Assembly: GCA_964406165.1 (NCBI GenBank)
Contig: CAYOQQ010000003.1
Span: 1 to 59,568, forward strand
DNA length: 59,568 bases
Source of the DNA: an uncultured Candidatus Saccharibacteria bacterium
GTDB taxonomy: Bacteria; Patescibacteriota; Minisyncoccia; Phycocordibacterales; UBA5272
Direction of reading: 5' to 3'
Positions 1-59,568 of this stretch are shown here, piece after piece. Numbering within the stretch: the stretch's first letter is position 1; the number at the start of each line of letters is the position of its first letter. Both the position numbers and the translations under genes were made by a program. Under the pieces are notes generated by a model. That model was given only the letters and a program-made list of their open reading frames with translations. It did not search any database and had not been told where the DNA came from.

Positions 1-42
1 CTACACGCTACACGCTACACGCTACACGCTACACGCTACACG
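1..42. repeat. Tandem heptamer array (CTACACG)x6 abutting the pth -10 element at the contig start
   Basis: Six perfect head-to-tail CTACACG units at 1-42, followed by TTGTATACT. Confidence 0.95.
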
Positions 43-58
43 TTGTATACTACTCCTC

Positions 59-595
59 ATGACATTCACTCTTGTACCACTCGGTAATCCAGGCAGTAAG
101 TATGCCCGCACTCGTCATAATGTTGCGCGCGTTCTTCTTTCGATGATTCAAGATGAAGTAATGAAGATTTCATCGCTTGAGATTATGACTCCATCAACAT
201 ATATGAATGAAAGTGGCGTTGCTGTGCGAGAATATCTGCGCTATCACGAAGGGCGAGAGATTATTGTTATGTATGATGACAAAGATTTACCGTACGGAAC
301 ATTTCGCATCTCCTATGACAGGGGAGACGGTGGGCATAATGGGGTAAAGAGTATTATTGAAGCATTACAAAAGAAAGATTTTATTCGTATCCGTATTGGG
401 ATTGCACCACCTGAGATTGATGGGCAAATAGTTAAAGCTCCACACGGTGAAGCTGTACAAGGATATGTGATGGGTATAATTAATGAACGTGAAGAAGAGT
501 TACTGCGAGAGATAGCTGCAAAAGTACTCGGAAGTATCCGTACGATAACTGAATCAGGTTACCAAAAGGCCATGGAGGTGTATAATAGAATGTAA
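59..595 (+). CDS. pth: Peptidyl-tRNA hydrolase
   Basis: N-terminal LGNPGSKYARTRHNV and YMNESG motifs typical of Pth. TATACT at 46-51 lies 7 nt before the ATG. Confidence 0.9.
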   Translation: MTFTLVPLGNPGSKYARTRHNVARVLLSMIQDEVMKISSLEIMTPSTYMNESGVAVREYLRYHEGREIIVMYDDKDLPYGTFRISYDRGDGGHNGVKSIIEALQKKDFIRIRIGIAPPEIDGQIVKAPHGEAVQGYVMGIINEREEELLREIAAKVLGSIRTITESGYQKAMEVYNRM

Positions 596-621
596 TTATA
601 TAATAAGTAAAATAGTAGAGT

Positions 622-1548
622 ATGCCACCAAGACCACATCAACATCCTGTAGATAATAGAGGACATGGACATCATGATTTTAATGATAGTGCCCCGGTAC
701 CACTACAGAGTGAACTTGTAGTTCATGAAAAAATTGATGTTCCAGACCTCCCTCCGCTTTATCAAATCGCATATCAGGAAGCACAAAACGGTTTTGGGTC
801 ACGTATCGACATGTCTTCTTTTACTAATAGAAAAGATTTAGCAAAAGATGTTGCAAGTGTTCATAAAAAATTAGCAGAAATCCGAGATAGGTGTTTACAT
901 GGCACCGAACCAGAGAAAATGGCTGTAGTTCAGTCAGATATTTTCGAGCACATGCTTCATATGCATGTTACAGACGCTAGATGGTTTGGGGACAATGTAA
1001 AAAGTATCCTACCGTCAGTATATGACGACCTATTTAATGGTGTTGATCTTATTTTGGAACAAAATGTTGGAGAAGGGGCTTTTGCTTTTTCTTCACTTGC
1101 GGTGGATGCAACTTTTAGTGCTAAAGGTGCGGTAGAAAAAATAAGTAGAACAATGGAGCGTCTCCATGATGGGAAGTTAGGAAGGATAAAATATTTTCAA
1201 TCAGATGCAGCAAATTTTAAAGGAAGAATTGATGGTGTTCCCCAGTTTGTTATTGGAGTAGGAAGACCAGCATTGTTTGACATGGTTCGTCAATATGTAC
1301 AGCAAGGTGCAGTTCCAGAAATAAATCAAGAAGCAAGAAGAATGGTTCTGGAGCAGATCGAAAGACAGTCAGTCTATTATGCAAACTTTCTTTCTTCAAG
1401 AGGCTTTGGTGTGGAAGCATCTCATTATACCCGAGCTGGGGACATGGTAAGAAAAATCTTAACGGGAACGTCTCCTCTTACAAATAAAAAAGGTGTTGAT
1501 GAGGTGCATCATGCAATAATGGAGTGTTGCAAAATTAAGTCGTACTAA
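622..1548 (+). CDS. Hypothetical protein with a His-rich N-terminus
   Basis: Long ORF with host-like AT-rich codon usage. No recognisable motif. Confidence 0.6.
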   Translation: MPPRPHQHPVDNRGHGHHDFNDSAPVPLQSELVVHEKIDVPDLPPLYQIAYQEAQNGFGSRIDMSSFTNRKDLAKDVASVHKKLAEIRDRCLHGTEPEKMAVVQSDIFEHMLHMHVTDARWFGDNVKSILPSVYDDLFNGVDLILEQNVGEGAFAFSSLAVDATFSAKGAVEKISRTMERLHDGKLGRIKYFQSDAANFKGRIDGVPQFVIGVGRPALFDMVRQYVQQGAVPEINQEARRMVLEQIERQSVYYANFLSSRGFGVEASHYTRAGDMVRKILTGTSPLTNKKGVDEVHHAIMECCKIKSY

Positions 1549-1570
1549 GATGCTGTTCTTAGTGTAGTGA

Positions 1571-1613
1571 AATACAAAAGGCGGACGCGAAGCGTCCGCC
1601 TTTTGTATTTTTT
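1571..1613. terminator. Bidirectional intrinsic terminator between convergent genes
   Basis: Hairpin AAATACAAAAGGCGGACGC-GAA-GCGTCCGCCTTTTGTATTT, flanked by A and T runs. Confidence 0.8.
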
Positions 1614-1626
1614 AGCTACAGTCTGT

Positions 1627-2736
1627 CTATGCAGCCTTCCTCTCACCGTAGGTAAGCGTCATTCGCTCCTCGTTTGCATCAAAGAGAGTGATAGAGAACT
1701 TGTAACTCTTTCCAAGAGTAAGAGTTGAGCGAAGCTTCGCTTCATCTCCGAAGTCTGATACATGAACAAGACCTGCTACACCTTCCTCGATAGAAACGAG
1801 TGCTCCGTGCTTGTTGAACTTAATCACAACACCCGCAACTTCATCTCCCTTCTTGTACTTCTTAGCAGCTTCCTTCCATGGGTTTTCCTTAAGAGCCTTA
1901 AGTGAAAGTGAAATCTTGTTATCCTTCACTTCAATAATTTTAGCGCGAACCTTATCTCCAACACGAGCATGTGCCTTAGTGTCTTCAACAAGACCCCAAT
2001 CGATCTCACTCTTGTGAACTAGACCTTCAACACCGTCAGTAAGTTTAATGAAGATACCGAACTCAACAACACCTGTAACTGTTCCTTCTACCTCATCACC
2101 AACAGAGTAGGTGCCAAGAGCAACCTCCTTTGTTTCTTTAGATGATCCACCGTCCTTTTCTGAGAAGATAAGTTTACCTTCCTTAGGAATAGCTGAGATA
2201 ATAGAAACAGAAATACGCTTACCAATAAGCTTCTTGAGCTCACGGAGAATCTTATCCTTATCACCATCCTCGATACGTGGGTACTTGTCTTCCTTGAGCT
2301 GGGATGCAGGGAGGAATCCTGACATACCTTGCCATTCGATAATAAGACCACCTTTGTTAGCGTCCTTAACAACGAGGTCCATAATACGCTTATCTTTGAT
2401 TGCTTGTTCAGCATCATTCCACATAAGCGCTTGACGAGCTTCCTTAAGAGAAAGTTCGACATACCCATTCTTGTTCTCACGAAGAACAATCTTCGCAGAA
2501 ATAGTATCACCAATATTGATACGCTTAATAACATCACGCGCATTCATGAACTCGATACCGTAAATGATACCTGTTCCTGCAACACCAAGGTCTACGTAGA
2601 GTGCTGATTTTTCAATCGCTACGATGATACCTTCTGTGATGTCTTCTTCCTTAAAAATAACTGCATCTACCGCGTATGGCGCGATAACTTGCTCTCCTTT
2701 TGTAACTGTTGTTGTCATAAAAATATAAATTCCCAC
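1627..2736 (-). CDS. rpsA: 30S ribosomal protein S1 (four S1 domains). The start may be the ATG at 2718.
   Basis: Repeated S1-domain signatures, e.g. GDEVEGTVTGVVEFGIFIKL..GLVHKSE and GDEVAGVVIKFNKHGALVSI..GLVHVSD. Confidence 0.85.
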   Translation of the reverse strand: MGIYIFMTTTVTKGEQVIAPYAVDAVIFKEEDITEGIIVAIEKSALYVDLGVAGTGIIYGIEFMNARDVIKRINIGDTISAKIVLRENKNGYVELSLKEARQALMWNDAEQAIKDKRIMDLVVKDANKGGLIIEWQGMSGFLPASQLKEDKYPRIEDGDKDKILRELKKLIGKRISVSIISAIPKEGKLIFSEKDGGSSKETKEVALGTYSVGDEVEGTVTGVVEFGIFIKLTDGVEGLVHKSEIDWGLVEDTKAHARVGDKVRAKIIEVKDNKISLSLKALKENPWKEAAKKYKKGDEVAGVVIKFNKHGALVSIEEGVAGLVHVSDFGDEAKLRSTLTLGKSYKFSITLFDANEERMTLTYGERKAA

Positions 2737-2742
2737 ACGAAG

Positions 2743-2835
2743 GTGGGAAAGCCACTTCGGTCTGGTTTCCCAGCTCCTGTTTAGTGTGGTTTATGGCCAT
2801 CTAGTCAAAACAGGGGCTGGGGGCTACGCCAGAAC
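2743..2835 (-). promoter_or_regulatory. GC-rich structured segment immediately upstream of rpsA (candidate leader or small RNA)
   Basis: On the minus strand CCCAGCCCCTGTTT pairs with AAACAGGAGCTGGG (13 of 14). There are also GGGAAA..TTTCCC and CCCAC..GTGGG hairpins with a UUCG loop. It shares a 22-nt block with the 5'UTR of the 60-aa ORF. Confidence 0.4.
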
Positions 2836-2923
2836 GGTATCTATTAATAGATAGGGTAATACTACAATAAAGAGGGGTAAAAGGCAAATAGTCTCAATAA
2901 TACTTTTTTGTGATTATTACAAT

Positions 2924-2960
2924 AAAAAAACCTCGACAGTCTTTCGATGTTGTCGAGGTG
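2924..2960 (-). terminator. Intrinsic terminator of the 60-aa ORF
   Basis: Minus strand reads CCTCGACA-loop-TGTCGAGG followed by a T7 run. Confidence 0.8.
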
Positions 2961-3006
2961 TATTGTCTATCTGGTGCACCTCTTACAGGGCTTATACCAA
3001 GATAGA

Positions 3007-3189
3007 TTATTCAGGCTTACCAGGTTCTTTAACTTCTTGTTGTTTCTCGGGTGGCTTGGTCCAATTTGGGTTGATTCGAAATGCTCCAGAGCGATTCATA
3101 TGACTTATCGCAACTCGATTTCTTTCTGCAATGATTTGCAACCTTCTTTTCTCATCTTCATCATCGGTACGTTTTGACGATGTGTTCAT
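3007..3189 (-). CDS. Small charged protein (60 aa), unknown function
   Basis: GGAGGG SD 5-6 nt before the ATG. Own TTGATA-N16-TATATT promoter and own terminator. Confidence 0.6.
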   Translation of the reverse strand: MNTSSKRTDDEDEKRRLQIIAERNRVAISHMNRSGAFRINPNWTKPPEKQQEVKEPGKPE

Positions 3190-3233
3190 ATTGATCCCTC
3201 CATGTAGTTAAAACAGGGGCTCCCTGATAGTTA

Positions 3234-3261
3234 AATATACATTATTTTTTTCGATTATCAA
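3234..3261 (-). promoter_or_regulatory. Sigma70-type promoter TTGATA-N16-TATATT for the 60-aa ORF
   Basis: The reverse complement of 3234-3261 gives the -35 and -10 hexamers with a 16-nt spacer. Confidence 0.6.
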
Positions 3262-3324
3262 ATTACTATTTAGTTATTATAAAATAATTATTAAGACTTG
3301 TTGGGTGTGTGGTTATAAAAGTTG

Positions 3325-3390
3325 ATGTCGAAATGTGCTCGTTAGCGTCCAGGACGTGACTTTGCTAAGTCAGACATCATTTTGCTCGGC
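3325..3390 (+). repeat. Palindromic unit / micro-ORF family, copy 1 (32-nt insert, in-frame TAG at codon 7)
   Basis: ATGTCGAAATGTGCTC + 32 nt + GACATCATTTTGCTCGGC. The termini match copies 2 and 3. Confidence 0.7.
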
Positions 3391-3400
3391 TATGTTATCT

Positions 3401-3448
3401 ATGTCGAAATGTGCTCATTTCGACATCATTTTGCTCGGCGCAAAATGA
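3401..3448 (+). repeat. Palindromic unit / micro-ORF family, copy 2 (minimal form; could encode MSKCAHFDIILLGAK)
   Basis: ATGTCGAAAT-GTGCTC-ATTTCGACAT is a 10-bp perfect stem. It is followed by the CATTTTGC-TCGGC-GCAAAATG hairpin. Confidence 0.7.
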
Positions 3449-3449
3449 G

Positions 3450-3478
3450 AAAACCGCGCGACTCACGTCGGGCGGTTT
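3450..3478. terminator. GC-rich hairpin shared by convergent transcripts (unit copies on +, ORF132 transcript on -)
   Basis: AAAACCGCGCG-ACTCACGT-CGGGCGGTTT. On the minus strand a T-rich tract follows it. Confidence 0.6.
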
Positions 3479-3479
3479 G

Positions 3480-3672
3480 GATGGTTCCCTTTTCCCCAAA
3501 GCTAAGCTTTGGTCGGGGCGAGGTGATCCTCTAGCGGTCCATCAGAAGTGACAGGGCCTTTCGCCTATCCTTCTTACCTCTACGCCGGATTGTCTGTCCG
3601 GCCTATTTACCTGTAATAACTCATGTGCAGGGTCTCCTGGGTTGTGGCATTGTTGTAAAGGCGGCTGACAGC
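3480..3672 (-). ncRNA. GC-rich structured 3' segment of the ORF132 transcript (unclassified)
   Basis: Several stable hairpins on the minus strand: GCCGGA-CAGACAA-TCCGGC, CCAAAGC-TTA-GCTTTGG and a GGC-GAAAG-GCC loop. No convincing ORF. It ends at the terminator at 3450-3478. Confidence 0.4.
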
Positions 3673-3810
3673 TTAGCGCTGCCAGGGCTTCGGTGCGGTG
3701 CGAGCAATAGCTCGCACCGTCTTGTGCCGCCCACGCAGAGTGTTCTGCGGGGGCTTGCACTTCGGGATAGGGTAGCGCGGAATGAATTCCGGCGGATCCC
3801 AAACAAACAT
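3673..3810 (-). CDS. Candidate 45-aa basic, Pro-rich micro-protein. An alternative 65-aa form starts at 3870 in a TAATG overlap with ORF132.
   Basis: AAAGGAGAGAC precedes the ATG at 3810. The longer frame begins with the ATG that overlaps the ORF132 stop codon. Confidence 0.3.
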   Translation of the reverse strand: MFVWDPPEFIPRYPIPKCKPPQNTLRGRHKTVRAIARTAPKPWQR

Positions 3811-3869
3811 GTCTCTCCTTTCGAATACCCTAAGAATGTCTAGGGGCCGAATGTGGAAGATTAGCAACA

Positions 3870-4268
3870 TTAGAATCTGACATTTACACGACGACGGTCC
3901 TTGTACTTGTCATTTCGGCCATGACGAGAGTATGACCGTTCTTCTTGGTGCACAAGTTTGGCACTGTAGAGATGTCCACGAAGGATGTACTCAGGGCAGT
4001 CTGCCGGCTTTCGAAAAGCTTCGCGCAAACCAGAGGACTGTTGGGTCCACTCATCGCGAGCACGAGGCTCGTCGATGCAGGTCTTGCGACGCGGCTTTGC
4101 CGGTTCGAGGACTTCTGGTGTCCACGCGATTTCTCCGTGGGTCTCCTTACGTACCTTGTAGAGGTCCGTGCCAGCCATGTTGTTCAAGGTTTCCTTGAGC
4201 GTGCTGGTGAGGGGGACATATCGTGCCGAGACACGAACCGGAATTCCGTTGAAACTTTGCAAACGCAT
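3870..4268 (-). CDS. GC-rich 132-aa protein, unknown function
   Basis: AAGGAGAAAAG precedes the ATG at 4268. Third-codon positions are G/C-biased, unlike neighbouring genes. The tracked ORF start at 4328 overlaps the promoter, so the start was trimmed. Confidence 0.65.
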   Translation of the reverse strand: MRLQSFNGIPVRVSARYVPLTSTLKETLNNMAGTDLYKVRKETHGEIAWTPEVLEPAKPRRKTCIDEPRARDEWTQQSSGLREAFRKPADCPEYILRGHLYSAKLVHQEERSYSRHGRNDKYKDRRRVNVRF

Positions 4269-4319
4269 CTTTTCTCCTTGGGTTAAATTGGTATTATGGG
4301 AAACAACTAAACTGTATAT

Positions 4320-4347
4320 ATTATACACGAAATATATATTTTGTCAA
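4320..4347 (-). promoter_or_regulatory. Near-consensus sigma70 promoter TTGACA-N16-TATAAT driving ORF132
   Basis: The reverse complement of 4320-4347 gives both consensus hexamers. Confidence 0.75.
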
Positions 4348-4454
4348 GTAATATTCTTTACAAACTTGACAAATAGTGTATTAAAATATGACCTTTGATA
4401 AGGGTTAAAATGCTTTATTTATATGTGTTTTCGAGGATTTATACAAAATAGTTT

Positions 4455-4598
4455 ATGTCGAAATTTGCTAGTTCTTATGTCTCTAGACGAGACATTGCGA
4501 AGCGAATTGAAGCTTTTTTGTTAAGGAACGCTTCGCTTACAAAAAACTTCAATTCGGACATCATTTTGCTCGGCGCAAAAAGAAAACCGCCATCATGA
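4455..4598 (+). repeat. Palindromic unit / micro-ORF family, copy 3 (long insert; open 47-codon frame MSKFASS...SDIILLGAKRKPPS)
   Basis: ATGTCGAAATTTGCTA ... GACATCATTTTGCTCGGCGCAAAAAG. The termini are shared with copies 1 and 2. TATACA lies 9 nt upstream of the ATG. Confidence 0.6.
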
Positions 4599-4623
4599 TT
4601 ATTCATCATTTTGGCGGTGTTTT
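4583..4623. terminator. Hairpin shared by unit copy 3 (+) and the 49-aa ORF (-)
   Basis: ACCGCCA..ATGAT-GAATA-ATCAT..TGGCGGT, with T-rich tracts on both sides. Confidence 0.65.
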
Positions 4624-4639
4624 ACTCCCTTTGCTGAGA

Positions 4640-4789
4640 TCAGTGGAGTTGCATCTCGGGAACTTCCACGGCATGGACGATGTCGTCCATGCCGATGCTG
4701 ATGCCTTGCTCGACGTTGCCGTCAAACATGGCATCAAGAACATTGTGCTCTTCGAGTGATACTGCGGCCTGGAACAGTGCTTCGTTCAC
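4640..4789 (-). CDS. Candidate 49-aa acidic micro-protein (GTG start)
   Basis: AGAAAGG lies 5 nt before the GTG. The frame is GC-rich, has its own TTGATA-N16-TATAAT promoter and is followed by a terminator. It is below the ORF-track size cut-off. Confidence 0.35.
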   Translation of the reverse strand: MNEALFQAAVSLEEHNVLDAMFDGNVEQGISIGMDDIVHAVEVPEMQLH

Positions 4790-4845
4790 GATTGCCTTTC
4801 TGCCCTAGTGGGCAATGATGCTTCTCAACATGAGGAGCAATGTAT

Positions 4846-4873
4846 ATTATACATTATTTATGTAATTTATCAA
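4846..4873 (-). promoter_or_regulatory. Sigma70-type promoter TTGATA-N16-TATAAT for the 49-aa ORF
   Basis: Read from the reverse complement of 4846-4873. Confidence 0.6.
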
Positions 4874-5006
4874 GTATATTTTAGGTTACTTCACTAATAC
4901 ATGTAGGTTCACGTAGTGTATTGCGTAAGTGATCTCTTAAGCGATATAAAGATATTGTCTATCGTCATAAACCTATAACTTTTTTCTTTATAACTTTTTT
5001 GTTAGA

Positions 5007-5651
5007 ATGGTCAGCATGATAATCACTCACTACGGACGACAGCATTTTAAATTACAAGTTGGCGATTTAACATTCGCAATCAATCCAGTTTCTAAGGAAG
5101 GAAAAGGGAAGTTAAGTAAATATGGGGCTGATGTGACTCTTGTCACTACGAATCATCCTGACTATAACGGAGTGGAGCAGACAGAAATGGGAAGTAAGAC
5201 ACCATTTGTTATTCGTGGGGCAGGGGAATATGAGGTGCAGAATATTTTTATTAAAGGATTTGCAACTGAAGTTACTCTTAAAGAGAACAAGAAAGAGAAG
5301 ACATACCAAAACACAAGTTATGTATTTGTGATTGATGGTATCCGTGTGACATTCTTAGGAGCACTTTCAGAGATGCTTAAGCCAGAGCATAAAGAAGTTA
5401 TCGATGAGACAGATGTGCTCTTCGTACCTGTAGGTGAAGATGGATTCTTACTTAATGCATATGATGCGTACAAACTTTCAGTTGCTCTTGAGCCAAAGCT
5501 TATTATTCCGATGGATTATAATGAGCAGTCACTTCCTATCTTTTTGAAAGAAGTAGGGAATGAAAAAGTAGACCCAGTAGAGAAGTTAACGATTAAGAAG
5601 AAGGATATTGAGGGGAAATTGGGTGAGGTTGTTCTCTTCCACGAGCTCTAA
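5007..5651 (+). CDS. MBL-fold metal-dependent hydrolase (UPF0173-like). The probable start is the ATG at 5016.
   Basis: N-terminal IITHYGRQHFKLQ..LTFAINP resembles the beta-lactamase-fold hydrolase family. TAGAAT at 5003-5008 lies 7 nt before the ATG at 5016. Confidence 0.6.
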   Translation: MVSMIITHYGRQHFKLQVGDLTFAINPVSKEGKGKLSKYGADVTLVTTNHPDYNGVEQTEMGSKTPFVIRGAGEYEVQNIFIKGFATEVTLKENKKEKTYQNTSYVFVIDGIRVTFLGALSEMLKPEHKEVIDETDVLFVPVGEDGFLLNAYDAYKLSVALEPKLIIPMDYNEQSLPIFLKEVGNEKVDPVEKLTIKKKDIEGKLGEVVLFHEL

Positions 5652-5831
5652 GAAAAAGACTGTAGTCAGTAGACTGTAGACCGTAGCTTTATATGCAAAT
5701 ACTGATACTTATAAAATAAGTACATGAATCTAAAACTATTGAGTTTGAGCTAAGGTGCAGTTTTTGTGCTGTTTGGCTACAGGCTAAGGTCTACAGTCTA
5801 CCTTGCTGTATACTATACATCAATTACATCG

Positions 5832-6272
5832 ATGAAATTCTATAAAAAATATTTCAATCCTCGGCATTGGTTGGCATATTTACGAAAACAACCAAAACAC
5901 ATGCAGCATGTGTTTGCACTTGCAGTTTCGGGGGCTGTAACCACGCTCCTTGGTATTGGTATTTTATATTTTGATTATGGTTTTTGGCATGAACGATATT
6001 CTCGAAATGAAACTGCTACAAAAAAGACTGTTATTTCTAAAAAAGAAGAAGTGCCAACCGTGTCACCTGGACAGATGCTAGGAGGGTTTTTAAAAGAAGC
6101 GTCTGTGAGAATTGAGGCAATAAAAAATGACAAGATAATTTCTCTTGATGGTAAGGAAATTTATAGCAAAGAACAAGTTCAAAATACAACCGAAAGTAGG
6201 TTAGACACATCGGCATCTTCCTCGCTCTATCAACAGGAAAGCATAGATTCATTTCGTAAGAGTGATCAGTAG
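5832..6272 (+). CDS. Hypothetical membrane-anchored protein
   Basis: Internal Met of tracked ORF 5766..6272, followed by one hydrophobic helix. The upstream part of the tracked ORF is heptamer-repeat spacer. Confidence 0.45.
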   Translation: MKFYKKYFNPRHWLAYLRKQPKHMQHVFALAVSGAVTTLLGIGILYFDYGFWHERYSRNETATKKTVISKKEEVPTVSPGQMLGGFLKEASVRIEAIKNDKIISLDGKEIYSKEQVQNTTESRLDTSASSSLYQQESIDSFRKSDQ

Positions 6273-6410
6273 TATTCCTGAAATAGCTATGAAAATAATC
6301 CTTTTTTAAGGTATTTTCGAGTGAGTCATTTTATAAAATCGTAGTGAGTGGTGCTGGTCTTAGGCTTTGATTTATGCTATACTATTACCTACTTATCGTA
6401 ACATCTGTAT

Positions 6411-8885
6411 ATGGCAAAAAAGACACCCCCACAAGCAGAATCTCCAGAGCCTGTTGTTCCAAGAACTGGTCTCCAACCAGTAAACATCGCAGAAGAAATG
6501 CGCACTGCATACCTCGACTATGCAATGAGTGTTATTACTGCTCGTGCGTTACCGGACGCGCGTGATGGTCTTAAGCCTGTGCATCGTCGTATTTTATATG
6601 CGATGAACAACATGGGGCTAACTGCAGGAGCTAAGTATAGAAAGAGTGCAACCATTGTCGGAGAAGTGCTAGGTAACTATCACCCTCATGGGGATGCTTC
6701 TGTGTATGATGCGATGGTAAAGAGCGCTCAAGACTTTTCATATAGATATCCTCTTGTACAAGGACAAGGTAACTTCGGATCAATTGATGGTGATGGTGCT
6801 GCTGCTTATCGTTACACCGAAGCGAAGATGAGTAAGATCTCTATGGAGATGATGCGTGACATCGAAAAGGACACGGTTCAGATGGATCCTAACTATGATG
6901 GTACCAAGAAAGAACCACGTGTGCTTCCAACTGCTGTACCTAGTCTTCTCTTAAATGGAACACTCGGTATTGCTGTGGGTATGGCAACCAACATTCCTCC
7001 ACATAATCTTCGTGAAGTAATCGATGCAACAGTTCACCTTATTGATAATCCACACGCAACAACTGAAGATCTTTGTGAGCATGTTAAGGGACCAGATTTT
7101 CCAGTTGGGGGTATTGCGTTTGGTCAGGCAGATATTCGTCAGGCATATGCAACAGGTCGTGGTGGGGTGGTAGTTCGTGGAGAAGCAGAAATTGTTGAGA
7201 CCAAGAACGGAATGTTCCAAATTATTATTACATCTATTCCATTTAGAGTTGTAAAAAGTAACCTTATAGAAAATATTGCAGATCTTGTGCGCGATAAGAA
7301 GATAGAAGGAATCAAAGGACTTCGTGATGAATCAACAAAAGATATTCGTGTGGTGATTGATCTTAAGAGTGGCGCTCAACCACAAAAGGTTCTTAACTAT
7401 CTCTATAAACATACTGAACTTGAAAGTACATTCCACTACAACGTCGTCGCGCTTGTCGATGGTATTCCACAGACGCTCGCTCTTAAGGGTGCGCTTGAAG
7501 CATTCGTTGGTCATCGTAAGGAAGTTGTACGTCGTCGTACTGAGTATGATTTAAAGCGAGCTCTTGAAAAGGAACACATATTGCTTGGTCTAAAGAAAGC
7601 TCTCGATCATATCGACGAAATCATTAAGACAATTCGTGCTTCAAAGGACACACCGGACGCTCATGCGCAACTCATGAAGAAGTGGAAGTTTTCTGCTATT
7701 CAAGCTACTGCAATTCTAGAAATGAAGCTCCAGAGACTTGCGTCACTCGAACGTAAGAAGATTGAGGATGATCTTAAGGCGGTGCAGGCACTTATTGCAG
7801 AGCTTGAAGCTATTCTTAAGTCAGAAAAGAAGATGATGTCTATCATAAAAGGTGAACTTAACGACATTAAAGAAAAGTATGGTGACGATCGTCGTACTAA
7901 GATTGTGAAGCATAAAGCTAAGGAATTTAATCCTGAAGACTTAATCGCAGATAAAGAGGAAGTACTTGTATACACTTCCGGTGGATACGTGAAGCGTACT
8001 GACCCATCAGAATTCCGCACACAAAAGCGCGGTGGAGTTGGTGTGGTAGATTTAAGTACAAAAGAAGAAGACTTCGTAACGATGTCATTAACTACATCAT
8101 CACACTCTGACCTCCTGTTCTTCTCAGATAAGGGTAAGGCGTACCAAATGAAGATGTATGATCTACCAGAAGGGAAGCGTGCAACTCGCGGAAAGAGTAT
8201 TATGAACTTTCTACAACTCTCAGATGGTGAAAAAGTAACATCTATTCTTGCAATGCCTAAAGATATGAAAGAACTTGCTGGAGTATCACTAATGATGATT
8301 ACTAAGGATGGTACGACTAAGAAGTCAGCTGCTGAGAGCTTTAAGGATGTTCGCCGAAATGGTCTTATTGCGATTCGTCTCGAAGAAAAGGATGAATTAC
8401 TTGCAGCGCTTTTTGTGAGTGACCAGGACAGTGTTATTCTTACGACTCAGAACGGTCAGTCGATTCGCTTCAACCACAATGATGTGCGTGAGATGGGAAG
8501 AACTGCAGGAGGTGTTATTGGTATGAAGCTTGATAAGGGCGATGTAATTGTTGCGGCTGATAAGATTCCAACAGGAACAAAGAATGCTGAGCTGCTTATT
8601 ATGACCGCCAATGGATACGGTAAGAAAACTAAGTTATCTGAGTATAAGCTTCAAAAGCGTGGCGGAAGTGGTATTAAGACCGTTAAGGTAACAGAAAAGA
8701 CTGGTAAGCTCATGGTTGCACGAGTTGTAACTTCTGAGAATGAAGAATTACTTGCGGTGTCTAAAGATTCGCAGGTGATTCGTACTGAAGTGACTTCTAT
8801 TCCGACTCTTGGACGAGATACGCAGGGGGTACGGATTATGAAACTGCGCGACGGAGATTCCCTCGCTTCCTTCAACTTGTTGTAA
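6411..8885 (+). CDS. gyrA: DNA gyrase subunit A
   Basis: [23 protein letters not shown], the YHPHGD motif and C-terminal beta-pinwheel repeats. Confidence 0.97.
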
Positions 8886-8968
8886 AGTCATAAATCATCC
8901 CATACCCCAAGGGTACTGCGATTTTAAAAGATTGGGTATAATCTAAAAAATCGGGAGTCTGCATTGTT

Positions 8969-9030
8969 GCATGAAATTTTTGCTCCACGCGACATACTCC
9001 TCGTACGTCATGATCGCAAAAATTTCATGC
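8969..9030. repeat. Hairpin element A: 15-bp perfect stem with a 32-nt loop carrying the ACATAC..GTACGT core
   Basis: GCATGAAATTTTTGC (8969-8983) is the exact reverse complement of GCAAAAATTTCATGC (9016-9030). Confidence 0.85.
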
Positions 9031-9138
9031 GCCTCGCATCTGGAATAATTTCTGACTTTCCAACTTCTCTAGTTCGGGAATAAAGATATTAAAAAGTTTT
9101 AAAAACAAAAAAGCGCGACCTAAGGCCGCGCTTTCGTA

Positions 9139-9175
9139 TCCACTACTACACGCTACTCACTACACGCTACACGCT
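9139..9175. repeat. Degenerate CTACACG heptamer array upstream of the methyltransferase promoter
   Basis: CTACACG CTACTCA CTACACG CTACACG followed by CTGTATACT. Same word as at 1-42. Confidence 0.85.
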
Positions 9176-9188
9176 GTATACTATCCTC

Positions 9189-9713
9189 ATGTCATTCTTA
9201 ACACCTGAACAACTTGTTACAGAACTTTATTTACAGTCATCTGATCGTGTAGCTGATATTGGTTGTGGAACAGGTGTGTATACTATTGCATTAGCTAAGC
9301 ACGTTGGAGTAACAGGACAGGTGTATGCGGTTGATGTGCATCGTGAAGCACTCCACACACTCGCAGGTACTCTTGATAAGCGTGGGATTGTGAATGTTGA
9401 GATGATTTGGGCAGATGCAGAGACACATATTCCTATTGATGCATATAGTTTAGACGCTGTTGTGCTTTCTAATGTGCTATTTCAGTTCGATAAGATAGAT
9501 AAGGCGATTATTAATATAGCACGACTTATAAAACCTGAAGGGCAGTTACTCGTTGTTGATTGGAGTGACAGTCATGGAGGTATTGGTCCACACACGTCCC
9601 ACGTGATACAAGAAGAACAAGCGATATCACTTGTACAGAAGCATGGTTTCAGAATTCAGAAAAGACTTCCTGCAGGAGATTATCATTACGCGTTTTTGGC
9701 AATTAATTCGTAA
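9189..9713 (+). CDS. Class I SAM-dependent methyltransferase
   Basis: Motif I VADIGCGTGVYT. TATACT lies 6 nt before the ATG. Confidence 0.8.
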   Translation: MSFLTPEQLVTELYLQSSDRVADIGCGTGVYTIALAKHVGVTGQVYAVDVHREALHTLAGTLDKRGIVNVEMIWADAETHIPIDAYSLDAVVLSNVLFQFDKIDKAIINIARLIKPEGQLLVVDWSDSHGGIGPHTSHVIQEEQAISLVQKHGFRIQKRLPAGDYHYAFLAINS

Positions 9714-9724
9714 GGGATAGATAT

Positions 9725-9922
9725 CTGACAAACAGACAACAGACTCGCTACGCTATTAGACATCAGACTAAGATACATACAAGTACGAGGGGGCGGCCAA
9801 GGTTCCCGATTTCTTACGTTGTACTCAACGTGTTGAAATCGCAATACCTTTAGGTGCCGCCATGTATTTTGTATTAGTATTGTCTGACATCTGTTAGCGC
9901 AGCGGTCTGACTGTCTGGTGTC
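9725..9922. repeat. Long imperfect inverted repeat (element D) with CAGAC-word arms and a GC-rich core
   Basis: The left arm CTGACAAACAGACAACAGACTCGCTACGC... is mirrored by ...GCGCAGCGGTCTGACTGTCTGGTGTC. The core 9807-9841 is CGATTTC-TT-ACGTTG-TACT-CAACGT-GTT-GAAATCG. Confidence 0.75.
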
Positions 9923-9926
9923 TTTC

Positions 9927-9960
9927 TCCCTCTCCACTAGCCACTCTCCACTAGCCACTA
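9927..9960. repeat. Heptamer/14-mer array (TCCACTAGCCACTC)x2 upstream of the SBP promoter
   Basis: CTC TCCACTA GCCACTC TCCACTA GCCACTA followed by TATACT. Confidence 0.85.
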
Positions 9961-9973
9961 TATACTGTATCTC

Positions 9974-11269
9974 ATGTTACCAAAAATCTTACTCGGACTT
10001 GGGTTATTCGCTACATTATTTGCTTTTCTTATCTTTACCTGTAAGGTGCCACTCGGGAAGAGTTGTAAACAAAACAATGTAAAAGGTGATGTTTCGGTAT
10101 GGGGAACATTACCCGACACAGAAGTACTCCCAATTATTCAGGAGTTTAATCCAAAGGCAAAGACGTATTCTGTCAGATATAAGTATGTTCCAGAAGCTAA
10201 TTTCGAACAATCACTCATCGAAGCAATTGCTAACCAAGAAGGCCCTGATGCAATTATTGCACCACAGCAGATTATTCTTTCACAAGCAGATCGTATTTAT
10301 AAATTCCCAATTGCAGAAAAGGATTTTCGAGATGAGTTCGTTGATGGTGCTTCATTATTCATGACTCCAGGTTCAGCTCTTGCGTTACCGATTACTGTCG
10401 AACCAATGGTTCTTTTCTATAACCGTACGCTATTCTCTAAACACGGGATTATTAATCCGCCAGTCTATTGGGATGAAGTGGCAACACTTGCTACAGCATT
10501 AACAGTGAGACAGAATGGTCAGTTCGTAGAGTCAGCAATAGCACTAGGTACACCAAGTGTTTCGTATTCAAAAGATATTCTTATGGCTATGATAGGTCAG
10601 ATAGGTCAGGTGCCAGTAATTCAAAACATAAACCAAGCTGGTGAATCTACGTATGCAATTATGCTTAATGAACCAGTCGATGCGAAAAAAGAGATTCTTC
10701 CAATGGTGGCAGCGGCTCGTTTCTTTACACAGTTCGGCGATCCAGGTCAGACAACCTACACATGGCCACAATCCCAATCGGCTGACCCAGCGGATATTTT
10801 TGTGAGTGAAAAGTTAGCTATGTATATCGGATACTCTGGAGAATATCAGAAGCTTAAGGCTCGTAATCCACGAGGGGATTTCCTAATGACAACATTTCCT
10901 CAAACACGGGGATATAATTCTTTCGTAACAGGTATGCGTATGTACGCCATGGCAACACTAAAGACATCCAAAAACCCAGTTGCTTCTTTAACAGTGGAGT
11001 CACAGTTCGCATCCCAAGCTATCGCATTACAGTTCGCAGCAATCACAGGAGGTGTGCCAGCTACTCGTGCGTATGCTGCCACCCCAGCTCTAGACCCAGT
11101 TGTTGCACGAGGTATGCTTGTAGCTAAAGGATGGATAGATAGGTATTCAAAAGATACAACTGCGTATACCAATACAATGATCTCGGATATTATTAACTCC
11201 AGATATCTCATTAACGACGCAGTGCTATTGTATGTTGGTCGTATGCGAGATCTTTATAATAAATCGTAG
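9974..11269 (+). CDS. Extracellular solute-binding protein (ABC family-1 SBP-like), membrane-anchored
   Basis: N-terminal hydrophobic anchor. Motifs such as PMVLFYNRTLFSKHGI..PPVYWDEV are typical of sugar-type SBPs. Confidence 0.65.
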   Translation: MLPKILLGLGLFATLFAFLIFTCKVPLGKSCKQNNVKGDVSVWGTLPDTEVLPIIQEFNPKAKTYSVRYKYVPEANFEQSLIEAIANQEGPDAIIAPQQIILSQADRIYKFPIAEKDFRDEFVDGASLFMTPGSALALPITVEPMVLFYNRTLFSKHGIINPPVYWDEVATLATALTVRQNGQFVESAIALGTPSVSYSKDILMAMIGQIGQVPVIQNINQAGESTYAIMLNEPVDAKKEILPMVAAARFFTQFGDPGQTTYTWPQSQSADPADIFVSEKLAMYIGYSGEYQKLKARNPRGDFLMTTFPQTRGYNSFVTGMRMYAMATLKTSKNPVASLTVESQFASQAIALQFAAITGGVPATRAYAATPALDPVVARGMLVAKGWIDRYSKDTTAYTNTMISDIINSRYLINDAVLLYVGRMRDLYNKS

Positions 11270-11277
11270 TATCACTC

Positions 11278-12105
11278 ATGCAAACATTTTTTACAAAAAA
11301 GAAGTTAAGTTCTTTTATCCTCGCAAGTGCTCTTCTTGCACTCTGTGTTGTGAGCACACATAGTGTATTAGCACAATCAGGAGAATCGATTGTGAAGTGT
11401 GGGAACGATGCCTCAACAAGTTCTGCTTGTACGATAGGTCAGATTGGTCCAGTTGTTAAAGGGGTAGTAGCACTCATTATTAGTATCGGTCTCCCACTCC
11501 TCTTCATCTTCGTGGCGTATCGTTTCGTAATGGCGTGGTTCTCACTGCAACAAGGAAATGCAAATGCGTATAAGGATGCACTGCAAAAAGCTGGGAATGC
11601 GATAGTTGGTTTTATTATTGTTACAGTACTAATCGGCGGTGGTCTTTACACTATCCTCTCATTCTTTGGGGTTAAGCCAGAAATTCTTCAGATATTAAAA
11701 TTATTCACCATGGGAGGAATAATCCCACATGCTTATGCCCAACAGACACTTCTTCCAAATTTTGGACCGGGGGACACCCTATATGAATTTGTTTTGAGTG
11801 CAGTACGTCTCGTCATGAAGTTCTTTGTATATCCAGCACTCATTGTTATTTGGGTGTGGACTGGATTTTCATTTGTTCTGGCGCAAGGGGCACCAGAAGC
11901 ACTCACCAAGGCTAAAAAATGGCTCATGTGGGCTTTTGTTACAACAATTGTAATTATGGTTCTTCAAGGATTTTTGTTTGCACTTAAAAATAGTGTTAAT
12001 AGGATTCTTTCTGATCCTGCGGCATCTGGTCAGGCATGTACTACAGCAGACGGTAGAAATGGTCAGATGGGGACTGATAATGTCTGCCATGCAGGTCGTG
12101 GCTAG
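11278..12105 (+). CDS. Secreted membrane protein with two tandem TrbC/VirB2-like (T4SS-pilin-like) domains
   Basis: Signal peptide, then two copies of the pattern TM helix - short charged loop - TM helix. Confidence 0.6.
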   Translation: MQTFFTKKKLSSFILASALLALCVVSTHSVLAQSGESIVKCGNDASTSSACTIGQIGPVVKGVVALIISIGLPLLFIFVAYRFVMAWFSLQQGNANAYKDALQKAGNAIVGFIIVTVLIGGGLYTILSFFGVKPEILQILKLFTMGGIIPHAYAQQTLLPNFGPGDTLYEFVLSAVRLVMKFFVYPALIVIWVWTGFSFVLAQGAPEALTKAKKWLMWAFVTTIVIMVLQGFLFALKNSVNRILSDPAASGQACTTADGRNGQMGTDNVCHAGRG

Positions 12106-12180
12106 AGTCGGTAACCGTAGGAGGTATAAGATTCTTGTTGTTTAATGATTCTCTGCTACACTTAGAACCATATATTACGT

Positions 12181-12960
12181 ATGAAAAAATTATTTATCCT
12201 TGCTGGTGTTTCATTTGCAACCGGGCTACTCTTTACATCAATAGCATCCGCCCAACTAACAGCAACTGGAGTGCAGCAAGGTATGGGTACATTCGCAGAT
12301 ATTATTAATACATTTAATACTACGATTGTAAAAGCCCTAGGTACTCTTTTCATGGCAGGAGGTGTGGTGGCGTTCTTTTTCGGTCTTGCGAATTTTATTT
12401 GGGGACTACGACAGGGAGATACGAATGTTATAAAAAATGGTAAGCAGTTTATGATCTGGTCTCTCGTTGCGCTCTTTGTGATGTTCTCTGTGTATGGAAT
12501 TATTAAGTTCGCTCAGAGTATGTTCCCAGGACTTGGTGATAACACTATTACTATTCCAGATGTACGATACCAAGGTGGGGGTGGTGCAGCAGGAGGAAAC
12601 ACTGGCGGTGGAGCTGCAGGTGGTGGAGCGGCAGGCGGAGGCGCCGGAGGAGGTGCAGCAGGCGGAGGAACATCAGGTGGTACGACAGGGGGAGGTACTA
12701 CAGGTGGTGGCACCGCAGGTGGCGGGACAGCACTTAAAGCTAATAGTGAGGTATGTACAGCAAATGACCAATGTCTAAGTAACTACTGTAATATGGGTCC
12801 ATACGGTGGCCAATGTGCAGTAAATACATCTACACTTAAAGCAAATGGAGAACAATGCACCTTACCAGAACAATGTGTTAGTGGCTATTGCCAGCCTACA
12901 CAAATGGGTTCAGTGTGTGCACCGCCTGCAGATTTAAATACTAACGGAGGTCCATCATAA
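12181..12960 (+). CDS. T4SS-pilin-like protein with a Gly-rich linker and two C-terminal Cys4 modules
   Basis: Signal peptide (..SIASAQ), two TM helices, a GGxxG-type tract of about 50 aa, then two LKAN-x-C-x5-C-x4-C-x8-9-C repeats. Confidence 0.65.
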   Translation: MKKLFILAGVSFATGLLFTSIASAQLTATGVQQGMGTFADIINTFNTTIVKALGTLFMAGGVVAFFFGLANFIWGLRQGDTNVIKNGKQFMIWSLVALFVMFSVYGIIKFAQSMFPGLGDNTITIPDVRYQGGGGAAGGNTGGGAAGGGAAGGGAGGGAAGGGTSGGTTGGGTTGGGTAGGGTALKANSEVCTANDQCLSNYCNMGPYGGQCAVNTSTLKANGEQCTLPEQCVSGYCQPTQMGSVCAPPADLNTNGGPS

Positions 12961-13002
12961 TAGGTCTTGAGGAATTTGTCACTACATCTGTTTTTGTAAA
13001 AC

Positions 13003-13031
13003 TTGACAAATTGTCTTTTTTCGTGTAGAAC
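13003..13031 (+). promoter_or_regulatory. Sigma70-type promoter TTGACA-N17-TAGAAC with a leader of about 170 nt
   Basis: Hexamers read directly. The downstream gene has an AAAGGAG SD. Confidence 0.55.
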
Positions 13032-13207
13032 GAGATAAGATTCCAAAAGTATCTTTTGGGAAAGTACAATAACAATACATAGAGGAATCGTGTACCTGTA
13101 GTCAAGGTGTCAGGGGAAACTCTGTAACCATGACCCAACCAACGTATCTTCTTTTGTGGTTAACAAGGGAAGATAGTATCAACCTAGTCAACTAAAGGAG
13201 AAGTTCG

Positions 13208-13843
13208 ATGAACGCAAACGTTAACCCTCAACCCGCAGGTCAACAGCCAAACGGCCAACAACAAAGTGAATCTTTGTTCAAACACCCTCTCTTCCCATAT
13301 GTCTTGGCATTCATTGTGTCAGTAATTAGCTATGCAGTTGGTAGCTTTATGGATATCAAAAAAATGGACTATGACAATACTCCTGCTGGTCTCATGCGAA
13401 TCGGAATAGAGAAGCAGAAGGGTGATATTCAGGAGGCGAAGGTGAAAGGGACTAAATCCCCGCAATCTGCAGCACCTGTCGAGCAGAAGCTTGCGCTTGT
13501 GCCAGTAGAAATGTTTTCATGCGACAAGTCTCCGGCTCAGGTCAATGAAGATCTGGAAAATGCGACACTCCAAGAACTGAATGAAGTTGGAGTTGGATAT
13601 GCTTTTGGCCCTGGGTGTGCTCGCATATCCCTTTCCAAGGATGTAACCCGTCGCCTGACTAGTTTCAGGGCAGACAGGTATGTCATTCGCCAGAAAGACA
13701 GTTCGTACTCTACGGGGTACTGGGGCTGTGGGACAATTGATGGTCGTAATGATTCACTGGCGGCGTGTCTCCAAGAGATTCGTCGACGTCCAGATCAGCC
13801 ACTCGAGGTGATCATTATCTCAGGTAATTTTACTCTCAATTAA
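13208..13843 (+). CDS. Hypothetical membrane-anchored protein (Q/N-rich N-terminus)
   Basis: AAAGGAGAAG SD. Visibly GC-richer than the flanking pilin genes. One TM helix. Confidence 0.55.
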   Translation: MNANVNPQPAGQQPNGQQQSESLFKHPLFPYVLAFIVSVISYAVGSFMDIKKMDYDNTPAGLMRIGIEKQKGDIQEAKVKGTKSPQSAAPVEQKLALVPVEMFSCDKSPAQVNEDLENATLQELNEVGVGYAFGPGCARISLSKDVTRRLTSFRADRYVIRQKDSSYSTGYWGCGTIDGRNDSLAACLQEIRRRPDQPLEVIIISGNFTLN

Positions 13844-13858
13844 AGAAGGAGGTAGTTT

Positions 13859-14143
13859 ATGGCAACAGAACCATCAGCTGGTGCATCCGCACCACAACCT
13901 GCTGCAGCGAAACCTGCAGCAGCTGCACCAAAGGGAATTAACTGGGGCTTGCCACTGTACGTTCTCGCGTTTTGCTTTGTCTTCTCAATCGGAATTGAAC
14001 TTCTGAGCGACAAGATGAGGGATTTCGACAATGTGATGAACCGTGTCTACAAGTACGGTATTCCATTGGCAGCATTTTCTCTTGCCTTTATGTTTGGTAA
14101 GAAGAAAATCGATGGTGGAGGTAAAGGTGGTGGAAGCCACTGA
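13859..14143 (+). CDS. Small membrane protein (Ala-rich N-terminus, Gly/Lys tail)
   Basis: AAGGAGG SD 6 nt before the ATG. Two hydrophobic helices. Confidence 0.5.
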   Translation: MATEPSAGASAPQPAAAKPAAAAPKGINWGLPLYVLAFCFVFSIGIELLSDKMRDFDNVMNRVYKYGIPLAAFSLAFMFGKKKIDGGGKGGGSH

Positions 14144-14444
14144 TTCCTGAGGTGAGTAAACACCGTAACATCTGTCTAGTCTGACATTAACTGACTTAGA
14201 AGGGGGCTTCCTCTTCGCAACACTGTCTTTCGCGGTGTCGCGAAAGGAAGTACCTCTTTTTCTATTTCTATATACAGTTGTTCTGGCTTTTTTATACCAG
14301 AATACGGTCTGGCTCCGGGTCTGAAGTCCATTTTATATACAGTTTTAACAAAAGTCATTATTTTTCTTATCCACAGGGTTTTTATTAATGTTCTAGTAAC
14401 TGAAATAAGATACCTATATACTATAAGGTATACAAAATAAATAT

Positions 14445-14831
14445 ATGAAAAAAGCATTAACCATCGGATCAGTTATCGTAAGTAGTGTATCTTTTGCAAT
14501 GGCACAAGTTGCAATTGGAGCACAAGCCCAGGGTACATCAGTAAACACATCAGCAATCGAGACCCTTATTGCAAAAGCAAATGGAATCGTTACAAGTATT
14601 GTCCCTCTTTTCGTAGGACTAGCACTTGCAGGATTCTTCTGGTTCCTAGTTAAGTTCGTTTGGAAAGGAGCATCAGACGCTACTGCTAAGAAAGAAGCTC
14701 TTTCTGGAATGGGGTATTCTGTTCTCGCTCTCTTCTTGATTGTAGGTATCTGGGGTATTATTGCGTTCGTTGCTAATATGTTTGGTATTGGTCTAGGAGG
14801 TACTGTTCCAATCCCAACAATCCCTAAGTAA
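14445..14831 (+). CDS. T4SS-pilin-like small protein, paralog 1
   Basis: Signal peptide MKKALTIGSVIVS.., FFWFLVKFVWKG, charged loop, LFLIVGIWGIIAF. Confidence 0.7.
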   Translation: MKKALTIGSVIVSSVSFAMAQVAIGAQAQGTSVNTSAIETLIAKANGIVTSIVPLFVGLALAGFFWFLVKFVWKGASDATAKKEALSGMGYSVLALFLIVGIWGIIAFVANMFGIGLGGTVPIPTIPK

Positions 14832-14854
14832 GATATTTACATTATAGTGTCTTG

Positions 14855-14887
14855 TAGATAGATACTCCACTTTGGAGTATCTATCTA
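14855..14887. terminator. 15-bp perfect hairpin between pilin paralogs 1 and 2 (attenuator or terminator)
   Basis: TAGATAGATACTCCA-CTT-TGGAGTATCTATCTA. No long T run follows. Confidence 0.5.
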
Positions 14888-14908
14888 TGTAATAAACAAC
14901 AATTACCT

Positions 14909-15292
14909 ATGAAAAAAGCATTAACCATTGGCTCAGTTATCGTAAGTACTGTTACTTTAGCGTTGGCACAACTTCCAATTGGAGTGCAAGCACAACCTAA
15001 TGCCGTTAACACATCAGCAATTGAAACATTAATTGCTAAGGCGACTAATATCGTTGCAAGTCTTGTCCCATTACTGATAGGTCTTGCTTTAGCGGGATTC
15101 TTCTGGTTCTTAGTTAAGTTCATTTGGAAAGGTGCATCAGATCCAAATGCAAAAAGAGAAGCTCTTTCTGGAATGGGGTACTCAATTCTGGCACTCTTTC
15201 TGATGGTGGGTATCTGGGGAATTATTGCATTTATTGCTAACGTGTTTGGAATTGGTCTTGGTGGGAAGATGCTTTTCCCTAGTCTTTTCTAG
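14909..15292 (+). CDS. T4SS-pilin-like small protein, paralog 2 (close duplicate of paralog 1)
   Basis: Aligns residue-for-residue with 14445..14831 over almost the full length. Confidence 0.7.
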   Translation: MKKALTIGSVIVSTVTLALAQLPIGVQAQPNAVNTSAIETLIAKATNIVASLVPLLIGLALAGFFWFLVKFIWKGASDPNAKREALSGMGYSILALFLMVGIWGIIAFIANVFGIGLGGKMLFPSLF

Positions 15293-15348
15293 GTGTAAGC
15301 TTTCATGTATCGTGAGTAATCTGTGAACAAATACCACACTAATTAACT

Positions 15349-15717
15349 ATGAAAAAAACATTGCTAACAATTTCAGTTATTGTTAGCAATTGTTTTTTTG
15401 CTTTTGCGGTGGTTAGCGGAGTTGTGTTTACCCCTGTTGAAAGTATCATAAATAAATCACGAGATCTCCTAGATAAGGTACTTCCACTTCTTATTGGCAT
15501 CGGCATGATTGGGTTTTTTTGGTACATGGTTGTCTTTGTGTGGTTATCAGTTGATAACCCTACAGAACGACAGAAAGCGAAAGTAGGGATGGCTTGGGCA
15601 CTTGGTGCAATGTTTCTGATGGTTGGTATATGGGGGATTATTGCTTTTATTTCAAGCACACTTGGTACCGGTCTCGGGGGTGAGATGCAGCCATTTAAAT
15701 TACCAGGTGAAAAGTAG
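15349..15717 (+). CDS. T4SS-pilin-like small protein, paralog 3
   Basis: Same architecture. Conserved GFFWY..VFVW and FLMVGIWGIIAF. Confidence 0.65.
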   Translation: MKKTLLTISVIVSNCFFAFAVVSGVVFTPVESIINKSRDLLDKVLPLLIGIGMIGFFWYMVVFVWLSVDNPTERQKAKVGMAWALGAMFLMVGIWGIIAFISSTLGTGLGGEMQPFKLPGEK

Positions 15718-15761
15718 TCAAAGTTACAGACGTTGTTATGCTAAACTAATTATATATTTTT

Positions 15762-16028
15762 ATGTCTGGAGATTTAACCGGGGAACAAGTTTTAGAAAAT
15801 ATTGTAACAGAAATTTTCAGTCCACTATATCAGTTAGCAGTTGCATTAGCTATACTCTACTTCTTATACGGAGTATTTAAGTTCATTGTTGATATGAATG
15901 ATCCCGAGAAGAAAAACTTCGGTAAGAGTCATCTACTTTATGGCCTCATTGGACTTTTTATTATCCTATCCGTTGGAGGAATCCTTAAATTCTTTAGTGG
16001 CATGTTTGGTGGGGTGTTTACGTACTAG
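15762..16028 (+). CDS. T4SS-pilin-like small protein, paralog 4 (no signal peptide)
   Basis: Two TM helices separated by the MNDPEKKNFGKS loop. Confidence 0.5.
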   Translation: MSGDLTGEQVLENIVTEIFSPLYQLAVALAILYFLYGVFKFIVDMNDPEKKNFGKSHLLYGLIGLFIILSVGGILKFFSGMFGGVFTY

Positions 16029-16061
16029 GGGAAAGACTGTAGTTATTAGACTGTAGAATTC

Positions 16062-16086
16062 AATACCGACCATTTTGGTCGGTATT
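16062..16086. terminator. Terminator hairpin at the centre of an ACTGTAG/CTACAGT heptamer palindrome
   Basis: AATACCGACC-ATTT-TGGTCGGTATT, flanked by AGACTGT.. (left) and ..ACAGTCT (right) arrays. Confidence 0.7.
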
Positions 16087-16157
16087 GAACTATTACATTG
16101 ACTGCTACAAACTACAGTCTACAGACTAAAGTCTGTTTTATGGTATAATCCTCAAAT

Positions 16158-17579
16158 ATGAATACTCCTGACTCAACAACACGAATGGAAGCAATTGTGT
16201 CGCTTTGTAAGCGTCGCGGCTTTATTTTCCCATCCTCTGAAATCTACGGAGGGTTCTCTGGCGTGTATGATTATGGGCATTATGGAACGCTATTTTTTAA
16301 TAATGTAAAACAAGCTTGGCAAAAAAACATGACACAGGAGCGAATGGATGTGCTCTTGCTTGATAGTGCTATTTTTATGCACCCAACAGCTTGGAAAGCT
16401 TCAGGTCATGTGGACGGATTCAATGATCCACAGATTGATTGCAGAAAGTGTAAGAGTCGCTTTAGAGCAGATCATGTGCTTGAAGATTTTGGGGTTAATG
16501 CAGATAAGCAACCGTTAGAATTTATTAACACAGAGCTCGATAAACTTCGAGCAGATAAAAAATTAGTTTGTACTAACTGTGGCAGTGCAGATGTTACTGA
16601 GGCGAAAGTATTTTCACTTATGGTGAAGTCTAATCTTGGATCACCAACCGATGCACTCACTGAAGAAAATGCTGTTTATCTTAGACCTGAGACCTGTGGA
16701 GGAATATATCTTGAGTATAAGAACACTATCGATAGTGTCCATCCGAAGCTTCCATTTGGTATAGCTCAAGTTGGTAAGGCATTTCGAAATGAAATTGTTG
16801 CTAAGCAATTCGTGTTTAGGACGCGCGAGTTTGAACAGATGGAGATGCAGTATTTTCATCATCAGTCACAAACAAGTGAGATTTTTGAAAAGTGGCACAA
16901 GGACAGATGGGCATTTTATCTTGAATATGGCATTCCAGAGAGTAAGCTCAACTGGTATAAGCATGATAAGCTCGCACATTATGCATCAGAGGCATATGAT
17001 ATAGAGTATAACTATGAGATGCTCGGAGGATTCAAGGAGTTAGAAGGAGTGCATGCACGCGGTGATTGGGATCTATCGCAACATTCTAAGTTCTCAGGAA
17101 CTGATTTATCATATTTTGATGAAGCTACGAAGGAGCGATTCGTACCTCATATTGTTGAGACCTCTGTTGGTGTTGCTCGAATGGCACTAGCATTCCTAGA
17201 TAATGCTTACACTGAAGAAGAGGTTGGAGAAGTAGGGGAGGATGGTAAGCGAGATACTCGAGTGGTACTTAAGTTAGATAAGCGTCTTGCACCAGTAAAG
17301 GTTGCTATACTTCCACTCTCTAAGAAAGAAGAGTTATCGGTTCCAGCCCAAGCTATCTGGAAAACATTATCTAAGAAATTTTTTGTTGAGTATGATGATA
17401 CACAGTCAATCGGTAAGCGCTACCGTCGCCAGGATGAGATTGGAACGCCTTATTGTGTTACAGTAGACTTCGATACCTTAACTGATAATGCGGTTACTGT
17501 GCGAGATCGCGATACTATGGAGCAAGTCCGTATTCCAATAGATCAGTTAGTATCCCACTTCACTTCGTTACTTTTGTAG
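16158..17579 (+). CDS. glyQS: Glycine--tRNA ligase (dimeric class II type)
   Basis: N-terminal MEAIVSLCKRRGFIFPSSEIYGG..GVYDYG, and class II motifs. Confidence 0.93.
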   Translation: MNTPDSTTRMEAIVSLCKRRGFIFPSSEIYGGFSGVYDYGHYGTLFFNNVKQAWQKNMTQERMDVLLLDSAIFMHPTAWKASGHVDGFNDPQIDCRKCKSRFRADHVLEDFGVNADKQPLEFINTELDKLRADKKLVCTNCGSADVTEAKVFSLMVKSNLGSPTDALTEENAVYLRPETCGGIYLEYKNTIDSVHPKLPFGIAQVGKAFRNEIVAKQFVFRTREFEQMEMQYFHHQSQTSEIFEKWHKDRWAFYLEYGIPESKLNWYKHDKLAHYASEAYDIEYNYEMLGGFKELEGVHARGDWDLSQHSKFSGTDLSYFDEATKERFVPHIVETSVGVARMALAFLDNAYTEEEVGEVGEDGKRDTRVVLKLDKRLAPVKVAILPLSKKEELSVPAQAIWKTLSKKFFVEYDDTQSIGKRYRRQDEIGTPYCVTVDFDTLTDNAVTVRDRDTMEQVRIPIDQLVSHFTSLLL

Positions 17580-17593
17580 TATACTTTTTGTAT

Positions 17594-18277
17594 ATGGAAT
17601 CAGCACCACATACACCTAATCAATCCACCCAAGAGACTCACGTTTTACGACCTGATGAAGGCGTAGAAATGCCTCCAACTTTAGAAAATCCTCAAGGACC
17701 TGTACTACATTTCCGGGAAGTTTTACGACCTGGAAAAAATAAATTAAGAGCATTTGCTGCAACAGCAACTGCAGCCTTTGCTCTTAACGCTGCAATGCCA
17801 ACTGATGCAGAAGCGGGAGATAAACATGGCTTAGAAGCATTTGCAAGATCTGTTGCAGTGAATGTTGTTAATCAGAGACTTTCGACTACTCCAGCTCAAG
17901 TTGGTGTTACACCTGATGGGAGGGTCGTTGTTGTACCAAATGCTAACATGCAGATTGCACCTGAAATTCAAATTAATCAACCCGGAGTTCAAGAGTATTT
18001 ACAAGCTGCAGGTCTTGAGGTAAGTCGTCATAGTCCGCTCTTTATTCGTGTAATAGGTAACGAAGGCAGCGGAGTTGAGTTTGAACCTGATACAGAAGCA
18101 GTCATTTTAACCAGAAACGCAACTGGTTTAGATATTCATAGACACTTTAAAAGAGGAGGTGTCCCATATGTAAGTGTTACTCCAGCGCGCACTGAAATTA
18201 TCACCCAAAACGGTACCCAGACCAAAAGATTTGTTTTAGGTCAAAAGGTTGAAGGCCCTGTGTTTGTTAAAAAATAG
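17594..18277 (+). CDS. Hypothetical protein, probably secreted or anchored
   Basis: The ATG at 17594 lies 8 nt after TATACT. Ala-rich hydrophobic segment near residue 55. Confidence 0.5.
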   Translation: MESAPHTPNQSTQETHVLRPDEGVEMPPTLENPQGPVLHFREVLRPGKNKLRAFAATATAAFALNAAMPTDAEAGDKHGLEAFARSVAVNVVNQRLSTTPAQVGVTPDGRVVVVPNANMQIAPEIQINQPGVQEYLQAAGLEVSRHSPLFIRVIGNEGSGVEFEPDTEAVILTRNATGLDIHRHFKRGGVPYVSVTPARTEIITQNGTQTKRFVLGQKVEGPVFVKK

Positions 18278-18390
18278 AATGTACCTAGTGGTTCTTGCGG
18301 TACATTGTTGATGTTACGACCGATATCATAAATAAATAGCTAATCAAAAAAGGTTGAAAAGTCTAAAATATATGCTATAATTGTAAAACT

Positions 18391-18552
18391 ATGGCAAAAG
18401 CACAAGTAAACCTCATCCAGCTCAAGAATAAAGAAACAGGCGAAGTCTACTGGACTTCTAAGAACAAGAAGCTTGTTACTCGAAAGATTGAACTCAAGAA
18501 ATATTCTAAGAAACTCCGAAAACACGTAATGTTCAAGGAAACAAAGAAGTAA
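18391..18552 (+). CDS. rpmG: 50S ribosomal protein L33
   Basis: My own translation is MAKAQVNLIQLKNKETGEVYWTSKNKKLVTRKIELKKYSKKLRKHVMFKETKK, which fits the L33 pattern. It is absent from the ORF track (under 60 aa). Confidence 0.9.
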   Translation: MAKAQVNLIQLKNKETGEVYWTSKNKKLVTRKIELKKYSKKLRKHVMFKETKK

Positions 18553-18560
18553 TCTATTTT

Positions 18561-18587
18561 AAAAATGACCCAACAGGGTCATTTTTA
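18561..18587 (+). terminator. rpmG intrinsic terminator
   Basis: ATGACCC-AACA-GGGTCAT followed by TTTT. Confidence 0.8.
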
Positions 18588-18677
18588 CTATCTTGTATTT
18601 TCTATAAAATATGGTATAATTATAAGTGGACCTGGAGTCACTCGGACTTTGGGCCATTTTCTTTCAAGGAGTTTCCG

Positions 18678-19463
18678 ATGAAAAAAATGCAAAGAATCCT
18701 CTTCTGTGCTTTTCTAGCACTGATGGGGTTTGTCAGCGTCTCGTATGCTGGACCTGTTAACTTGGGGGCACCAATTGGTGCGACTCAAGCAGCAGACACT
18801 TGGTACACGGATCGGTACGCACCGAATGGTTGGTCGTACGATGGTGGGTCTGGAGTTTTGACTCAGACCATCGATGCTTCTGACCGTCTTGCTGCACGGC
18901 CGAACGGATTCAATAGTTTGTTCTATGACACCCAGGGCAGGAAGTATGACTTTGCTGACGGTGTTACGACAATGAGTGTCGAGTTGTATGTTTCTGGGGA
19001 CCCTCTTCAGCAACGTTTGGCGGGATTTTGGGGCACTACTGTTGATGTGACCAGCCAAATCTCATTCTTCCCGATTTTGGAATTTGCAGCAGATGGAACC
19101 GGGCCACGTTTCCAAGGTTGGAATGGTGTAGCCTTCAATAGCTATGGATTGTCGCCATCATTTGCGTACGATGCATGGCATGAGCTTCGCATTGTTCTGG
19201 ATACGACTGCTGATGAATTCAATTACTTGCTTGATGGTAATCTTCTCGGAAGTGTTGGTGCTGATGGCAGTATCCAATTTGCAAATGTGATCTTGCAAGG
19301 TTACAACAAATTTTCCGTTGATCAAGGGGATTATTCCCTTCAATGGCGAAATTTGCAGACAGGACCTGACAGCAGTGTTCCTGAGCCGGGCACCTTTGCG
19401 CTCATCGGTATTGCAGGCCTCGGCCTTGTGCTGACCCGTCGCAAGACGTTTGCCAAAGCGTAA
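18678..19463 (+). CDS. Secreted protein with a C-terminal PEP-CTERM sorting signal
   Basis: Signal peptide. The C-terminus VPEPGTFALIGIAGLGLVLTRRK is the canonical PEP + TM helix + Arg cluster. AAGGAG SD. Visibly GC-richer than the core genes. Confidence 0.8.
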   Translation: MKKMQRILFCAFLALMGFVSVSYAGPVNLGAPIGATQAADTWYTDRYAPNGWSYDGGSGVLTQTIDASDRLAARPNGFNSLFYDTQGRKYDFADGVTTMSVELYVSGDPLQQRLAGFWGTTVDVTSQISFFPILEFAADGTGPRFQGWNGVAFNSYGLSPSFAYDAWHELRIVLDTTADEFNYLLDGNLLGSVGADGSIQFANVILQGYNKFSVDQGDYSLQWRNLQTGPDSSVPEPGTFALIGIAGLGLVLTRRKTFAKA

Positions 19464-19484
19464 TTCCACACTGGTGGTTACGTG

Positions 19485-19509
19485 CCGACCTTTTCGAAGG
19501 TCGGTTTTT
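19485..19509 (+). terminator. Intrinsic terminator
   Basis: CCGACCTT-TTCG-AAGGTCGG followed by TTTTT. Confidence 0.85.
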
Positions 19510-19720
19510 CTATTTCTGTACATATGTGTGAGTCCTACCCAAGTTGGTGATTTTTTGATATGATAACCAGGCGTTACTGCAGGTGAGCTTAAGCCAATCT
19601 GAAGCAAGTGACCGGAAGTGCACAATGTCCGGTGTTAGAAGTAAGATTGATCGGCAGTAATGGCACTCAGAAGGTGGAAAGGATGGTATACAAGTCAGAA
19701 AAATCCTTCTGAGAAATTTT

Positions 19721-19791
19721 GGGCCTATAGTTTAGTGGCAGAACAACGGCCTCCAAATCCGTTGGTCGAGGTTCGATTCCTCGTGGGCCCG
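19721..19791 (+). tRNA. trnW: tRNA-Trp (anticodon CCA)
   Basis: Cloverleaf folded by hand: acceptor GGGCCTA/TGGGCCC, anticodon loop CTCCAAA, T arm CGAGG-TTCGATT-CCTCG, discriminator G. Confidence 0.85.
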
Positions 19792-19843
19792 CAAAATTAA
19801 AACACACAAGGAAACTTGTGTGTTTTAATTTTGCGGGCCCACG
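19782..19843. repeat. 29-bp perfect inverted repeat that includes the tRNA-Trp 3' end
   Basis: CGTGGGCCCGCAAAATTAAAACACACAAG-GAAA-CTTGTGTGTTTTAATTTTGCGGGCCCACG. Confidence 0.9.
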
Positions 19844-19878
19844 AGCGAGTGCTAGACGCACTCGCGTAGGAATCGAAC
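19832..19878 (-). pseudogene. Inverted fragment of the tRNA-Trp 3' half, interrupted by a hairpin insert of about 22-24 nt
   Basis: The minus strand reads GTTCGATTCCT + insert (GCGAGTGC-GTCTA-GCACTCGC) + CGTGGGCCCGCA. There is no 5' half. Confidence 0.6.
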
Positions 19879-19892
19879 AAAAAATCGGTTTA

Positions 19893-19942
19893 CAAAATAA
19901 TTTCTAAAAAATTGGGGACAGTATTTTTTAGAAATTATTTTG
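19893..19942. repeat. 19-bp perfect AT-rich hairpin
   Basis: CAAAATAATTTCTAAAAAA-12 nt-TTTTTTAGAAATTATTTTG. Confidence 0.85.
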
Positions 19943-20138
19943 TCGGTTTTTCTCGGGGTCGCGGCTACGTGCTGAGATGAGAAAAGCGAAGCTTTTAGAA
20001 GCGAGCCGTAGCGGTGACCGATTCCTGGTTACCTGCATAGTGTCTGTGAGGAATCGGTTCTGTATACTGTGTCGAACCACATTTGTGACCGATTCCTCTG
20101 TATCCTTTTGCATCCCGTGCTACACTTACCTCAGCAAT

Positions 20139-22046
20139 ATGACATATCTCATAAGGTCACTTAGTATAGCTATCCTCCTTGGTCTTTTTTCTATCTCAGG
20201 AACTGCTTATGCTCAATTGACTTCCGAAGAAGCTGTTAAAGCATACACAACTACTGTGCATGTTAATCTTGATAACTCTGCTAACGTAACTGAGACGATA
20301 CTATATCAAACTGGTAACCAAGCACGGCATGGTATCTATAGAGACATCTATCCATATTCTTCAACTGGGAAAGCAATGTCACTTTCAAATATTTCGGTAA
20401 CTGATCAGTCAGGTGTTGCTCAGCAGTTCGTACAACAGTCAGGTCCAGGAAATACAATTCGTCTAAAAATCGGAGATCCAAATGTAACCTTTAGCGGTGA
20501 AAAAGTATATAACATATCATATCGTGCATCCTATGCCACCGCACAACTTGCAGGTGTTGATGAAATCTACTGGAATGCTACGGGCAACTCCTGGATAATC
20601 CCAATTTATGAAGCGTCTGCAACTGTTATACTTCCTCCACTTGTGAGTGCTATACAGCAGGCTTGCTATTACGGCCCAAAAGGGAGTGCTTCTAGTTGTA
20701 TATTTGATGCTACGAGTTCAGCGACAGGTCTGTATGTTTTTAGTTCACCTAAGAGGCTTAACCCAGGAGAAGGTTTAACTGTTGCTGTTGGTTTTCCTAA
20801 AGGAATAGTAACTCCTTATACACAAGAAGAATTAGCTGTAGCACCTCCTTCGCCCAATAAAAGTCCTACTATCAGATTGGATTCGCAGTTTTTTTACAGT
20901 ACTACTTTTGTAGGAACTATTGTGCTACTCATTGCTGTCTTTTTCCTTTTGCTAACATATTGGTTTAAGAACTGGCGAGATCCGAAAGGCACAGGGGTCA
21001 TCATTGCACAATATGATGTTCCAGATAATCTTACACCAATGGAAGTGAGTGCGATTGTTTATGAGTTGGTAAAGCCAGAAAGTATTTCTGCAGAACTTAT
21101 TTATCTTGCTACTAAGGGTTATATAAAAATAAGACAAATTGATTCCAAAAAATTATTCTTTTTTAAGTCAACCGACTATGAGCTCATTCTTCTTAAAAAA
21201 ATTGAAGAAGTAGAGAACAGGGCGGACAAGCTCTTTTTGACAGAGCTCTTTTACGGTGTAGAAATTGATGATGACGATGTTAAAGATGTAGACATAAAGA
21301 CATTTACTACACTGCTACAGCAAAAGGTGCTACTAAAACAAGAAAATGTTCCACTAGAAGATGTTGATCTGCATCTTCAGGCAGGTTCTAGTATTAAACT
21401 TTCGTCTCTTGTCTATTCTTTCTATGCAAAAATTCCTAAAATAAAAAACGAAGTAGCCGATACCCTCTTGGAGAAAGGGTATTACAGGAATCTTGGTAGG
21501 CTGCGCACTGTGACATCTATTGATTCGGTTGACACCAAGACTACTCTTAAAATATTTGGTGGTATAGCAGTTGGGATATTTGTTTTCTCACTTTTTGGTA
21601 GTTTCTGGTTTGCTGTTCTGCCTGCTGCACTTATTTTTTTTGCATTCTGGCATTTTAGTCCAGCAAAAACTGTACAAGGTGTGGCAACAAAAGAACACTT
21701 ACTTGGTCTTAAGTTATATCTTAAAGTTGCAGAGAAGGATAGACTAGCTTTTCATAATGCACCTGAAAAGAAACCAGAGGTATTCGAAAAGTTATTACCG
21801 TATGCGATAGTGTTCGGAGTAGATAAACAGTGGGCAAAGGAGTTCGAAGGTATCTACCTAACTCAGCCGTCATGGTATGAAGGAGGCACAAATGGTAACT
21901 TCTCGTCCGTTGCTTTTGCTTCTACACTTACTAACTTCAGTACCTCTGCAACATCATCATTAGGAGCTGCGCCAGGTGGTGGTGGCTCAGGGGGTGGAGG
22001 AGGGTCAGGCGGAGGTGGTGGAGGTGGTGGTGGAGGTGGTTGGTAA
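20139..22046 (+). CDS. DUF2207-like membrane protein with a poly-Gly C-terminal tail
   Basis: Signal peptide, large N-terminal ectodomain, TM, the YDVPDNLTPMEVSAIVYE..LIYLATKGYIKI block, more TMs, and the tail GGGGSGGGGGSGGGGGGGGGGGW. The tracked start at 19977 lies in the non-coding repeat region. Confidence 0.7.
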   Translation: MTYLIRSLSIAILLGLFSISGTAYAQLTSEEAVKAYTTTVHVNLDNSANVTETILYQTGNQARHGIYRDIYPYSSTGKAMSLSNISVTDQSGVAQQFVQQSGPGNTIRLKIGDPNVTFSGEKVYNISYRASYATAQLAGVDEIYWNATGNSWIIPIYEASATVILPPLVSAIQQACYYGPKGSASSCIFDATSSATGLYVFSSPKRLNPGEGLTVAVGFPKGIVTPYTQEELAVAPPSPNKSPTIRLDSQFFYSTTFVGTIVLLIAVFFLLLTYWFKNWRDPKGTGVIIAQYDVPDNLTPMEVSAIVYELVKPESISAELIYLATKGYIKIRQIDSKKLFFFKSTDYELILLKKIEEVENRADKLFLTELFYGVEIDDDDVKDVDIKTFTTLLQQKVLLKQENVPLEDVDLHLQAGSSIKLSSLVYSFYAKIPKIKNEVADTLLEKGYYRNLGRLRTVTSIDSVDTKTTLKIFGGIAVGIFVFSLFGSFWFAVLPAALIFFAFWHFSPAKTVQGVATKEHLLGLKLYLKVAEKDRLAFHNAPEKKPEVFEKLLPYAIVFGVDKQWAKEFEGIYLTQPSWYEGGTNGNFSSVAFASTLTNFSTSATSSLGAAPGGGGSGGGGGSGGGGGGGGGGGW

Positions 22047-22169
22047 TTATTAATAATAATATATACCAAGTTACTGTCGCATGATTTGACTATACAAATT
22101 ATACGTGTTAGTTTGCTAAAAGGAGATTAGTAGAGACTAACTGTACTGTACAAAAATAGGGGGTTCCTA

Positions 22170-22937
22170 ATGAATGTATTTCCAAAACAAGATGTTGTAC
22201 TCGTTACAACAACAATGTATAGTTCAATGAATGATATTCGTGCACCACTTGCGGTCAAGACATGTCTTGCAGCAAAGAATTGCGGGTACCGAATTATTGT
22301 TGCTGATGACAGTTCATATGACATTAAGGTTGCACTTCGAGAAACCGGGGCAACTGTGATTGACCGTGCACCTGGTTTGGGTATAGGTGCATCCCGTCGA
22401 CTTGCTCTAGTTGAAGGTGTTAATTCTAAAGCAAGAGTAGTGGTTTGGCTGGAGCCTGAAAAGTATACTCTCATACCTTTGCTTGTTCCAAGTATTTCTA
22501 AAGTCTTTACCAGAGAAGTGGATGTTGTTGTTCCACGTCGCAAAAACTTAGACACATATCCAGAGTATCAGCATTTTTCTGAGCTTCGCGGGAATCATGA
22601 AATTGGGAATGTTACCGGTCGTCCTGATCTTGATCTATATTTTGGCCCAAGAGTTCTTTCTTCTGAAGCTGCAGAGTTCATGAGCAAGTACATAGGTAAA
22701 TGTGGTGAGAATACCTATGCTGACAATTGGGAAATCCTCTTTATTCCAATTGTCTGGATGCTTACCCCAAACCAATCCCGTTTCATTGTCAAATCAGTTG
22801 TTGTTGACTATGATCATCCACCTGAGCAGCTCATTGAAGATGATCTAGAAATGAAGATTAAGCGAGACAGACAACGAAGTGATATTGTCAGTTCGGTTAC
22901 ACAAGAGGCTAAGCGCCTCGGCCTAAGCGCTCTCTGA
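22170..22937 (+). CDS. GT-A fold glycosyltransferase-like protein
   Basis: VVLVTTT.., then an IIVADDSS acidic motif about 50 aa in. Weak, motif-level only. Confidence 0.4.
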   Translation: MNVFPKQDVVLVTTTMYSSMNDIRAPLAVKTCLAAKNCGYRIIVADDSSYDIKVALRETGATVIDRAPGLGIGASRRLALVEGVNSKARVVVWLEPEKYTLIPLLVPSISKVFTREVDVVVPRRKNLDTYPEYQHFSELRGNHEIGNVTGRPDLDLYFGPRVLSSEAAEFMSKYIGKCGENTYADNWEILFIPIVWMLTPNQSRFIVKSVVVDYDHPPEQLIEDDLEMKIKRDRQRSDIVSSVTQEAKRLGLSAL

Positions 22938-22999
22938 TGAACATACGCTACCAGCACTCTGTGCAGGTAGTTTTTTTTATTAACGACGTAGGGTTAAAT

Positions 23000-23872
23000 C
23001 TAGAAACGCTTCTCCTCAATTCTAAACGTCCCATCCTTCTGACTAATCTCAACAGTAAAAAGTTCTAGTAACTCTTTAGGGAGAGAAATAAAATTAACAG
23101 CTATCATTTCTTCGACATTCTTAGGATACCTTTTATATCGTTCTTTATATGCAATGATACCTTTTTCTATCATCTGGCTAACATACTTCTCTTCAATACC
23201 TTTTTCGGCCATTTTTTTAATGGTCTCATTGTCAGTATTGTTATAAATAACTTTAAGCAACTCTTTCTGTAATGGAATATCACTATCACCTTTTGGTCTC
23301 AGTGGACTATTTCGTCCGACAAACGTTGAGTAAATAAGGAACACTCCATCAGGTGCACCTTCAACTTTAGCAGCTATACTAAGATATTTTTCAGCAGGAT
23401 CATATTTTTTTGTGAAAAGATAATACTGAGTACCGAGATAAAAAGGGATCTTCCAACTTGTTTTTATTGCTTGGATACCTTGGTCTGCAATTTCTGCGAC
23501 ACGGTTGAGTGTATCTACATCTTTATTCTGCGGGACAATCACAATACTAAAAAGATATGGATACTCAAAAGTAGGGTCAAGAGCCGCTATGTTCTTAAAG
23601 TAGTTAAGATAGTATGGATCTCTCCCATCCCATACAACTAAGTCCTGCACAGAACGTAGCCAGTACATATCTGTTATGAAATTAGTAAACCCGAATGTTA
23701 TGTGAGGCAAAATTGATGCTGGTAGAAGATTACGAGTCTGTGCGGTTAGTTTTGTGGTGAAAGGCTTCGATCGCTTATCGTGATTAACCTGGAAGGCAAT
23801 AACAAGACCAATGAGAGATATGATAATCGCCCCGGTTGCAATCTGAGATGTGTACGATAGGTACTGCTTCAT
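23000..23872 (-). CDS. Membrane-anchored hypothetical protein (helical-repeat-like), last gene of the ABC operon
   Basis: One N-terminal TM helix. Tightly spaced after the permease gene. Confidence 0.5.
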   Translation of the reverse strand: MKQYLSYTSQIATGAIIISLIGLVIAFQVNHDKRSKPFTTKLTAQTRNLLPASILPHITFGFTNFITDMYWLRSVQDLVVWDGRDPYYLNYFKNIAALDPTFEYPYLFSIVIVPQNKDVDTLNRVAEIADQGIQAIKTSWKIPFYLGTQYYLFTKKYDPAEKYLSIAAKVEGAPDGVFLIYSTFVGRNSPLRPKGDSDIPLQKELLKVIYNNTDNETIKKMAEKGIEEKYVSQMIEKGIIAYKERYKRYPKNVEEMIAVNFISLPKELLELFTVEISQKDGTFRIEEKRF

Positions 23873-23892
23873 AACGAGAATAAGAAATACAC

Positions 23893-24663
23893 TTAGTAGT
23901 CCTTCTTTCTAAATGCTCTTTGCGTTATAACAAGAAGAAGCAGTGCATAGGAAAGCGCATATAGTGTAGAGACTGCAAGGATACCAAATGATGGAATAAT
24001 TCCGTGAATGATGTCATTTCTGATGTTAAATTTCTCAAGGTTCGGAAGGATATAGTACACCGCTTCAGCTGCCACTTTAATCGCAGGGATTTTGGTTGTC
24101 ATGAACATATATCTAAAAATTCCCTCAGCATGCCCGATAATAAAAATCGAAACAGTTGAGACCGATGCAAGGATAGGGGAGGTGATACCAGAAAAGAGAA
24201 TAGAAATAAGAATAAGAAGAATCGCTTCAAGTGTACTCATAAACACTGAAGCAAGTATCGGCAAGAAAAAGATGCTACCACCTTGGATAAACAAAATACC
24301 GTACAAAACTGCTGTAGATAGAAGTGTTACAACAACAGTAGTGAGTGTAAGACCAAGACATTTACCGATGATAACTTCAGTCTGAGTGACAGGTTTTGGT
24401 AAAAGGAGATAAAATGTCTTTCGCTCTATCTCTTTATAGATAAGCATGCTTCCGATAAAAATAGCTACGAATATTTGAAGAGCGTAGATAGCAGTTGTAC
24501 TAAAGTCGATAATCATTCTAGTACTTTGTTCAAGCGAGATGGACGCGATGAATAAGGTAAAGACAATCATTGCAACAATAACGAAGAATGCAGAGAGAAG
24601 AATTCTGTCCCTAACTGTTTCCCTGAACGTATTTTTTGAAATGGCGAGAATATTGGTGAGCAT
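23893..24663 (-). CDS. ABC-2 type transporter permease
   Basis: Six predicted TM helices. Lies 12 nt downstream of the ATPase gene. Confidence 0.65.
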   Translation of the reverse strand: MLTNILAISKNTFRETVRDRILLSAFFVIVAMIVFTLFIASISLEQSTRMIIDFSTTAIYALQIFVAIFIGSMLIYKEIERKTFYLLLPKPVTQTEVIIGKCLGLTLTTVVVTLLSTAVLYGILFIQGGSIFFLPILASVFMSTLEAILLILISILFSGITSPILASVSTVSIFIIGHAEGIFRYMFMTTKIPAIKVAAEAVYYILPNLEKFNIRNDIIHGIIPSFGILAVSTLYALSYALLLLVITQRAFRKKDY

Positions 24664-24674
24664 GGTTGTTATGA

Positions 24675-25463
24675 TTATAGTCCTGTAGTTATGTGGCCTT
24701 TTGCAGTGCGAACTTTTTCAATCATTTTTACAAAGGCGTCTTCAAGGTCACGGTGACCGTGGCTTAATTTTGCCGGTGTGTCAACAGCGAGGATTTCGCC
24801 ATTATCGATAACACCAACTTTGTCACACACTTCTGCAACGTCACCTAAGATGTGTGTATTAATAAAGATAGTCTTACCTTGTTTTTTGAGTGCTAGGATT
24901 ATTTTTTTAACTTCAGCACGACCAAGAGGGTCTAGTCCATCAAGTGGTTCATCTAAGAAAAGAATTTCCGGGTCATTAATAATTGCTTGAGCAAGTCCTA
25001 GTCTTTGGAGCATTCCTTTAGAATACGCACGAATACGCTTATCTTTTGCATGAGCAAGATTTACTTCTTTAAGAACGTTGTCAATTTTAGATTCTTTATT
25101 TTTTATTGTAAAGAGTGTTGCTACGAAGTCTAAAAATTCACCACCTGTTAAATATTGATAAAAAAGAGGGGATTCTGGCATGAACCCAAGAACCTGTTTT
25201 ACCTTTTGTTCATCAGGTGAACCTCCTTTAATGGTGATTGTTCCACTTGTTGGACGAGATAATCCTACAAGCATTTTTATGGTTGAGGTTTTCCCTGCAC
25301 CATTTGGGCCAATAAAACCAAACACTGTACCTTTCTCAACAGTAAGGGAGATATTTTTTACTACATGAGCTTTCTTCTTACCAGTGCCGTACGTCTTTGA
25401 AAGGTTGGAAATAATAATATCGTTCATGAATTCTATGGTATCAGAAATTGACTGACTTGACAA
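24675..25463 (-). CDS. ABC transporter ATP-binding protein. The probable start is the ATG at 25427.
   Basis: Walker A GPNGAGKTS, signature YSKGMLQRL, Walker B ILFLDEP. TTGTCA-N17-TACCAT lies 7 nt before the ATG at 25427. Confidence 0.9.
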   Translation of the reverse strand: MSSQSISDTIEFMNDIIISNLSKTYGTGKKKAHVVKNISLTVEKGTVFGFIGPNGAGKTSTIKMLVGLSRPTSGTITIKGGSPDEQKVKQVLGFMPESPLFYQYLTGGEFLDFVATLFTIKNKESKIDNVLKEVNLAHAKDKRIRAYSKGMLQRLGLAQAIINDPEILFLDEPLDGLDPLGRAEVKKIILALKKQGKTIFINTHILGDVAEVCDKVGVIDNGEILAVDTPAKLSHGHRDLEDAFVKMIEKVRTAKGHITTGL

Positions 25464-25494
25464 AAATAATTAACATGATATCATGGTATATGAA

Positions 25495-25893
25495 TGTTCG
25501 TTTAGGCTGGTAACCGAAATGTAGGGATTCCGGCCGGATCCCTGAAATAAAGTGAACATTCCCTGTAAGCATAAGGCACCCATTGGACCTACAGAGGACT
25601 AACCTCCTCCTGTGGCCAACGTGCAGATGTTATCAGGGCCTACCTGGCCCTGTTGCACTTCGTTTCGCAAACGTCGTGTGCAGCCGGTGTTAGTGACGCA
25701 CGGTAGAGGCGTGCGAGTCATCAGAAGAAGATCTTGCAGTTCTTCCTATAGGAGCAGATGGGACAAGAGGTATTCTTACGTGATGCGTGCAAGAGCGCGA
25801 CCGGTCGATGGAAATCTTTGGGGATTTAAGCCCCTCCATGCGACCGGTCGCGAGATCGGCAACAACAAACGAGATTCAGTTCTCGTTTTTTTT
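25495..25893 (+). ncRNA. Free-standing GC-rich structured RNA candidate (unclassified)
   Basis: Promoter TTGACA (25457-25462) plus TGGTATAT (25484-25491). Many stable hairpins, including a 17-bp stem (25796-25812 with 25835-25852). Terminator ACGAGA-TTCAGT-TCTCGT followed by T8. The overlapping tracked ORF is Arg/Cys/Ser-rich and does not look like a protein. Confidence 0.55.
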
Positions 25894-25947
25894 ATTGTTT
25901 ATACAACGAGGCACAAGAATGACTTAGTACTATATACTAGTAACTAT

Positions 25948-27048
25948 ATGAAATCTGTGTCCCTCTTAGCTCGTCTGTCCCGGTATTATTTTCTCAGTTT
26001 TGGAATTATTTTTGTAACAAGCTTTAATGTTATTTTCGCTCAAACAGAAGAAGCCACACAGGTAAAGCATTCTTATTTCGATACTCTTGCAAACATTGGC
26101 TGGCTACTTGGTACTACTACTATTATTTTTCTAATCTATTGGTGGGATAGACATAGTAAAGATGAAGAAGGGAAAGGGTTTGTTGCTCAAGATTATGAAG
26201 TGCCAGATAATTTAACACCAATTGAAGTGAGTGCTATCGTGTACCAAAAAGTTACGTATACTAGTATTTTTGCTGAATTGGTGTATCTAGCCACTAAAGG
26301 ATATATACAAATTAAACAGATAGATGTCCCGCTTGAGATGTACCCAGAAAAGATTGTTACGTATTCTAAGGGTGAATTTATGGGGAAAGACTTTGCGCTT
26401 ACACTCTGTAAACCACCATCTACGCTTACTAATCTTTTTGATAGAGTACTTCTTGAGCGAATTTTTGATTTTGGAATAACTGATGGTGGTGTTAGGATTG
26501 TGTACCTTTCACGAATTTCTGATTCATTTTATTACGATGCTGAACGAATAGGGGTTATGGCCTGTGAAGGATTGCTTCTTAAAGGATACTATAAATATTT
26601 AGGCAAGTTACGAAAAACGACATTACTTGGTATATTACCCAGCCATTTAATAGTGCCAATAAGTACCTATGTATCATATGTTGTGCTTTATGTGGCTTTG
26701 ATTGATGAATCATTTCGGGTCTTCTATTTTCTTTTTGGGGTTGTGGCTACTGTACTTGTTTTTGTATATATAAGTCCAGCCAAAACTCAAAAAGGAATGT
26801 ATGCAAAAGAATCATTACTCGGACTTAAGCAGTACATGAATGTTATTGAGAAGGATAGAATTTATTTTCATAATGCACCATATAAGCGTCCAGAACAGTT
26901 CGAGGAGTTACTTCCTTTTGCAATGGTGCTTGGAGTTGATCGTGCATGGGTACGAGAATTCGAAGGTATTTATACTAAACCGAATGCATTAAACTCAATA
27001 GATCTCGTCAGTCTTGCGAGCTGGTTGTCTACACCGTCACCACGATAA
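25948..27048 (+). CDS. DUF2207 C-terminal-half paralog (no ectodomain, no Gly tail)
   Basis: YEVPDNLTPIEVSAIVYQ..LVYLATKGYIQIKQI and ..YFHNAPYKRPEQFEELLPFAMVLGVD.. align with 20139..22046. TATACT lies 9 nt before the ATG. Confidence 0.7.
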   Translation: MKSVSLLARLSRYYFLSFGIIFVTSFNVIFAQTEEATQVKHSYFDTLANIGWLLGTTTIIFLIYWWDRHSKDEEGKGFVAQDYEVPDNLTPIEVSAIVYQKVTYTSIFAELVYLATKGYIQIKQIDVPLEMYPEKIVTYSKGEFMGKDFALTLCKPPSTLTNLFDRVLLERIFDFGITDGGVRIVYLSRISDSFYYDAERIGVMACEGLLLKGYYKYLGKLRKTTLLGILPSHLIVPISTYVSYVVLYVALIDESFRVFYFLFGVVATVLVFVYISPAKTQKGMYAKESLLGLKQYMNVIEKDRIYFHNAPYKRPEQFEELLPFAMVLGVDRAWVREFEGIYTKPNALNSIDLVSLASWLSTPSPR

Positions 27049-27138
27049 GATTTTGAATAATGTACTTAATAAAAAACTTTTATTAAAAGTAGTTATCAAC
27101 TAGTGGTAGTAGTGTGTTGAGGATATACTGTCATGTAT

Positions 27139-28200
27139 ATGGACAAAAAAATTCGCGTAGGTATTAATGGTTTTGGGCGTATCGGAAGAGCGTTCTTTAA
27201 AGTTGCTTTTGAACGTGACGATATGGAGGTGGTTGCAGTTAACGATTTAGGTGATGTGCATAATCTCGCATACCTTCTTCAATACGACACTGTATACCGC
27301 GTATCACATTTTGATGTGCATGCGGAGATACATGAAGATACTCATGAACAGTATCTTATTGTCGATAGTGAAGCTAAGACAATGAGAATAAAAGTGATCC
27401 AAGAAAAAGATCCTGCTACTATTCCTTGGGGAGAAAACGCGGTTGATGTTGTTGTTGAGTCTACTGGACTCTTTGTTGCATACGACAAAGCTTCAGCGCA
27501 CCTTAAGGGTGGGGCAAAAGCAGTCGTTATATCTGCTCCGGCTAAGAAAGGTGAAGATGAGTCTGTTAAGGGTGAAACTATCTTGCTTGGGGTTAATGAA
27601 GATAAGTTCGGTACATGCTCTGTAACCTCTAATGCATCATGTACAACTAACGCTTCATCTCCTGTTATTGCTATATTAGATGAAGCTATAGGTATCGAAA
27701 AAGCGATTTTAAATACAGTCCATTCATACACTGCATCACAAGGAATTGTTGATGGTCCTAATAAAAAAGATTTCCGCGAAGGGCGTGCAGCCGCACAGAA
27801 TATTGTGCCATCTTCAACTGGAGCTGCAATTGCAGTAACAAAAGCTTTTCCTAAGTTAGAAGGGCTCTTTGATGGTATCTCTATTCGTGTACCAACTCCA
27901 GCTGGGTCAATTGCTGATATTACGTTTATCTCTAAGCGACCAACAACAGTAGAAGAAGTTAATCAGGCACTGAAGGATGCATCTATTTCTGAGAGATGGA
28001 GTACGATTTTTCAATCAACAGAAGAAGAACTTGTATCAAGTGATATTCTAGGACTTCCATACGCATCAATCGCTGACCTTAAGATGACAAGAGTTGTTGG
28101 AGGTAACCTTGTAAAGGTGATGGCATGGTATGACAATGAGATGGGGTACACTCATACTCTTGTTGAACATGTGGCGAAGGTGGGCCAGAAGTTACAGTAA
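27139..28200 (+). CDS. gap: Glyceraldehyde-3-phosphate dehydrogenase, type I
   Basis: GINGFGRIGR and SNASCTTN motifs. TATACT (27124-27129) favours the ATG at 27139 over the ATG at 27133. Confidence 0.93.
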   Translation: MDKKIRVGINGFGRIGRAFFKVAFERDDMEVVAVNDLGDVHNLAYLLQYDTVYRVSHFDVHAEIHEDTHEQYLIVDSEAKTMRIKVIQEKDPATIPWGENAVDVVVESTGLFVAYDKASAHLKGGAKAVVISAPAKKGEDESVKGETILLGVNEDKFGTCSVTSNASCTTNASSPVIAILDEAIGIEKAILNTVHSYTASQGIVDGPNKKDFREGRAAAQNIVPSSTGAAIAVTKAFPKLEGLFDGISIRVPTPAGSIADITFISKRPTTVEEVNQALKDASISERWSTIFQSTEEELVSSDILGLPYASIADLKMTRVVGGNLVKVMAWYDNEMGYTHTLVEHVAKVGQKLQ

Positions 28201-28220
28201 ATTAATGTAGATAGGATAAT

Positions 28221-28264
28221 AAAAGAATAAGAGGGGTGCCGTAGGCACCCCTCTTATTCTTTTG
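28221..28264 (+). terminator. gap intrinsic terminator
   Basis: AGAATAAGAGGGGTGCC-GTA-GGCACCCCTCTTATTCT followed by TTT. Confidence 0.85.
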
Positions 28265-28296
28265 GTAAACTCGCTACCTAGGCTATACTTTTAATC

Positions 28297-28638
28297 ATGA
28301 AGCAAGTCGAAAGCTATGTAACGATAACTAAAGCAGAAGTTACAAAGGCACTTAAAGATAACAATTATATTTTCGTTCAGGGTCAAAATATACTCTTTGA
28401 ATATGATGATTATAGGACTGCTAATGTACAAGTATTTTTGGATTCTGTATTTAGTATTGTTGGAAAGGTTACTGCTTGTGCTGAAAAAGATAAGTACTAT
28501 ATTCTTTCTGATAGATTCGGTGGAGATGTTATTGAGCCATTCCAAGACTATGAAGACATTTCAGATAAGCTTGTAAATGACACTACCAAGATGAGTGATT
28601 TTATTGTTTCACTGTATAGCTCAAAATATGACATTTAA
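28297..28638 (+). CDS. Hypothetical protein (113 aa)
   Basis: TATACT lies 7 nt before the ATG. Overlaps the helicase start by 11 nt. Confidence 0.5.
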   Translation: MKQVESYVTITKAEVTKALKDNNYIFVQGQNILFEYDDYRTANVQVFLDSVFSIVGKVTACAEKDKYYILSDRFGGDVIEPFQDYEDISDKLVNDTTKMSDFIVSLYSSKYDI

Positions 28639-31600
28639 TCATCACGATAAGCGAAAATTTAATACTGCCCCACAAAATGATGGTGTAGCATCTGTCCCTA
28701 AACGAGCAACACCAGAACTACCTATTGATGCTCATCGAGAAAGTATTTTGGAAGCTGTTAAGAATAATCCGTCAGCGATTATTGTTGGTGAAACTGGATC
28801 TGGGAAAACAACCAAGACCCCAATCTTTCTTCTTGATGCATTTCCAGATAAAAGAATTGCTGTGACATCTCCTCGAGTGCTTCCTGCTCGTAGTGTATCT
28901 AAGTATGTAGCTGAACAGCGGGGCGGCTCGGTTGGTGGAGAAGTTGGCCTCATGACTCGAGAAACAAAAAAAGTAAGCCAAGAAACTCGAGCAACATTTA
29001 TGACTGACGGTATCCTACTTTCAATGCTCCGTAATGACCCAATGTTACGCGATCTTGATGTTGTTATGGTTGATGAAGCGCATGAGAGAACGATTAACAT
29101 TGATCTGACGTTGGGTCTTCTTAAGCAAGCGCAACGTTTACGTAAAGAAGCAGGTAAACCTGAACTTAAAGTTATCGTTACTTCAGCAACGATAGAAGAG
29201 CAAAAATTTGTTGATTACTTCGAAGCGGCTCCTGTTGCGAAAGTGCCTGGTAGAATGTATCCGGTGGAAGTTTTTTACTGTAAGCCAAAAGATAATGACA
29301 CTATTGCTGAAGCAGCAAGTGTGGTGAGCGATATATTAAAATCAAGAGATAGTGGTGATATTTTAATTTTTATGCCTGGCGAGGATGAAATTAAAAAAAC
29401 TATTGCCATAATTGAACTTATGTCAGATGCAGATGACATAGATGTGCTTCCTCTATACGGATCAATGAACCCGCAAGATCAAGATAAAATTTTTGATAGA
29501 AATGGTAAACGTAAAATCATTGTTTCAACAAATATTGCAGAAACATCAGTTACCATAGATGGGGTTAAGCACGTTATTGATGCCGGAGATCATAAGCAAA
29601 TTAATTATAATCCTGAGACTGGGATAAATGCCCTTGAACTTACTAAAGCTTCACAGGCTAACATGAACCAGCGTATGGGGCGTGCTGGAAGAACTGCACC
29701 CGGGAAATGTTATCGTCTTATTTCGAAGGAAGAGTTTGAGGAACGCGAAGCATTCCAAAAACCTGAGTTATTACGATCGGATCTTGGGGAAGTGGTTCTA
29801 CGAATGAAGGATATGGGGATACAAGATGTTGAGGGTTTTGATTTTATCGATAAGCCGTCAAGGGTAAGTGTTCACAGTGCTCTTGAGAGTTTGCAGCAAT
29901 TAGGGGCTCTTGATGAAAAGGGAGATATTACTGATATAGGTAAAGAGATGGCACGGCTCGCACTTCGTCCTGATCTATCTCGTATGCTTATTGAAGCTAA
30001 GCATCTAGGTACTTTACCTGAAATGATTGATCTCTGTTCAATGATGTCTGCAAGTAGACAAGTTTTTATAAAACCAAAAAACTTATCTGACCCCCTTGAT
30101 AATGAACGCATGAGAAGACAACAAGAATTAAAAGTACCAGGATCAGATCCTTTGACAAATCTAAATGTTTGGAATAAGTGGGTAGATTCTGGATACAGTA
30201 AGGATTTTGCAATTGACCGTTTACTTAATATGAAATCATTACGTGAAATTGGTCAAACAAGACTGCAGCTCCTAAGAGTTTTGGGTGTTGATGGTAACGG
30301 TACATATGAGCAGTATTCCACACCGGATAAGTTTAAGATTGCAAAGTGTTTGTTATCAGGCATACCGGATGCTCTTTTTTATTCTTCTGATAACGGTCGT
30401 AATTATAATCCATTATCTCTCGACCAGCACTTACAGGGTACTCGTATCTTCCCAGGATCATCTGTTTTTAAAGGTGGGGCAAAGCTAATGCTCGCAATGA
30501 ATATTACCAAGTCAGAAAAAAAGGATGATTACGGGGGTATTCAGTCAACACTTTACGCTCGAAATTGTCATAACATTACATTAGATGAGCTACGAAGAAT
30601 CCTCCCAGAAGGGTCTATCGTTGAAAAACCGGCTGGAGCTGTTTACTGGTCGTACACTTTGAATTCTTACGCACAAAGACAGGAAGTATTTATACATGGA
30701 ACATTGGTAACTACTACTGAAATTAAAGCTGAAGCTCCAGAAATGATTCAGGAAGACAGAAGTACTTACAGTTGGGGTCGTTCGGATACTTATACAAGAA
30801 TTGAAAGGCCGTTTGAAGCGTCTCCGTACATAGTGTCGGATTTATTCCCAGATCTTTCAGGAAAGAACCATGAAACAAGAAACACAATTCAAAGTTATTA
30901 TCGAAGAGCACCAGAAGATATACGCCTAGTAATGAAACGTAGAAATTTTCCTCTTGAAAACTCAACATATTATAGAGAAGTAATTGACTTGCTAAAACTA
31001 AAAACAAAAGAAGATTTTATTGCCAACAAAGATGCGTTTGAAATTAAGCTTCATGAGTATCTTACTCAAGAAGAGATAGCAAAAATTGAAGCAGAATCTC
31101 CAGAGAAAATAGTTACTGCAGGTAAAACTTTTAAAGTTAATTATGATGATCGTTTAGGTGGTGATAAAAAAATATCAATAATAATTGAGGACATAGAAGA
31201 TGTCAGTCATTTGCAAGGAGTTATCATGCCGTCTTTTGGTGGTGCGTCAGTTGTTTTCTCACTTAAAAAACCCCAAGTTGTAGCACGAGCAAGTAGATAT
31301 GATACAGGATTTTATATGAGATCGTATTCAAATACTACTCAAGATCAAACGGTTAAGTTTTCTAGTTTAAACGAATTGTTGAGTTACTATGAGCAAGAGA
31401 AGAAGGCCGAGGCTAAGCGTGCACGTAGACAAGAAAGAAAAGCGACAGAAGGGGCGGTGGCTGACAGTGGAGATGACCAGTCTGATTTAGATACGGCGCA
31501 AAAAGAGGTAACGCCAGCGAGTTCTCAGTTTGATCAGGTGGTAAAAAAGAATGAACAGAAAGAAAAAGTTGCTCCAGTATCTCTTGAAATAGCTGATATG

Positions 31601-32017
31601 CGAGGATTACTTTCATATGTACGTGGAGTAGCACAAGAGAAAAATGTTCGAGAGTTAAAAGATAAAGAAAAAGTACTAGATAGAATTAAGGAAATCTCTA
31701 GTAAGCTTTCACAATCAGCAAAAGAGTTAGAAGATGGAGGGGGTGGTGTCTTAAATCAAGGTACTGCAGCAGAGCTACTGCAATCACTACGTGCTCTTCT
31801 AAAAAGAATTGGCATGAGTCCTTCAAAAGCTGAACAGCTACCATATGTCTATAAACATAATAAGAACGCTCTTGTGGCATCACTTGAGCGAAATGAGGTC
31901 CCATTAGACGAAGAATTAGATAAAAAGATTACAACAAAGAGTGCTGACCGATCATTTGAGTCTGATGTTGTGTTTACTGATGATGAAGCAGATGAAATTA
32001 TCATTGAACTTGTGTAA
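28628..32017 (+). CDS. DEAH-box ATP-dependent RNA helicase (HrpA-like) with a long, charged C-terminal extension
   Basis: GETGSGKTT, DEAHER, SAT, TNIAETSVTI and QRMGRAGR motifs. The last 450 or so aa have no recognisable motif. Confidence 0.85.
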   Translation: MTFNHHDKRKFNTAPQNDGVASVPKRATPELPIDAHRESILEAVKNNPSAIIVGETGSGKTTKTPIFLLDAFPDKRIAVTSPRVLPARSVSKYVAEQRGGSVGGEVGLMTRETKKVSQETRATFMTDGILLSMLRNDPMLRDLDVVMVDEAHERTINIDLTLGLLKQAQRLRKEAGKPELKVIVTSATIEEQKFVDYFEAAPVAKVPGRMYPVEVFYCKPKDNDTIAEAASVVSDILKSRDSGDILIFMPGEDEIKKTIAIIELMSDADDIDVLPLYGSMNPQDQDKIFDRNGKRKIIVSTNIAETSVTIDGVKHVIDAGDHKQINYNPETGINALELTKASQANMNQRMGRAGRTAPGKCYRLISKEEFEEREAFQKPELLRSDLGEVVLRMKDMGIQDVEGFDFIDKPSRVSVHSALESLQQLGALDEKGDITDIGKEMARLALRPDLSRMLIEAKHLGTLPEMIDLCSMMSASRQVFIKPKNLSDPLDNERMRRQQELKVPGSDPLTNLNVWNKWVDSGYSKDFAIDRLLNMKSLREIGQTRLQLLRVLGVDGNGTYEQYSTPDKFKIAKCLLSGIPDALFYSSDNGRNYNPLSLDQHLQGTRIFPGSSVFKGGAKLMLAMNITKSEKKDDYGGIQSTLYARNCHNITLDELRRILPEGSIVEKPAGAVYWSYTLNSYAQRQEVFIHGTLVTTTEIKAEAPEMIQEDRSTYSWGRSDTYTRIERPFEASPYIVSDLFPDLSGKNHETRNTIQSYYRRAPEDIRLVMKRRNFPLENSTYYREVIDLLKLKTKEDFIANKDAFEIKLHEYLTQEEIAKIEAESPEKIVTAGKTFKVNYDDRLGGDKKISIIIEDIEDVSHLQGVIMPSFGGASVVFSLKKPQVVARASRYDTGFYMRSYSNTTQDQTVKFSSLNELLSYYEQEKKAEAKRARRQERKATEGAVADSGDDQSDLDTAQKEVTPASSQFDQVVKKNEQKEKVAPVSLEIADMRGLLSYVRGVAQEKNVRELKDKEKVLDRIKEISSKLSQSAKELEDGGGGVLNQGTAAELLQSLRALLKRIGMSPSKAEQLPYVYKHNKNALVASLERNEVPLDEELDKKITTKSADRSFESDVVFTDDEADEIIIELV

Positions 32018-32096
32018 CTATACACAAAGTACTTTGTGATTCTTTGCTATACTACATATATAGTATTTATTAACATAACAACCTACTCATACCTAT

Positions 32097-33074
32097 ATGA
32101 AGTTCTTTGATTCGTTTTGGAAAAAATCTTTTTATACAGAAGGAAAAGCTACTTCGTTCTGGGGCGCATTTGGAAAAGTTACACTCGTATCATTCGTACT
32201 TTCTATTGCGTATGCGATTGGTTTTTATGTAACTTTTGGAATTCACATCCCATCTTATATTTATTCGTACGGTGTTCAAGCATTAAGTGGATATCCTTCA
32301 GGGTTAGTGGTAACGATTGATCATGAAAAGATGACAAAGAATATTGAAGGTGCTATGTACTTGTACCCAATCCCGGAAGGTAAGGTGGGGAAGGTTCGTA
32401 TGGAAGAGGTTCTTCCGGAGTATCTTATTGCAATTAATGATAAAGAAAGTGTCTCACTTGAGGCATACCATAGATCTAATGCTCTTATTCTTCTTGGTAA
32501 AGATGGAATAGTAACACAAGGTAATCGTGAAGTTCAGATTATGTCTTACAAGGATGCATTACACACCGACGATTCTTTTGTTATTACAAAAGATACTGTT
32601 GTAGGAATGGTATCTGCAGTTAACATGTACGCACCATCATTACCATGGCTGATATTTGTAGGTATTATCATACTCTTCTCCATTTTTGCTCCGCTTGGGT
32701 ATCTTCTTATTACATTATTCAACGGTCTGGTTGTTATGCTCTTTGGTAAGAAGATTCTTAAGAAAGAAGCAACATATGGTGAATCATATGTATACGCAAT
32801 GTACGCTCTTGCACCAGTTATTATTATTACTTCAATACTCTCAGTTCTCCCGCTTATCCAGAATCTCGTTAATGTAATACCATTCCTTGGTACAGTCGGT
32901 GTTGTTATCTTCTTGTGGTATATGTTCACAAAAGACTCACCAAAAAAGATTACCGCTAAAAAAGAAAAGAAAGTAGCCACTGATTCAAAAACAATGAACC
33001 TCACTGCAAGTAAACTAATGTCAAAAAGTGTTACAAAAACAACTACAAGAAAGAAAAAAGTAGTAAAGGAGTAG
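32097..33074 (+). CDS. Polytopic membrane protein (DUF1189-like) with a Lys-rich tail
   Basis: The N-terminal pattern FFDSFWKKSFY..FWGAFGKVTLVSFVLS resembles DUF1189. Multiple TMs. Confidence 0.45.
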   Translation: MKFFDSFWKKSFYTEGKATSFWGAFGKVTLVSFVLSIAYAIGFYVTFGIHIPSYIYSYGVQALSGYPSGLVVTIDHEKMTKNIEGAMYLYPIPEGKVGKVRMEEVLPEYLIAINDKESVSLEAYHRSNALILLGKDGIVTQGNREVQIMSYKDALHTDDSFVITKDTVVGMVSAVNMYAPSLPWLIFVGIIILFSIFAPLGYLLITLFNGLVVMLFGKKILKKEATYGESYVYAMYALAPVIIITSILSVLPLIQNLVNVIPFLGTVGVVIFLWYMFTKDSPKKITAKKEKKVATDSKTMNLTASKLMSKSVTKTTTRKKKVVKE

Positions 33075-33105
33075 ATTTAAAAAATTATCGGGGTATACTA
33101 GACTT

Positions 33106-33564
33106 ATGAAATTATACGTAGCAACAGATCACGCAGGTTTTCAGTTAAAGGAAGAAATTAAAGCATACCTTGAAGAAAAAGGACACGAAGTATATGACTG
33201 TGGAGCTCTCACCCTTGAAGCCGGGGATGATTATCCAGAATATATGGTTCGTGCCGCTGAGTCGGTACAGAAAGATGCTATGCATGCACCGTCATATGCG
33301 ATTATATTCGGTGGATCAGGGCAAGGTGAGGCAATAGTTGCTAACAGATTCAGGCATGTGCGAGCAATTGTGTATGCAGGAGGTAATCTTGAGCTTATAA
33401 AACTTGGACGTGAACATAACGACGCTAACGTGCTTTCTATAGGTGCACGTTTCGTATCCACTTCTGAGGCTAAGCAGGCTATTGACCTTTTTCTGAATAC
33501 GGAGTTTACTCATGAAGAGCGTCATGCTGACAGAATTATACAAATCGAAGAATTAACAAAATAA
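33106..33564 (+). CDS. rpiB: Ribose-5-phosphate isomerase B
   Basis: The pattern KLYVATDHAGFQLKEEIKAYLEEKGHEVYDCG matches the RpiB/LacAB family. Confidence 0.88.
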   Translation: MKLYVATDHAGFQLKEEIKAYLEEKGHEVYDCGALTLEAGDDYPEYMVRAAESVQKDAMHAPSYAIIFGGSGQGEAIVANRFRHVRAIVYAGGNLELIKLGREHNDANVLSIGARFVSTSEAKQAIDLFLNTEFTHEERHADRIIQIEELTK

Positions 33565-33568
33565 TTGT

Positions 33569-33787
33569 ATGGATCCAAGCTTTAAATTTTTTTTAGTACT
33601 ACTTGTACTACTCGGTGTAGCGTCACTGTTCGTTCCGATTGTGACAAATCCTAATCCGGTGGATTGTAATAATTATCCAGACGGAACAGGTGGATATTAC
33701 TCTAAGTGTAAAGATGAGCACATTTCTATGTACAAAAAGTGGACTCTTCCAAAAGGGGTGCCTGAGACCAGACCGCGAACTTTCTAA
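33569..33787 (+). CDS. Small membrane-anchored Cys-containing protein (72 aa)
   Basis: One TM helix, then FVPIVTNPNPVDC..GTGGYYS. Paralog of 33802..33963. Confidence 0.45.
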   Translation: MDPSFKFFLVLLVLLGVASLFVPIVTNPNPVDCNNYPDGTGGYYSKCKDEHISMYKKWTLPKGVPETRPRTF

Positions 33788-33801
33788 ACGTATATATTAT
33801 T

Positions 33802-33963
33802 ATGAATACAAAAACTTCTTGGCTTCTCCTTGGTATTATTCTCATTGCTATTTTGTTTGTACCACTGATCCCGAGTGACACTCCTATTGAATGCACCGGT
33901 GCACTCGATAACTGTGATGAAGGTGCAGGTTACATCTCTGTCTATACAAAGTTTTTCCACTAG
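33802..33963 (+). CDS. Small membrane-anchored Cys-containing protein (53 aa), paralog of the previous gene
   Basis: My own translation is MNTKTSWLLLGIILIAILFVPLIPSDTPIECTGALDNCDEGAGYISVYTKFFH. Not in the ORF track. Confidence 0.4.
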   Translation: MNTKTSWLLLGIILIAILFVPLIPSDTPIECTGALDNCDEGAGYISVYTKFFH

Positions 33964-34051
33964 TTGTAGATTCTTTTCGGTCAGGTGTTGCTATACTTTG
34001 AGGAATAGTTAGTTGTAACTGTATTGTCTGATACACGTTATTGATTCACAT

Positions 34052-34720
34052 ATGATTATCACACCAGCAATTCTTCCTAAAAATTATGCAGACCTTAATC
34101 ATAAATTATTTATGCTTGAAGGTCTGTGTGATGTTGTTCAGATAGATCTTTGTGATGGTATATTTGGATTAGAAAAAACATGGTTGCCATATCGAGAAAA
34201 AGAGCTCTTAGCAGGGTTCTCGTATGAATTCGATCTTATGGTTAAGGATTGGAGAAAATATCTAATGAGGGTTATTGCTCTAGGTGCGAAGCGAGTCGTT
34301 CTCCATGTCGATACTTTTTCTGATGATGACATTGCTGAAGCAATAGCAATTGTTAAACCGCACCTGATTTATCTTGGGTTGTGTGTTTCTAATGATAAGA
34401 ATGTTCCTGCTTTTGTTTCACTTGTGAAACGAGTAGACGCTGTCTATTCTAAGGTTTTTATTCAGATCATGGGAATAAAAAATATTGGGGCACAAGGGCA
34501 ACCATTTGATGATCCTGTTTTACGACGAATAGAGTTTGTTCACGATGCTTGTAGGAATATTGAAATTCAAGTAGATGGAAGTATGAATCCAGAAACAATT
34601 CTTAAGGTGAAAAACCGTGGGGCAACGTGTGCGATTGTTGGATCATATGTGTTTGGTCACGGTGCAACTCATAAAGATATCCGAAAGACATTACGAAGAC
34701 TAGAAGAAGATTTTAAATAA
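34052..34720 (+). CDS. Ribulose-phosphate 3-epimerase-like TIM-barrel protein
   Basis: IITPAILP....DL..., the QIDLCDGIF pattern, and the pentose-phosphate gene context. Confidence 0.55.
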   Translation: MIITPAILPKNYADLNHKLFMLEGLCDVVQIDLCDGIFGLEKTWLPYREKELLAGFSYEFDLMVKDWRKYLMRVIALGAKRVVLHVDTFSDDDIAEAIAIVKPHLIYLGLCVSNDKNVPAFVSLVKRVDAVYSKVFIQIMGIKNIGAQGQPFDDPVLRRIEFVHDACRNIEIQVDGSMNPETILKVKNRGATCAIVGSYVFGHGATHKDIRKTLRRLEEDFK

Positions 34721-34785
34721 AATAGACCTACAGTGTGTACTACAGGCTACAGTCTACGGTCTAAAGGCTGTATACTGTACCTATT

Positions 34786-35652
34786 ATGCATTCACTAACT
34801 GACGTAGAAGTACAAGCGCTCACGCTTCGTGCAGAAGATATACGAGAAAGCATCATTAAGATGCTTATGGAAGCAGGGAGTGGGCACACCGCAGGACCGC
34901 TTGGTATGACGGATGTTTTTACAGCGCTTTATTTTAGAATTATGAAACATAATCCGCGTCATCCTGAGTGGGTACAGCGTGACAGGCTTATTCTTTCTAA
35001 CGGTCATATAGCACCAGTTTTATACGCCACAATGGCACATGCTGGTTACTTTTCTGTTACTGAACTTAAGACACTCAGAAAGTTCGGTACACGGCTTCAG
35101 GGACATCCACATCGTGAGAGTCTCCCTGGACTTGAGACATCATCTGGTCCTCTAGGAAGTGGTCTCTCGCAAGCAATTGGTATGGCGCTCATGGATAGAT
35201 TAGAGGAACATAAACCAGACAGATATTTTTATTGTTGTATGGGAGATGGCGAGATAAATGAAGGACAAGTATGGGAATCTTTTTTACTATTGAATAAATA
35301 TAAGCTTACAAAAGTTATTCCTATCATTGACCGTAATACAATTCAGATTGATGGGTATACAGAAGATGTGCTACCACTTGAATCCTTAAAGGATAAGATG
35401 GAAGCATTTAACTTTCATGTGATAGAAGTTAATGGCCATGACTTTAAAGATATTGTACGAGCTGTTGGTACAGCCAAGAGCAGCCTCGATAAGCCGACAG
35501 TAATCATAGCTCACACAATTCCTGGGAAGGGTGTTACGGCATTTGAAGGTGATTATAGATGGCATGGTAAGGCACCAAATGAAGAGGAAGGTAGAGTAGC
35601 GCTGAAGGAGCTTAGAACACTTAAGGGTAAGATTAAGTACGGCGAACTATGA
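34786..35652 (+). CDS. Transketolase, N-terminal (TPP-binding) subunit
   Basis: GHTAGPLGMTDV, and GDGEINEGQVWES. Confidence 0.9.
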   Translation: MHSLTDVEVQALTLRAEDIRESIIKMLMEAGSGHTAGPLGMTDVFTALYFRIMKHNPRHPEWVQRDRLILSNGHIAPVLYATMAHAGYFSVTELKTLRKFGTRLQGHPHRESLPGLETSSGPLGSGLSQAIGMALMDRLEEHKPDRYFYCCMGDGEINEGQVWESFLLLNKYKLTKVIPIIDRNTIQIDGYTEDVLPLESLKDKMEAFNFHVIEVNGHDFKDIVRAVGTAKSSLDKPTVIIAHTIPGKGVTAFEGDYRWHGKAPNEEEGRVALKELRTLKGKIKYGEL

Positions 35653-35766
35653 CAATAAAAAACTTCATCTACTTTGTTACGGGTTCCAAGTTTTCCACTC
35701 AACGTACTATTTGTACGTCTCAGTCAAAACTTTACCTGTGCCTCGTATCTAAAGCTTTTTATTGCC
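35653..35766. repeat. Hairpin element B between the two transketolase halves
   Basis: The outer arms CAATAAAAAACTT.. and ..AAGCTTTTTATTG pair imperfectly. The inner stem AAGTTTT/AAAACTT encloses CCACTCAACGTACTATTTGTACGTCTCAGTC. Confidence 0.7.
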
Positions 35767-35786
35767 ATATCTGATAATAAAATAAT

Positions 35787-36773
35787 ATGCTGAGAAAAAC
35801 ATTAATGACAGTTGAAGAAGAGGAAAAGGCAACTCGCGAGGGATTCGGTGAGGGGCTTGTTAATGCTGGCACTAATGATGATAGAATCGTTGCACTGTGT
35901 GCAGATCTTACAGATAGTGTGAAGATGGATGGATTCAGAAATAGATTTCCGAAGCGGTTTTTTGAAGTTGGTATTACAGAGCAGGCAATGTCAGGGTTAG
36001 CTTCAGGAATGGCAGCGATGGGGTATATTCCATTTATGGCGAGTTATGCAATGTTTTCTCCAGGAAGAAACTGGGAACAAATCAGAACCACTATTTCGTA
36101 TAATGATGTACCAGTAAAAGTAGTCGGTGCACATGCTGGAATCTCAGTAGGGCCAGATGGTGCAACTCACCAAGCCATAGAAGATATCGCTATCATGCGC
36201 ATGATTCCTAATATGCAAGTATTTGTGCCATGTGATGCTACAGAAGCGCGAGTCATTACGGAGCATATTGCTACAACAAAAGAGCCTGCATATCTACGAC
36301 TTACTCGTGAAAAAACTCCAATGATGTTACCAGATAATTACACATGGAATTATGGGAAAGCATATTCAATGTATATGCCAATGCATAAATATGGTGGAAC
36401 TTTTACCCATTCAGTTGGAATAGTTGCATGTGGTCCAATTATTTATGAAGCAATCAAGGCTGCGCTATTACTTGAGAAAGAAGGAATTGGTGTGACGGTT
36501 GTTAACATGCCACAAATAAAACCACTTGATACTGCATTTTTACTTCGATTAGTTAAAGATGTTCGAGCGATTATTACGGTTGAAGAGCATCAAATCTCTG
36601 GAGGGCTCGGTAGCGCCGTCGCCGAATATTTAAGTGAGTATCACCCAATCAGAATAGGGCGAGTTGGAGTAAATGATAGATTCGGTCAAAGTGGTAAGGT
36701 TCAAGAACTCTATGAGGAATACGGACTCACTGCTAAACATATTGCTCAGAAGGTGAGGGAGACACTGCATTAA
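35787..36773 (+). CDS. Transketolase, C-terminal (pyrimidine-binding) subunit
   Basis: FFEVGITEQAM.., GPDGATHQAIEDIA. Confidence 0.9.
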   Translation: MLRKTLMTVEEEEKATREGFGEGLVNAGTNDDRIVALCADLTDSVKMDGFRNRFPKRFFEVGITEQAMSGLASGMAAMGYIPFMASYAMFSPGRNWEQIRTTISYNDVPVKVVGAHAGISVGPDGATHQAIEDIAIMRMIPNMQVFVPCDATEARVITEHIATTKEPAYLRLTREKTPMMLPDNYTWNYGKAYSMYMPMHKYGGTFTHSVGIVACGPIIYEAIKAALLLEKEGIGVTVVNMPQIKPLDTAFLLRLVKDVRAIITVEEHQISGGLGSAVAEYLSEYHPIRIGRVGVNDRFGQSGKVQELYEEYGLTAKHIAQKVRETLH

Positions 36774-36898
36774 CAGACTGTAGACATTAGTCTGTAGACT
36801 GTAGCTAAATACGAACACAAGGGCGACACCGTTAGGCGTTACCCTTATGTTCCCTTCGTATTTTTACAGGTATACTTTTTTCTACAGTCTACCTACCC
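36774..36898. repeat. Convergent-gene spacer element (ACTGTAG-word arms, variable GC core), homolog of 49085-49211
   Basis: The left arm CAGACTGTAGACATTAGTCTGTAGACTGTAGCTAAATACGAA matches 49085-49126 at 36 of 42 positions. The right arms are also alike. Confidence 0.8.
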
Positions 36899-37890
36899 TA
36901 TTTCATTATCGACAATGTGTAACTTTCTGGAGCTTTTTTAAGGAACTCCTCGAGTTGTGCTTCAGAAAGAAGTCCTTCTTGTGCACCAACATGTTGTACA
37001 ACATTCATACTATTAATAGGTGCACGTCGCATAGCGTACGGTGCGTCATATCCTTTAGCAAGGTATGCGATAAATGTTGAGAAGAATGCATCTCCCGCTC
37101 CAGTTCGTTCAAGTGGTGGTGCAATATCAGGATACAGTGGCATACTAAAATATGTGTTTTCATATTTCATGTACGCTCCATGTGGACCATCAGTTACAAT
37201 AACTGTCTTTGGTCCCATAGCCCCAAGTCCATCCATTAGTTCTTGCACAGAAACACCTTCCTTACCTAAAAGTTGTTCTGCTTCTTCTTTGTTCATACAT
37301 ACAACTTCAGTTACTTTGTATAACTCTGCAATTTCTGTTCCGAACCCGAGTTGGAATGTACCAGGTTGGAATGCCAGCTTTATATCTGGGTGACTTTTTA
37401 CATATTCGATAAGCTCATGATGGAATGCGAGTGTGTGTGCTCCTAACGATGAGAGATATAGCCACTTAGGGCTCCCAATATCTGGGATAACTGGGGTAAA
37501 TTGCTCGTGCTTAATGAGAATAGTGCGGTCGTCATCTTTCCAGAGCACGTAGTGATAGTTAGTTTTTTTACCTTCCTCTTGCCGTATGTAGTCGATTGAA
37601 ATATTTTCTTTAGTAAGTTGTGCGAGACACTCATCACCATTCTGGTCTTTACCTAATGAAGTAAGTAGAGCTGACTGTAGTCCAAGTCGTGCAGCAGAAA
37701 CAGCTGCGTTAGCACTATTTCCAACAGCTAATAATATATACACCTCATCAAACGGGACTTTCATTCCGTAAGGAAGACAAATTTCACGACCATGTGCAGT
37801 CTCTTGGATGTGTCCTGCAGAAACTCTAATAAAAGCATCAATAACCGTATCACCAATTGCAATAAAATCCATTTGAGGTTTGTTTTCCAT
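36898..37890 (-). CDS. PfkB-family carbohydrate kinase
   Basis: N-terminal DFIAIGDTVIDAF and C-terminal GAGDAFFSTFIAYL motifs. Confidence 0.85.
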   Translation of the reverse strand: MENKPQMDFIAIGDTVIDAFIRVSAGHIQETAHGREICLPYGMKVPFDEVYILLAVGNSANAAVSAARLGLQSALLTSLGKDQNGDECLAQLTKENISIDYIRQEEGKKTNYHYVLWKDDDRTILIKHEQFTPVIPDIGSPKWLYLSSLGAHTLAFHHELIEYVKSHPDIKLAFQPGTFQLGFGTEIAELYKVTEVVCMNKEEAEQLLGKEGVSVQELMDGLGAMGPKTVIVTDGPHGAYMKYENTYFSMPLYPDIAPPLERTGAGDAFFSTFIAYLAKGYDAPYAMRRAPINSMNVVQHVGAQEGLLSEAQLEEFLKKAPESYTLSIMK

Positions 37891-38063
37891 ATATAGTTAA
37901 TAGAAGTTATGTACTTGAATGAAATTCGAGGAAAAACAAAATTTACCATGAGGTGCACTTATTGATACAGTGAATGGGAAATTTGTAGTTTTGACGATGA
38001 AGTTCGTCAAGTACAAAAGTTCTATTTTAGTATAGCAGTGAGCTGGTGTTATACTATGTTGAT

Positions 38064-38954
38064 ATGAAGACATTAACACCCCAAAGTGAACACTATATCG
38101 AACTTATTAACGAATATAAAAGAAATGGTAAGGCTATTGCACACTTTAATATTTCGAATCTCGACCAAGCACGAGCAATCGTAGAGGTTGCTCAAGAGCT
38201 TAACCAGCCAGTAATCATTGGGGCGAGTGAAGGGGAACGTGAGTACATGGGGATAGATATGGTGAGAACAATTGTTAATGAGCTTAACCAAGAATACGAT
38301 GTGCCAATTTTCTTAAATGCGGACCATACGTACACCCTCGAAAAGGTTCAGGAGGTTGTAGAAGCTGGGTACGATAGTGTGATTGTCGACGGTGCCAAGC
38401 TTCCGTACGAGGAAAATGTTGCACTTGTGAAGCAGTGTGTTGACTATGTGCGAGGATATGAAGAAAAGACAGGTAAGCGAGTACTTGTTGAAGCAGAACT
38501 TGGATACATCGGGCAGTCTTCTTCACTTAACACAGCATTACCTGCAGGAGTAAGTGAAGAAAATCTCACTACACCAGAGCAAGCGAAGGATTTTATTCTT
38601 CGGACGGGGGTGGATATGTTTGCTCCAGCGATAGGGAATGTACACGGCATGTTAATTGATGCAACAGAGCCAGCGCTTCATATTGATAGATTAAAAGAAA
38701 TTACTAAAGCGGTAGATGTCCCACTTGTACTCCATGGAGCAAGCGGGAACACCGATGAAGATCTTATGAGGTCTATTGATAATGGTGTCGCGATTATTCA
38801 TATCAACACAGAAATTAGAAAAGCATTTAGAGATGGTGAGATGAGTTATCTTGCGGAGCACCCAAATGAGGTGGCGCCATATAAGTTTGGGCATCAAGGA
38901 CAAGAAGAAATGAAGAAAGTTGTACGCGCCAAAATGGAGCTTTACGCTAAGTGA
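38064..38954 (+). CDS. fba: Class II fructose-bisphosphate aldolase
   Basis: AHFNISNL, NADHT and LHGASG motifs. TATACT lies 8 nt before the ATG at 38064. Confidence 0.88.
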   Translation: MKTLTPQSEHYIELINEYKRNGKAIAHFNISNLDQARAIVEVAQELNQPVIIGASEGEREYMGIDMVRTIVNELNQEYDVPIFLNADHTYTLEKVQEVVEAGYDSVIVDGAKLPYEENVALVKQCVDYVRGYEEKTGKRVLVEAELGYIGQSSSLNTALPAGVSEENLTTPEQAKDFILRTGVDMFAPAIGNVHGMLIDATEPALHIDRLKEITKAVDVPLVLHGASGNTDEDLMRSIDNGVAIIHINTEIRKAFRDGEMSYLAEHPNEVAPYKFGHQGQEEMKKVVRAKMELYAK

Positions 38955-38965
38955 GTAATAGGACA

Positions 38966-39086
38966 CCGAATCATATATTGGCGAACTACTTGTTGTTATC
39001 TTCCGGCGCGGTTCGCCGTACACCCTAGTACGTCTTACCTCTGTCCTCAGATAACAACTTCGTATTTCATCCAATATCTGGCTCGG
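38966..39086. repeat. Hairpin element C downstream of fba
   Basis: Nested arms: CCGAATCATATATTGG with CCAATATCTGGCTCGG (13 of 16), and GTTGTTATC with GATAACAAC. The loop carries CGTAC-ACCCTA-GTACGTC. Confidence 0.7.
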
Positions 39087-39187
39087 CTGACGTTTGCGGG
39101 ATGCGATATAAACTAAGAAAACATGTCTAATGACATGTTTTCTTTTTTCCGATACACTGAATTAACTAACAATTTATTTCTAAGACC

Positions 39188-40333
39188 ATGCAACACAACT
39201 ACAATCAAGAAGCACTCGAATTACACAAGCATTTTCACGGTAAGATAGGATTACAAACTAAAGTCCCGATGAATGATAGAGACGATCTCTCACGTGCCTA
39301 TACGCCAGGAGTAGCTGAAGTGTGTAAAGAGATTGCAAAGGATCCGAGTAATGCTCGTGAGTACACGCTAAAGCGTAATACGGTTGCTATTATTTCTGAT
39401 GGTTCTGCTATCTTAGGACTTGGTAACTTAGGAGCTCTCGCTGCTATTCCTGTGATGGAAGGTAAGGCTGCGATACTTAAGTCATTTGCAAATGTGGACG
39501 CATTCCCTATTTGTTTAGATACTCAAGATACAGAAGAGATTATAAAAGCTGTGAAGCAGATTGCACCAGTGTTCGGAGCAGTTAATCTAGAAGACATTGC
39601 AGCACCACGATGTTTCGAAATCGAAGAAAGACTTCGAAAAGAACTTTCTATTCCTGTGATGCATGATGATCAGTGGGGGACAGCAACAGTAGTTCTTGGT
39701 GGCCTCATTAATGCGCTTAAGGTTACTGGTCGTGGTGAGGGGAAAGACGTGAAGATTGTAGTTAATGGTGTAGGGTCAGCTGGAGTTGCGGTATCGCGTT
39801 TACTCCTTGCGTATGGATTTAAGAATATGCTTTTCTGTGATAGTAAGGGGATTATTCATGAGGGTCGGGCGGACGATCTTAATAAAGAAAAAGTGGAGCT
39901 CATTACAGCAAGTGCACTTAAAGGATTCGAAGGGGCACTAACGGATGCTGTTAAGGATGCAGATGTGTTCGTTGGTGTTTCAAAAGCGGGCGCTCTTACC
40001 ATAGATATGGCAAAGAGTATGAATAAAGATGCAATAGTATTTGCTCTCGCTAATCCTATTCCTGAAATCATGCCAGAGGTTGCAAAGGAAGCTGGGGTAG
40101 CAGTGATAGCAACTGGTCGCAGTGATTTTCCTAATCAGCTGAATAACTCACTTATCTTCCCAGGACTATTCAAAGGAATGCTTGATAATAATGTGAAGCA
40201 GTTTGAGATAGGGATGTTCACAAAAGCTGCACTCGCACTTTCTGGCCACGTGAAGAATCCAACTGCTGAGGCAATTCTACCGACGATGTTTGATAAAGCG
40301 TTGGTGGAGGTGATTGCTAGTTCTGTTGTCTAA
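39188..40333 (+). CDS. NAD(P)-dependent malic enzyme (short form)
   Basis: LSRAYTPGVAEVCKEI, an NGVGSAGVA Rossmann motif, and a length of about 380 aa. Confidence 0.88.
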   Translation: MQHNYNQEALELHKHFHGKIGLQTKVPMNDRDDLSRAYTPGVAEVCKEIAKDPSNAREYTLKRNTVAIISDGSAILGLGNLGALAAIPVMEGKAAILKSFANVDAFPICLDTQDTEEIIKAVKQIAPVFGAVNLEDIAAPRCFEIEERLRKELSIPVMHDDQWGTATVVLGGLINALKVTGRGEGKDVKIVVNGVGSAGVAVSRLLLAYGFKNMLFCDSKGIIHEGRADDLNKEKVELITASALKGFEGALTDAVKDADVFVGVSKAGALTIDMAKSMNKDAIVFALANPIPEIMPEVAKEAGVAVIATGRSDFPNQLNNSLIFPGLFKGMLDNNVKQFEIGMFTKAALALSGHVKNPTAEAILPTMFDKALVEVIASSVV

Positions 40334-40439
40334 ACGTCTACCCCTTATGGGGTTTTAAGGTATTGTTGACAGATTATTTTAAAATCAGTAGTATCAAGAT
40401 ACGGTAAGTACCGTAGCTCATTGATAAAAGGAGAAGGTT

Positions 40440-41498
40440 ATGCAAAATGTGCTTTTTGAGGATGTGAAGAATGCGGTTGATCTGGCTATGGTGCGTGCTA
40501 ATCAGGATAGTCTTACCCCACAGGAAGACAGGATAGCTCGTGTCTCTGCTACATCGGTTATTGCCGGTCTACAGGTAACCCCAACAGAACTACTTGAAGA
40601 AAAAAGAAATTATCTGTTGAGCAGCCGTAAAGGTTCAGCCCATTCATACGCTATTGAGTGTGATAGCTTCATTTCTGATTTGAAAGAAAAAGGAATTGAA
40701 CCTATTGTTGTTTTGCCTACAAAATTGTGGGACAAGATTGTAAGAGAAGCCGGTCTATTCACCTTCAACAATTCGCTTGGTGGCGGGAGGGTGGCGGTAT
40801 CCGGGAGCTTTAAAACACTCCCTGCTCAAGTTGCGGGAGATCCTAAAGTGAACATGGACTTCGTGTTTAATGTATGTTTTTTAGTAACTTTAGTGGCTAC
40901 CTTCTCATGTGCTTATTTCTACCTCTTTCCTGGATTTTTTACAGGAATGACATTTATCAAAGTGATTGCTTCTGTCGCTTTCGCGGTTGTTGGCATGATC
41001 GCATCATTCGCACTATGTCTTCCTCTTTGTGGTTTGTGTGAACTCATTTACAAGATGATGAACACTCCACGAAAAAAGATTGTGCGTGCTGTGAAGAAGG
41101 CAGGTGGTATTCATGAATTCCTGTGGCCGTCACATCAAGAGGCTGCAGAGTACAAGAATGCCGGGACTCTTAAGGTTAAGTTTCCTGAGCCACCTCAAGA
41201 TGTTCAAGACATTCTGTACAAGGTTACTCAAGCATTTAGTAAGCCGGACATTAAGCTCACTGTTGATTCTGGGGCAATAACCTTTGTGCATGACCCAATT
41301 GAGCTGATGGTAAATGCAACTCTAGAAGAAAAAAAGGTTCTGGAAGTGCGACGTCTTGCAGCGCTTAACTCAGACCCGATCGTGACTTTGACAAGTCGTG
41401 GTGGTCATGTGGTAGCAGTGCTTGCACAGTACGGAGATTTTCCGATTGAAAAAGCAGCTGTCATAAAAGCGGTAGAAGAATTTTCTTTTGCCGGATAG
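40440..41498 (+). CDS. Hypothetical protein with a central hydrophobic block
   Basis: AAAGGAGAAGG SD. Two or three TM helices near residues 140-205. Confidence 0.5.
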   Translation: MQNVLFEDVKNAVDLAMVRANQDSLTPQEDRIARVSATSVIAGLQVTPTELLEEKRNYLLSSRKGSAHSYAIECDSFISDLKEKGIEPIVVLPTKLWDKIVREAGLFTFNNSLGGGRVAVSGSFKTLPAQVAGDPKVNMDFVFNVCFLVTLVATFSCAYFYLFPGFFTGMTFIKVIASVAFAVVGMIASFALCLPLCGLCELIYKMMNTPRKKIVRAVKKAGGIHEFLWPSHQEAAEYKNAGTLKVKFPEPPQDVQDILYKVTQAFSKPDIKLTVDSGAITFVHDPIELMVNATLEEKKVLEVRRLAALNSDPIVTLTSRGGHVVAVLAQYGDFPIEKAAVIKAVEEFSFAG

Positions 41499-41595
41499 TC
41501 TTAAGTGGTATAAGACTACAAGCGCCTCAATGAGGCGCTTTTAATTTTATAAGAAGTTGAAAAAGAAAGAGACTCAATCAAATGAGTCTCTTGTT

Positions 41596-42204
41596 TTATC
41601 CGCCATATTGTTCACAGAGCCGATGTAGCTCAGTGCGAGCATACACAATTGCATGACGGTACTGTTTCGGGACTGTACGTTCAGCAATATCGCAGAGTTG
41701 AAAATAATACGTGCGCGTTTCTTCAACTTGTTTCTTTTGCTTTTCTTTGGTGCAGTTATCAAGTGTCCGCATGTTATGGATACGGTCCGCTAGTTTCACA
41801 ACCATTGGTCTCCATTGGTTACACGCAAACAGTCTTGGGAAAAAGACCTCTTTACTCTCTTCGTCTTTGCTGACAAATTTCACACCCTGAGCAACGATAT
41901 TTTTGAAATTAATCCAAATCCTACGCTCAGTGAGAAGATATTGATCTTCGACAATATCATGAAGAAGTGCGATAACAATTACCTTCCAATCAAATTTGAT
42001 GTCAAAATCATCAAAGATGATGAGTGAAACAGCCTTAGGGTGATCGAAATATCGTTCGCCACCATCGCGAGTCTGGTTCCTGTGGCCATACTTTGAAAAT
42101 GCATAGCCTGTCTTTATCTCTTCAAGGTCTCTCTCGGCAAAGTACGGTGCAAGTTTTTTTAGATAGAGGACACTTTCCCTCTCCTTCTCCATATCCATTT
42201 CCAT
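41596..42204 (-). CDS. HD-domain (RelA/SpoT-type) small alarmone hydrolase-like protein
   Basis: The pattern YGHRNQTRDGGERYFDHP...ALLHDIVED matches the (p)ppGpp hydrolase HD domain. AAAGGAGGA SD. Confidence 0.7.
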   Translation of the reverse strand: MEMDMEKERESVLYLKKLAPYFAERDLEEIKTGYAFSKYGHRNQTRDGGERYFDHPKAVSLIIFDDFDIKFDWKVIVIALLHDIVEDQYLLTERRIWINFKNIVAQGVKFVSKDEESKEVFFPRLFACNQWRPMVVKLADRIHNMRTLDNCTKEKQKKQVEETRTYYFQLCDIAERTVPKQYRHAIVYARTELHRLCEQYGG

Positions 42205-42219
42205 AGTTTCCTCCTTTCG

Positions 42220-42387
42220 CTAATGAGACAGAACAAGTTCGACAACATCTCGTGGAGATTGTTTTGTTGCAAGAGAATAGATGAGTAGCAGCATGATTGG
42301 GATAATATTGATGATGATCATCATTGTCCCAAGAGTTATCACGAATGCCCAACCGAAGAGGGCTAGGATTTTTTCTGCGAGTCGCAT
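42220..42387 (-). CDS. Small membrane protein (55 aa) upstream of the HD gene
   Basis: GGAGGG SD. My own translation is MRLAEKILALFGWAFVITLGTMMIIINIIPIMLLLIYSLATKQSPRDVVELVLSH. Not in the ORF track. Confidence 0.45.
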   Translation of the reverse strand: MRLAEKILALFGWAFVITLGTMMIIINIIPIMLLLIYSLATKQSPRDVVELVLSH

Positions 42388-42476
42388 GTGCCCTCCTGTA
42401 TATGAACGACTTGTTAGACACTACAATATTTTTCGTCATAAGTCAAAAAGTAACAAGGTGTGATAGAGTAGACTAT

Positions 42477-43742
42477 ATGTCATTTTCTTTTGAGATTGTG
42501 AAAAAAAGCGAAGAGGTAGATGGGGATGGGGAGATGCGCGCGCCTTTGGCGCGCGCAGGCATCATTCACACCCCACATGGTGATATTGAAACTCCTGCTT
42601 TTATCACAGTTGGAACCAAAGCAACCGTGAAGTCTCTTACTCCAGAACAGGTGAGTGAGTATGTTGGGGCTCAAGCAGTTCTTGCTAATACCTACCACCT
42701 TTATCTACAGCCAGGTGACGAGCTGGTTGCTGCTCATGGCGGATTCGGAGCGATGATGAATATCAAGAAGGGTGGGAAAATAATGCCAACGTTTACTGAC
42801 TCGGGAGGGTTCCAAGTGTTTTCATTAGGTCAAGCTATGGGGCACGGTGTGAGTAAAATAGCAACAAGTTCTGAGATAAGTAAGCGTGAGACTGAAGAGA
42901 TTGTTAAAGAACAAACTCATGAGAAGTTGGCGAAGATTGATGACGAGGGTGTTACCTTTAAATCTGTTCATGACGGAAGTGAACATCGCTTCACTCCAGA
43001 GCGCAGTATGCAGATACAACATAACTTAGGAGCTGATATTTTTTTTGCATTTGATGAATGTACTTCACCACTCGCTCCAATAGAATACCAACGAAAAGCT
43101 ATCGACAGAACTCATGCATGGGCAAAAAGAAGTCTTGATGAGCATAAGCGTCTTGGGGTATCAAGTGCAACCGGAGAAATGCAAGCACTTTTTGGTGTAG
43201 TTCAAGGAGGTGCATACGAAGATCTTCGTAAAGAATCAGCAACAGTACTCGGTGCAATGGACTTTGACGGATATGGAATTGGTGGGAGTTTTACAAAAGA
43301 AGATATGGGCACGGCAGTACGATGGGTCAATGAGATTTTACCCGTTGGGAAGCCAAGGCATCTGCTAGGGATAGGGGAGCCACTAGATATCTTGCTTGGG
43401 ATTGAAAATGGAATTGATACATTTGACTGTGTTGCCCCAACTCGTATAGCGCGTAACGGTGCCATCTATACAAAAGATGGACGTATTAATGTAACGAATG
43501 CAACATACAGAGAGGATATGTCACCAATTTCAGATGATGAGAATTGGTATACACACGCATACACTAAGAGTTATCTTCATCACCTTTTTAAATCAGACGA
43601 GATGCTCGCAGCGACACTTGCTTCTATTCATAATCTAAAATTTTTAACGACACTATGTGAGGATGCTCGTAAGCATCTCATGGCTGGGACGTTCCAGTCA
43701 TTTAAAGATACGTTTATTGAAAGGTATTATTCAAAAAAATAA
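42477..43742 (+). CDS. tgt: tRNA-guanine transglycosylase (queuine tRNA-ribosyltransferase)
   Basis: RAGIIHTPHGDIETPAFITVGT, FDCVAPTR. The tracked N-terminal extension was rejected. Confidence 0.9.
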   Translation: MSFSFEIVKKSEEVDGDGEMRAPLARAGIIHTPHGDIETPAFITVGTKATVKSLTPEQVSEYVGAQAVLANTYHLYLQPGDELVAAHGGFGAMMNIKKGGKIMPTFTDSGGFQVFSLGQAMGHGVSKIATSSEISKRETEEIVKEQTHEKLAKIDDEGVTFKSVHDGSEHRFTPERSMQIQHNLGADIFFAFDECTSPLAPIEYQRKAIDRTHAWAKRSLDEHKRLGVSSATGEMQALFGVVQGGAYEDLRKESATVLGAMDFDGYGIGGSFTKEDMGTAVRWVNEILPVGKPRHLLGIGEPLDILLGIENGIDTFDCVAPTRIARNGAIYTKDGRINVTNATYREDMSPISDDENWYTHAYTKSYLHHLFKSDEMLAATLASIHNLKFLTTLCEDARKHLMAGTFQSFKDTFIERYYSKK

Positions 43743-43780
43743 CCACTTGATACTATCAAGTGGTTGGTTCATGGTGTTCA

Positions 43781-44002
43781 CTAGTCCACCTCAGGAATCT
43801 TAAGAGTGAACAAAAAAAGAATGAGGAGGAATATAAGAGCAACTACGCCGACGATAACAGCGATGCCGGCAAAAGCTTGTAGAGCCATTGAGTTGGTTAT
43901 CGAACCGTCTCGCATGCCGTCACTCACAACAAGTAAATAAAGCATTGAAAGAATATACATAACTGCACTTTCTTTATCAATGCATGCGAAATAGTACTTC
44001 AT
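43781..44002 (-). CDS. Small membrane protein (73 aa)
   Basis: Two hydrophobic helices. A 31-codon hydrophobic ORF with a GGAGAT SD lies just upstream at 44026..44121. Confidence 0.35.
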   Translation of the reverse strand: MKYYFACIDKESAVMYILSMLYLLVVSDGMRDGSITNSMALQAFAGIAVIVGVVALIFLLILFLFTLKIPEVD

Positions 44003-44186
44003 GACTTTCCTTTTTTGTGCTATCAGAGTTTGGAAATGAGAGTTGGCAGACCATAACAGACTGCCCAGATGAAAGTGGGTACACCAATAGCGTACAGAAC
44101 GAGCAATAGAGTCGGATTCATGGTATCTCCTGGTTATGATTGATGAAGGACTTTCTCTGGTTTTATGCTATAATGATACATCAACT

Positions 44187-46271
44187 ATGTCAAGCAATGA
44201 ATCTACAGCCCCATTACGTTCAGGTCAGAAGAATGATAAACATTCTGGAATTTTTAATATTCAAGGATTTACTCCAAAAGGTGACCAGCCTCAAGCTATA
44301 GCTTCTTTAGTTGATGGACTAAAGAAGAACATGAAGCGACAGACTCTTCTTGGGGCAACAGGAACAGGGAAGACATTCACTATTGCTAATGTTATTCAAC
44401 AGGTGCAGAAGCCAACACTAGTGATTGCTCACAACAAGACTCTTGCTGCACAGCTCGCTCAAGAGTTCAGAACATTTTTCCCAGATGCTGCTGTGCACTA
44501 TTTCGTTTCGTACTATGACTACTACCAGCCTGAAGCATACATGCCGGTGACAGATACCTACATCGAAAAAGACGCACAGATTAATGAAGAAATTGATAGA
44601 CTCCGTCATGCTTCTACACAGGCACTCCTTACACGTAAAGATACTATCATTGTTGCATCGGTTTCTTGTATATATGGTCTCGGGAGTCCAAAAGATTATG
44701 AACGAGAAAACATCCGTATCTCAGTGGGAGATAGTGCTTCAAAAATTAATCTTATGCAGAAGTTCGTAGCTATTTATTATGAACGAACAAACGCAGACTT
44801 AACACCAGGGACATTTCGCGCACTTGGTAACAGAATCGATATCATGCCAATATCTGAGACGGTGATGCTTCAGATAGAAATAGCAGGAGGAAAGGTCTCA
44901 CATCTGCAGATTGTTGACCCGGTATCAATGAAGCTCCTTGAAGTGGTAAATGATTATTTTATTTTCCCAGCCAAGCACTTTATCTCTGATATCCCTACAC
45001 GTGAGCGAGCGGTACAGACAATCGAAGCTGAACTTAAAGAGCAGTTGGAATATTTTGATAAGGAAGGAAAAATACTTGAAGCAGAACGTCTCAAGCGTCG
45101 CACCAGATATGATGTAGCGATGATAAAAGAAGTTGGGTTCTGTCAGGGGGTTGAGAACTACTCACGTCACTTATCTGGGAAGGCACCAGGGGTAGCTCCT
45201 GATACGCTCCTTGAATATTTCCCACATGATAAACATGGCAACCCAGAATTTTTAACGGTGATAGATGAGTCACACGTTACACTCCCACAGCTACATGGTA
45301 TGTATGCAGGTGACCAGTCACGTAAAAGCACTCTTGTTGAATATGGCTTCAGACTACCAAGTGCAAAAGATAACCGACCGCTACGTTATGAAGAATTCGA
45401 AGAGCGAGTTGGGGATGTGGTGTATGTGAGCGCTACTCCTGGAACATATGAGCGAGAAACATCAGATCAGATAGTTCAGCAGATTATCCGTCCAACTGGA
45501 CTACTGGACCCAATTCTTGAAGTACGAAAGGTGCGAGAAGTTGCTGGAGCTTATAAAGGCCAAGTCCATGACTTTATCGAAGAAGCAGTTAAGGATGTTA
45601 ACAAGGGAGGACGAGTACTTGTAACAACTCTTACTAAGAAGATGGCAGAAGACCTTGCGACATACCTGAAGGAGCAGGGAGTAAAAGCAGAGTACCTCCA
45701 CAGTGACATTAAGACAATGGATCGTATTACTATCCTTACGAAGTTTAGAAAAGGAGGATTTGATTGTTTGGTTGGGGTTAACTTACTTCGTGAAGGGCTC
45801 GATCTTCCTGAAGTAACTCTTATTGGAATATTAGATGCTGATAAGGAAGGGTTCCTTCGTTCGGAGACTTCACTTATTCAGACGATTGGACGTGCTGCAC
45901 GTAACGCATTTGGTCGTGTGATTCTCTATGCTGATGTAATGACGGGGTCACTTGAGAGAGCAATTGCAGAAACAAATCGCCGCCGCACCATTCAAGAAGC
46001 GTATAACAAGGAGCATAATATTACTCCAACAACTATCATAAAGAATATTAAAGATATTACAGAGGGTATTGTGAGTGATCATGATAAAGCGGTGTCTGAT
46101 GAACTTAATCTCGATGCTAAGATTTTCGCTAAGAATCCTGATAAGTTACTGAAGCTCAAAGAAAAGCAAATGAAAGAAGCTGTGAAGATATTAGACTTCG
46201 AAACAGCAGCAATTTTGCGTGATGAGCTAGAGGTACTTCGTATGCGCCTTTCGAATAAGGCAGACAAATAA
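44187..46271 (+). CDS. uvrB: Excinuclease ABC subunit B
   Basis: GDQPQAI, GATGTGKTFT, DESH, and the C-terminal UVR domain. Confidence 0.95.
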   Translation: MSSNESTAPLRSGQKNDKHSGIFNIQGFTPKGDQPQAIASLVDGLKKNMKRQTLLGATGTGKTFTIANVIQQVQKPTLVIAHNKTLAAQLAQEFRTFFPDAAVHYFVSYYDYYQPEAYMPVTDTYIEKDAQINEEIDRLRHASTQALLTRKDTIIVASVSCIYGLGSPKDYERENIRISVGDSASKINLMQKFVAIYYERTNADLTPGTFRALGNRIDIMPISETVMLQIEIAGGKVSHLQIVDPVSMKLLEVVNDYFIFPAKHFISDIPTRERAVQTIEAELKEQLEYFDKEGKILEAERLKRRTRYDVAMIKEVGFCQGVENYSRHLSGKAPGVAPDTLLEYFPHDKHGNPEFLTVIDESHVTLPQLHGMYAGDQSRKSTLVEYGFRLPSAKDNRPLRYEEFEERVGDVVYVSATPGTYERETSDQIVQQIIRPTGLLDPILEVRKVREVAGAYKGQVHDFIEEAVKDVNKGGRVLVTTLTKKMAEDLATYLKEQGVKAEYLHSDIKTMDRITILTKFRKGGFDCLVGVNLLREGLDLPEVTLIGILDADKEGFLRSETSLIQTIGRAARNAFGRVILYADVMTGSLERAIAETNRRRTIQEAYNKEHNITPTTIIKNIKDITEGIVSDHDKAVSDELNLDAKIFAKNPDKLLKLKEKQMKEAVKILDFETAAILRDELEVLRMRLSNKADK

Positions 46272-46324
46272 TAAAGAAAAGATATTCTCTGTTAGTTCTC
46301 ATTACTGCAAGGTATACTTCATAT

Positions 46325-46909
46325 ATGGAAAAAGGTATTTCGTACTTTCTAGGTTTTAGTGCGGTTGTATATATCTGTGTTGTTGGTGTTTATATTACAC
46401 AGTACTCTAATGCTGTACGAAATAAGATACCAACTGCAATTACTAGTAACGATGAGCTGCTAGAAAGTGGAGCATACAGTGATCCTCAAAAAAGATTTAG
46501 TATTAGAATTCCAAAAGAATGGAAACTAAATAGTGACGGTGCAACACACGTAAAATCTATCGTAGCTTTTGAGTCTGGGCGAGGGAGTGATGAGTTTCGT
46601 CAAATTTCTATCTCACCACTTTCTCGCACAAGGTCACTTGAGCAATTGCTGGCGAGTCCACTTGTCGACTTCTCTTCTGTGTTACGAGGTGTCACGGTTA
46701 CAGAAGATACTGTTGTAACTGCTCATGGTGAAACAATGAGACTTCTTGTGGGAACATACAGTTCTCGTGGGGTAATGTATAGAGAATACATTCTGTTTAC
46801 TTCACATAACGATGCATCGTATGTAGTGTTCGGCTCTGCTCGAGATACATTATGGGGAAAGTATAAAGACGAGATACGTTCCTCGATTATATCGCTAGAA
46901 CTAAAATAG
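46325..46909 (+). CDS. Membrane-anchored hypothetical protein
   Basis: TATACT lies 6 nt before the ATG. One N-terminal TM helix. Confidence 0.5.
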   Translation: MEKGISYFLGFSAVVYICVVGVYITQYSNAVRNKIPTAITSNDELLESGAYSDPQKRFSIRIPKEWKLNSDGATHVKSIVAFESGRGSDEFRQISISPLSRTRSLEQLLASPLVDFSSVLRGVTVTEDTVVTAHGETMRLLVGTYSSRGVMYREYILFTSHNDASYVVFGSARDTLWGKYKDEIRSSIISLELK

Positions 46910-46996
46910 GTTGTTATTATAGAGCAATAAAGTATTTACATTTATAAAAATATGTGTTTTTGCATGTTTTTGTAGGAAGCGTATACTAACAATCAT

Positions 46997-47647
46997 ATGA
47001 AAAGATATGTACCGATAATTATAGGCGTTGTAGCTCTTTGTGCTGTTTTATATTTAGGAAGTAGTAAGATGAGTGGTGACACAGATGTTGCAATTGATGA
47101 AGCAACTTCATCAGAAGTAACAAGTAAGTCATTCCAGGGTTCATTTACAAAAGTATCAGGTGGAGAATTTACTCTTCAATATGGTTTTGATTTACCAGAG
47201 ACAGCAACTGCAACAGTTACTATGAATGGCGCACTTGTAAAAGTGTCAGATAGTGACATGCCTGTACTTGCGATGTACGTAAGTTACGAAGGTGATCGTG
47301 GTTATACACCAGCTGATTATATTACTAAGAATATTATGACTAAGGTTGCTGGGGTAACTATGCAAGAAGCTAAGATGGTTGGTAAGTTCGACTGGTCTGT
47401 TGCTGAATCTGCTAACAGTGTATGGCACGTAGCATCTGTAGAAGGTGGTAAGTGGCTTCTTGTTGTAGAAAACAAGAAAGCTGACACTGAGAAGGCAGCA
47501 GTAATTCTCGAGACTGCTGTTGTATCAACTCCTGGAGTTGCCTCAATGGATACTGTAGAAGCTGAAAAACCAGCAGACACAAATACAGAAGGCAGTGCTG
47601 AGACTGGAGCAACAGAAACTGAAGAAGTTCCAGTAACAGGTAAATAG
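46997..47647 (+). CDS. Membrane-anchored or secreted hypothetical protein with an acidic tail
   Basis: TATACT lies 9 nt before the ATG. N-terminal TM helix. Confidence 0.5.
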   Translation: MKRYVPIIIGVVALCAVLYLGSSKMSGDTDVAIDEATSSEVTSKSFQGSFTKVSGGEFTLQYGFDLPETATATVTMNGALVKVSDSDMPVLAMYVSYEGDRGYTPADYITKNIMTKVAGVTMQEAKMVGKFDWSVAESANSVWHVASVEGGKWLLVVENKKADTEKAAVILETAVVSTPGVASMDTVEAEKPADTNTEGSAETGATETEEVPVTGK

Positions 47648-47749
47648 TTTTATATATAATACCTATGAAAACAAAAAGCGCCGGGAAGGCGCTCTTTGTT
47701 TTATTTTAGAAAAGAAAAAAGCCACGAGTGTGGCTTTGCTTGTAGAAAT

Positions 47750-47920
47750 CTATTGAATCTGGGTGCTCTTGAATGCACCATCAGTGGTCTTGTCATACTT
47801 TGTCTTGTCCAGGTCAATTGTTCTGACCGGTTCACGTGTCGGTGTTCCGAGTTGTTGTCTGGATGATCCGCCGTTTGCGCGAGGCATGGGGCAGACACTT
47901 CTTGATTGCTGGTAAGACAT
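47750..47920 (-). CDS. Candidate 56-aa protein in a GC-richer mini-cassette
   Basis: AGGAGA lies 5 nt before the ATG. TTGCAA-N16-TATGAT promoter, a 5'UTR hairpin, and the terminator AAAGCCACACTCGTGGCTTTTTT. This differs from the overlapping tracked GTG frame 47701..47940. Confidence 0.4.
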   Translation of the reverse strand: MSYQQSRSVCPMPRANGGSSRQQLGTPTREPVRTIDLDKTKYDKTTDGAFKSTQIQ

Positions 47921-48031
47921 GAAGTTCTCCTGTTCTTCACTGCACAGCCTTCTTTATTTCAAAAGAAGGTCCTGTCAGATATCATACAATATTTCTGTAC
48001 GATTGCAATATAAATATGGTAGAGTATCCAC

Positions 48032-49087
48032 ATGAATCAACATATGCAAGGAGAGGGTCGAAAAAAAGTATTTGTTGGTATGTCAGGAGGCGTAGACTCT
48101 TCTGTGTCTGCACTTTTACTTAAACAGCAAGGATACGATGTTACTGGGGTGTTTATAAAAGTTTGGCAGCCAGACTTTATCGAATGTACTTGGAAAGAAG
48201 ACAGACTAGATGCAATGCGAGTTGCTGCGCTTTTAGATATTCCTTTTATGACACTTGATCTTGAGAAAGAATATAAAGAAGGGGTGATTGATTATATGAT
48301 AGATGAGTACAAAAAAGGGAGGACACCGAACCCAGATGTGATGTGTAATCGTGAAGTGAAGTTCGGCGCGTTTTTAAAATGGGCAAAATCACACGGTGCT
48401 GACTATGTGGCAACTGGGCATTATGCAGAACATAACGGGAGTTCATTAATTAAGAGTAAGGACGAGAACAAGGATCAGACGTATTTTTTATGGGCTTTAA
48501 AAAAAGATCTGTTCCCTTCAATACTATTTCCAGTAGGTGGTATGGAAAAGAGTAAAGTTCGAGAATTAGCTGAAGCTGCTAAGCTGCCAGTAAGTGCAAA
48601 AAAAGATAGCCAAGGGCTATGTTTCGTTGGAACAATTGATATTAAGACGCTTCTTAAAAAATATATTAATGAAAAGGAAGGGAATGTATTTAATGAAGAT
48701 GGTGAAGTGATTGGTGGTCATACTGGAGTGATGTTTTATACAATTGGTGAGCGGCATGGTTTTACAATTACAAAAAAGACAACAGAAGATAAGCCGTATT
48801 TTATTATTGCAAAAGATATAGAAAACAATTCACTAACTGTGTCACACATAGAACCGACAGAAAAAACAGGGGAATCAATTAAGCTTGAAAAAATAAACTG
48901 GACACAGGATGTTAAGCCAGGCGAAGTGTACGAAGCTCGTGCACGCTATAGAGCACCACTTGCTCGTGTAGAAGTGATAAGTGAATCTGAGATGAAAGTA
49001 ATAAGCGGAGAATTAACAAAAGCCTCAGGTCAGTCGCTAGTACTCTATGATGGTAATGTATGTATCGGGGGGGGGATTATAAGATAG
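48032..49087 (+). CDS. mnmA: tRNA-specific 2-thiouridylase
   Basis: VFVGMSGGVDSSVSALLLK PP-loop motif, and the overall length. Confidence 0.92.
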   Translation: MNQHMQGEGRKKVFVGMSGGVDSSVSALLLKQQGYDVTGVFIKVWQPDFIECTWKEDRLDAMRVAALLDIPFMTLDLEKEYKEGVIDYMIDEYKKGRTPNPDVMCNREVKFGAFLKWAKSHGADYVATGHYAEHNGSSLIKSKDENKDQTYFLWALKKDLFPSILFPVGGMEKSKVRELAEAAKLPVSAKKDSQGLCFVGTIDIKTLLKKYINEKEGNVFNEDGEVIGGHTGVMFYTIGERHGFTITKKTTEDKPYFIIAKDIENNSLTVSHIEPTEKTGESIKLEKINWTQDVKPGEVYEARARYRAPLARVEVISESEMKVISGELTKASGQSLVLYDGNVCIGGGIIR

Positions 49088-49211
49088 ACTTTAGACCTTA
49101 GCCTGTAGACTGTAACTAAATACAAAAGCGGACCGTGTTCACTACTCTCGTATCGTCATTGTATTTTTTTTGAGTATATTTTTCTCTACAGTCTACAGTC
49201 TACAGTCTAAT
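49085..49211. repeat. Convergent-gene spacer element, homolog of 36774-36898. The right arm is (CTACAGT)x3.
   Basis: TAGACTTTAGACCTTAGCCTGTAGACTGTAACTAAATACAAA ... CTCTACAGTCTACAGTCTACAGTC. Confidence 0.85.
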
Positions 49212-49935
49212 GGCTATGCCCGTGCCCACCATGTTTTTTATGGTGTCTAACTTCTAGGTACATAATCCAAAGTACGATTGCAGATAAGGACGAGATACTT
49301 GCTATTTCTAATGATTGGAATTGTTCTTCGTTAAACTGTTTTCCAAGTATATAGATAAGGATAGCCGCAACTGGGGAGCCGATCTGTGCAGCTATACCGT
49401 AGATAATTGTTCTTTTAACAGTAAGACCTAGTCCTCTAAAAATAGTAAGTGTGCCAATGATTTTAGGTAATTCGTGGATAACAATGCCAATGGTGGCAGC
49501 ATACCCAACAATTGGATTTATAAGATAAGTCATACCAATAACTGCACCGTCTAACAGTGAATGGAACGCTTCACTAATAACGATACCTTTTGCACCATCT
49601 TCTCTAACATCGTGACTATGACCATGAGAGAATCTTGAGAGTATAAAAAGGGTAAGGGACGCACCACCAATACTAGCCAGTGCATCTTTCCATGTGAACA
49701 GCCCCCCATGTTCCTTAATCGTTGCGTGTACAGTATATGAAAGAAGGAGTACACCAAGACTAAGTAATAATAGTTTAATTTTACCTTTAAAGATATCAAC
49801 ACGAAGCATAAGTGCTAAAAAGGCAAGGAGTGGAAGAGCGCTCGCACTTAGAATCATAAGTACAAACGAATAGTTAAATGATACATGAGATAGCATGATA
49901 GACACTATTCTATAATTTATGCGAATAATTTGCAA
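49207..49935 (-). CDS. ZIP-family metal (zinc) transporter with a His-rich C-terminus. The start may be Met14 at 49896.
   Basis: FHSLLDGAVIG, IVIHELPKIIG, and the tail HHKKHGGHGHSH. Confidence 0.75.
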   Translation of the reverse strand: MQIIRINYRIVSIMLSHVSFNYSFVLMILSASALPLLAFLALMLRVDIFKGKIKLLLLSLGVLLLSYTVHATIKEHGGLFTWKDALASIGGASLTLFILSRFSHGHSHDVREDGAKGIVISEAFHSLLDGAVIGMTYLINPIVGYAATIGIVIHELPKIIGTLTIFRGLGLTVKRTIIYGIAAQIGSPVAAILIYILGKQFNEEQFQSLEIASISSLSAIVLWIMYLEVRHHKKHGGHGHSH

Positions 49936-49978
49936 CAGTGTTGTACTTCATCTTTGAGCATGATAGAATGCCGATATT

Positions 49979-50407
49979 ATGGCACGATACACTAACGAAG
50001 AATTAGAGACAATGTTACAAGAAGCGGATTTGCGAGTCACAGGCCATCGTGTAACTGTCCTAGCAACAGTTGCCAGGGTTAGGCAACCAATCACTGTGTA
50101 TGAGCTCGTAGAGGTGCTACGTAAAAAACATAACATTGATCAGGCAACGGTGTATCGTAACCTGGCATCCTTACACGAAGCAGGATTGCTTCGACGTCTT
50201 GATTTCAACCATGGGCATGCACACTATGAGCTGGAGACCGGAAGAGCATCACATCAGCTTGTGTGTCAGAAGTGTGAGACAATCGAAAAAATTGAAGGAA
50301 TATCAGTTGATGATGCAGTTAAAAAGATGCTTAAGAAAAGTAAGAAGTTTAAAAATACAACGACACATTCTATTGAGATATATGGAGTATGTAAATCTTG
50401 TGCATAG
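49979..50407 (+). CDS. Fur-family metalloregulator (probably Zur, given the divergent ZIP gene)
   Basis: Winged-helix segment ..ATVYRNLASLHEAGLL.., then HAHYELE, CxxC..CxxC. Confidence 0.85.
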   Translation: MARYTNEELETMLQEADLRVTGHRVTVLATVARVRQPITVYELVEVLRKKHNIDQATVYRNLASLHEAGLLRRLDFNHGHAHYELETGRASHQLVCQKCETIEKIEGISVDDAVKKMLKKSKKFKNTTTHSIEIYGVCKSCA

Positions 50408-50505
50408 GATTTGTATTGTTTAAAAATTTTTAATTTAAAATTTAAAATTCTTAAACAATATAAGACCAAAAATTTACATATAAGCGTTCGTGGTATACTT
50501 TTCTC

Positions 50506-50961
50506 ATGTTAAAACTACACCAAAAAGCACCAGCATTTTCATTACAAGATCAGCATGGAGAAACTCATACACTAAAGCAATATCTCGGTAAGAAAGTACT
50601 AGTTTATTTTTACCCAAAGGATGATACTCCGGGGTGTACAACAGAAGCATGTAACTTTAGAGATAACTATCAGGACCTCAGTGATGCTGGACTCGTAGTT
50701 CTTGGAATTAGTAAAGATACCGTAAAGAGTCATAAGAAGTTTGCAGAAAAGTACGACTTACCATTTCCTCTTCTTGCTGATGAAGATACAAGTGTGTGTC
50801 AGGCATATGGGGTCTGGGGGATGAAAAAATTCATGGGGCGAGAATATATGGGTAACTCCCGTATGAGTTTTTTAATTGATGAAAAGGGGAATATTGCAAA
50901 AATATACGAAGAAGTAAAACCTAAAGAACATACACAAGAAGTTGCGAAAGATATTGCATAA
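50506..50961 (+). CDS. bcp: Thiol peroxidase Bcp (peroxiredoxin)
   Basis: FYPKDDTPGCTTEAC active site. Confidence 0.9.
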   Translation: MLKLHQKAPAFSLQDQHGETHTLKQYLGKKVLVYFYPKDDTPGCTTEACNFRDNYQDLSDAGLVVLGISKDTVKSHKKFAEKYDLPFPLLADEDTSVCQAYGVWGMKKFMGREYMGNSRMSFLIDEKGNIAKIYEEVKPKEHTQEVAKDIA

Positions 50962-50993
50962 AAAAACCGCACAATATGTGCGGTGCTCTGCAG

Positions 50994-51377
50994 TTACTCC
51001 TCAATGAACGGAAGAATCTCTTCAAGCTCAGGGTAGTTTTCTGCTCCAAGTAAGTCCTCGTCAAGGATAATGATGAAACGAGCACGCTCTAGATGAGGGC
51101 TCTTTCCAACAGCTTCAATATCTTTAAATACTACTGAACGAATACGGGTGAGGTCTACTCTTTTTTTGTAGATCTTTTCACATTCTTCATGAAGTAAGAG
51201 AAGTGCATGGTGCCCTTCCCATTGATTTTGAGACACCACAATCATAGTGATGATTTCATTTGATACCGGCTTTACGCCGAGTCGTGTATAAAGATCCTGA
51301 CTTGTTCTAATTCTTTGCTTGTTGAGCTCTGCTAATTTTGCTAAGAACTCATTGTTGGAAAAAATGAAGTGTGCCAA
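50994..51377 (-). CDS. Hypothetical protein (127 aa, TTG start as tracked)
   Basis: ORF only. GAAAGG lies upstream of the TTG. Confidence 0.4.
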   Translation of the reverse strand: MAHFIFSNNEFLAKLAELNKQRIRTSQDLYTRLGVKPVSNEIITMIVVSQNQWEGHHALLLLHEECEKIYKKRVDLTRIRSVVFKDIEAVGKSPHLERARFIIILDEDLLGAENYPELEEILPFIEE

Positions 51378-51503
51378 AACGAAACCTTTCTTTGTTATTG
51401 CTGGGCTTATACACTATACCAGCATTTGTTAAAAAGTAAATCGTACCATTGAAATAGGAAAAGAAAATGACTCTCTTTGGGAGAGTCATGAGCTTAGGTC
51501 GCC

Positions 51504-51947
51504 TTAGCTGTAGCGATAAGGAACTTGTCGGCGAGGCACCTGGACAGGTGCTGAAAAGAACACTATTGAAGCCGGTGCAGCAATGGTCTTGATTCCATTT
51601 GCAAGTTCGTCAACAATTTTGCTGAGCTGGTTCTTTGCCCACGTAAGCAGTGCTTCAAGCTTTGCGGTGATGACATCTTTTCGGGTTTCGTAAATCCTGA
51701 AAATTGCATCATTGCTTTGAATGAGTGCTACTCCTTTTTCCGTCTTTACTCCAGTCAACTGGGTAGACAAAAGAACGAAAGGAACAGGTTCTCCAACGTA
51801 GGGCTTATCATGCCTAATGTTGAGGAACTCGAAGTTGATGCGGTGTTTACGCATCTCTTGAAACAAGGATTCAAGTGTTTCCACTAACTCTGTGCAGATA
51901 CCCGTGGGTTCTCTTTGTTCGATGCTGCCAATCTGTTTGCGTGCCAT
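51504..51947 (-). CDS. Hypothetical protein (147 aa)
   Basis: ORF with a leader of about 100 nt and a downstream hairpin terminator (ATGACTCTC-CCAA-AGAGAGTCAT on the minus strand). Confidence 0.5.
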   Translation of the reverse strand: MARKQIGSIEQREPTGICTELVETLESLFQEMRKHRINFEFLNIRHDKPYVGEPVPFVLLSTQLTGVKTEKGVALIQSNDAIFRIYETRKDVITAKLEALLTWAKNQLSKIVDELANGIKTIAAPASIVFFSAPVQVPRRQVPYRYS

Positions 51948-52102
51948 TTATTTTCCGATCGAAATTGTAAGGATCAAAAGTAGGTTGCCTGTGAGGGTTC
52001 CTACCGTTCTTGTGTGGGTGGTCCGTTTCTATCGGGTGCCACCTTGTAATACTACATCTCAGGATAACTATTGTAAAGGGGACTATAGTGGTACTGGTGT
52101 GT

Positions 52103-52145
52103 AGAAAGAAACAAGCGACGCCGTAGGCGTCGCTTGTTTCTTTCT
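52103..52145. terminator. Long perfect hairpin terminator after the DsbA-like gene
   Basis: AGAAAGAAACAAGCGACGCC-GTA-GGCGTCGCTTGTTTCTTTCT. Confidence 0.85.
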
Positions 52146-52160
52146 AACTAACTTCACACC

Positions 52161-52979
52161 TTATTTAGCTAGCGCTTCCTCTACGGTTGCCTTAAAGTAT
52201 TCATATGGACGAGCACCACTTACAAGAGAAACAACTTCATACCCTTTTCTGGTCTTTGTAAGAATAAAGGTCGCAGGTGTTCCTTCAACTCCAGCTGTAA
52301 TACCATCCTGAGTGCTTGCGTTAACTGCATCACCTGGCTCACTACTTTGCATACAACTATCAAACGCCTTACCGTCTATACCAATATTTTTCGCTAGAGA
52401 TTCACGTCCTCCTTTTGGTAGTACCATGTTTTGCTTACCAATCTTGTAGGTGAACATTTCATTAATATAATCCATTCTTTTTTGTGCGCCGCCAATTTTA
52501 CCAACACAATATACTGCGCGAGCTTCATCGAATGCGTCAGGGTGAATCTGAGTGAGTGGGAAATATCTATACACAAATGACACTTTAGAGCCGTATTGTT
52601 CTTGTAATTTCTTCATGGTTGGATGCAATTGTGCACAAAATGGGCATTCAGTATCTGAGTATTCAACAACGATAACATCACTATTTGTCTTGCCTGTAGC
52701 TAAATCTGTCGCATCAATTGGTCTCCCTTTAAATAACTCTGACTTAGCTGTTCCATTTGACTGAGCGTCTGACATGAGTATTCCATACCCAATGTGTGAA
52801 AATGAAATAAGAAGTGCGCCGATAATAATAGCTGTTGAAGTAGAGAGTCCTTTGTTGTGCTTTTTAGGTGGGACTGAAGTGTGCTCTTGTGTATCCGTTA
52901 TAAGATTTTTGACTTCCTCTATTTTCCCTTCAATTTTCTTTTCTTCATGTAAAATAGTTGTAAGTGTTGGTTCTTGCAT
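52161..52979 (-). CDS. DsbA-family thiol:disulfide oxidoreductase, membrane-anchored
   Basis: CPFC active site in a thioredoxin-fold context. N-terminal TM helix. Confidence 0.8.
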   Translation of the reverse strand: MQEPTLTTILHEEKKIEGKIEEVKNLITDTQEHTSVPPKKHNKGLSTSTAIIIGALLISFSHIGYGILMSDAQSNGTAKSELFKGRPIDATDLATGKTNSDVIVVEYSDTECPFCAQLHPTMKKLQEQYGSKVSFVYRYFPLTQIHPDAFDEARAVYCVGKIGGAQKRMDYINEMFTYKIGKQNMVLPKGGRESLAKNIGIDGKAFDSCMQSSEPGDAVNASTQDGITAGVEGTPATFILTKTRKGYEVVSLVSGARPYEYFKATVEEALAK

Positions 52980-53088
52980 ATTGATTAATAGTTAATGACT
53001 AGCAGGCGAGTCTACATCGTATCTATAAAAGTATAGTAAACATATTATATTATCTGTATATCGTTTATACTATAGCCTACATCATATC

Positions 53089-53673
53089 ATGAATCAAAAA
53101 GTTCACCCCATTTTCTCACAAAAAATATTTTCTCATATTATCGCATCATCGCTTCTTGAATTTGGACCAGTAATCTTATTCTTGGTCTCATATCGCTTTT
53201 TACGTATCTACGAGTCAACGATGCTGCTCATGATTGCAACTATTGTTTCGACTATTATTACATACCGTATTCAGAAGAGAATCCCGTATCTTGCGCTCTA
53301 TGTAGCATTTATTACTATTGTCTTTGGTTTTTTGACACTTCATTTTCATAAAGTGAAGTTTATTCAAATGCGAGATAGTCTCTATGATGCAACATGTGCT
53401 CTAACATTATTTTTAGGTATACGATTTAATATTAGTTTCCTATCTCTTGCCTTTGACAGAGTTCTTCCGATGACTGCACGTGCCTGGGATAAGTTAACAT
53501 ATCTATGGATTACTTATTTTCTTATTATTGCGGCAAGTAACGAAATAGCTCGTAGGTTTTTATCTATAGGAGACTGGTTAGTATTTAAAGGTTTTATTTT
53601 GATTATGACTTCATGTTTTGGTTTCTTTTCGCTCTATATTAGTTATGAAGCAAAACATAAGAAAGTGGCATAG
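53089..53673 (+). CDS. YciB/IspZ-like intracellular septation membrane protein
   Basis: Five TM helices, and the pattern ..VFGFLTLHFHKVKFIQMRDS.. is similar to YciB. Confidence 0.55.
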   Translation: MNQKVHPIFSQKIFSHIIASSLLEFGPVILFLVSYRFLRIYESTMLLMIATIVSTIITYRIQKRIPYLALYVAFITIVFGFLTLHFHKVKFIQMRDSLYDATCALTLFLGIRFNISFLSLAFDRVLPMTARAWDKLTYLWITYFLIIAASNEIARRFLSIGDWLVFKGFILIMTSCFGFFSLYISYEAKHKKVA

Positions 53674-53714
53674 GTGGCTAATTCGGTATATTTTGTGGTA
53701 GAATAGATGTCATT

Positions 53715-54566
53715 ATGCATGGAGCAACTCATGAAACTACAGAGCAAGTAACACACCAAGAAGGTGGAAGTTTTTTTCATGTTCGTGAAGAAATTCCAAC
53801 AATTAATGCACCAACACTTGGGGATGTTGGGCCAATTACGATTGCAACTTCTTCGGTCACAATTCTGCTTATCACAATTTTATTAATTGGTTTGTGTGTT
53901 GCAGTCTCAAAGTCACGACTCGTACCTTCACGCTTCCAGCATTTGATGGAGATGCTTTATGAAATGATTGAGTCATTCATCACTTCAATTATTGGTGATA
54001 AGCATCGAGCACATAAAGTTGTCCCATATGTTGGATCACTTATGCTTTATCTTCTTGTTGCTAACCTTCTTCCAATGATGCCTGGAATTTCTGGATTCGC
54101 AGTAACAATTGGAGGTGAACATGTGCCACTTTTTAGAGGAGCTACAACTGATTTTAATACGACATTTGGTCTTGCGCTTGCAGTTATTGTAACAATGCAG
54201 ATTGTTGGAATGAAAGAACAGGGGGTGTTTGGTTATCTTTCACATTTCATACAGATTAAGCAAGTAGTTCATGGATTCAAAAAAGGATTAGGTGAGGGAA
54301 TGGTGGCAATTATCGGTTTCTTCGTAGGACTTATCGAAATAATTTCTGAGCTTGCTAAGATGCTTTCACTCTCACTTCGTCTTTTTGGTAACCTTTTTGC
54401 TCACGAAGTACTAACAGTTATTTTACTCGGTGCGTTCGCGTTTGGTGTTCCAGCACTTTGGATGGGGATGGGTGTGCTTGTTGGGATTGTTCAATCTATA
54501 GTATTCACGGCACTTGTTACTGTTTACTATTCTTTAGTTCTCAAAAAAGAAGGAGGGGGGCATTAA
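53715..54566 (+). CDS. atpB: F0F1 ATP synthase subunit a
   Basis: LSLSLRLFGNLFAHEV signature. Confidence 0.92.
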   Translation: MHGATHETTEQVTHQEGGSFFHVREEIPTINAPTLGDVGPITIATSSVTILLITILLIGLCVAVSKSRLVPSRFQHLMEMLYEMIESFITSIIGDKHRAHKVVPYVGSLMLYLLVANLLPMMPGISGFAVTIGGEHVPLFRGATTDFNTTFGLALAVIVTMQIVGMKEQGVFGYLSHFIQIKQVVHGFKKGLGEGMVAIIGFFVGLIEIISELAKMLSLSLRLFGNLFAHEVLTVILLGAFAFGVPALWMGMGVLVGIVQSIVFTALVTVYYSLVLKKEGGGH

Positions 54567-54734
54567 AATATAGTACTTTGGTAGGTCTGTCACTGATGCA
54601 ATTATCGTATATATTTGCTATACTGCAAAACAAAGCCGAGTAGGCTCATTTTTATTGAAAGGTTGCATGGTATGAGTTTGCATTTTTTATATGCAACTGA
54701 TAACTAACAACTATTAACTAACAACTGTATTTAT

Positions 54735-54953
54735 ATGACACCAGAAGCAGCAATTTATATCGCAAGAGGAATGTGTATTTTAGCTATGATTGGAACAGCA
54801 ATCGGACAAGGATACCTCGTAGGAAAGACCATGGAGGCAATCGGACGTAACCCAGATATCGAAGGATCTCTTTTTTCTAAGATGATCATTGGAGTTGCGA
54901 TGACAGAAACAACAGCGATCTTCGCGCTTGTTGCATTCTTCCTCCTTAAATAA
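54735..54953 (+). CDS. atpE: F0F1 ATP synthase subunit c
   Basis: GRNPD loop, and AMTETTAIFALVAFFLL with the essential Glu. Confidence 0.92.
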   Translation: MTPEAAIYIARGMCILAMIGTAIGQGYLVGKTMEAIGRNPDIEGSLFSKMIIGVAMTETTAIFALVAFFLLK

Positions 54954-55024
54954 GGTTATAGGTTATAGGTGATAGGGATTATTGATTTCTACAACCTATA
55001 AACTACAACCTACCACCTTACTTT

Positions 55025-55522
55025 ATGTCTGAAATATTAAACATCTTAGGTTCAGTTGGATTTAATTGGCATGTAGCACTTGCTAACTTTTTCAACTTCC
55101 TCATCATTCTCTTTCTCTTGAATAAATTTTTCTTCAAGAAGATTGGTCAGACGATTGATACACGTCACTCGATTATCGAGCGTGGTCTTAATCAGGCAAA
55201 GGATGCAGAAAAGGCGCTTGCGTCAGCTGAGGAAGAGAAAAGTACAATCCTTAAAGAAGCTCGTAAGGAGCGTGATACTATCGTTGCAAACGGTGAAAGT
55301 CTTGCACGTGATCTCGCTCTTAAGATTGAACATGATGCACAAGCATCGATTGATGCACGCACTGCTAAGCTTGCTTCACAAGAAGCACACTTAACCGCTG
55401 AAGTTGAGAAAGCGTTCGCAGTTAAAGCTCCTCACTTGGTGGCTCAGCTTTACGCTAAGACACTTATGCGTGAATTAACAGAAGAAGATAATAATAAGTT
55501 GATTGCTTCAATGAAAGCATAA
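55025..55522 (+). CDS. atpF: F0F1 ATP synthase subunit b
   Basis: N-terminal TM helix followed by a long charged helix. Operon position. Confidence 0.85.
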   Translation: MSEILNILGSVGFNWHVALANFFNFLIILFLLNKFFFKKIGQTIDTRHSIIERGLNQAKDAEKALASAEEEKSTILKEARKERDTIVANGESLARDLALKIEHDAQASIDARTAKLASQEAHLTAEVEKAFAVKAPHLVAQLYAKTLMRELTEEDNNKLIASMKA

Positions 55523-55529
55523 TAGAAGC

Positions 55530-55877
55530 ATGCCATTATCTCGTAAACTCGCCATCCTAATCTTAGAAGGAAAAGCATCGCTTGATGATGTTGTTGTATT
55601 GCTTGAAAAGTATGACCTACTCACACTACTTCCGTTTATCAAGCAATCATTAGTGCAACTCTCGCACGGTGCACATAAAGAGGGGACGATGACTATCGAA
55701 ACACCGTACCCACTTTCAGAAAAGTCTCTAGCGAGAATCAAAGAAATTGCAGGAGATGCTCATGCACCACATACGGTTATCATTAGCAAAAAGATTCTTG
55801 CAGGATTTAAGGCTAAGTACAAAGGAATGATGTATGACGGCAGTGCAGAAAGAATCATACGGCAAATCATCAATTAG
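55530..55877 (+). CDS. atpH: F0F1 ATP synthase subunit delta (unusually short, 115 aa)
   Basis: Operon position. The C-terminal pattern ..GFKAKYKGMMYDGSAERIIRQI resembles the OSCP C-terminus. Confidence 0.65.
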   Translation: MPLSRKLAILILEGKASLDDVVVLLEKYDLLTLLPFIKQSLVQLSHGAHKEGTMTIETPYPLSEKSLARIKEIAGDAHAPHTVIISKKILAGFKAKYKGMMYDGSAERIIRQIIN

Positions 55878-55913
55878 CATTCACTTATAAATCACTAACC
55901 ATTAACTATTATC

Positions 55914-57416
55914 ATGTCAGTAGAAAAAATAATTCAAGAGCTTGAAGAAAAAATCGCACACGCACAAACAAAAGTCGAAGTCCAAGAAGTTGGGACTGTT
56001 GTTTCTGTTGGTGACGGTATTGCACGTGTTTCAGGACTTCTTTCTTGTGCGAGTCTTGAGGAAGTAACATTCTCTTCTGGTGCGCGAGGTCTTGCACTTA
56101 ACCTTGAAAGTGACATGGTGGGTGTGGTGATTGTAGATGGTGCTGACTTGGTGGCTGAAGGGCAGGAGGTTACTCGCACAAAGAGAGTGCTCTCTATTCC
56201 TGTTGGTGAGGCGCTCTTAGGCAGAGTGGTTGACCCACTTATGAAGCCGTTAGATGGTGAGCCGCTAACTGGACTTAACTCTCGAGAGCTTGTAGAAAAG
56301 ATTGCACCGGGAGTGATGGAGCGTGAGCCAGTTAATCAAGCGCTTCAGACAGGTATTAAGGCAATCGATGCCATGATACCAATTGGACGTGGACAGCGAG
56401 AACTTATCATTGGTGATCGCCAGACAGGTAAGACAACGATTGCAGTTGATACAATCATCAACCAAAAAGGGACAGGGGTTATTTGTGTCTATGTTGCAAT
56501 TGGTCAAAAGGAATCAAAGATTGCTCAGATTGTTGAGAAGCTCAAAGAAGCTGGCGCAATGGAATACACGGTCGTAGTTCTAGCTGGAGCATCACACTCT
56601 GCAACTCTCTCATACCTTGCACCGTACTCAGGAGTATCAATCGCAGAATATTTTATGAATCAGAAGAAAGATGTGCTCGTTGTATACGATGATCTTTCTA
56701 AGCATGCGGTTGCATATCGTGAAATGTCACTCCTCCTTAAGCGTCCACCAGGACGTGAAGCATATCCAGGAGATGTGTTCTATCTCCACTCACGTCTTCT
56801 TGAACGAGCGTGTCGTAGAAACGAAGAAGCAGGAGGAGGATCAATTACAGCACTTCCAATTATCGAAACACAAGCAGGGGACGTATCAGCGTATATCCCA
56901 ACGAATGTTATTTCTATTACAGACGGACAAATCTTCCTCGACGCTAACCTCTTCTATAAAGGTATGCGACCAGCGATTGATGTTGGGCTCTCGGTGTCAC
57001 GTGTAGGATCATCAGCGCAGACAAAAGCGATGAAGAAAAACGCTGGTAAGATGAAGCTCGCAATGGCCCAATACCGTGAACTCGAAAGTTTCTCACAATT
57101 CGATTCTGATCTTGATGCAGATACTAAGAAGACAATTGAACGAGGAAAGAGAACTGGAGAAATGCTCAAGCAGGGTAACGGTGCACCACTTTCTGTTGGT
57201 CTTCAGGTTGCTTCTATTTATGCAGCGAACAATGGCTTCCTTGACCCGATTACTCCACTGGAAGTAGTTGACTGGGAAAAGGGAATGCATACGTATATGC
57301 TAGCTTCTCACAGTGAGTTAATCGATAAGCTTGCAACTTCATGGTCAGACGAGCTTGAAGCTGGTATCAAAGAAGCACTCACCTCATACGCAGGAGTGTA
57401 CACAAAGCCAGAATAG
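55914..57416 (+). CDS. atpA: F0F1 ATP synthase subunit alpha
   Basis: GDRQTGKT Walker A, and the overall alpha-subunit pattern. Confidence 0.97.
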
Positions 57417-57469
57417 ATGAATGTAGAATTTTAAATTTATAATTTGAAATTTGAAATAGACTGAGTAAC

Positions 57470-58318
57470 ATGCAAACAAAAGCAATTAAAGAAAAAATCA
57501 AAAGTGTTGGTAATATCAAGAAGATCACCAAAACAATGGAGATGATTTCTGCTACCAAAATGAAGAAGGCAATTGATAGCACAATGCTTATTCGTCCATT
57601 CAAAACAGAAGCACAACACATTTTGCATGATATTTCACTCGAGCCGCATACACGACATCCTCTTTTAAATGAGAATGGTGTGCAGAAAGAACTTATTATT
57701 CTTATTTCTTCAAACAAAGGTTTGTGTGGGAGTTATAACGTTAACATCTATCGCAAATTAATCTCACTGTATAACGAAGAAGAGCGTAAGAATCTTCAAG
57801 TGATTGCGTTTGGTAAATATTCAGAAAAAATTGCTCGTAAACTAAATCTAGAAGTATTGGCATCTTTTAACGCATCACAAATAACAGGAGATGATGCTCA
57901 TGCTACTTCAACACTTATTGTGAATTGGTACAAGGAAAAGAAAATAGGGAAGGTTCGTATACTCTATACGCATTTTGTATCAGGAAGTACTTTTTCGCCA
58001 ACTGCTATTCAGTTGCTTCCGTTTTCATCAGAAGGCGAGCCAGACAGACTTGGTGAGCCTCGTTATGCATATGAGCCAGATCAAGATACAGTGCTTTCAA
58101 TGATTATCCCAATGATGCTCCACAATATAATCTATGGTGCGATTCTTGAGAGTTATGCATCAGAACATACTGCGCGTATGATAGCGATGAAGAATGCGAC
58201 AGATAATGCAAAGGAGCTCCAAGCTGACCTTAAGCTCTACTATAACCGCGCTCGCCAGGGTGCAGTAACACAAGAGATTGCTGAGATCTCTTCAGGGGCG
58301 CTCGCTCTTACACAATAA
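57470..58318 (+). CDS. atpG: F0F1 ATP synthase subunit gamma
   Basis: IKKITKTMEMISATKMKKA N-terminus and RQGAVTQEIAEISSGA C-terminus. Confidence 0.93.
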   Translation: MQTKAIKEKIKSVGNIKKITKTMEMISATKMKKAIDSTMLIRPFKTEAQHILHDISLEPHTRHPLLNENGVQKELIILISSNKGLCGSYNVNIYRKLISLYNEEERKNLQVIAFGKYSEKIARKLNLEVLASFNASQITGDDAHATSTLIVNWYKEKKIGKVRILYTHFVSGSTFSPTAIQLLPFSSEGEPDRLGEPRYAYEPDQDTVLSMIIPMMLHNIIYGAILESYASEHTARMIAMKNATDNAKELQADLKLYYNRARQGAVTQEIAEISSGALALTQ

Positions 58319-58320
58319 GT

Positions 58321-58884
58321 ATGAAAAAAATTCCTGACAACGCAACAAGAGTATTTGAAGGAGTAATTTTTGATGTGTATCATTGGCAGCAAGAAATGTT
58401 CGACGGGTCATTTGCAACCTTTGAAGCAATTCATAGAAAAGAAAGTGTTTCGATTGTTGCGGTTGTCGGAGACAAGATTATTGTTAATCATGAAGAACAG
58501 CCAACAAAGAGTCCTTTTGTGACTATTCCAGGAGGTAATGCGGACGGTGACTCAACACTCGATGCTGCAAAGCGAGAGCTCTTAGAAGAAACAGGGTATG
58601 CGGCCGAAGAATGGCAGGAGTGGTTCGTTGCGGATCCTTCAGGAATGTCAAAAGTAGAATGGGAAAATCATTTTTATATTGCAAAAAATTGTAAAAAGGT
58701 GAAAGAACAAGAATTAGATCCTGGAGAAAAAATTGAAGTCACCTTAGCAACATTTGAAGAATTTCTAGAGCTACGTAATCACAAAGATTTTAGAAACAAA
58801 GATTTAATCCCAATACTAGAAAAAGCATCGCAAAGTGAAGAAGAGAAACAAACATTAAAAGCATTACTCGGCATCACCACATAA
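58321..58884 (+). CDS. NUDIX hydrolase
   Basis: Nudix box GGNADGDSTLDAAKRELLEETGY. Confidence 0.85.
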   Translation: MKKIPDNATRVFEGVIFDVYHWQQEMFDGSFATFEAIHRKESVSIVAVVGDKIIVNHEEQPTKSPFVTIPGGNADGDSTLDAAKRELLEETGYAAEEWQEWFVADPSGMSKVEWENHFYIAKNCKKVKEQELDPGEKIEVTLATFEEFLELRNHKDFRNKDLIPILEKASQSEEEKQTLKALLGITT

Positions 58885-58912
58885 TCCGAGAAACACCAAC
58901 TTACTAAACTAA

Positions 58913-59566
<654 letters not shown>

Positions 59567-59568
59567 GG

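Follow-up and report, generated by a model that had tools for sequence, protein, structure and literature searches.

A conserved structured RNA with a putative mini-ORF in an array of small orphan genes upstream of rpsA

The most conserved component of the block of small genes upstream of rpsA is a previously undescribed folded RNA of ~215 nt, which lies on the minus strand at 3441-3660 of the window (the whole 59,568-nt stretch of DNA that was analysed) and forms the structured 3' domain of the predicted transcript of a small orphan gene. Our best guess, made from the sequence, is that ribosome loading at a mini-ORF stabilises or remodels this functional 3'-end RNA. On this reading, the gap between rpsA and the divergent MBL-fold hydrolase gene would hold a short array of independent transcription units with leaders and Shine-Dalgarno (SD) sites, a minority mode in a genome where most core genes lack a leader and an SD. 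The block would be one local form of a fast-evolving accessory locus that is specific to one lineage, a family-level Paceibacteria/Nomurabacteria-type CPR clade, and is maintained there by vertical descent, and the REP-like hairpins that follow the terminators would be a separate, locus-enriched repeat. Our confidence in this explanation as a whole is evenly balanced.

The rpsA-MBL gap spans 2719-5006 (2288 bp) and contains no gene recognisable by Pfam, NCBIfam, PHROG or PADLOC, which bears out the original prediction that no conventional gene lies here and that the proteins cannot be recognised; they are still orphans. The three predicted ORFs were confirmed, all on the minus strand, i.e., a 49-aa ORF with a GTG start (p49, 4640-4789), a 132-aa ORF (geneA, 3870-4268) and a 60-aa ORF (p60, 3007-3189). 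They define three strongly signalled small-gene units (1, 2 and 3, respectively) that run in the same direction as rpsA, with no convergent transcripts, and that are predicted to be transcribed. The GC content reaches 0.53-0.59 over 3400-3900, compared with ~0.40 elsewhere, and RNA folding of 3445-3870 gave z = -5.9 on the minus strand and z = -2.7 on the plus strand, in agreement with the earlier description of this sequence as GC-rich and hairpin-dense. The same prediction had placed the units in convergence with a GC-rich transcript, sharing a bidirectional hairpin in a twice-repeated module. This was a misreading, as all units are on the minus strand and no plus-strand promoter scores better than 9/12. 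Instead of being a separate opposed transcript, the GC-rich stretch is co-linear with the 132-aa ORF, ends at the unit 2 terminator and makes up the 3' portion of the transcript of that gene. The predicted G/C bias at the third codon positions of the 132-aa ORF is real (GC3 0.564, against 0.316 +/- 0.059 in 47 core ORFs of the window), and is accompanied by values of 0.696 in a 45-aa ORF (geneB) and 0.66 in p49; p60 is host-like (0.311). The picture of autonomous, strongly signalled units of atypical composition with a genuinely structured RNA is thus supported.

The same signals recur in all three units, namely a canonical -35/-10 promoter, a 45-80-nt leader, an SD and an intrinsic terminator. 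The promoter sequences, which had been predicted as near-consensus, are exactly as claimed: TTGATA-N16-TATAAT with a TG before the -10 in unit 1 (4846-4873, minus strand), TTGACA-N16-TATAAT in unit 2 (4320-4347, minus; 12/12) and TTGATA-N16-TATATT in unit 3 (3234-3261, minus). Only 17 sites in 59.6 kb match at 10/12 or better; these three are among them, and that of unit 2 is the sole 12/12 match. The block around the unit 2 promoter (4317-4352) retains 87-94% identity in five relatives (L005, L009, L020, L021 and L035). The predicted terminators, each a hairpin plus U-tract on the minus strand, were found at 4577-4619, 3442-3478 (the 3' end of the RNA element) and 2924-2959 in units 1, 2 and 3. 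The SD claim stood for the 132-aa (AAGGAG) and 60-aa (GGAGG) ORFs, and AAAGGAG precedes the 45-aa ORF, but before the 49-aa ORF there is no more than a weak GAAAGG.

In the window, an SD is absent from 41 of 47 core ORFs, and 25 of 54 core genes are leaderless, with a -10 hexamer (mostly TATACT) that ends 4-14 nt ahead of the start codon. The prediction that core genes lack both SD and leader therefore holds for the most part, and fails on the leader for some of them, given that rpsA itself has a leader of ~150 nt. Nor is the leadered, SD-using grammar peculiar to the block, as about six other window genes share it. The promoter of rpsA (TTGTAGTATTAC, 2856-2867) and the structured leader of this gene, which has no SD (together 2719-2875, minus strand), are the sole part of the gap conserved in all relatives.

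The RNA element was recovered by nhmmer (E = 5e-36) and by a covariance model (56.5 bits, E = 1.5e-12), and matched no Rfam family, housekeeping or other. With the same two tools, 18 further loci were found (E from 1e-53 to 7e-4), on the rpsA strand and in the gap upstream of rpsA in every case where this neighbourhood is present; there is a single copy in the window, whereas L009 has a duplicated one. Read 5' to 3', the element consists of an unstructured CA-rich tract, a strong SD, the mini-ORF, helix P1, a multi-helix domain closed by P2, an A7-loop hairpin and the terminator, with at least seven helices in all. P1 (3584-3603, minus; GGCCGG-ACAGACAA-UCCGGC), with its conserved loop CAUACAA/CAGACAA, begins 3 nt past the mini-ORF stop, and the reading frame across it shows non-conservative changes, as compensatory RNA changes predict, so that P1 is taken to be RNA and not coding sequence. 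The central domain exists in at least three variants, combined mosaically with the geneA types; variant A, that of the window (3480-3573, minus), comprises a hairpin at 3545-3573 and the P2-closed domain at 3480-3543 (GAUGG...CCAUC).

P2 is a long-range helix that ends 3 nt before the terminator stem, with no overlap, and covaries among relatives (GAUUAGA/UCUAAUC, GAUCAGA/UCUGAUC, GAUCAAG/CUUGAUC). Over nine sequences, a 41-pair structure had 92% of its cells paired, against 81% in shuffles and 25-43% when the partners were slid, and 23 pairs changed on both sides, a number reached by 0 of 500 shuffles, in controls that use 9-17 related sequences and correct only partly for relatedness. The loops CAUACAA, UCGCAA and A7 are conserved. 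No partner for them was found, and the complement of CAUACAA shows no enrichment near start codons in the window.

The translation-initiation module (3607-3656, minus) is made up of the CA-rich tract (3639-3656), an AGGAG SD (3634-3638) and, downstream of geneB, a mini-ORF (3607-3624) that reads AUG-AGU-UAU-UAC-AGG-UAA in the window, i.e., five codons (MSYYR), which are predicted to be translated. Of the 17 full-length RNA copies, 15 have an SD followed by an AUG and an ORF no longer than 16 codons, compared with ~6% by chance, with an SD-AUG spacer of 5-10 nt and a mini-ORF that varies from 2 to 8 codons. In L037, L032 and probably L010 it is reduced to a start, one codon and a stop, which indicates that the conserved feature is ribosome loading and not the peptide. 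L009 has no mini-ORF, and there the stop codon of geneA itself occupies the equivalent position.

The proteins encoded upstream of the RNA are less constant companions. GeneA, a basic orphan protein with its AAGGAG at 4274-4279, has a family signature at the N-terminus (G-I-P-V-R-V-S..P-L-T-S..K-x-T-L-N..A-G), then a variable middle and a C-terminal H-G-R-N-D-K-Y-K-D-R, and is predicted to be largely disordered (AF2 pLDDT 50-57). Its family forms just 13-16 clusters among 1.8e9 and 5.8e9 proteins, with no phage, plasmid, Pfam, PDB or Rfam match. The micro-ORF that had been described as possibly coupled to the 132-aa ORF is instead the basic 45-aa geneB (3673-3810, minus) with an SD of its own (3815-3821); its conserved ...RGR..V...PWQR end and its SD are kept in 5/5 full copies, and its stop codon sits in the loop of a hairpin at 3665-3685. 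In L015, geneA has been cut down to a 17-codon remnant beside an intact RNA (48 bits), and elsewhere the RNA follows small membrane-protein ORFs (L037, L040) or a Cys-rich ORF (L032). The RNA is also dispensable in some lineages, since geneA occurs without it in L088 and in L005, whose S1 is the closest to that of the window (95% identical).

The geneA family is found upstream of rpsA in ~20 Paceibacteria-type genomes, in the same position and orientation; same-strand geneA-rpsA loci are L004, L005, L009, L014, L019-L021, L027, L030, L034, L035, L041, L086, L088 and L091. Since every locus was retrieved by way of rpsA or geneA, the apparently exclusive linkage to rpsA is partly an effect of sampling. 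The S1 proteins of this clade are 82-95% identical to that of the window, and geneA similarity does not track them (95% for S1 and 41% for geneA in L005), which, together with the mosaic RNA variants, fits exchange among lineages as well as fast vertical divergence. The GC3 of geneA is 0.45-0.82 in every relative, compared with a locus GC of 0.37-0.45, and as this is common to the whole family it is no mark of recent import. Syntenic homologs occur in many, though not all, relatives with a composition that is not core-like, and the reading frames are conserved across homologs. The block has no phage or plasmid match, scans of viral contigs gave chance matches only, and a search of 40 window ORFs turned up no recombinase, transposase or reverse transcriptase. 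A recent import was rejected on these grounds of synteny across the clade, family-wide GC3 and absence of phage, plasmid or nearby recombinase, and the earlier suggestion of a foreign or selfish module is not upheld.

Under the preferred explanation, efficient ribosome loading at the mini-ORF would be followed by termination up against P1. The bound ribosome may shield the 5' side of the structured 3' domain, like a 5' stabiliser, which would allow this domain to accumulate as a stable RNA, either as part of the mRNA or after processing from it. On termination, the ribosome may also open P1, coupling the RNA fold to translational capacity; the three conserved loops would be contact sites for a putative partner, and the upstream ORFs may be interchangeable passengers or partners of the RNA.

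Several known systems share parts of this layout. In Bacillus, ribosome binding or stalling near the 5' end of an RNA stabilises the RNA downstream (ermC leader, cryIIIA STAB-SD, aprE), and there too a ribosome-binding module lies 5' of an RNA segment and occupancy, not product, matters; here the module would act inside a transcript, ahead of a non-coding structured domain, and its function is putative. Leader-peptide attenuators (trpL/pheL; ermC/cat) have the same strong SD, tiny ORF with a stop abutting a hairpin, further helices and intrinsic terminator, but the present element is at the 3' end of a protein-coding transcript and not before a regulated gene, has no detectable antiterminator alternative, is followed by a gene with its own promoter and has a peptide that can shrink to one codon past the start. 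CpxQ, SroC and DapZ are small RNAs derived from 3' UTRs. Like the present RNA, they share their terminator with the gene upstream and have a structured 3' end that is conserved, with conserved single-stranded loops; the present RNA differs in its translated-looking mini-ORF and in being larger and more structured (~215 nt, at least seven helices). Phage morons are autonomous promoter-gene-terminator modules of deviant composition, and the units resemble them in their own sigma-70 promoters, intrinsic terminators and GC unlike that of the neighbours, but are chromosomal and syntenic between core genes, with no phage genes and the same family kept across the clade. Start-stop and minimal ORFs are known from ribosome profiling in E. 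coli (bioRxiv 10.1101/520783), with an SD and start followed almost at once by a stop, as in L032, L037 and L010; those described here are conserved phylogenetically as part of a structured RNA family. Finally, among SD-poor lineages, specialised SD-dependent translation is exemplified by rpsU/bS21 autoregulation in Bacteroidia, where the strong-SD genes are near the ribosome's mRNA-binding platform (PMC9976891, PMC7797042). Most genes here are also SD-free and a few have a very strong SD, but rpsU has none, and the SD bearers are orphans and the mini-ORF.

The palindromic unit that had been predicted to be repeated is borne out by identical 24-mers at 3422-3445 and 4557-4580 (none expected by chance). 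It corresponds to REP-like bipartite hairpins on the minus strand: copy C (4451-4583), with hairpin a (TCTTTTTGC..GCAAAA) and hairpin b split by an insert of ~80 nt; copy B (3401-3448), with TCATTTTGC-GCCGA-GCAAAATGA and ATGTCGAAAT-GAGCAC-ATTTCGACAT; and the degenerate, nested copy A (3323-3387), part of the 3323-3448 array. The 2.3-kb gap has three copies, in one orientation and at unit boundaries, against none in the other 57 kb. The repeat is not specific to the cassettes, given that one copy in L005 follows the terminator of the core gene rpsU. As in REP/BIME, these are imperfect palindromes of 25-45 nt in clusters of one to three, just past terminators, with arm covariation among copies; unlike REP/BIME, they are bipartite (two adjacent hairpins), all in one orientation and almost confined to the rpsA-MBL gap in the DNA available, with no RAYT gene seen.

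These hairpins enter into an unlikely rival, in which the gap would be a hotspot of integration or recombination, the units would be exchanged horizontally as moron-like cassettes, and the hairpins would be attC/dif-like recombination sites. Gap length ranges from 173 bp to 3965 bp, with varying content, among species with S1 80-95% identical; the homology between the window and L020 stops at the hairpin arrays, and co-oriented copies mark the unit boundaries. The atypical composition, the uncoupling of geneA from S1, the mosaic RNA variants, the duplicated RNA in L009, the short homologous metagenome contigs (0.7-2.6 kb) and an IS (rve) transposase adjoining geneA in L090 point the same way. 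Against exchange, neither the gaps nor the 40 window ORFs yielded an integrase, transposase or RAYT, phage, plasmid and viral comparisons gave nothing beyond chance, the high GC3 is family-wide, and throughout the clade the gene family and the RNA stay in the same place and on the same strand; the hairpin after rpsU in L005 and the units' own promoters, unlike those of integron cassettes, also argue against it. A toxin-antitoxin-like system, as first suggested, whether of type I or III or an acidic/basic type II pair of p49 and geneA, is very improbable: small orphan ORFs, an acidic 49-aa protein adjoining a basic 132-aa one and repeated hairpins with a structured RNA close by would suit it, but Pfam and PADLOC gave no toxin or antitoxin match, p49 and geneA belong to different units, each with its own promoter and terminator, and the partner ORF is not the same from one relative to the next (an unrelated 62-aa ORF in L005). 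There is, moreover, no antisense promoter, the hairpin repeats lie past the terminators instead of within a toxin transcript, and no ORF is hydrophobic in the manner of type I toxins.

It is decidedly doubtful that the proteins are the function, i.e., that geneA and geneB are small, basic, highly expressed and possibly ribosome- or RNA-associated products of a long-lived, GC-rich folded mRNA, with the RNA as an elaborate 3' UTR and terminator. The strong promoter and SD sites, the conserved termini of geneA, the conserved end and SD of geneB, the basic composition, the rpsA neighbourhood and the retention of geneA without the RNA in L005 and L088 favour this, yet the RNA outlives geneA in L015 and follows unrelated ORFs in L032, L037 and L040, the conservation or covariation of its loops and helices goes far past the needs of a terminator, and geneA evolves very fast and is predicted to be largely disordered, unlike ribosomal proteins. 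Also improbable is a leader-peptide attenuator of rpsA, in which the mini-ORF, helices and terminator would meter read-through from the strong upstream promoter. The element is co-oriented with and upstream of rpsA, its SD-led mini-ORF, abutting hairpin, helices and terminator follow the classical layout, and the terminator of L014, L015 and L019 ends right at the leader of rpsA, just 160-190 nt short of its start. The rpsA promoter and leader are nevertheless kept even in gaps of only 173-196 bp, further terminated units intervene in the window, L009, L020, L029, L040 and L086, and no conserved antiterminator was found, P2 being clear of the terminator stem.

The outer units are more restricted in distribution. 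The acidic p49 contains a perfect 12-bp palindrome (4669-4694), and its only counterpart among 5.8e9 proteins is that of the near-identical contig L001; beyond this contig, a homolog is present in L020 only, with 22 of 45 aligned residues identical and differences of 11/15/26 at the three codon positions. The unit 1 RNA fold has z = -7.2. The charged orphan p60 was found in the window and L001 only, and has no similarity to its positional counterpart in L086; within the unit 3 leader and p60 (3007-3226, minus), the leader segment 3200-3221 repeats 22 nt of the rpsA leader.

The gap between rpsA (1627-2718, minus strand) and the gene of an MBL-fold hydrolase (5007-5651, plus strand; PF13483, E = 1e-24) measures 2288 bp, and the minus-strand ORFs of 49 aa (p49, 4640-4789), 132 aa (geneA, 3870-4268) and 60 aa (p60, 3007-3189) that the original prediction had placed there were found at these positions, together with a 45-aa ORF (geneB, 3673-3810) in the same unit as geneA. 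The three promoters quoted for these units are exact, being among just 17 sites in the 59.6 kb of the window that match TTGACA-N16-18-TATAAT at 10 or more of 12 positions, and they include the sole 12/12 site; the three terminators, each a hairpin followed by a U-tract, are also present. A Shine-Dalgarno (SD) sequence had been expected for every unit, and is found for the 132-aa and 60-aa ORFs, as well as for the 45-aa ORF, but that of the 49-aa ORF is weak. The GC-rich stretch is real (0.53-0.59, against approximately 0.40 elsewhere), and its hairpin-dense sequence folds far better than shuffled sequence, with z = -5.9 on the minus strand and z = -2.7 on the plus strand. The bias in third codon positions holds too, with GC3 values of 0.564 for the 132-aa ORF, 0.696 for the 45-aa ORF and 0.66 for the 49-aa ORF, compared with 0.316 +/- 0.059 in 47 core ORFs; the GC3 of p60 (0.311) is host-like. 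In approximately 2 kb read as containing no gene, features can now be defined, along with two families of orphan proteins.

The block had also been credited with an expression grammar of its own, which stands as a trend, given that an SD is absent from 41 of the 47 core ORFs in the window. In 25 of 54 core ORFs, the start codon lies 4-14 nt 3' of the end of a -10 hexamer (TATACT in most cases), a distance that implies leaderless mRNAs, and the core grammar of the window is, by these sequence signals, leaderless. What does not stand is the uniqueness of the block, as some six other genes in the window share the leadered, SD-using grammar, which is a minority class not confined to this locus. 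A second SD-led, leadered set of genes was observed at 11278-15717 and at the starts 13208, 13859, 18678, 40440 and 42204. To it belong the genes for a PEP-CTERM protein and an HD-domain protein and, at 12-14 kb, a cluster of raised GC (0.45-0.46) whose ORFs are unannotatable, of low complexity or membrane-type, and the set may be another accessory region with the same minority grammar. S1 is the protein that handles leadered mRNAs, and the textbook -35/-10/SD genes of this leaderless, SD-free CPR genome cluster just upstream of the S1 gene, a clustering that makes the question of two translation-initiation modes in one genome directly testable. The Bacteroidia are another SD-poor lineage, in which a strong SD is kept for the specialized regulation of rpsU/bS21 (PMC9976891, PMC7797042), and the comparison is an analogy only, given that the rpsU found here has no SD.

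The convergent layout proposed for the block had to be abandoned, as a credible plus-strand promoter is absent and the GC-rich stretch is the 3' portion of the minus-strand transcript of the 132-aa ORF. The toxin-antitoxin reading is left without support, there being no good plus-strand promoter and no Pfam or PADLOC match; geneA, geneB, p49 and p60 have no NCBIfam or PHROG profile match either, and while the proteins are in this sense unrecognizable, as had been stated, homologs do exist for geneA, geneB and p49. In type I systems, the toxin is small and hydrophobic, whereas the ORFs of the block are charged and not hydrophobic, and the best plus-strand promoter-like site from which an antisense RNA might be transcribed in the block reaches merely 9/12. 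In type III (ToxIN-like) systems, tandem repeats lie upstream of the toxin, whereas the hairpin copies here number only one to three and follow terminators, and no match to ToxN, AbiQ or any other defense protein was obtained for the block.

Relatives of geneA numbered four in a word-indexed search of 5.8e9 proteins and 13 when a profile was run exhaustively against 1.8e9 representatives, a broader profile raised the number to 16, and an iterated HMM places the gene in approximately 19 loci; a metagenome scan with geneA returned only the contig already known. The family has a conserved N-terminus (GIPVRVS..PLTS..KxTLN..AG), a hypervariable middle and a C-terminal basic motif, HGRNDKYKDR, which is often followed by ..RAxGSGxTRAVNA, and in every contig showing context the gene sits in the MBL-rpsA gap and shares the strand of rpsA. 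As GC3 is high in all of the relatives (0.45-0.82), the unusual composition characterizes the family as a whole and is no trace of recent import. The structural check advised for this protein gave no fold match, with AlphaFold (two runs) reaching pLDDT values of 50 and 57 and only a short beta-hairpin and a helix, the best Foldseek hit against the PDB at E = 4.9, and no PDB sequence match at E <= 10. An AbrB/MazE (SpoVT) swapped-hairpin N-terminus, an idea taken from motif resemblance, was discarded at an hhalign probability of 0.3% against both MazE and AbrB. Among the loci and contigs compared with the window, which carry L numbers, geneA has decayed in one (L015:4740-4800) to a 17-codon remnant, MCIHRIANGLIISYDVL, ahead of an intact copy of the structured RNA that follows geneB in the window. 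In another (L090:64-981), an IS-type transposase (HTH plus rve) lies directly upstream of the geneA homolog, which shows that the rpsA-MBL hotspot also takes IS insertions.

The relatives identified through S1 (80 GTDB species representatives) are MAGs assigned to Paceibacterota, Nomurabacteria or Parcubacteria, and the order of genes around the gap is conserved, with gyrA, a small membrane protein and MBL on one side and rpsA and pth on the other. The gap itself ranges from 173 bp (L084, L023 and L043) to 3965 bp (L009) and in many cases contains GC-rich segments, and its only part kept in all relatives is the 170 nt nearest rpsA, which hold the promoter and leader of this gene; across the gaps, 61 consensus promoters are co-oriented with rpsA and 20 are opposite. 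No recombinase, transposase, reverse transcriptase or phage protein was found among the 40 window ORFs examined, and the rest of the window looks like an ordinary CPR chromosome; among the called genes of related contigs, the rve gene of L090 is the one exception to the absence of recombinases. Given the clade-wide synteny, the family-wide composition, and the absence of mobility genes and of phage or plasmid relatives, the evidence favors a native, lineage-specific, fast-evolving accessory locus rather than the recently acquired, foreign or selfish module first suggested.

The locus might instead be made up of mobile cassettes exchanged between lineages, as the content of the gap is variable, the RNA variants are mosaic and the divergence of geneA is uncoupled from that of S1, such that in L005 the S1 protein is 95% identical and geneA only 41%. 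This exchange is nevertheless held to be unlikely, given that no DNA or protein match to phage or plasmid was found. Scans of viral contigs with the geneA profile, the RNA motifs, the hairpin repeat and the promoter returned nothing or chance matches, among which L093 proved to be the SD-ATG of a phage ORF and L095 a lone hairpin in an unrelated context. Integron cassettes need intI and attI, and no recombinase domain is present in the flanking genes or the 40 window ORFs; they are also promoterless, whereas every unit here has its own promoter, and the repeat of the block differs in architecture from attC (R''/L''-L'/R' arms, GTTRRRY core) and is without the GTTRRRY core. The block resembles a phage moron in its autonomous promoter-ORF-terminator units and deviant composition, but it does not lie between (pro)phage genes, its neighbors being pth, rpsA, the MBL hydrolase gene and gyrA, and there is no phage match.

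Among the smaller ORFs of this locus, geneB has its own SD, AAAGGAG, and both gene and SD are conserved in L002, L004, L090 and L091, always with the end ...PWQR-stop, and with a remnant in L020; geneB is probably translated, but its region is also strongly folded, with the stop codon inside a conserved hairpin loop. Homologs of p49 occur in the near-identical contig L001 and, at the same position, in L020, where differences by codon position (11/15/26) favor coding. The RNA of unit 1, which carries p49, has a folding z of -7.2, and at 4669-4694 the ORF contains a perfect 12-bp palindrome, CGGCATGGACGA/TCGTCCATGCCG, which is preserved in L020 by paired non-synonymous changes (M to T together with H to R), implying selection on a nucleic-acid hairpin within the coding region. 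The orphan p60 is found only in the window and L001 and has no similarity to its positional counterpart in L086. Given its host-like composition and a copy of the rpsA leader in its own (22 nt of 2797-2818 repeated at 3200-3221 with 91% identity), the p60 unit appears to be young and locally born, and the repeated stretch suggests that the unit originated when the rpsA leader was partly duplicated or received an insertion.

The most persistent feature of the rpsA-MBL locus is the RNA element at 3441-3660 (minus strand), 3' of geneB, which was found by iterated nhmmer (profile E = 5e-36) and has a single copy in the window. A covariance model built from nine relatives places it at 19 loci with E values from 5e-53 to 7e-4, namely the window, L002, L004, L007, L009 (twice), L010, L014, L015, L016, L019, L020, L021, L029, L032, L037, L040, L086, L090 and L091. 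All of the copies are on the rpsA strand and, wherever context is present, in the gap upstream of rpsA, a linkage that is partly a sampling effect, as the loci were collected via rpsA or geneA. At the position of geneA, the element is preceded by small membrane-protein ORFs in L037 and L040 and by a Cys-rich ORF in L032. Given that it occurs without an intact geneA in L015, L032, L037 and L040, and that L005 and L088 keep geneA and lack the element, the RNA is a separable module. Its two copies in L009 (2559-2707 and 3628-3788) lie in one 3.96-kb gap with four co-oriented promoters, and look like a local unit duplication.

The fold comprises a helix, P1, which comes after a mini-ORF and has the conserved loop CAUACAA, a long-range helix, P2 (GAUUAGA/UCUAAUC, with the variants GAUCAGA/UCUGAUC and GAUCAAG/CUUGAUC), the helices P2a and P2b, the A7-loop hairpin P3 and the terminator, all of which covary; the central domain has at least three variants, with variant A in the window, L009, L020 and L090. 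Under a 41-pair model of nine variant-B sequences, 92% of the cells are in standard pairs, compared with 81% in column shuffles and 25-43% when the partners are slid, and 23 pairs are changed on both sides, a number reached by 0 of 500 shuffles. The structure is well supported by this covariation among 9-17 related sequences. A target was sought for the CAUACAA loop, but the complement of this loop is not enriched near start codons in the window.

No Rfam family, riboswitches and HEARO/omega RNA included, matches the RNA region in the window or its relatives. The whole window at the gathering threshold gave tRNA-Trp only, the region 2600-5100 at E <= 5 gave just spurious miRNA and snoRNA matches outside the element, and in L002, L004, L088, L090 and L091 the element remained without a match at E <= 1, while ARAGORN reported no tmRNA; a housekeeping RNA (RNase P, tmRNA, SRP or 6S) was rejected on this absence of Rfam and ARAGORN matches in the window and relatives. 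No relevant description of a CPR RNA or leader at rpsA emerged from a literature search, and, to our knowledge, experimentally characterized non-coding RNAs are almost absent from this phylum. The element is a covariation-supported candidate for a new structured RNA family.

On its 5' side, the element has, in order, an unstructured CA-rich tract, a strong SD and an AUG, which opens a mini-ORF of five codons in the window (MSYYR, 3607-3624) and of 2-8 codons in most relatives, mostly ending in Arg-stop, with the stop 3 nt 5' of P1. An SD, an AUG and a short ORF (2-16 codons) can be read from the sequences of 15 of the 17 full-length copies, compared with approximately 6% by chance. The spacer between SD and AUG measures 5-10 nt, and L032, L037 and probably L010 have only a start, one codon and a stop; start-stop ORFs are known from E. 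coli (bioRxiv 10.1101/520783). The mini-ORF is missing from L009, where the stop codon of geneA holds the equivalent position. Given the variable spacer and length and the start-stop forms, it would be ribosome loading and prompt termination at P1 that are conserved, and not a peptide. A frame running across P1 ('PDIQSG') was rejected as coding, as it changes non-conservatively, in the manner that compensatory RNA substitutions predict, and P1 is thus not coding. A second SD-led micro-ORF, 'MSFALSLYR' at 24414, is antisense within an ABC-type membrane gene and was set aside as coincidence.

With modest confidence, the mini-ORF may be viewed as a module for ribosome loading, by which the structured 3' domain is protected or remodeled; this domain would accumulate as a functional RNA whose conserved loops would contact a putative partner; 5' stabilizers and 3'-UTR sRNAs are precedents with which it can be compared. 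A short ORF with its own ribosome-binding site, as read in 15 of 17 copies, would also suit a leader-peptide transcription attenuator for rpsA. The attenuator is weakened by the conserved promoter that rpsA has of its own, even though this gene follows the element in many relatives, by the terminated units which separate the two in the window and at five other loci, and by the lack of an apparent antiterminator, as there is no mutually exclusive terminator/antiterminator pairing and P2 and the terminator are adjacent and non-overlapping in the consensus structures. As a putative ribosome-loading RNA, the element has an unusual design, in which the conserved mini-ORF heads a 3'-terminal structured domain; it matches none of the families considered, and can best be regarded as a new RNA family, in which known design elements are joined in an unusual position. 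That it represents a new class of ribosome-engaging regulatory RNA is quite improbable. If this were true, the SD/AUG would be a 'docking' module that captures 30S subunits or S1 and presents the structured domain in a cell with leaderless, SD-free core mRNAs, and the RNA would tune S1/ribosome homeostasis from a fixed site upstream of rpsA, possibly as an RNP with the basic, fast-evolving geneA and geneB products.

The palindromic repeat of the block is bipartite, with hairpin a, TCATTTTGC-N5-GCAAAATGA, followed by hairpin b, ATGTCGAAAT-nAGCAn-ATTTCGACAT, and its copies are found immediately past the terminators that end units 1 and 2. Related copies are confined to the closest relatives (L004, L005, L020 and L088), in one orientation and with arms that covary between copies, and over the 59.6 kb of this genome and at most 13 kb per relative nearly all of them are in the rpsA-MBL gap. 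The sole copy outside the gap (L005:12340-12412) comes after the terminator of rpsU (bS21), immediately upstream of a ybeY-like gene. The repeat shares with REP/BIME elements the hallmark of a short extragenic imperfect palindrome, often past terminators, and is classed as REP-like, with a recombination spot, a DNA or RNA hairpin and an operator as its candidate roles; REP/BIME elements can number tens to hundreds across a genome, often together with a RAYT transposase. It differs from TIGR-Tas arrays (PMC12045711) in that its arms are conserved and self-complementary, and not variable spacers. Plus-strand peptides of the form 'MSK..FDIILL..K' in the repeat were dismissed as a by-product of the palindrome (ATGTCGAAA / TTTCGACAT), type-1 copies being without an ATG.

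The rpsA leader (2719-2875, minus strand), which is kept in all relatives, has an extended -10, TTGTAGTATTAC, a palindrome, TCTATTAATAGA, and a long-range helix, CGUUCUGG/CCAGACCG, with the compensatory variants UUUGG/CCAAA (L021 and L035) and CUAG/CUAG (L014). In its 3' part, a variable hairpin is followed by a GC hairpin and a U-tract abutting the AUG, and an SD is absent. The leader has no Rfam match and is a candidate motif for the autoregulation of S1 in CPR bacteria.

Finally, metagenome assemblies tend to break at the rpsA-MBL gap, which is hypervariable. Four very short metagenome contigs of 0.7-2.6 kb (L001, L002, L003 and L004) bear the locus, and L001, which corresponds to 2715-5064, ends a few bases from the rpsA start codon on one side and within the first 60 nt of the MBL gene on the other, which is consistent with strain-level heterogeneity breaking the assemblies at this locus. 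A (CTACACG)x6 tandem repeat occupies positions 1-45, just upstream of pth, and a long imperfect inverted repeat of CTGTAG/CTACAG-type units lies at 5655-5810, past the MBL stop codon.

Follow-up and report, generated by a model that had tools for sequence, protein, structure and literature searches.

A pseudoknotted RNA preceded by a mini-ORF at the 3' end of an accessory operon in one Candidatus Saccharibacteria genus

The window, a stretch of 59,568 nt from an uncultured Candidatus Saccharibacteria bacterium, carries on its minus strand a strongly promoted accessory operon, the distal part of which is formed by the 390 nt behind ORF132. In transcript order the operon comprises ORF132, a second small gene (ORF45), a Shine-Dalgarno site with a five-codon mini-ORF, and a pseudoknotted RNA of about 155 nt ending in a terminator (Table 1). 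Other genomes of the genus have the identical cassette promoter sequence at the same hotspot (genomes are designated G006, G008 and so on). This hotspot, between a gene for a metallo-beta-lactamase-fold (MBL-fold) protein and rpsA, is hypervariable. What lies downstream of the terminator varies: the window has a separate promoter with ORF60, G075 an mTERF-like gene, G008 a gene for a secreted protein, and both G031 and G029 have convergent genes; in G062, G071 and G024 the terminator stands 20-50 nt ahead of the promoter and leader of rpsA, both of which are conserved and its own. The sequencing runs with the stretch are from wastewater, activated-sludge, bioreactor and riverine sources, four RNA libraries of one study among them. 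Assembled contigs from three RNA runs and one DNA run span the region piecewise, some across the terminator (3210-3635 in X2 record 2 and 2840-3589 in X4 record 17, for example); being assembled contigs, they cannot show a transcript, its ends or its processing and have no bearing on transcription.

Table 1. Features of the cassette, with positions in the window.
Feature	Position	Strand	Basis or remark
Sigma-70-type promoter of the cassette, TTGACA-16 nt-TATAAT	4320..4347	minus	12 of 12 consensus positions
ORF132, small basic protein, C-terminal motif GRNDKYKDRR	3870..4268	minus	Shine-Dalgarno AAGGAG before ATG at 4268; homologues
Small spacer hairpin CCCUA...UAGGG between ORF132 and ORF45	3828..3845	minus	in the fold of 436 nt
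ORF45, product MFVWDPPEF...TAPKPWQR	3673..3810	minus	Shine-Dalgarno GGAG at 3818-3815; homologues
9-bp stem GGUGCGAGC-UAUU-GCUCGCACC	3697..3718	minus	inside the ORF45 coding sequence, residues VRAIART
Hairpin CUGGCAGC-GCUAA-GCUGUCAG across the ORF45 stop codon (3675-3673)	3665..3685	minus	conserved in G006
Shine-Dalgarno GGAG (3637-3634) and mini-ORF ATG AGU UAU UAC AGG UAA, MSYYR and stop (3624-3607)	3607..3637	minus	
Structured RNA, about 155 nt, P1 to P5 with pseudoknot and intrinsic terminator	3602-3450	minus	
P1 hairpin, GCCGGA-CAGACAA-UCCGGC	3584..3602	minus	covariation
P2 long-range helix, UAG-A-GGU (3582-3576) with ACC-G-CUA (3538-3532)	3532..3582	minus	RNAalifold prediction
P3 hairpin, GAAGGAUAGG / CCCUGUC-A-CUUC, CGAAAGG cap	3545..3573	minus	
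Pseudoknot helix, GAUGG (3543-3539) with CCAUC (3484-3480)	3480..3543	minus	crosses P2
P4 hairpin, GAGG-AUCA-CCUC	3520..3531	minus	
P5a (CCC/GGG) closing P5 (CCAAAGC-UUA-GCUUUGG), then conserved purine run GGAAAAGGGAA	3487..3517	minus	
Intrinsic terminator, AAACCGCCCGAC-GUGA-GUCGCGCGGUUU and U-run	3447..3478	minus	by eye and fold of 436 nt

ORF132, which ends in a TAA codon at 3872-3870, belongs to a rare and fast-evolving family, with only 16 representatives found by a profile search among 1.84 billion proteins and protein identities of 34-43% between homologues; its best-conserved part is the basic C-terminal motif ..GR(N/K)xxYKDRR... Neither ORF132 nor ORF45 matched a Pfam family, and a search of ORF132 against PHROGs returned nothing below E = 0.29. 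The AlphaFold2 model of ORF132, built from 7 sequences, has a mean pLDDT of 56, with a single helix and no confident fold, and the protein is predicted to be mostly disordered; the top score in an ESM Atlas search was 0.83, which is under the lead threshold. The first-pass annotation, made from the DNA letters, had called the protein small and unrecognised, and with neither a Pfam domain nor a confident fold it stays so, with an RNA behind it.

The same annotation had found no long credible ORF in the stretch after ORF132 and had offered two competing translational readings of its first half. The former statement is too strong, since the 45-codon ORF45 is credible and has intact homologues, and the two readings turn out to be a single frame with two possible starts, namely the internal ATG at 3810-3808, preceded by AAAGGAGAGAC, and an upstream ATG at 3870-3868 that overlaps the ORF132 stop codon in TAATG. 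Three intact homologues, of 54 aa (G030), 55 aa (G069) and 52 aa (G018), all end in PW(Q/K)R, the last Arg codon being CGC in the window and AGG in G030, and two close database homologues share 91% and 84% identity with ORF45. Judged from its sequence, ORF45 is a real small gene, and about the first 200 nt of the stretch are coding. The 9-bp stem GGTGCGAGC-TATT-GCTCGCACC, listed first among the helices of the presumed RNA, is indeed present at 3718-3697 but lies within this gene. By eye it is kept in G006 with three compensatory pairs and one mismatch; 7 bp of it are kept in G018, and neither the G030 nor the G069 homologue has it. The stretch 3740-3869 is missing from G006 and G075 in alignment A1, and the spacer hairpin upstream of ORF45 has no counterpart among the other genomes read.

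The remaining helices named in the first-pass annotation, both ATGs and the terminator were likewise all found on the minus strand where it had placed them, including GCCGGA-CAGACAA-TCCGGC at 3602-3584 (P1), CCAAAGC-TTA-GCTTTGG at 3512-3496 (P5) and the CGAAAGG-capped stem at 3573-3545 (P3). Its description of the stretch as G+C-rich and hairpin-dense also holds: G+C is 0.53-0.59 in 200-nt windows over 3401-3900, against 0.399 for the whole genome, and 436 nt fold at -171.2 kcal/mol against a mean of -134.4 (sd 6.76) for 100 dinucleotide shuffles, none of which was as stable (z = -5.44). In the resulting architecture P3 and the pseudoknot 5' strand lie inside P2, and the terminator begins 1 nt past the pseudoknot 3' strand. 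The terminator, which a simple terminator scanner did not list, is a 12-bp stem at 3478-3451 with a GUGA loop followed by UUUUCUCAUUUU, as expected of an intrinsic terminator.

The fold is retained across two classes of sequence. In class I together with G029 (6 sequences) 94.8% of 306 cells pair, and both sides have changed in 26 of 53 pairs; slid controls give 1-3 such pairs and none of 500 shuffles matches the alignment, although alignment A8 was fitted to the structure of the model, the pseudoknot excepted, which biases the alignment, and all 14 sequences are related and from one genus, so that covariation counts here and below overstate the number of independent events. Class II (7 sequences, MAFFT alignment, 25 pairs) pairs in 90.8% of cells, with 12 pairs changing on both sides; its pseudoknot has 7 of 7 pairs, 100% paired and 4 covarying, again unmatched in 500 shuffles. 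The two classes are homologous, the class II model R2 matching class I at 37-53 bits, and share one topology: P1, then P2 around P3 and the pseudoknot 5' strand, one or two hairpins, the pseudoknot 3' strand and the terminator. Among the single elements, P1 shows changes on both sides in 4 of 6 pairs in class I with G029 and equally in class II. The pseudoknot, which is not part of model R1, is paired in 100% of cells with 3 of 5 pairs covarying (class I with G029), P2 in 97% with 4 of 6 and P3 in 96.6% with 2 of 10; for P5, which has a longer stem in G006, 5 of 7 pairs covary, and the terminator (6 genomes) is paired in 93% of cells, with covariation in 6 of its 12 pairs. P4 pairs in 100% of cells with little variation and is absent in G029 and G024. 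The P4 loop and 3' strand (GGAUCACCUC) resemble the 3'-end sequence of 16S rRNA, a likeness that is not kept in G006, G031 and G008 and was dropped.

An ordinary explanation, that the stretch is coding throughout or is a G+C-rich 3' UTR whose hairpins are functionless by-products of composition, gains something from ORF45 with the 9-bp stem inside it and from the fact that G+C-rich sequence generally folds well. We regard it as extremely improbable. Shuffled sequences are 37 kcal/mol worse, the covariation far exceeds that of the slid controls, and the fold is kept in the second class. The checks that had been suggested with the first-pass annotation, for triplet periodicity and for conserved base pairs, point the same way: conserved pairs are present, and in the core the variable columns fall 21/23/26 by position modulo 3, with no triplet periodicity. 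The core copy of the window has stop codons in all three frames, and the core indels, of 1, 2, 8 and 10 nt, are not multiples of three. A candidate conserved ORF in the core (frame MSRLR..., common to G006 and G031) is closed after 3 codons in the window. For 3602-3450 the ordinary reading is already contradicted by these comparisons. The earlier suggestion of a large structured RNA stands for the last 155 nt or so, which are conserved, structured and non-coding, and falls for the first 200 nt or so, which are the ORF45 gene. At 82% mean column identity in the core alignment, against 34-43% for the proteins, the aligned RNA exceeds the protein by far in conservation. The RNA is very likely functional, since its fold persists even next to a protein gene that has decayed; the genomes of Saccharibacteria and other CPR bacteria, at about 1 Mb, have little room for idle sequence.

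Within one Candidatus Saccharibacteria genus, 14 of 53 genomes carry the module, a tally that combines two model searches with reading of every match (30 loci motif-scanned, about 18 read). It was not found in 150-400 other genomes of the order: blastn with the 3' stretch gave only terminator-sized pieces of 21-32 nt, in 7 of 400 genomes; in 150 genomes, model R1 gave 5 matches of 20-26 bits, all terminators only, and model R2 gave 3 chance matches of 24-27 bits to a terminator or an A-rich stretch. Matches of R2 in G064 and G018 proved on reading to be only a terminator or a Shine-Dalgarno site, and the one stretch returned by a metagenome scan with a two-block core pattern was a chance match in eukaryote-like DNA. 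The proposed comparison with Rfam found no family that matches the structured RNA: in Rfam 15 at gathering score the whole window holds only a tRNA at 19721-19791, and at E up to 10 the region 3200-4700 gave 6 weak matches, none at half its gathering score, the best (E = 0.099) being to a microRNA model outside the element. In the literature searched, no description of a structured Saccharibacteria RNA was found. On this comparative evidence 3602-3450 is a lineage-specific, previously undescribed family of structured, non-coding RNA. Comparing the G+C-rich intergenic regions of A+T-rich genomes has reportedly yielded orphan structured RNA motifs, and the present module is like them in being G+C-rich, supported by covariation and confined to a narrow lineage, in a genome of about 40% G+C; what sets it apart is its absence from Rfam 15, its link to a mini-ORF and to a single hotspot, and its origin in a Saccharibacteria (CPR) genus.

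The relation between the RNA and the proteins upstream bears on a second alternative, that the RNA is the binding partner of ORF132, through its arginine-rich C-terminus, or of ORF45, serving as an mRNA operator, as part of a small ribonucleoprotein or as an antitoxin-like RNA. The RNA follows the same protein family in 13 of 14 loci, the basic motif is the best-conserved part of that family, and the protein is predicted to be mostly disordered, as are many RNA-binding tails. Such a partnership is nevertheless distinctly improbable, because the parts occur without each other. At least four genomes (G009, G022, G035 and G064) carry the protein cassette with the terminator straight after the stop codon, G024 retains the RNA where the protein gene has decayed to a 17-codon remnant, and in G008 the ORF132-family gene is frameshifted. 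Just 3 of the 14 RNA loci contain ORF45, and G018 has ORF45 without the RNA. The stronger conservation of the RNA fits a conserved cellular partner better, the 3' stretch holds no tandem repeats like those of type III antitoxins, and neither a nuclease nor any other Pfam domain was detected. For a ToxIN-like type III toxin-antitoxin system in particular, no direct repeats occur in 3445-3870, the RNA is downstream of the protein and the parts are separable. The hint in the first-pass annotation at an RNA-guided or RNA-regulated pair is weakened by the same loci, and an RNA-guided pair is unlikely given that protein and RNA occur apart. The arrangement resembles that of the omega RNAs of TnpB and IscB in that a protein gene is followed immediately by a structured RNA on its own strand; unlike those nucleases, ORF132 has only 132 aa, no RuvC, HNH or other Pfam domain and no confident fold, and the marks of an RNA-guided nuclease were found in neither ORF132 nor ORF45.

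Directly upstream of P1 a mini-ORF was recognised by eye in 13 of the 14 RNA-bearing loci, with a predicted translation of 2-5 codons in 12 of them and of 16 codons in one further. In the window its Shine-Dalgarno GGAG sits 9 nt ahead of the ATG at 3624, and its stop codon lies 4 nt ahead of P1, a distance shared by 9 of the 12 short mini-ORFs, while the last codon is Arg in 9 of 12 (both by eye). The conserved letters AGAUGAAU around the end of the mini-ORF could represent an RNA motif rather than codons. Three loci deviate, which speaks against a universal ribosome cap: G075 has no mini-ORF, that of G071 has lost its stop and reads through P1 over 16 codons, and that of G024 lacks a Shine-Dalgarno site.

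A Shine-Dalgarno site, a short ORF with putative translation, a structured RNA and an intrinsic terminator in this order form the layout typical of leader-peptide attenuators, and the module might accordingly be a ribosome-dependent attenuator or riboswitch in which translation of the mini-ORF, or a ligand on the pseudoknotted domain, decides whether the terminator forms and so sets how much transcription from the very strong promoter of the cassette passes into the genes beyond it, frequently rpsA. With the stop codon 4 nt ahead of P1, a terminating ribosome would have to melt P1, and the pseudoknot 3' strand abuts the terminator, which in three genomes precedes the rpsA promoter and leader as described above. 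No Rho over the cut-off was found in this genome, so that intrinsic terminators would carry all termination control. We nevertheless consider this alternative unlikely: the downstream gene differs from genome to genome and none is conserved, rpsA has its own conserved promoter and leader, cassettes without the RNA retain a homologous terminator directly behind the ORF, and no antiterminator pairing conserved in both classes was seen by eye. One candidate, ACCGC of the P2 3' strand with GCGGU of the terminator, exists in class I only and has no class II counterpart. Mutually exclusive helices with a conserved downstream gene, as in attenuators, were not seen by eye, and in place of the 5' leader with expression platform of a riboswitch the RNA stands after the last stop codon, followed by varying genes. 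The module thus shares with attenuators and riboswitches a short ORF with Shine-Dalgarno site, an aptamer-like fold supported by covariation in both classes (ligand binding being putative) and an intrinsic terminator; it differs in its position at the 3' end of an operon, in having no conserved downstream gene or antiterminator and in matching no Rfam riboswitch.

We propose instead, with a probability of roughly 45%, that the module forms the 3' end of the transcript and is built for persistence as a stable RNA, capped by ribosomes and resistant to nucleases. Once the coding region of the mRNA had been cut, ribosomes loading at the strong mini-ORF site would stop RNase J coming from the 5' side. 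Terminating 4 nt before P1, they would leave no naked RNA between ribosome and fold; the fold of P1, P2 and pseudoknot would also block RNase J, and the terminator hairpin would block 3' exonucleases. The genome encodes RNase J (475 bits), a 5'-to-3' exonuclease, and RNase Y (543 bits), both scoring over the cut-off. On the Bacillus subtilis hbs mRNA, RNase J1 is blocked by ribosomes that initiate at a strong Shine-Dalgarno site (PMC5737220), and the ribosome-stall sequence of ermC serves as a 5' stabiliser (PMC3997798). In the module, too, the 5' edge carries a strong ribosome binding site, and the organism has RNase J. The surviving RNA of about 200 nt could stabilise the operon message in cis, but its elaborate conserved fold makes it more likely that it binds a conserved cellular partner or a small molecule; it would do so independently of the proteins of its own cassette.

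Two groups of known systems come close to such a stable RNA. A mini-ORF ribosome binding site is reportedly the stabilising element of the EHEC LEE4 transcript (Lodato et al. 2012), and the hbs, ermC and LEE4 stabilisers resemble the module in that a strong Shine-Dalgarno site, sometimes together with a very short ORF, marks the 5' edge of an RNA. They protect a downstream coding sequence, whereas what follows here is a non-coding pseudoknotted RNA with a terminator, for which protection is proposed by analogy. Small RNAs derived from 3' UTRs, of which CpxQ and SroC are examples, use the same terminator as their parent mRNA. Like them, the module comes after the last stop codon, ends in the terminator of the mRNA and is better conserved than the gene upstream; unlike the known examples, which are short, simply folded and Hfq- or ProQ-dependent with a single-stranded seed, it has about 155 nt, five helices, a pseudoknot and a mini-ORF of its own.

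Simple stabilisers are plain hairpins. The modelled fold, with five helices, a pseudoknot and invariant nucleotides at its junctions, points to catalysis or to the binding of a ligand or protein and speaks against a mere stabiliser. A bolder proposal, which we think fairly unlikely, is a ribosome-gated non-coding RNA of a new class, in which the mini-ORF would park a terminating ribosome exactly at the base of a pseudoknotted domain that serves as sensor or catalyst. Folding or activity of such an RNA would report or exploit the translation state of the cell, and its inputs could be the supply of Arg-tRNA, the supply of release factor or peptidyl-tRNA drop-off of the minigene type. It would then act in trans in the symbiont or even on the host bacterium, and not be a passive mRNA end.

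A tiny putative ORF with its stop codon fixed 4 nt before the first helix has known precedents only among 5' stabilisers and attenuators, and none where an operon ends. Should the stabiliser reading be true, the module would be a compact, portable RNA-stabilising element for hosts that have both RNase J and RNase Y; should the RNA turn out to be catalytic or to bind a ligand, it would form a new class. To our knowledge almost no regulatory RNAs have been described from Saccharibacteria and other CPR bacteria, which leaves a gap in current knowledge, and the hotspot between the MBL-fold gene and rpsA in which the module resides may track strain-level adaptation of wastewater Saccharibacteria.

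The predicted transcript of the cassette continues for ~390 nt from the end of ORF132 to a terminator, a stretch that the first-pass annotation had read as G+C-rich, dense in hairpins, free of any long credible ORF and reminiscent of RNA-guided or RNA-regulated systems, in which a protein gene has a large structured RNA behind it. All the helices it named and both of its candidate ATGs were found where it had placed them, and its description of the composition is borne out: G+C content is 0.53-0.59 across 3401-3900 versus 0.399 for the whole genome, and a 436-nt stretch has a fold energy of -171.2 kcal/mol versus a mean of -134.4 (sd 6.76) for 100 dinucleotide shuffles, none of which equalled the native value (z = -5.44). 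A structured RNA is indeed present, but it occupies only the last ~155 nt, past a second small gene (ORF45) and a mini-ORF; we put the probability of this anatomy of the module at about 0.9.

Features of the cassette, its hotspot and related loci (window coordinates unless a contig is named; G000 is the window's own genome, other G numbers are genomes of the same genus)
Feature	Location	Strand	Remarks
Hotspot, three units	2930-4873	minus	each promoter, G+C-rich ORF, terminator
Unit 1, ORF49	4789..4640	minus	
Unit 2, ORF132 and its 3' stretch (ORF45, RNA)		minus	
Unit 3, ORF60	3189..3007	minus	
Sigma-70 promoter of cassette	4347-4320	minus	perfect, 12/12 positions
ORF132	4268..3870	minus	AAGGAG ahead of it
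ORF45	ATG 3810, GGAG 3818-3815, TAA 3675-3673	minus	45 residues, ending APKPWQR
9-bp stem	3718-3697		inside ORF45
Mini-ORF	3624-3607	minus	CCAGGAGACCCUGCAC-AUG AGU UAU UAC AGG UAA; between ORF45 and core, P1 (first core helix) 4 nt further on
Core RNA	3602-3450	minus	
Terminator	3478-3447	minus	12-bp G+C-rich stem, GUGA loop, U-run; read from sequence
MBL-fold gene	5007-5651	divergent from cassette	Lactamase_B_3, E = 1e-24
rpsA promoter and leader	2716-2875	minus	conserved
Palindromic repeat	3317-3343, 3368-3451, 4447-4473, 4552-4586		
Palindromic repeat, elsewhere in G000	C1:80150-80270, also C9, C11, C19, C35		
Promoter and G+C-rich ORF, examples in G000	C13:25953, C14:18272, C22:633, others		
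ORF45 homologue, G030			54 aa, C-terminus APAPWQR
ORF45 homologue, G069			55 aa, C-terminus AAAPWQR
ORF45 homologue, G018			52 aa, C-terminus APPPWKR
Class I RNA, mini-ORFs			G000 MSYYR; G006 MTRCR; G031 MRLRR; G008 MTYHR; G075 none, main ORF stop ~25 nt 5' of P2, P1 degenerate
Intermediate RNA, mini-ORF			G029 MSRC
Class II RNA, mini-ORFs			G062 MTWYR; G071 16 codons, stop lost, frame passes through P1; G030 MCRR; G074 MTWIR; G072 MLR; G032 MMQRI; G069 (M)S, TTG start
Minimal RNA variant, mini-ORF			G024 MNFRR, without Shine-Dalgarno site, ATG overlapping the stop codon that ends the decayed ORF upstream

Contrary to the claim that no long credible ORF lies here, the first half of the stretch is coding: intact homologues of ORF45 sit directly 3' of the main ORF in G030, G069 and G018, and its final Arg is encoded by CGC in the window and by AGG in G030, which points to selection at the protein level. 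A large protein collection holds two near relatives (91% and 84% identity), one of them annotated with its start at the upstream ATG overlapping the stop of ORF132, which shows the longer frame to be open in a close strain too. The start at 3810 is favoured on sequence grounds, because it has a Shine-Dalgarno site and the distant homologues start there (MT(D/N)W...). In G006 ORF45 is down to 16 codons; they lie in frame past the TAA of the ORF132 homologue (1462-1512 of locus L008), end in ...RPWQR and a stop, the conserved C-terminus of ORF45, and are either a remnant or a read-through extension. The 9-bp stem is kept in G006 with three compensatory changes, keeps 7 bp in G018 and is absent from G030 and G069. 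The core, by contrast with this first half, is non-coding: the window copy has stops in all three forward frames (2, 1 and 5), and its indels of 1, 2, 3, 8 and 10 nt include lengths that are not triplets. Among the five sequences of class I, variable columns number 21, 23 and 26 at the three positions modulo 3, so the triplet periodicity with which the first-pass annotation would have been refuted is absent from the core.

Searched with blastn, the 3' stretch turned up only in G000, G006 and G075, 3 of the genus's 53 genomes, and 400 other genomes of the order gave only terminator-like pieces of 21-32 nt, in seven of them. Aligned across these three, the final ~160 nt reach a mean column identity of 82%; the proteins encoded upstream are only 34-43% identical. 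R1, a covariance model of class I built without the pseudoknot described below, matched strongly in G031 (141 bits) and G008 (135 bits) and more weakly in G029 (42.7), G062 (30.5) and G030 (24 bits) when run on the 53 genomes. A second sequence class of the same topology was recognised on reading the hotspot of other genomes; its model, R2, scores class I copies at 37-53 bits, so the two classes are homologous, and matches the minimal, A+T-richer variant of G024 at 51.8 bits. With every match read, the RNA is present in 14/53 genomes of the genus, and neither R1 nor R2 found it outside the genus (150 genomes each). RNA-library contigs, which are assembled contigs and not reads, span the region piecewise, also across the terminator. 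Several contigs from RNA and DNA runs break or cease matching at 3629-3635, the boundary of ORF45 and mini-ORF (record 27 of set X5 matches from 3629 upward only, record 2 of set X2 stops at 3635), a weak hint that some strains may carry another downstream module. Rfam 15 at gathering score returned only a tRNA, outside the element, and a permissive search of 3200-4700 gave a best E of 0.099 and no match inside the element. Absent from Rfam 15, and with no description found in literature searches, the core RNA is an undescribed family, unusual in architecture and narrow in range.

RNAalifold on G000, G006 and G075 predicted a long-range helix, four of whose pairs are compensatory, and a fifth helix that we added (GAUGG/CCAUC) crosses it to form a pseudoknot. 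Seven pairs are changed on both sides in these three sequences, versus a shuffle mean of 2.7 (0/500 reach 7) and 0-1 in slid controls. In A8, the model-fitted alignment of the six class I and intermediate sequences, 94.8% of 306 cells are paired, both-side changes occur in 26 of 53 pairs (slid controls, 1-3) and 0/500 shuffles attain any of five measures; these covariation counts, like the others here, were made on 14 sequences that are related and all belong to one genus, with statistics that ignore their kinship. The pseudoknot is 100% paired in A8 and covaries in three of its five pairs (GAUGG/CCAUC, GAUGA/UCAUC, GACAG/CUGUC); since it is absent from R1, the fitting gives it no advantage. 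In class II, P1 is followed by P2, which encloses one hairpin together with the pseudoknot's 5' strand; one or two more hairpins come next (an invariant GGUC-A7-GACC among these later ones), and the pseudoknot's 3' strand and the terminator complete the order. The seven class II sequences were aligned plainly with MAFFT (A11) and scored on 25 pairs of P1, P2, pseudoknot and P5; P3, P4 and the terminator, which MAFFT puts out of register, were left aside. Of the cells, 90.8% are paired, although G072 is shifted by one column in P2 and G069 is out of register in P1, and 12 pairs are changed on both sides (slid controls, 0-3). No shuffle of 500 matches on four of the five measures, and 62/500 do so on pair types. 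The 7-bp pseudoknot of class II is 100% paired, with four pairs covarying (GAUUAGA/UCUAAUC, GGUUAGA/UCUAACC, GAUCAGA/UCUGAUC, GAUCAAG/CUUGAUC). Base pairs are conserved in both alignments.

A mini-ORF, judged by eye, precedes the core in 13 of the 14 RNA loci. Its ribosome binding context, AACCAAGGAGA, is identical to that of the cassettes' real genes; nine of the 12 short mini-ORFs end in Arg (AGA, AGG or CGA), and in nine of the 12 the distance from stop to P1 is exactly 4 nt, both again by eye. The letters conserved at the end of the mini-ORF (AGAUGAAU) could alternatively be kept for the RNA and not for the peptide.

The tie between RNA and protein at which the first-pass annotation hinted did not hold. 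Related cassettes in G009, G022, G035 and G064 lack the RNA and have the terminator directly past the stop, and G018 has ORF45 without the core; G024 retains promoter, mini-ORF, RNA and terminator with a main ORF down to 17 codons, and in G008 the main ORF is frameshifted. The RNA and the protein thus behave as modules that can be separated, which argues against an obligate protein-RNA pair. The ORF132 family is rare (four matches among 5.8 billion clusters; 16 representatives at E up to 0.001 in a profile search of 1.84 billion proteins), matches no Pfam or PHROG family, and its AlphaFold2 model is a single helix with mean pLDDT 56.

The cassette hotspot lies between rpsA and the divergently transcribed MBL-fold gene, which was detected in 51/53 genomes of the genus. 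Each genome read has a different content there, and the classes of the RNA are not congruent with MBL gene similarity, which suggests that the content is exchanged or turned over very fast. A palindromic repeat, GTCGAAA-n-AGCA-n-TTTCGAC, often with GCAAAATGATGTC ahead, flanks cassettes directly past their terminators; it occurs at ~8 loci in the genome and in the same hotspot of G006 and G009, and may serve as an operator or for recombination, or be a small repeat element. The genome has 40% G+C, yet many of its near-consensus promoters lead into ORFs of 50-62% G+C with strong terminators, units that look like a compositionally distinct, apparently highly expressed class of accessory genes. 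At C1:79814-80120 of G000, a consensus promoter leads into ~300 nt in which no ORF is convincing, followed by a terminator and the repeat in three copies; this is a candidate for another non-coding RNA. The rpsA promoter and leader, also found in G009, G022, G035, G062, G071, G074, G024 and G064, comprise TTGTAGTATTAC, the palindrome TCTATTAATAGA and a long hairpin UCUGGC...CCAGA, with a terminator-like hairpin immediately 5' of the ATG at 2716, which is probably the true start rather than the GTG at 2736; no Rfam family fits this region, a candidate for an S1 autoregulatory leader.

The genome, whose assembly is 88% complete (985 kb, 52 contigs, the window being contig C3), has genes for RNase J, at 475 bits, and for RNase Y, at 543 bits, each above its curated cut-off; for Rho the sole match in this incomplete assembly, at C3:56355-56723, scores 24 bits and falls short of the cut-off. 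In EHEC LEE4, a mini-ORF's ribosome binding site reportedly protects a processed transcript. In B. subtilis, which has the same enzymes, RNase J1 is blocked by ribosomes that initiate at a strong Shine-Dalgarno site (PMC5737220), and the stall sequence of ermC acts as a 5' stabiliser that can be transferred (PMC3997798). Given these enzymes and precedents, we tentatively interpret the module as an RNA at the 3' end of the transcript that is capped by a ribosome and locked by its structure, in which the mini-ORF would hold a ribosome at the RNA's 5' edge, the 4-nt gap would leave no naked RNA ahead of P1, and the pseudoknotted fold and terminator would shield the rest; we hold this stabiliser mechanism to be possible, with the odds somewhat against it. 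Two features, the elaborate and conserved fold and its persistence beside a decayed protein gene, favour a function of the surviving RNA's own over mere stabilisation: it would bind a conserved partner in the cell or a ligand, or act in catalysis.

Follow-up and report, generated by a model that had tools for sequence, protein, structure and literature searches.

Within the window, that is, the whole stretch of 59,568 nucleotides that was analysed, positions 25492-25893 of the + strand probably constitute a stand-alone, non-coding and highly structured RNA gene of about 400 nt, restricted to one lineage and belonging to a family outside Rfam 15. All occurrences of the RNA so far fall within one narrow Paceibacterota group, in the Candidate Phyla Radiation (CPR, or Patescibacteria). 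CPR bacteria have tiny, streamlined genomes, and their RNA repertoire is poorly charted. To our knowledge, bacterial RNAs that are several hundred nucleotides long and carry elaborate conserved folds are rare. Such RNAs have proved to be ribozymes, cores of ribonucleoproteins or unusual assemblies, for example RNase P, tmRNA, group I/II introns, OLE, ROOL and GOLLD.

The gene lies inside a 520-nt intergenic region, with the following features at the locus.

24675-25427, - strand: ABC ATPase (Pfam ABC_tran), one neighbour of the RNA
25435-25463, - strand: promoter-like site of the divergent ABC ATPase; TTGTCA and TACCAT 17 nt apart, the latter 7 nt before the ATG (25427)
25457-25484, + strand: predicted RNA promoter; -35 TTGACA (25457-25462), 16-nt spacer, extended -10 TGaTATCAT (25476-25484)
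25492-25893, + strand: structured RNA gene, 402 nt
25867-25893, + strand: intrinsic terminator, AAACGAGA-UUCAGU-UCUCGUUU followed by a U run
25933-25950, + strand: separate promoter-like TATACT of the DUF2207_C paralogue, putative in function, 9 nt before the ATG (25948)
25948-27048, + strand: short DUF2207_C-only paralogue, the other neighbour of the RNA

An earlier note, made from the sequence, had described a GC-rich segment between divergent ABC genes and a short DUF2207 paralogue, and both the composition and the setting were borne out. The GC content of the RNA is 0.512 compared with 0.405 for the whole window; in 200-nt windows it reaches 0.53-0.54 between 25500 and 25799, against 0.34-0.40 in the flanks. 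The minimum free energy of the RNA is -150 kcal/mol (z = -4.1 relative to dinucleotide shuffles). When the window was scanned with nhmmer, one full-length match was obtained, so that the gene is present there as a single copy.

The predicted RNA promoter scored 11 of 12 matches plus the TG in the promoter scan, which placed TTGACA upstream of the RNA as the earlier note had done. The -10 element proposed in that note, TGGTATAT, would need a 24-nt spacer and has to be replaced by TGaTATCAT, which follows the -35 after 16 nt and is kept in five homologues. The whole arrangement (TTGACA, 16/17 nt, a TGnTATAAT-like element, 7 nt, GAATG) recurs in 5/5 homologues with the window included, and the predicted promoter is of the sigma-70 type, in its extended -10 form. 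The RNA most likely starts at G25492, which lies 7 nt past the -10 and is the first paired base of the fold (G1 of P1), rather than at 25495 as first suggested. The ATPase promoter-like site scored 9/12 matches plus TG, and its function is putative. Its -35 consists of the same base pairs as the -35 of the RNA, and the ATPase mRNA is probably leaderless because the -10 is only 7 nt from the ATG. At the other end, the clean terminator of the earlier note was recovered by the scan as an 8-bp hairpin (25867-25888) plus T8. It is conserved in every homologue, with a helix that is 100% paired and contains two compensatory pairs in homologue L007 (CCAAGA/UCUUGG). In addition, TATACT beside the ATG also precedes GAPDH, in the window as well as in other loci, whether these contain the RNA or not. 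A free-standing gene, as had been proposed, is thus supported by the conserved promoter and terminator and by downstream genes that keep their own promoter-like motif whether the RNA is present or not.

The sole ORF spanning the RNA (from 25612) is the DUF2207 frame extended upstream. Its translation is rich in Arg, Cys and Ser and, in agreement with the earlier opinion, does not look like a protein; the frame is interrupted by indels in the homologues, and those between the window and L003 are frame-breaking, not multiples of three. Where homologues have long open segments, these occupy different positions and different frames. A protein-database search with the concatenated six-frame translations of the five RNAs, made to catch spurious ORF calls, found nothing. 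The alignment shows no conserved reading frame, which argues that the predicted transcript is non-coding.

Homologues, which the earlier note had recommended seeking, were found in four further distinct forms (L003/L004, L086, L008 and L007) in Paceibacterota MAGs and SRA assemblies. L007 belongs to MAG JAYTIW01 and L008 to JAYWBQ01, and the DNA runs SRR23823934/32, SRR28892619 and SRR20217179 are from samples in which these organisms occur. The homologues are 395-466 nt long, and all adjoin the same ABC-transporter promoter upstream of GAPDH, so that position and orientation are common to the five. Between homologues the RNA is 53-70% identical; when the same pairs of genomes are compared, the adjoining ATPase gene reaches 78-81%. 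This suggests that the RNA is conserved for structure, while its sequence drifts faster than the neighbouring ATPase gene.

A consensus fold was obtained from a MAFFT alignment of the five sequences (the window, L003/L004, L086, L008 and L007). The alignment is more than 400 columns long. The fold consists of three domains with about 107 pairs, and 90.5% of the cells pair. With the power of covariation limited because there are five sequences from one narrow clade, 35-37 of the 107 pairs had changed on both sides, compared with 17.6 ± 3.0 in shuffles (0/500) and 5-8 with slid partners. The structure derived from the window sequence alone gave 32 double-change pairs, against 18.6 ± 2.9 shuffled and 8-13 slid; the further-pair-types control for this single-sequence-derived structure was not significant (264/500). 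The covariation check called for in the earlier note therefore gave support beyond the shuffled and slid controls with five sequences. G-U pairs numbered 53 and A-C pairs 14, which favours the + strand as the folded one. These comparisons show helices apparently kept by compensatory substitution, with P1, P2 and P3 each predicted to close a multi-hairpin junction. The elements of the model are listed below, all on the + strand.

25492-25561, + strand: domain 1, three-way junction closed by P1
25492-25503 with 25550-25561, + strand: P1, 12 pairs, 94.8% paired, 2 compensatory
25507-25513, + strand: loop CUGGUAA of P1a, a 2-bp hairpin
25523-25544, + strand: P1b hairpin, 8 pairs, 5 compensatory
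25507-25511 with 25855-25859, + strand: proposed pseudoknot, CUGGU with AUCGG, 5 pairs
25563-25683, + strand: domain 2, P2 enclosing P2a, P2b and P2c
25563-25567 with 25679-25683, + strand: P2, CUGUA/UGCAG, 2 compensatory pairs
25568-25572 with 25627-25631, + strand: base of P2a, AGCAU/AUGUU, alignment columns 101-105/194-198, 100% paired
25576-25579 with 25621-25624, + strand: middle of P2a
25593-25607, + strand: tip of P2a, 4/5 pairs compensatory
25631-25655, + strand: P2b, 6/10 pairs compensatory
25656-25678, + strand: P2c
25684-25859, + strand: domain 3, with P3a, P3b and P3c
25684-25688 with 25855-25859, + strand: optional closing helix of domain 3, CCGGU/AUCGG
25697-25715, + strand: P3a
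25717-25784, + strand: P3b, with the near-invariant strands AAGAA/UUCUU and AUUCUUACGUGA
25796-25812 with 25835-25852, + strand: P3c, 17-bp stem with a 1-nt 3' bulge
25846-25866, + strand: top-conserved block, UCGCGAGAUCGG(C)(A)ACAACAA

Three helices that had been picked out by eye, AGGGATTC/GGATCCCT (25523-25544), CAGGGCC/GGCCCTG (25631-25655) and CGTTT/AAACG (25660-25674), are all present in the model and carry compensatory changes in the homologues. For P1b, the window's own register is one column off in the MAFFT alignment. Within P3b, 4/5 pairs of the inner helix are compensatory. The 17-bp stem of the earlier note is likewise present with compensatory changes as P3c (17 pairs, 92.9% paired, 5 compensatory), but the idea that it is built on two palindromes did not hold: the copies of CGACCGGTCG are the two arms of one covarying helix, and the palindrome is not conserved, being replaced by CGCGAUCGGUC/GACCGAUCGCG in L008 and by CGCGAUCGACC/GGUCGAUCGCG in L007. 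The block at 25846-25866 covers the base of P3c on its 3' side, the strand that would complete the pseudoknot and a single-stranded, CA-rich tail, and TCGCGAGATCGG is invariant in 5/5 homologues. The proposed pseudoknot is 100% paired in 5/5 sequences and shows two one-sided changes (C-G/U-G and G-U/A-U), with no double compensatory change among the five; the long-range pairing of loop CUGGU with tail AUCGG is accordingly put forward as suggestive. It competes with the optional closing helix of domain 3, which can form in 4/5 sequences, L007 being the exception.

The RNA was compared with the 4,227 families of Rfam 15 by cmscan, at gathering thresholds and at E≤10. No match was obtained at gathering thresholds, and at E≤10 the window RNA, L007, L008 and L086 gave only noise, without RNase P, tmRNA, SRP or 6S. 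No gene for any of these four RNAs was found within the 59.6-kb window either. As for tmRNA, ARAGORN reported only a tRNA-Trp in the window; the RNA contains no T-loop motif, and its 3' end is the terminator. No SRP helix 8 motif (GNAR loop with a GGAAGCAGCC-type symmetric loop) is conserved, and no Rfam SRP model matched. With 6S, there was no match to RF00013, and the three-domain fold of 395-466 nt differs from the 6S architecture, one extended hairpin of some 180 nt around a central bubble. Riboswitch and T-box models also gave noise only, for instance a PreQ1 match of 14 bits (E = 3.6) that fell on the opposite strand of L007. The earlier exclusion of RNase P, tmRNA and SRP RNA therefore agrees with the model searches. 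The RNA probably represents a previously undescribed family, unrelated to any of the 4,227 in Rfam; as a kind of object, it is a conventional stand-alone structured ncRNA gene.

The slot between the ABC ATPase and GAPDH was further examined in relatives, over ±2.5-3.5 kb around the site. At least 17 related loci have this slot without the RNA, which could lie elsewhere in those genomes. The RNA looks accessory, not housekeeping, because the same slot lacks it in many close relatives; slot absence fits an accessory role, and fits a dispensable or decaying element too. Among genomes with 85-90% identical ATPases the slot is highly variable: it may hold the RNA, the RNA plus DUF2207_C, a conserved 108-aa ORF, Ham1 or a PG_binding_1 gene between the copies of a 109-nt direct duplication, or it may be empty. 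A 455-aa ORF inserted in L008 was considered as a transposase, an idea rejected because a PG_binding_1 domain was recognised in it. Looking up ATPase orthologues seven more times gave L086 and, apart from it, RNA-free loci or contigs ending at the promoter (L221). A contig search with the DUF2207_C paralogue returned no relatives, and nhmmer over 1.2 Mb of collected sequence found no additional copies. Upstream of the DUF2207 orthologue in L001 there is a different GC-rich, hairpin-rich sequence, without similarity to the RNA and without an Rfam match. The metagenome pattern TTCTTACGTGA-N55-85-GCGAGATCGG gave 0 matches. The relaxed pattern TCGCGAGATCGG-N0-4-CAACAA occurred in at least 120 metagenome stretches and once in IMG/VR; these are chance matches, because nhmmer aligned the pattern region alone in each.

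An extremely diverged housekeeping RNA missed by Rfam, most plausibly RNase P RNA, might be thought of, given the similar size, GC-richness, multi-domain fold and long-range pairing, and diverged RNase P RNAs are known from CPR: detection needed lowered thresholds in 10/35 circular CPR genomes (Lui et al. 2021, PMC8172020). Those cases, however, were recovered by the Rfam model once thresholds were lowered, whereas neither RF00010 nor RF00011 matched the window RNA, L007, L008 or L086 at E≤10 (about 14-16 bits). CR-I and CR-V are absent at any consistent position. The best strings for CR-I (GGAAAGUCC) in the five RNAs have 2-3 mismatches at non-homologous positions, and no string with ≤4 mismatches to CR-V (ACAGAA..CGGCUUA) occurs in any of them. 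The segment GGAGCAGATGGG, which had seemed faintly similar to CR-III, is not conserved in the homologues. Moreover, the 5' end pairs locally with nt 59-70 (P1, 12 bp, conserved) and not with the 3' end, the RNA evolves faster than the adjoining protein gene, and close relatives lack it at the syntenic position. A hidden RNase P RNA is therefore very improbable. It is scarcely credible that the segment is non-functional, either left over from GC-rich foreign DNA or a gene in decay, and folds by chance. The window does contain other GC-rich, apparently foreign islands (3300-4860), and the minus strand folds too (z = -4.4), but the more than 30 pairs with compensatory changes largely refute such a reading, and the conserved promoter and terminator, the asymmetry of G-U and A-C pairs and the invariant blocks across lineages only 53-70% identical overall all speak against it.

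The variable contents of the slot and the patchy presence of the RNA would suit a recombination hot spot that separates the ABC operon from GAPDH and receives cassettes, mobile or accessory, of which this segment would be the RNA (or DNA) part; one example would be an RNA linked to defence or to an element, with its protein partner encoded elsewhere. This seems quite improbable, since the window holds one copy only, no integrase, transposase or RT is adjacent, no terminal repeats flank the RNA, and neither phage genomes (blastn) nor IMG/VR provided a match to it. The position is always identical and the -35 region is common with the ATPase promoter, which fits vertical descent with losses. The main competing view is that the RNA acts in cis as a very long leader, either like a riboswitch or as a protein-dependent attenuator, controlling read-through into GAPDH and the pentose-phosphate cluster (here with the DUF2207 paralogue inserted), with the hairpin and U8 as expression platform. 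The RNA is indeed always upstream of GAPDH and co-oriented with it, the terminator lies 55-130 nt ahead of the next start codon, and the invariant GCGAGA (25848-25853) duplicates the terminator 5' arm ACGAGA, so that an antiterminator with UCUCG is possible. Nevertheless, 400-466 nt in three domains far exceeds known riboswitch aptamers, and the first downstream gene varies, being GAPDH in L007 and L008 but DUF2207_C in L003 and the window. The GAPDH promoter-like block (GTTATCAACTAG...TATACT by the ATG) is kept with and without the RNA, also after the window's intervening gene; many relatives express the same genes without any such element, and no Rfam cis-regulatory family matched. A leader is on balance unlikely.

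For the stand-alone RNA, we suggest that the domain 1 hairpin loop, YUGRU, would pair with the invariant 3' tail AUCGG and so hold the 5' and 3' domains together as a compact particle. By default, the RNA might act in trans as a folded molecule, i.e. as a protein-binding scaffold, a component of a ribonucleoprotein or possibly a catalyst; it resembles neither a leader nor an sRNA that works by base pairing. The invariant paired strands AAGAA/UUCUU, AUUCUUACGUGA and GCGCGA...UCGCGAGAUCGG are probably recognition surfaces, and the RNA would be accessory rather than essential. More tentatively, with the chances a little under even, the RNA may found a new class of large structured RNA particular to the CPR (Paceibacterota) lineage, a three-domain particle with a loop-to-tail pseudoknot and a role of its own (RNP core or ribozyme), not a regulator of neighbouring genes. 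Novelty is claimed at the level of the family, and the generality of any new biology is limited because the distribution is narrow and patchy. A 400-nt RNA under structural selection in CPR implies a function worth its cost, and the defined ends, secondary-structure model and natural variants make it a clonable candidate for biochemistry.

Comparison with known systems may begin with terminator-containing leaders, which the RNA resembles in ending with an intrinsic terminator upstream of metabolic genes. Its 5' loop, GG(N)UGGUA(A/C)CC, superficially recalls the T-box UGGN-ACC, but a T-box-like reading of the GGNUGGUAACC loop was rejected because the motif is at the extreme 5' end and not in an antiterminator, UGAU replaces UGGU in L007, and no T-box or riboswitch model matched; unlike the genes behind such leaders, the downstream genes here have their own putative promoters. 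Like 6S RNA and Ms1, it appears to be an independently transcribed RNA of the abundant type, with its own strong promoter and terminator and with structure conserved more than sequence; it has three junction domains, however, and double the length of 6S, whose roughly 180 nt form one rod interrupted by a central bubble. RNase P RNA (RF00010/RF00011) shares the length of about 400 nt, the GC-rich multi-helix junctions and a probable long-range pairing that uses the 3' region. In contrast to it, the RNA lacks the P4 core (CR-I, CR-V) and a 5'-3' terminal P1, has no CM match at E≤10, evolves fast and is not universal at the locus. With OLE, ROOL, GOLLD and raiA-motif RNA there is no sequence or structure match in Rfam 15; the RNA comes from a different phylum (Paceibacterota), shows no phage or tRNA association, and is smaller than the first three. 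It is nevertheless alike in its length of hundreds of nucleotides, in standing alone as a gene and in a multi-domain fold that covariation supports. Large orphan ncRNAs are typically found through the signature of a long GC-rich intergenic region (PMC8723152, PMC11109978). Like these four, the present RNA is GC-rich in an AT-rich genome and lineage-restricted, and its function is not evident from the gene context.

The region at 25492-25893 of the window (plus strand, 402 nt; here called the RNA) holds a genuine gene for a structured RNA, whose family is not described in Rfam 15 and was not found in a literature search. It lies in an intergenic region of 520 nt, flanked on one side by an ABC-2-type transporter operon. 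The neighbouring genes and signals are:

23893-24663, minus: permease of the ABC-2-type operon, whose third member, also minus, is an unannotated 290-aa protein
24675-25427, minus: ABC ATPase, first gene beside the RNA
25435-25463, minus: promoter-like site of the ATPase (TTGTCA, 17 nt, TACCAT, 7 nt to ATG)
25457-25462 and 25479-25484, plus: RNA promoter by promoter scan (TTGACA, 16 nt, TATCAT preceded by TG; 11 of 12 consensus positions)
25867-25888, plus: terminator by scan, followed by a T run
25948-27048, plus: short paralogue with the C-terminal DUF2207 domain only (DUF2207_C), the other flank
27133-28200, plus: GAPDH

In 200-nt windows, GC content rises to 0.53-0.54 over the RNA segment (0.512 for the RNA itself); the flanks have 0.34-0.40 and the window as a whole 0.405. 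When the whole window was scanned by cmscan at gathering thresholds with the 4,227 Rfam 15 families, the single match was tRNA-Trp (19721-19791). This tRNA is adjoined by a 261-aa ORF (18678-19463) whose C-terminus has a PEP-CTERM sorting motif (Pfam E = 9.4e-6), an unusual feature in a CPR bacterium with a small genome.

Other GC-rich stretches were seen in the window. An island at 3300-4860 (up to 0.63 GC, against 0.405) has no Pfam-recognisable ORFs and no Rfam match; it carries the direct repeats ATGTCGAAATGTGCTC (three copies, ~3317, 3393 and 4447) and GACATCATTTTGCTCGGC(GCAAAA) (three copies, ~3368, 3417 and 4552) and a hairpin-rich non-coding stretch of ~400 nt (roughly 3440-3860). The island resembles foreign or mobile DNA; alternatively, it may be a further structured RNA. 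Directly upstream of the ribosomal protein S1 gene (1627-2736, minus), a hairpin-forming sequence at 2740-2830, which may be a 5'-UTR element, contains a 22-nt repeat, CCATCTAGTCAAAACAGGGGCT, that recurs 403 nt away with 91% identity (3200-3221); neither copy region has an Rfam match. The highest GC of the window (0.69, 12483-12820) falls within the ORF 12181-12960 and probably represents coding sequence of low complexity.

In two SRA assemblies (L003, L004) the DUF2207_C paralogue is 80% identical in amino acids to that of the window, and the regions upstream of it are 87-91% identical to the RNA. Orthologous loci were recovered from Candidatus Paceibacterota/Parcubacteria MAGs and further assemblies with the highly conserved ABC ATPase as query. 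By nhmmer, queried with the RNA first and then with a five-sequence profile, full-length homologues were found in three of these loci:

L086, 456-49, minus strand of the locus
L008, 1144-679
L007, 3423-2977

All five homologues (window, L003/L004, L086, L008, L007) share CTTGACA, a spacer of 16-17 nt, TGnTAT(A/C)(A/C)T and, after exactly 7 nt, GAATG(T/C)TC. The transcript would thus start at G25492, the first base of helix P1; the earlier note had misplaced the -10 element at TGGTATAT and set the start at 25495, 3 nt late. The five 3' ends also agree: TCGCGAGATCGG is followed by a CA-rich tail, then by an 8-bp hairpin with 7-9 U behind it. Both arms of this hairpin are altered in L007 (CCAAGA/UCUUGG). 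The RNA and ATPase promoters stand back to back and share their -35 base pairs (TTGACA/TTGTCA). The 7 nt between TACCAT and ATG suggest that the ATPase mRNA may be leaderless. TATACT sits a few nt 5' of the start codons of the genes downstream of the RNA; for GAPDH it belongs to a longer conserved block, GTTATCAACTAG...TATACT, present in RNA-positive and RNA-negative loci and also in the window, after the intervening DUF2207_C gene. These genes are therefore predicted to be independent of the RNA's promoter. Such -10-like hexamers (TACCAT, TATACT) 3-9 nt before start codons (window 25435-25463, 25933-25950 and 27124-27141; L006-L009 upstream of GAPDH) suggest that leaderless mRNAs may be common in the lineage.

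The backbone common to the loci is the minus-oriented 290-aa protein, permease and ATPase genes, followed by GAPDH in the opposite direction. In all RNA-positive loci the RNA lies directly beside an ATPase promoter and is oriented to GAPDH. It directly separates ATPase and GAPDH in L007, and is followed by DUF2207_C in the window and L003. In L008 the gene of a 455-aa PG_binding_1 protein is inserted between ATPase and RNA; this insert (~2.3 kb) lies between the two copies of a 109-nt direct duplication (1162-1267 and 3452-3560, 94.5% identical) that comprises the ATPase 5' end and shared promoter, and as a result a pseudo-5' end of the ATPase stands beside the RNA promoter. Many loci with equally similar ATPases (70-90% identity) lack the RNA in this slot between ATPase and GAPDH: L006, L009, L087/88, L092 and L217 have a conserved 108-aa ORF without Pfam match, L089-91 a Ham1 gene, and L005, L010-13, L213/214 and L216 only 50-240 nt. 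L220 also lacks the RNA, its upstream region being AT-rich and unrelated, and L221 stops within the RNA's promoter. The slot (L005-L013, L087-L092, L213-L217) is thus a hot spot of gene-content variation, holding the RNA, RNA plus DUF2207_C, the 108-aa ORF, Ham1 or nothing. The SRA assemblies L220, L221, L086 and L004 break inside or beside the RNA or its promoter, which may reflect strain-level variation in the slot. A DUF2207_C orthologue (63% identity) in L001 (GCA_043760235.1, JAYUPH010000041.1) is preceded by a different GC-rich sequence (1-200), running off the contig end, with two near-identical hairpins, CCUCCGUGGCGUAAGCCCGGGG and CCCUGUGGCGUCAGCCCAGGG, and three others; it has no similarity to the RNA and no Rfam match, and may be a second unknown RNA in the same position. 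No true homologue was seen among the matches listed when JGI metagenomes and IMG/VR were scanned with patterns, or by blastn against phage genomes; therefore the family appears to be rare and, to date, limited to a single narrow clade. That it is present only patchily speaks for an accessory role.

The RNA could be a leader or attenuator, its terminator and a GCGAGA repeat serving as antiterminator, but its size, the change of downstream gene between loci and the predicted independent downstream promoters all speak against this. A mobile cassette is suggested by the variable slot and by no other observation; against it stand the single RNA copy in the window, the lack of a recombinase nearby, the identical insertion point sharing the ATPase -35, and the lack of phage matches.

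MFE folding of the RNA gave -150 kcal/mol (z = -4.1), and the opposite strand folds with z = -4.4, so that the strand is not identifiable by folding energy alone. The five sequences were aligned by MAFFT (alignment A2; 511 columns, mean column identity 65%), and RNAalifold gave 107 pairs in three domains (all plus strand), with compensatory changes in 35 pairs:

25492-25503 with 25550-25561: P1, domain 1, enclosing a 2-bp hairpin (loop CUGGUAA)
25523-25544: P1b hairpin, within P1
25563-25567 with 25679-25683: P2, domain 2, enclosing P2a, P2b and P2c
25568-25572 with 25627-25631: base of P2a, tip variable
25631-25655: P2b
25656-25678: P2c
25697-25715: P3a, domain 3
25717-25784: P3b, domain 3, long, strands nearly invariant
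25796-25812 with 25835-25852: P3c, domain 3, stem of 17 bp whose 3' arm has a conserved 1-nt bulge

It can be seen that 90.5% of the cells of A2 are paired in this structure. It has 37 double-change pairs, where column shuffles gave 17.6 ± 3.0 (0/500) and sliding the partners by 1-3 columns gave 5-8; further pair types numbered 74 against 61.5 ± 3.2 (0/500). Because this structure came from the same alignment, the count was repeated on the window-only MFE structure: 32 double-change pairs were obtained against 18.6 ± 2.9 (0/500), and 8-13 with slid partners, while the pair-type measure was not significant (264/500). G-U pairs exceed A-C (53 vs 14), which identifies the plus strand as the folded one. 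A further hairpin within P3b, missed by the alignment, covaries (UCCUAU...AUGGGA in the window, CCCAU...AUGGG in L086, GCCAU...AUGGC in L008). No conserved reading frame was found across the homologues. The four helices and the terminator described in the earlier note from one sequence are all present, and substitutions in the homologues confirm these helices. P3c is an example, its arms being CGCGACCGGUCG/CGACCGGUCGCG in the window, CGCGAUCGGUC/GACCGAUCGCG in L008 and CGCGAUCGACC/GGUCGAUCGCG in L007; the two supposed palindromes are therefore merely the arms of one covarying stem.

The invariant AUCGG (25855-25859) has two candidate partners. CCGGU (25684-25688) pairs in four of the five sequences and fails in L007; the domain-1 loop YUGRU (25507-25511) pairs in all five, with two one-sided changes and no double change. 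A putative domain-closing pseudoknot with the loop is favoured.

Taken together, the RNA is very probably a genuine structured ncRNA that is transcribed independently and belongs to a new family. The full statement, that it would also act in trans as a scaffold or ribonucleoprotein, we hold with less assurance, though still on the favourable side. A fast-drifting sequence with strictly kept helices, a few invariant blocks of paired bases and a tertiary pairing that would compact the molecule is not expected of an antisense regulator; it points to an RNA that would work as a folded particle, either protein-binding or ribonucleoprotein, or catalytic.

As to known families, cmscan of the whole window at E≤1 gave no relevant match, and of 25400-25950 at E≤10 only a snoRNA-like noise match; ARAGORN found no tmRNA. 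The RNA lacks the defining features of tmRNA, SRP RNA, 6S and T-box. Default thresholds often miss the RNase P RNAs of CPR, but the Rfam model recovers them once thresholds are lowered (Lui et al., PMC8172020). Four homologues gave no RNase P match at E≤10 (~14-16 bits), and the absence of the RNA from the slot in many relatives also opposes this assignment. Unlike RNase P RNA, the RNA has no CR-I or CR-V, and its P1 is local, not terminal. Moreover, the RNA is 53-70% identical between genomes, against 78-81% for the adjacent ATPase genes, whereas housekeeping RNAs show the opposite order of conservation.
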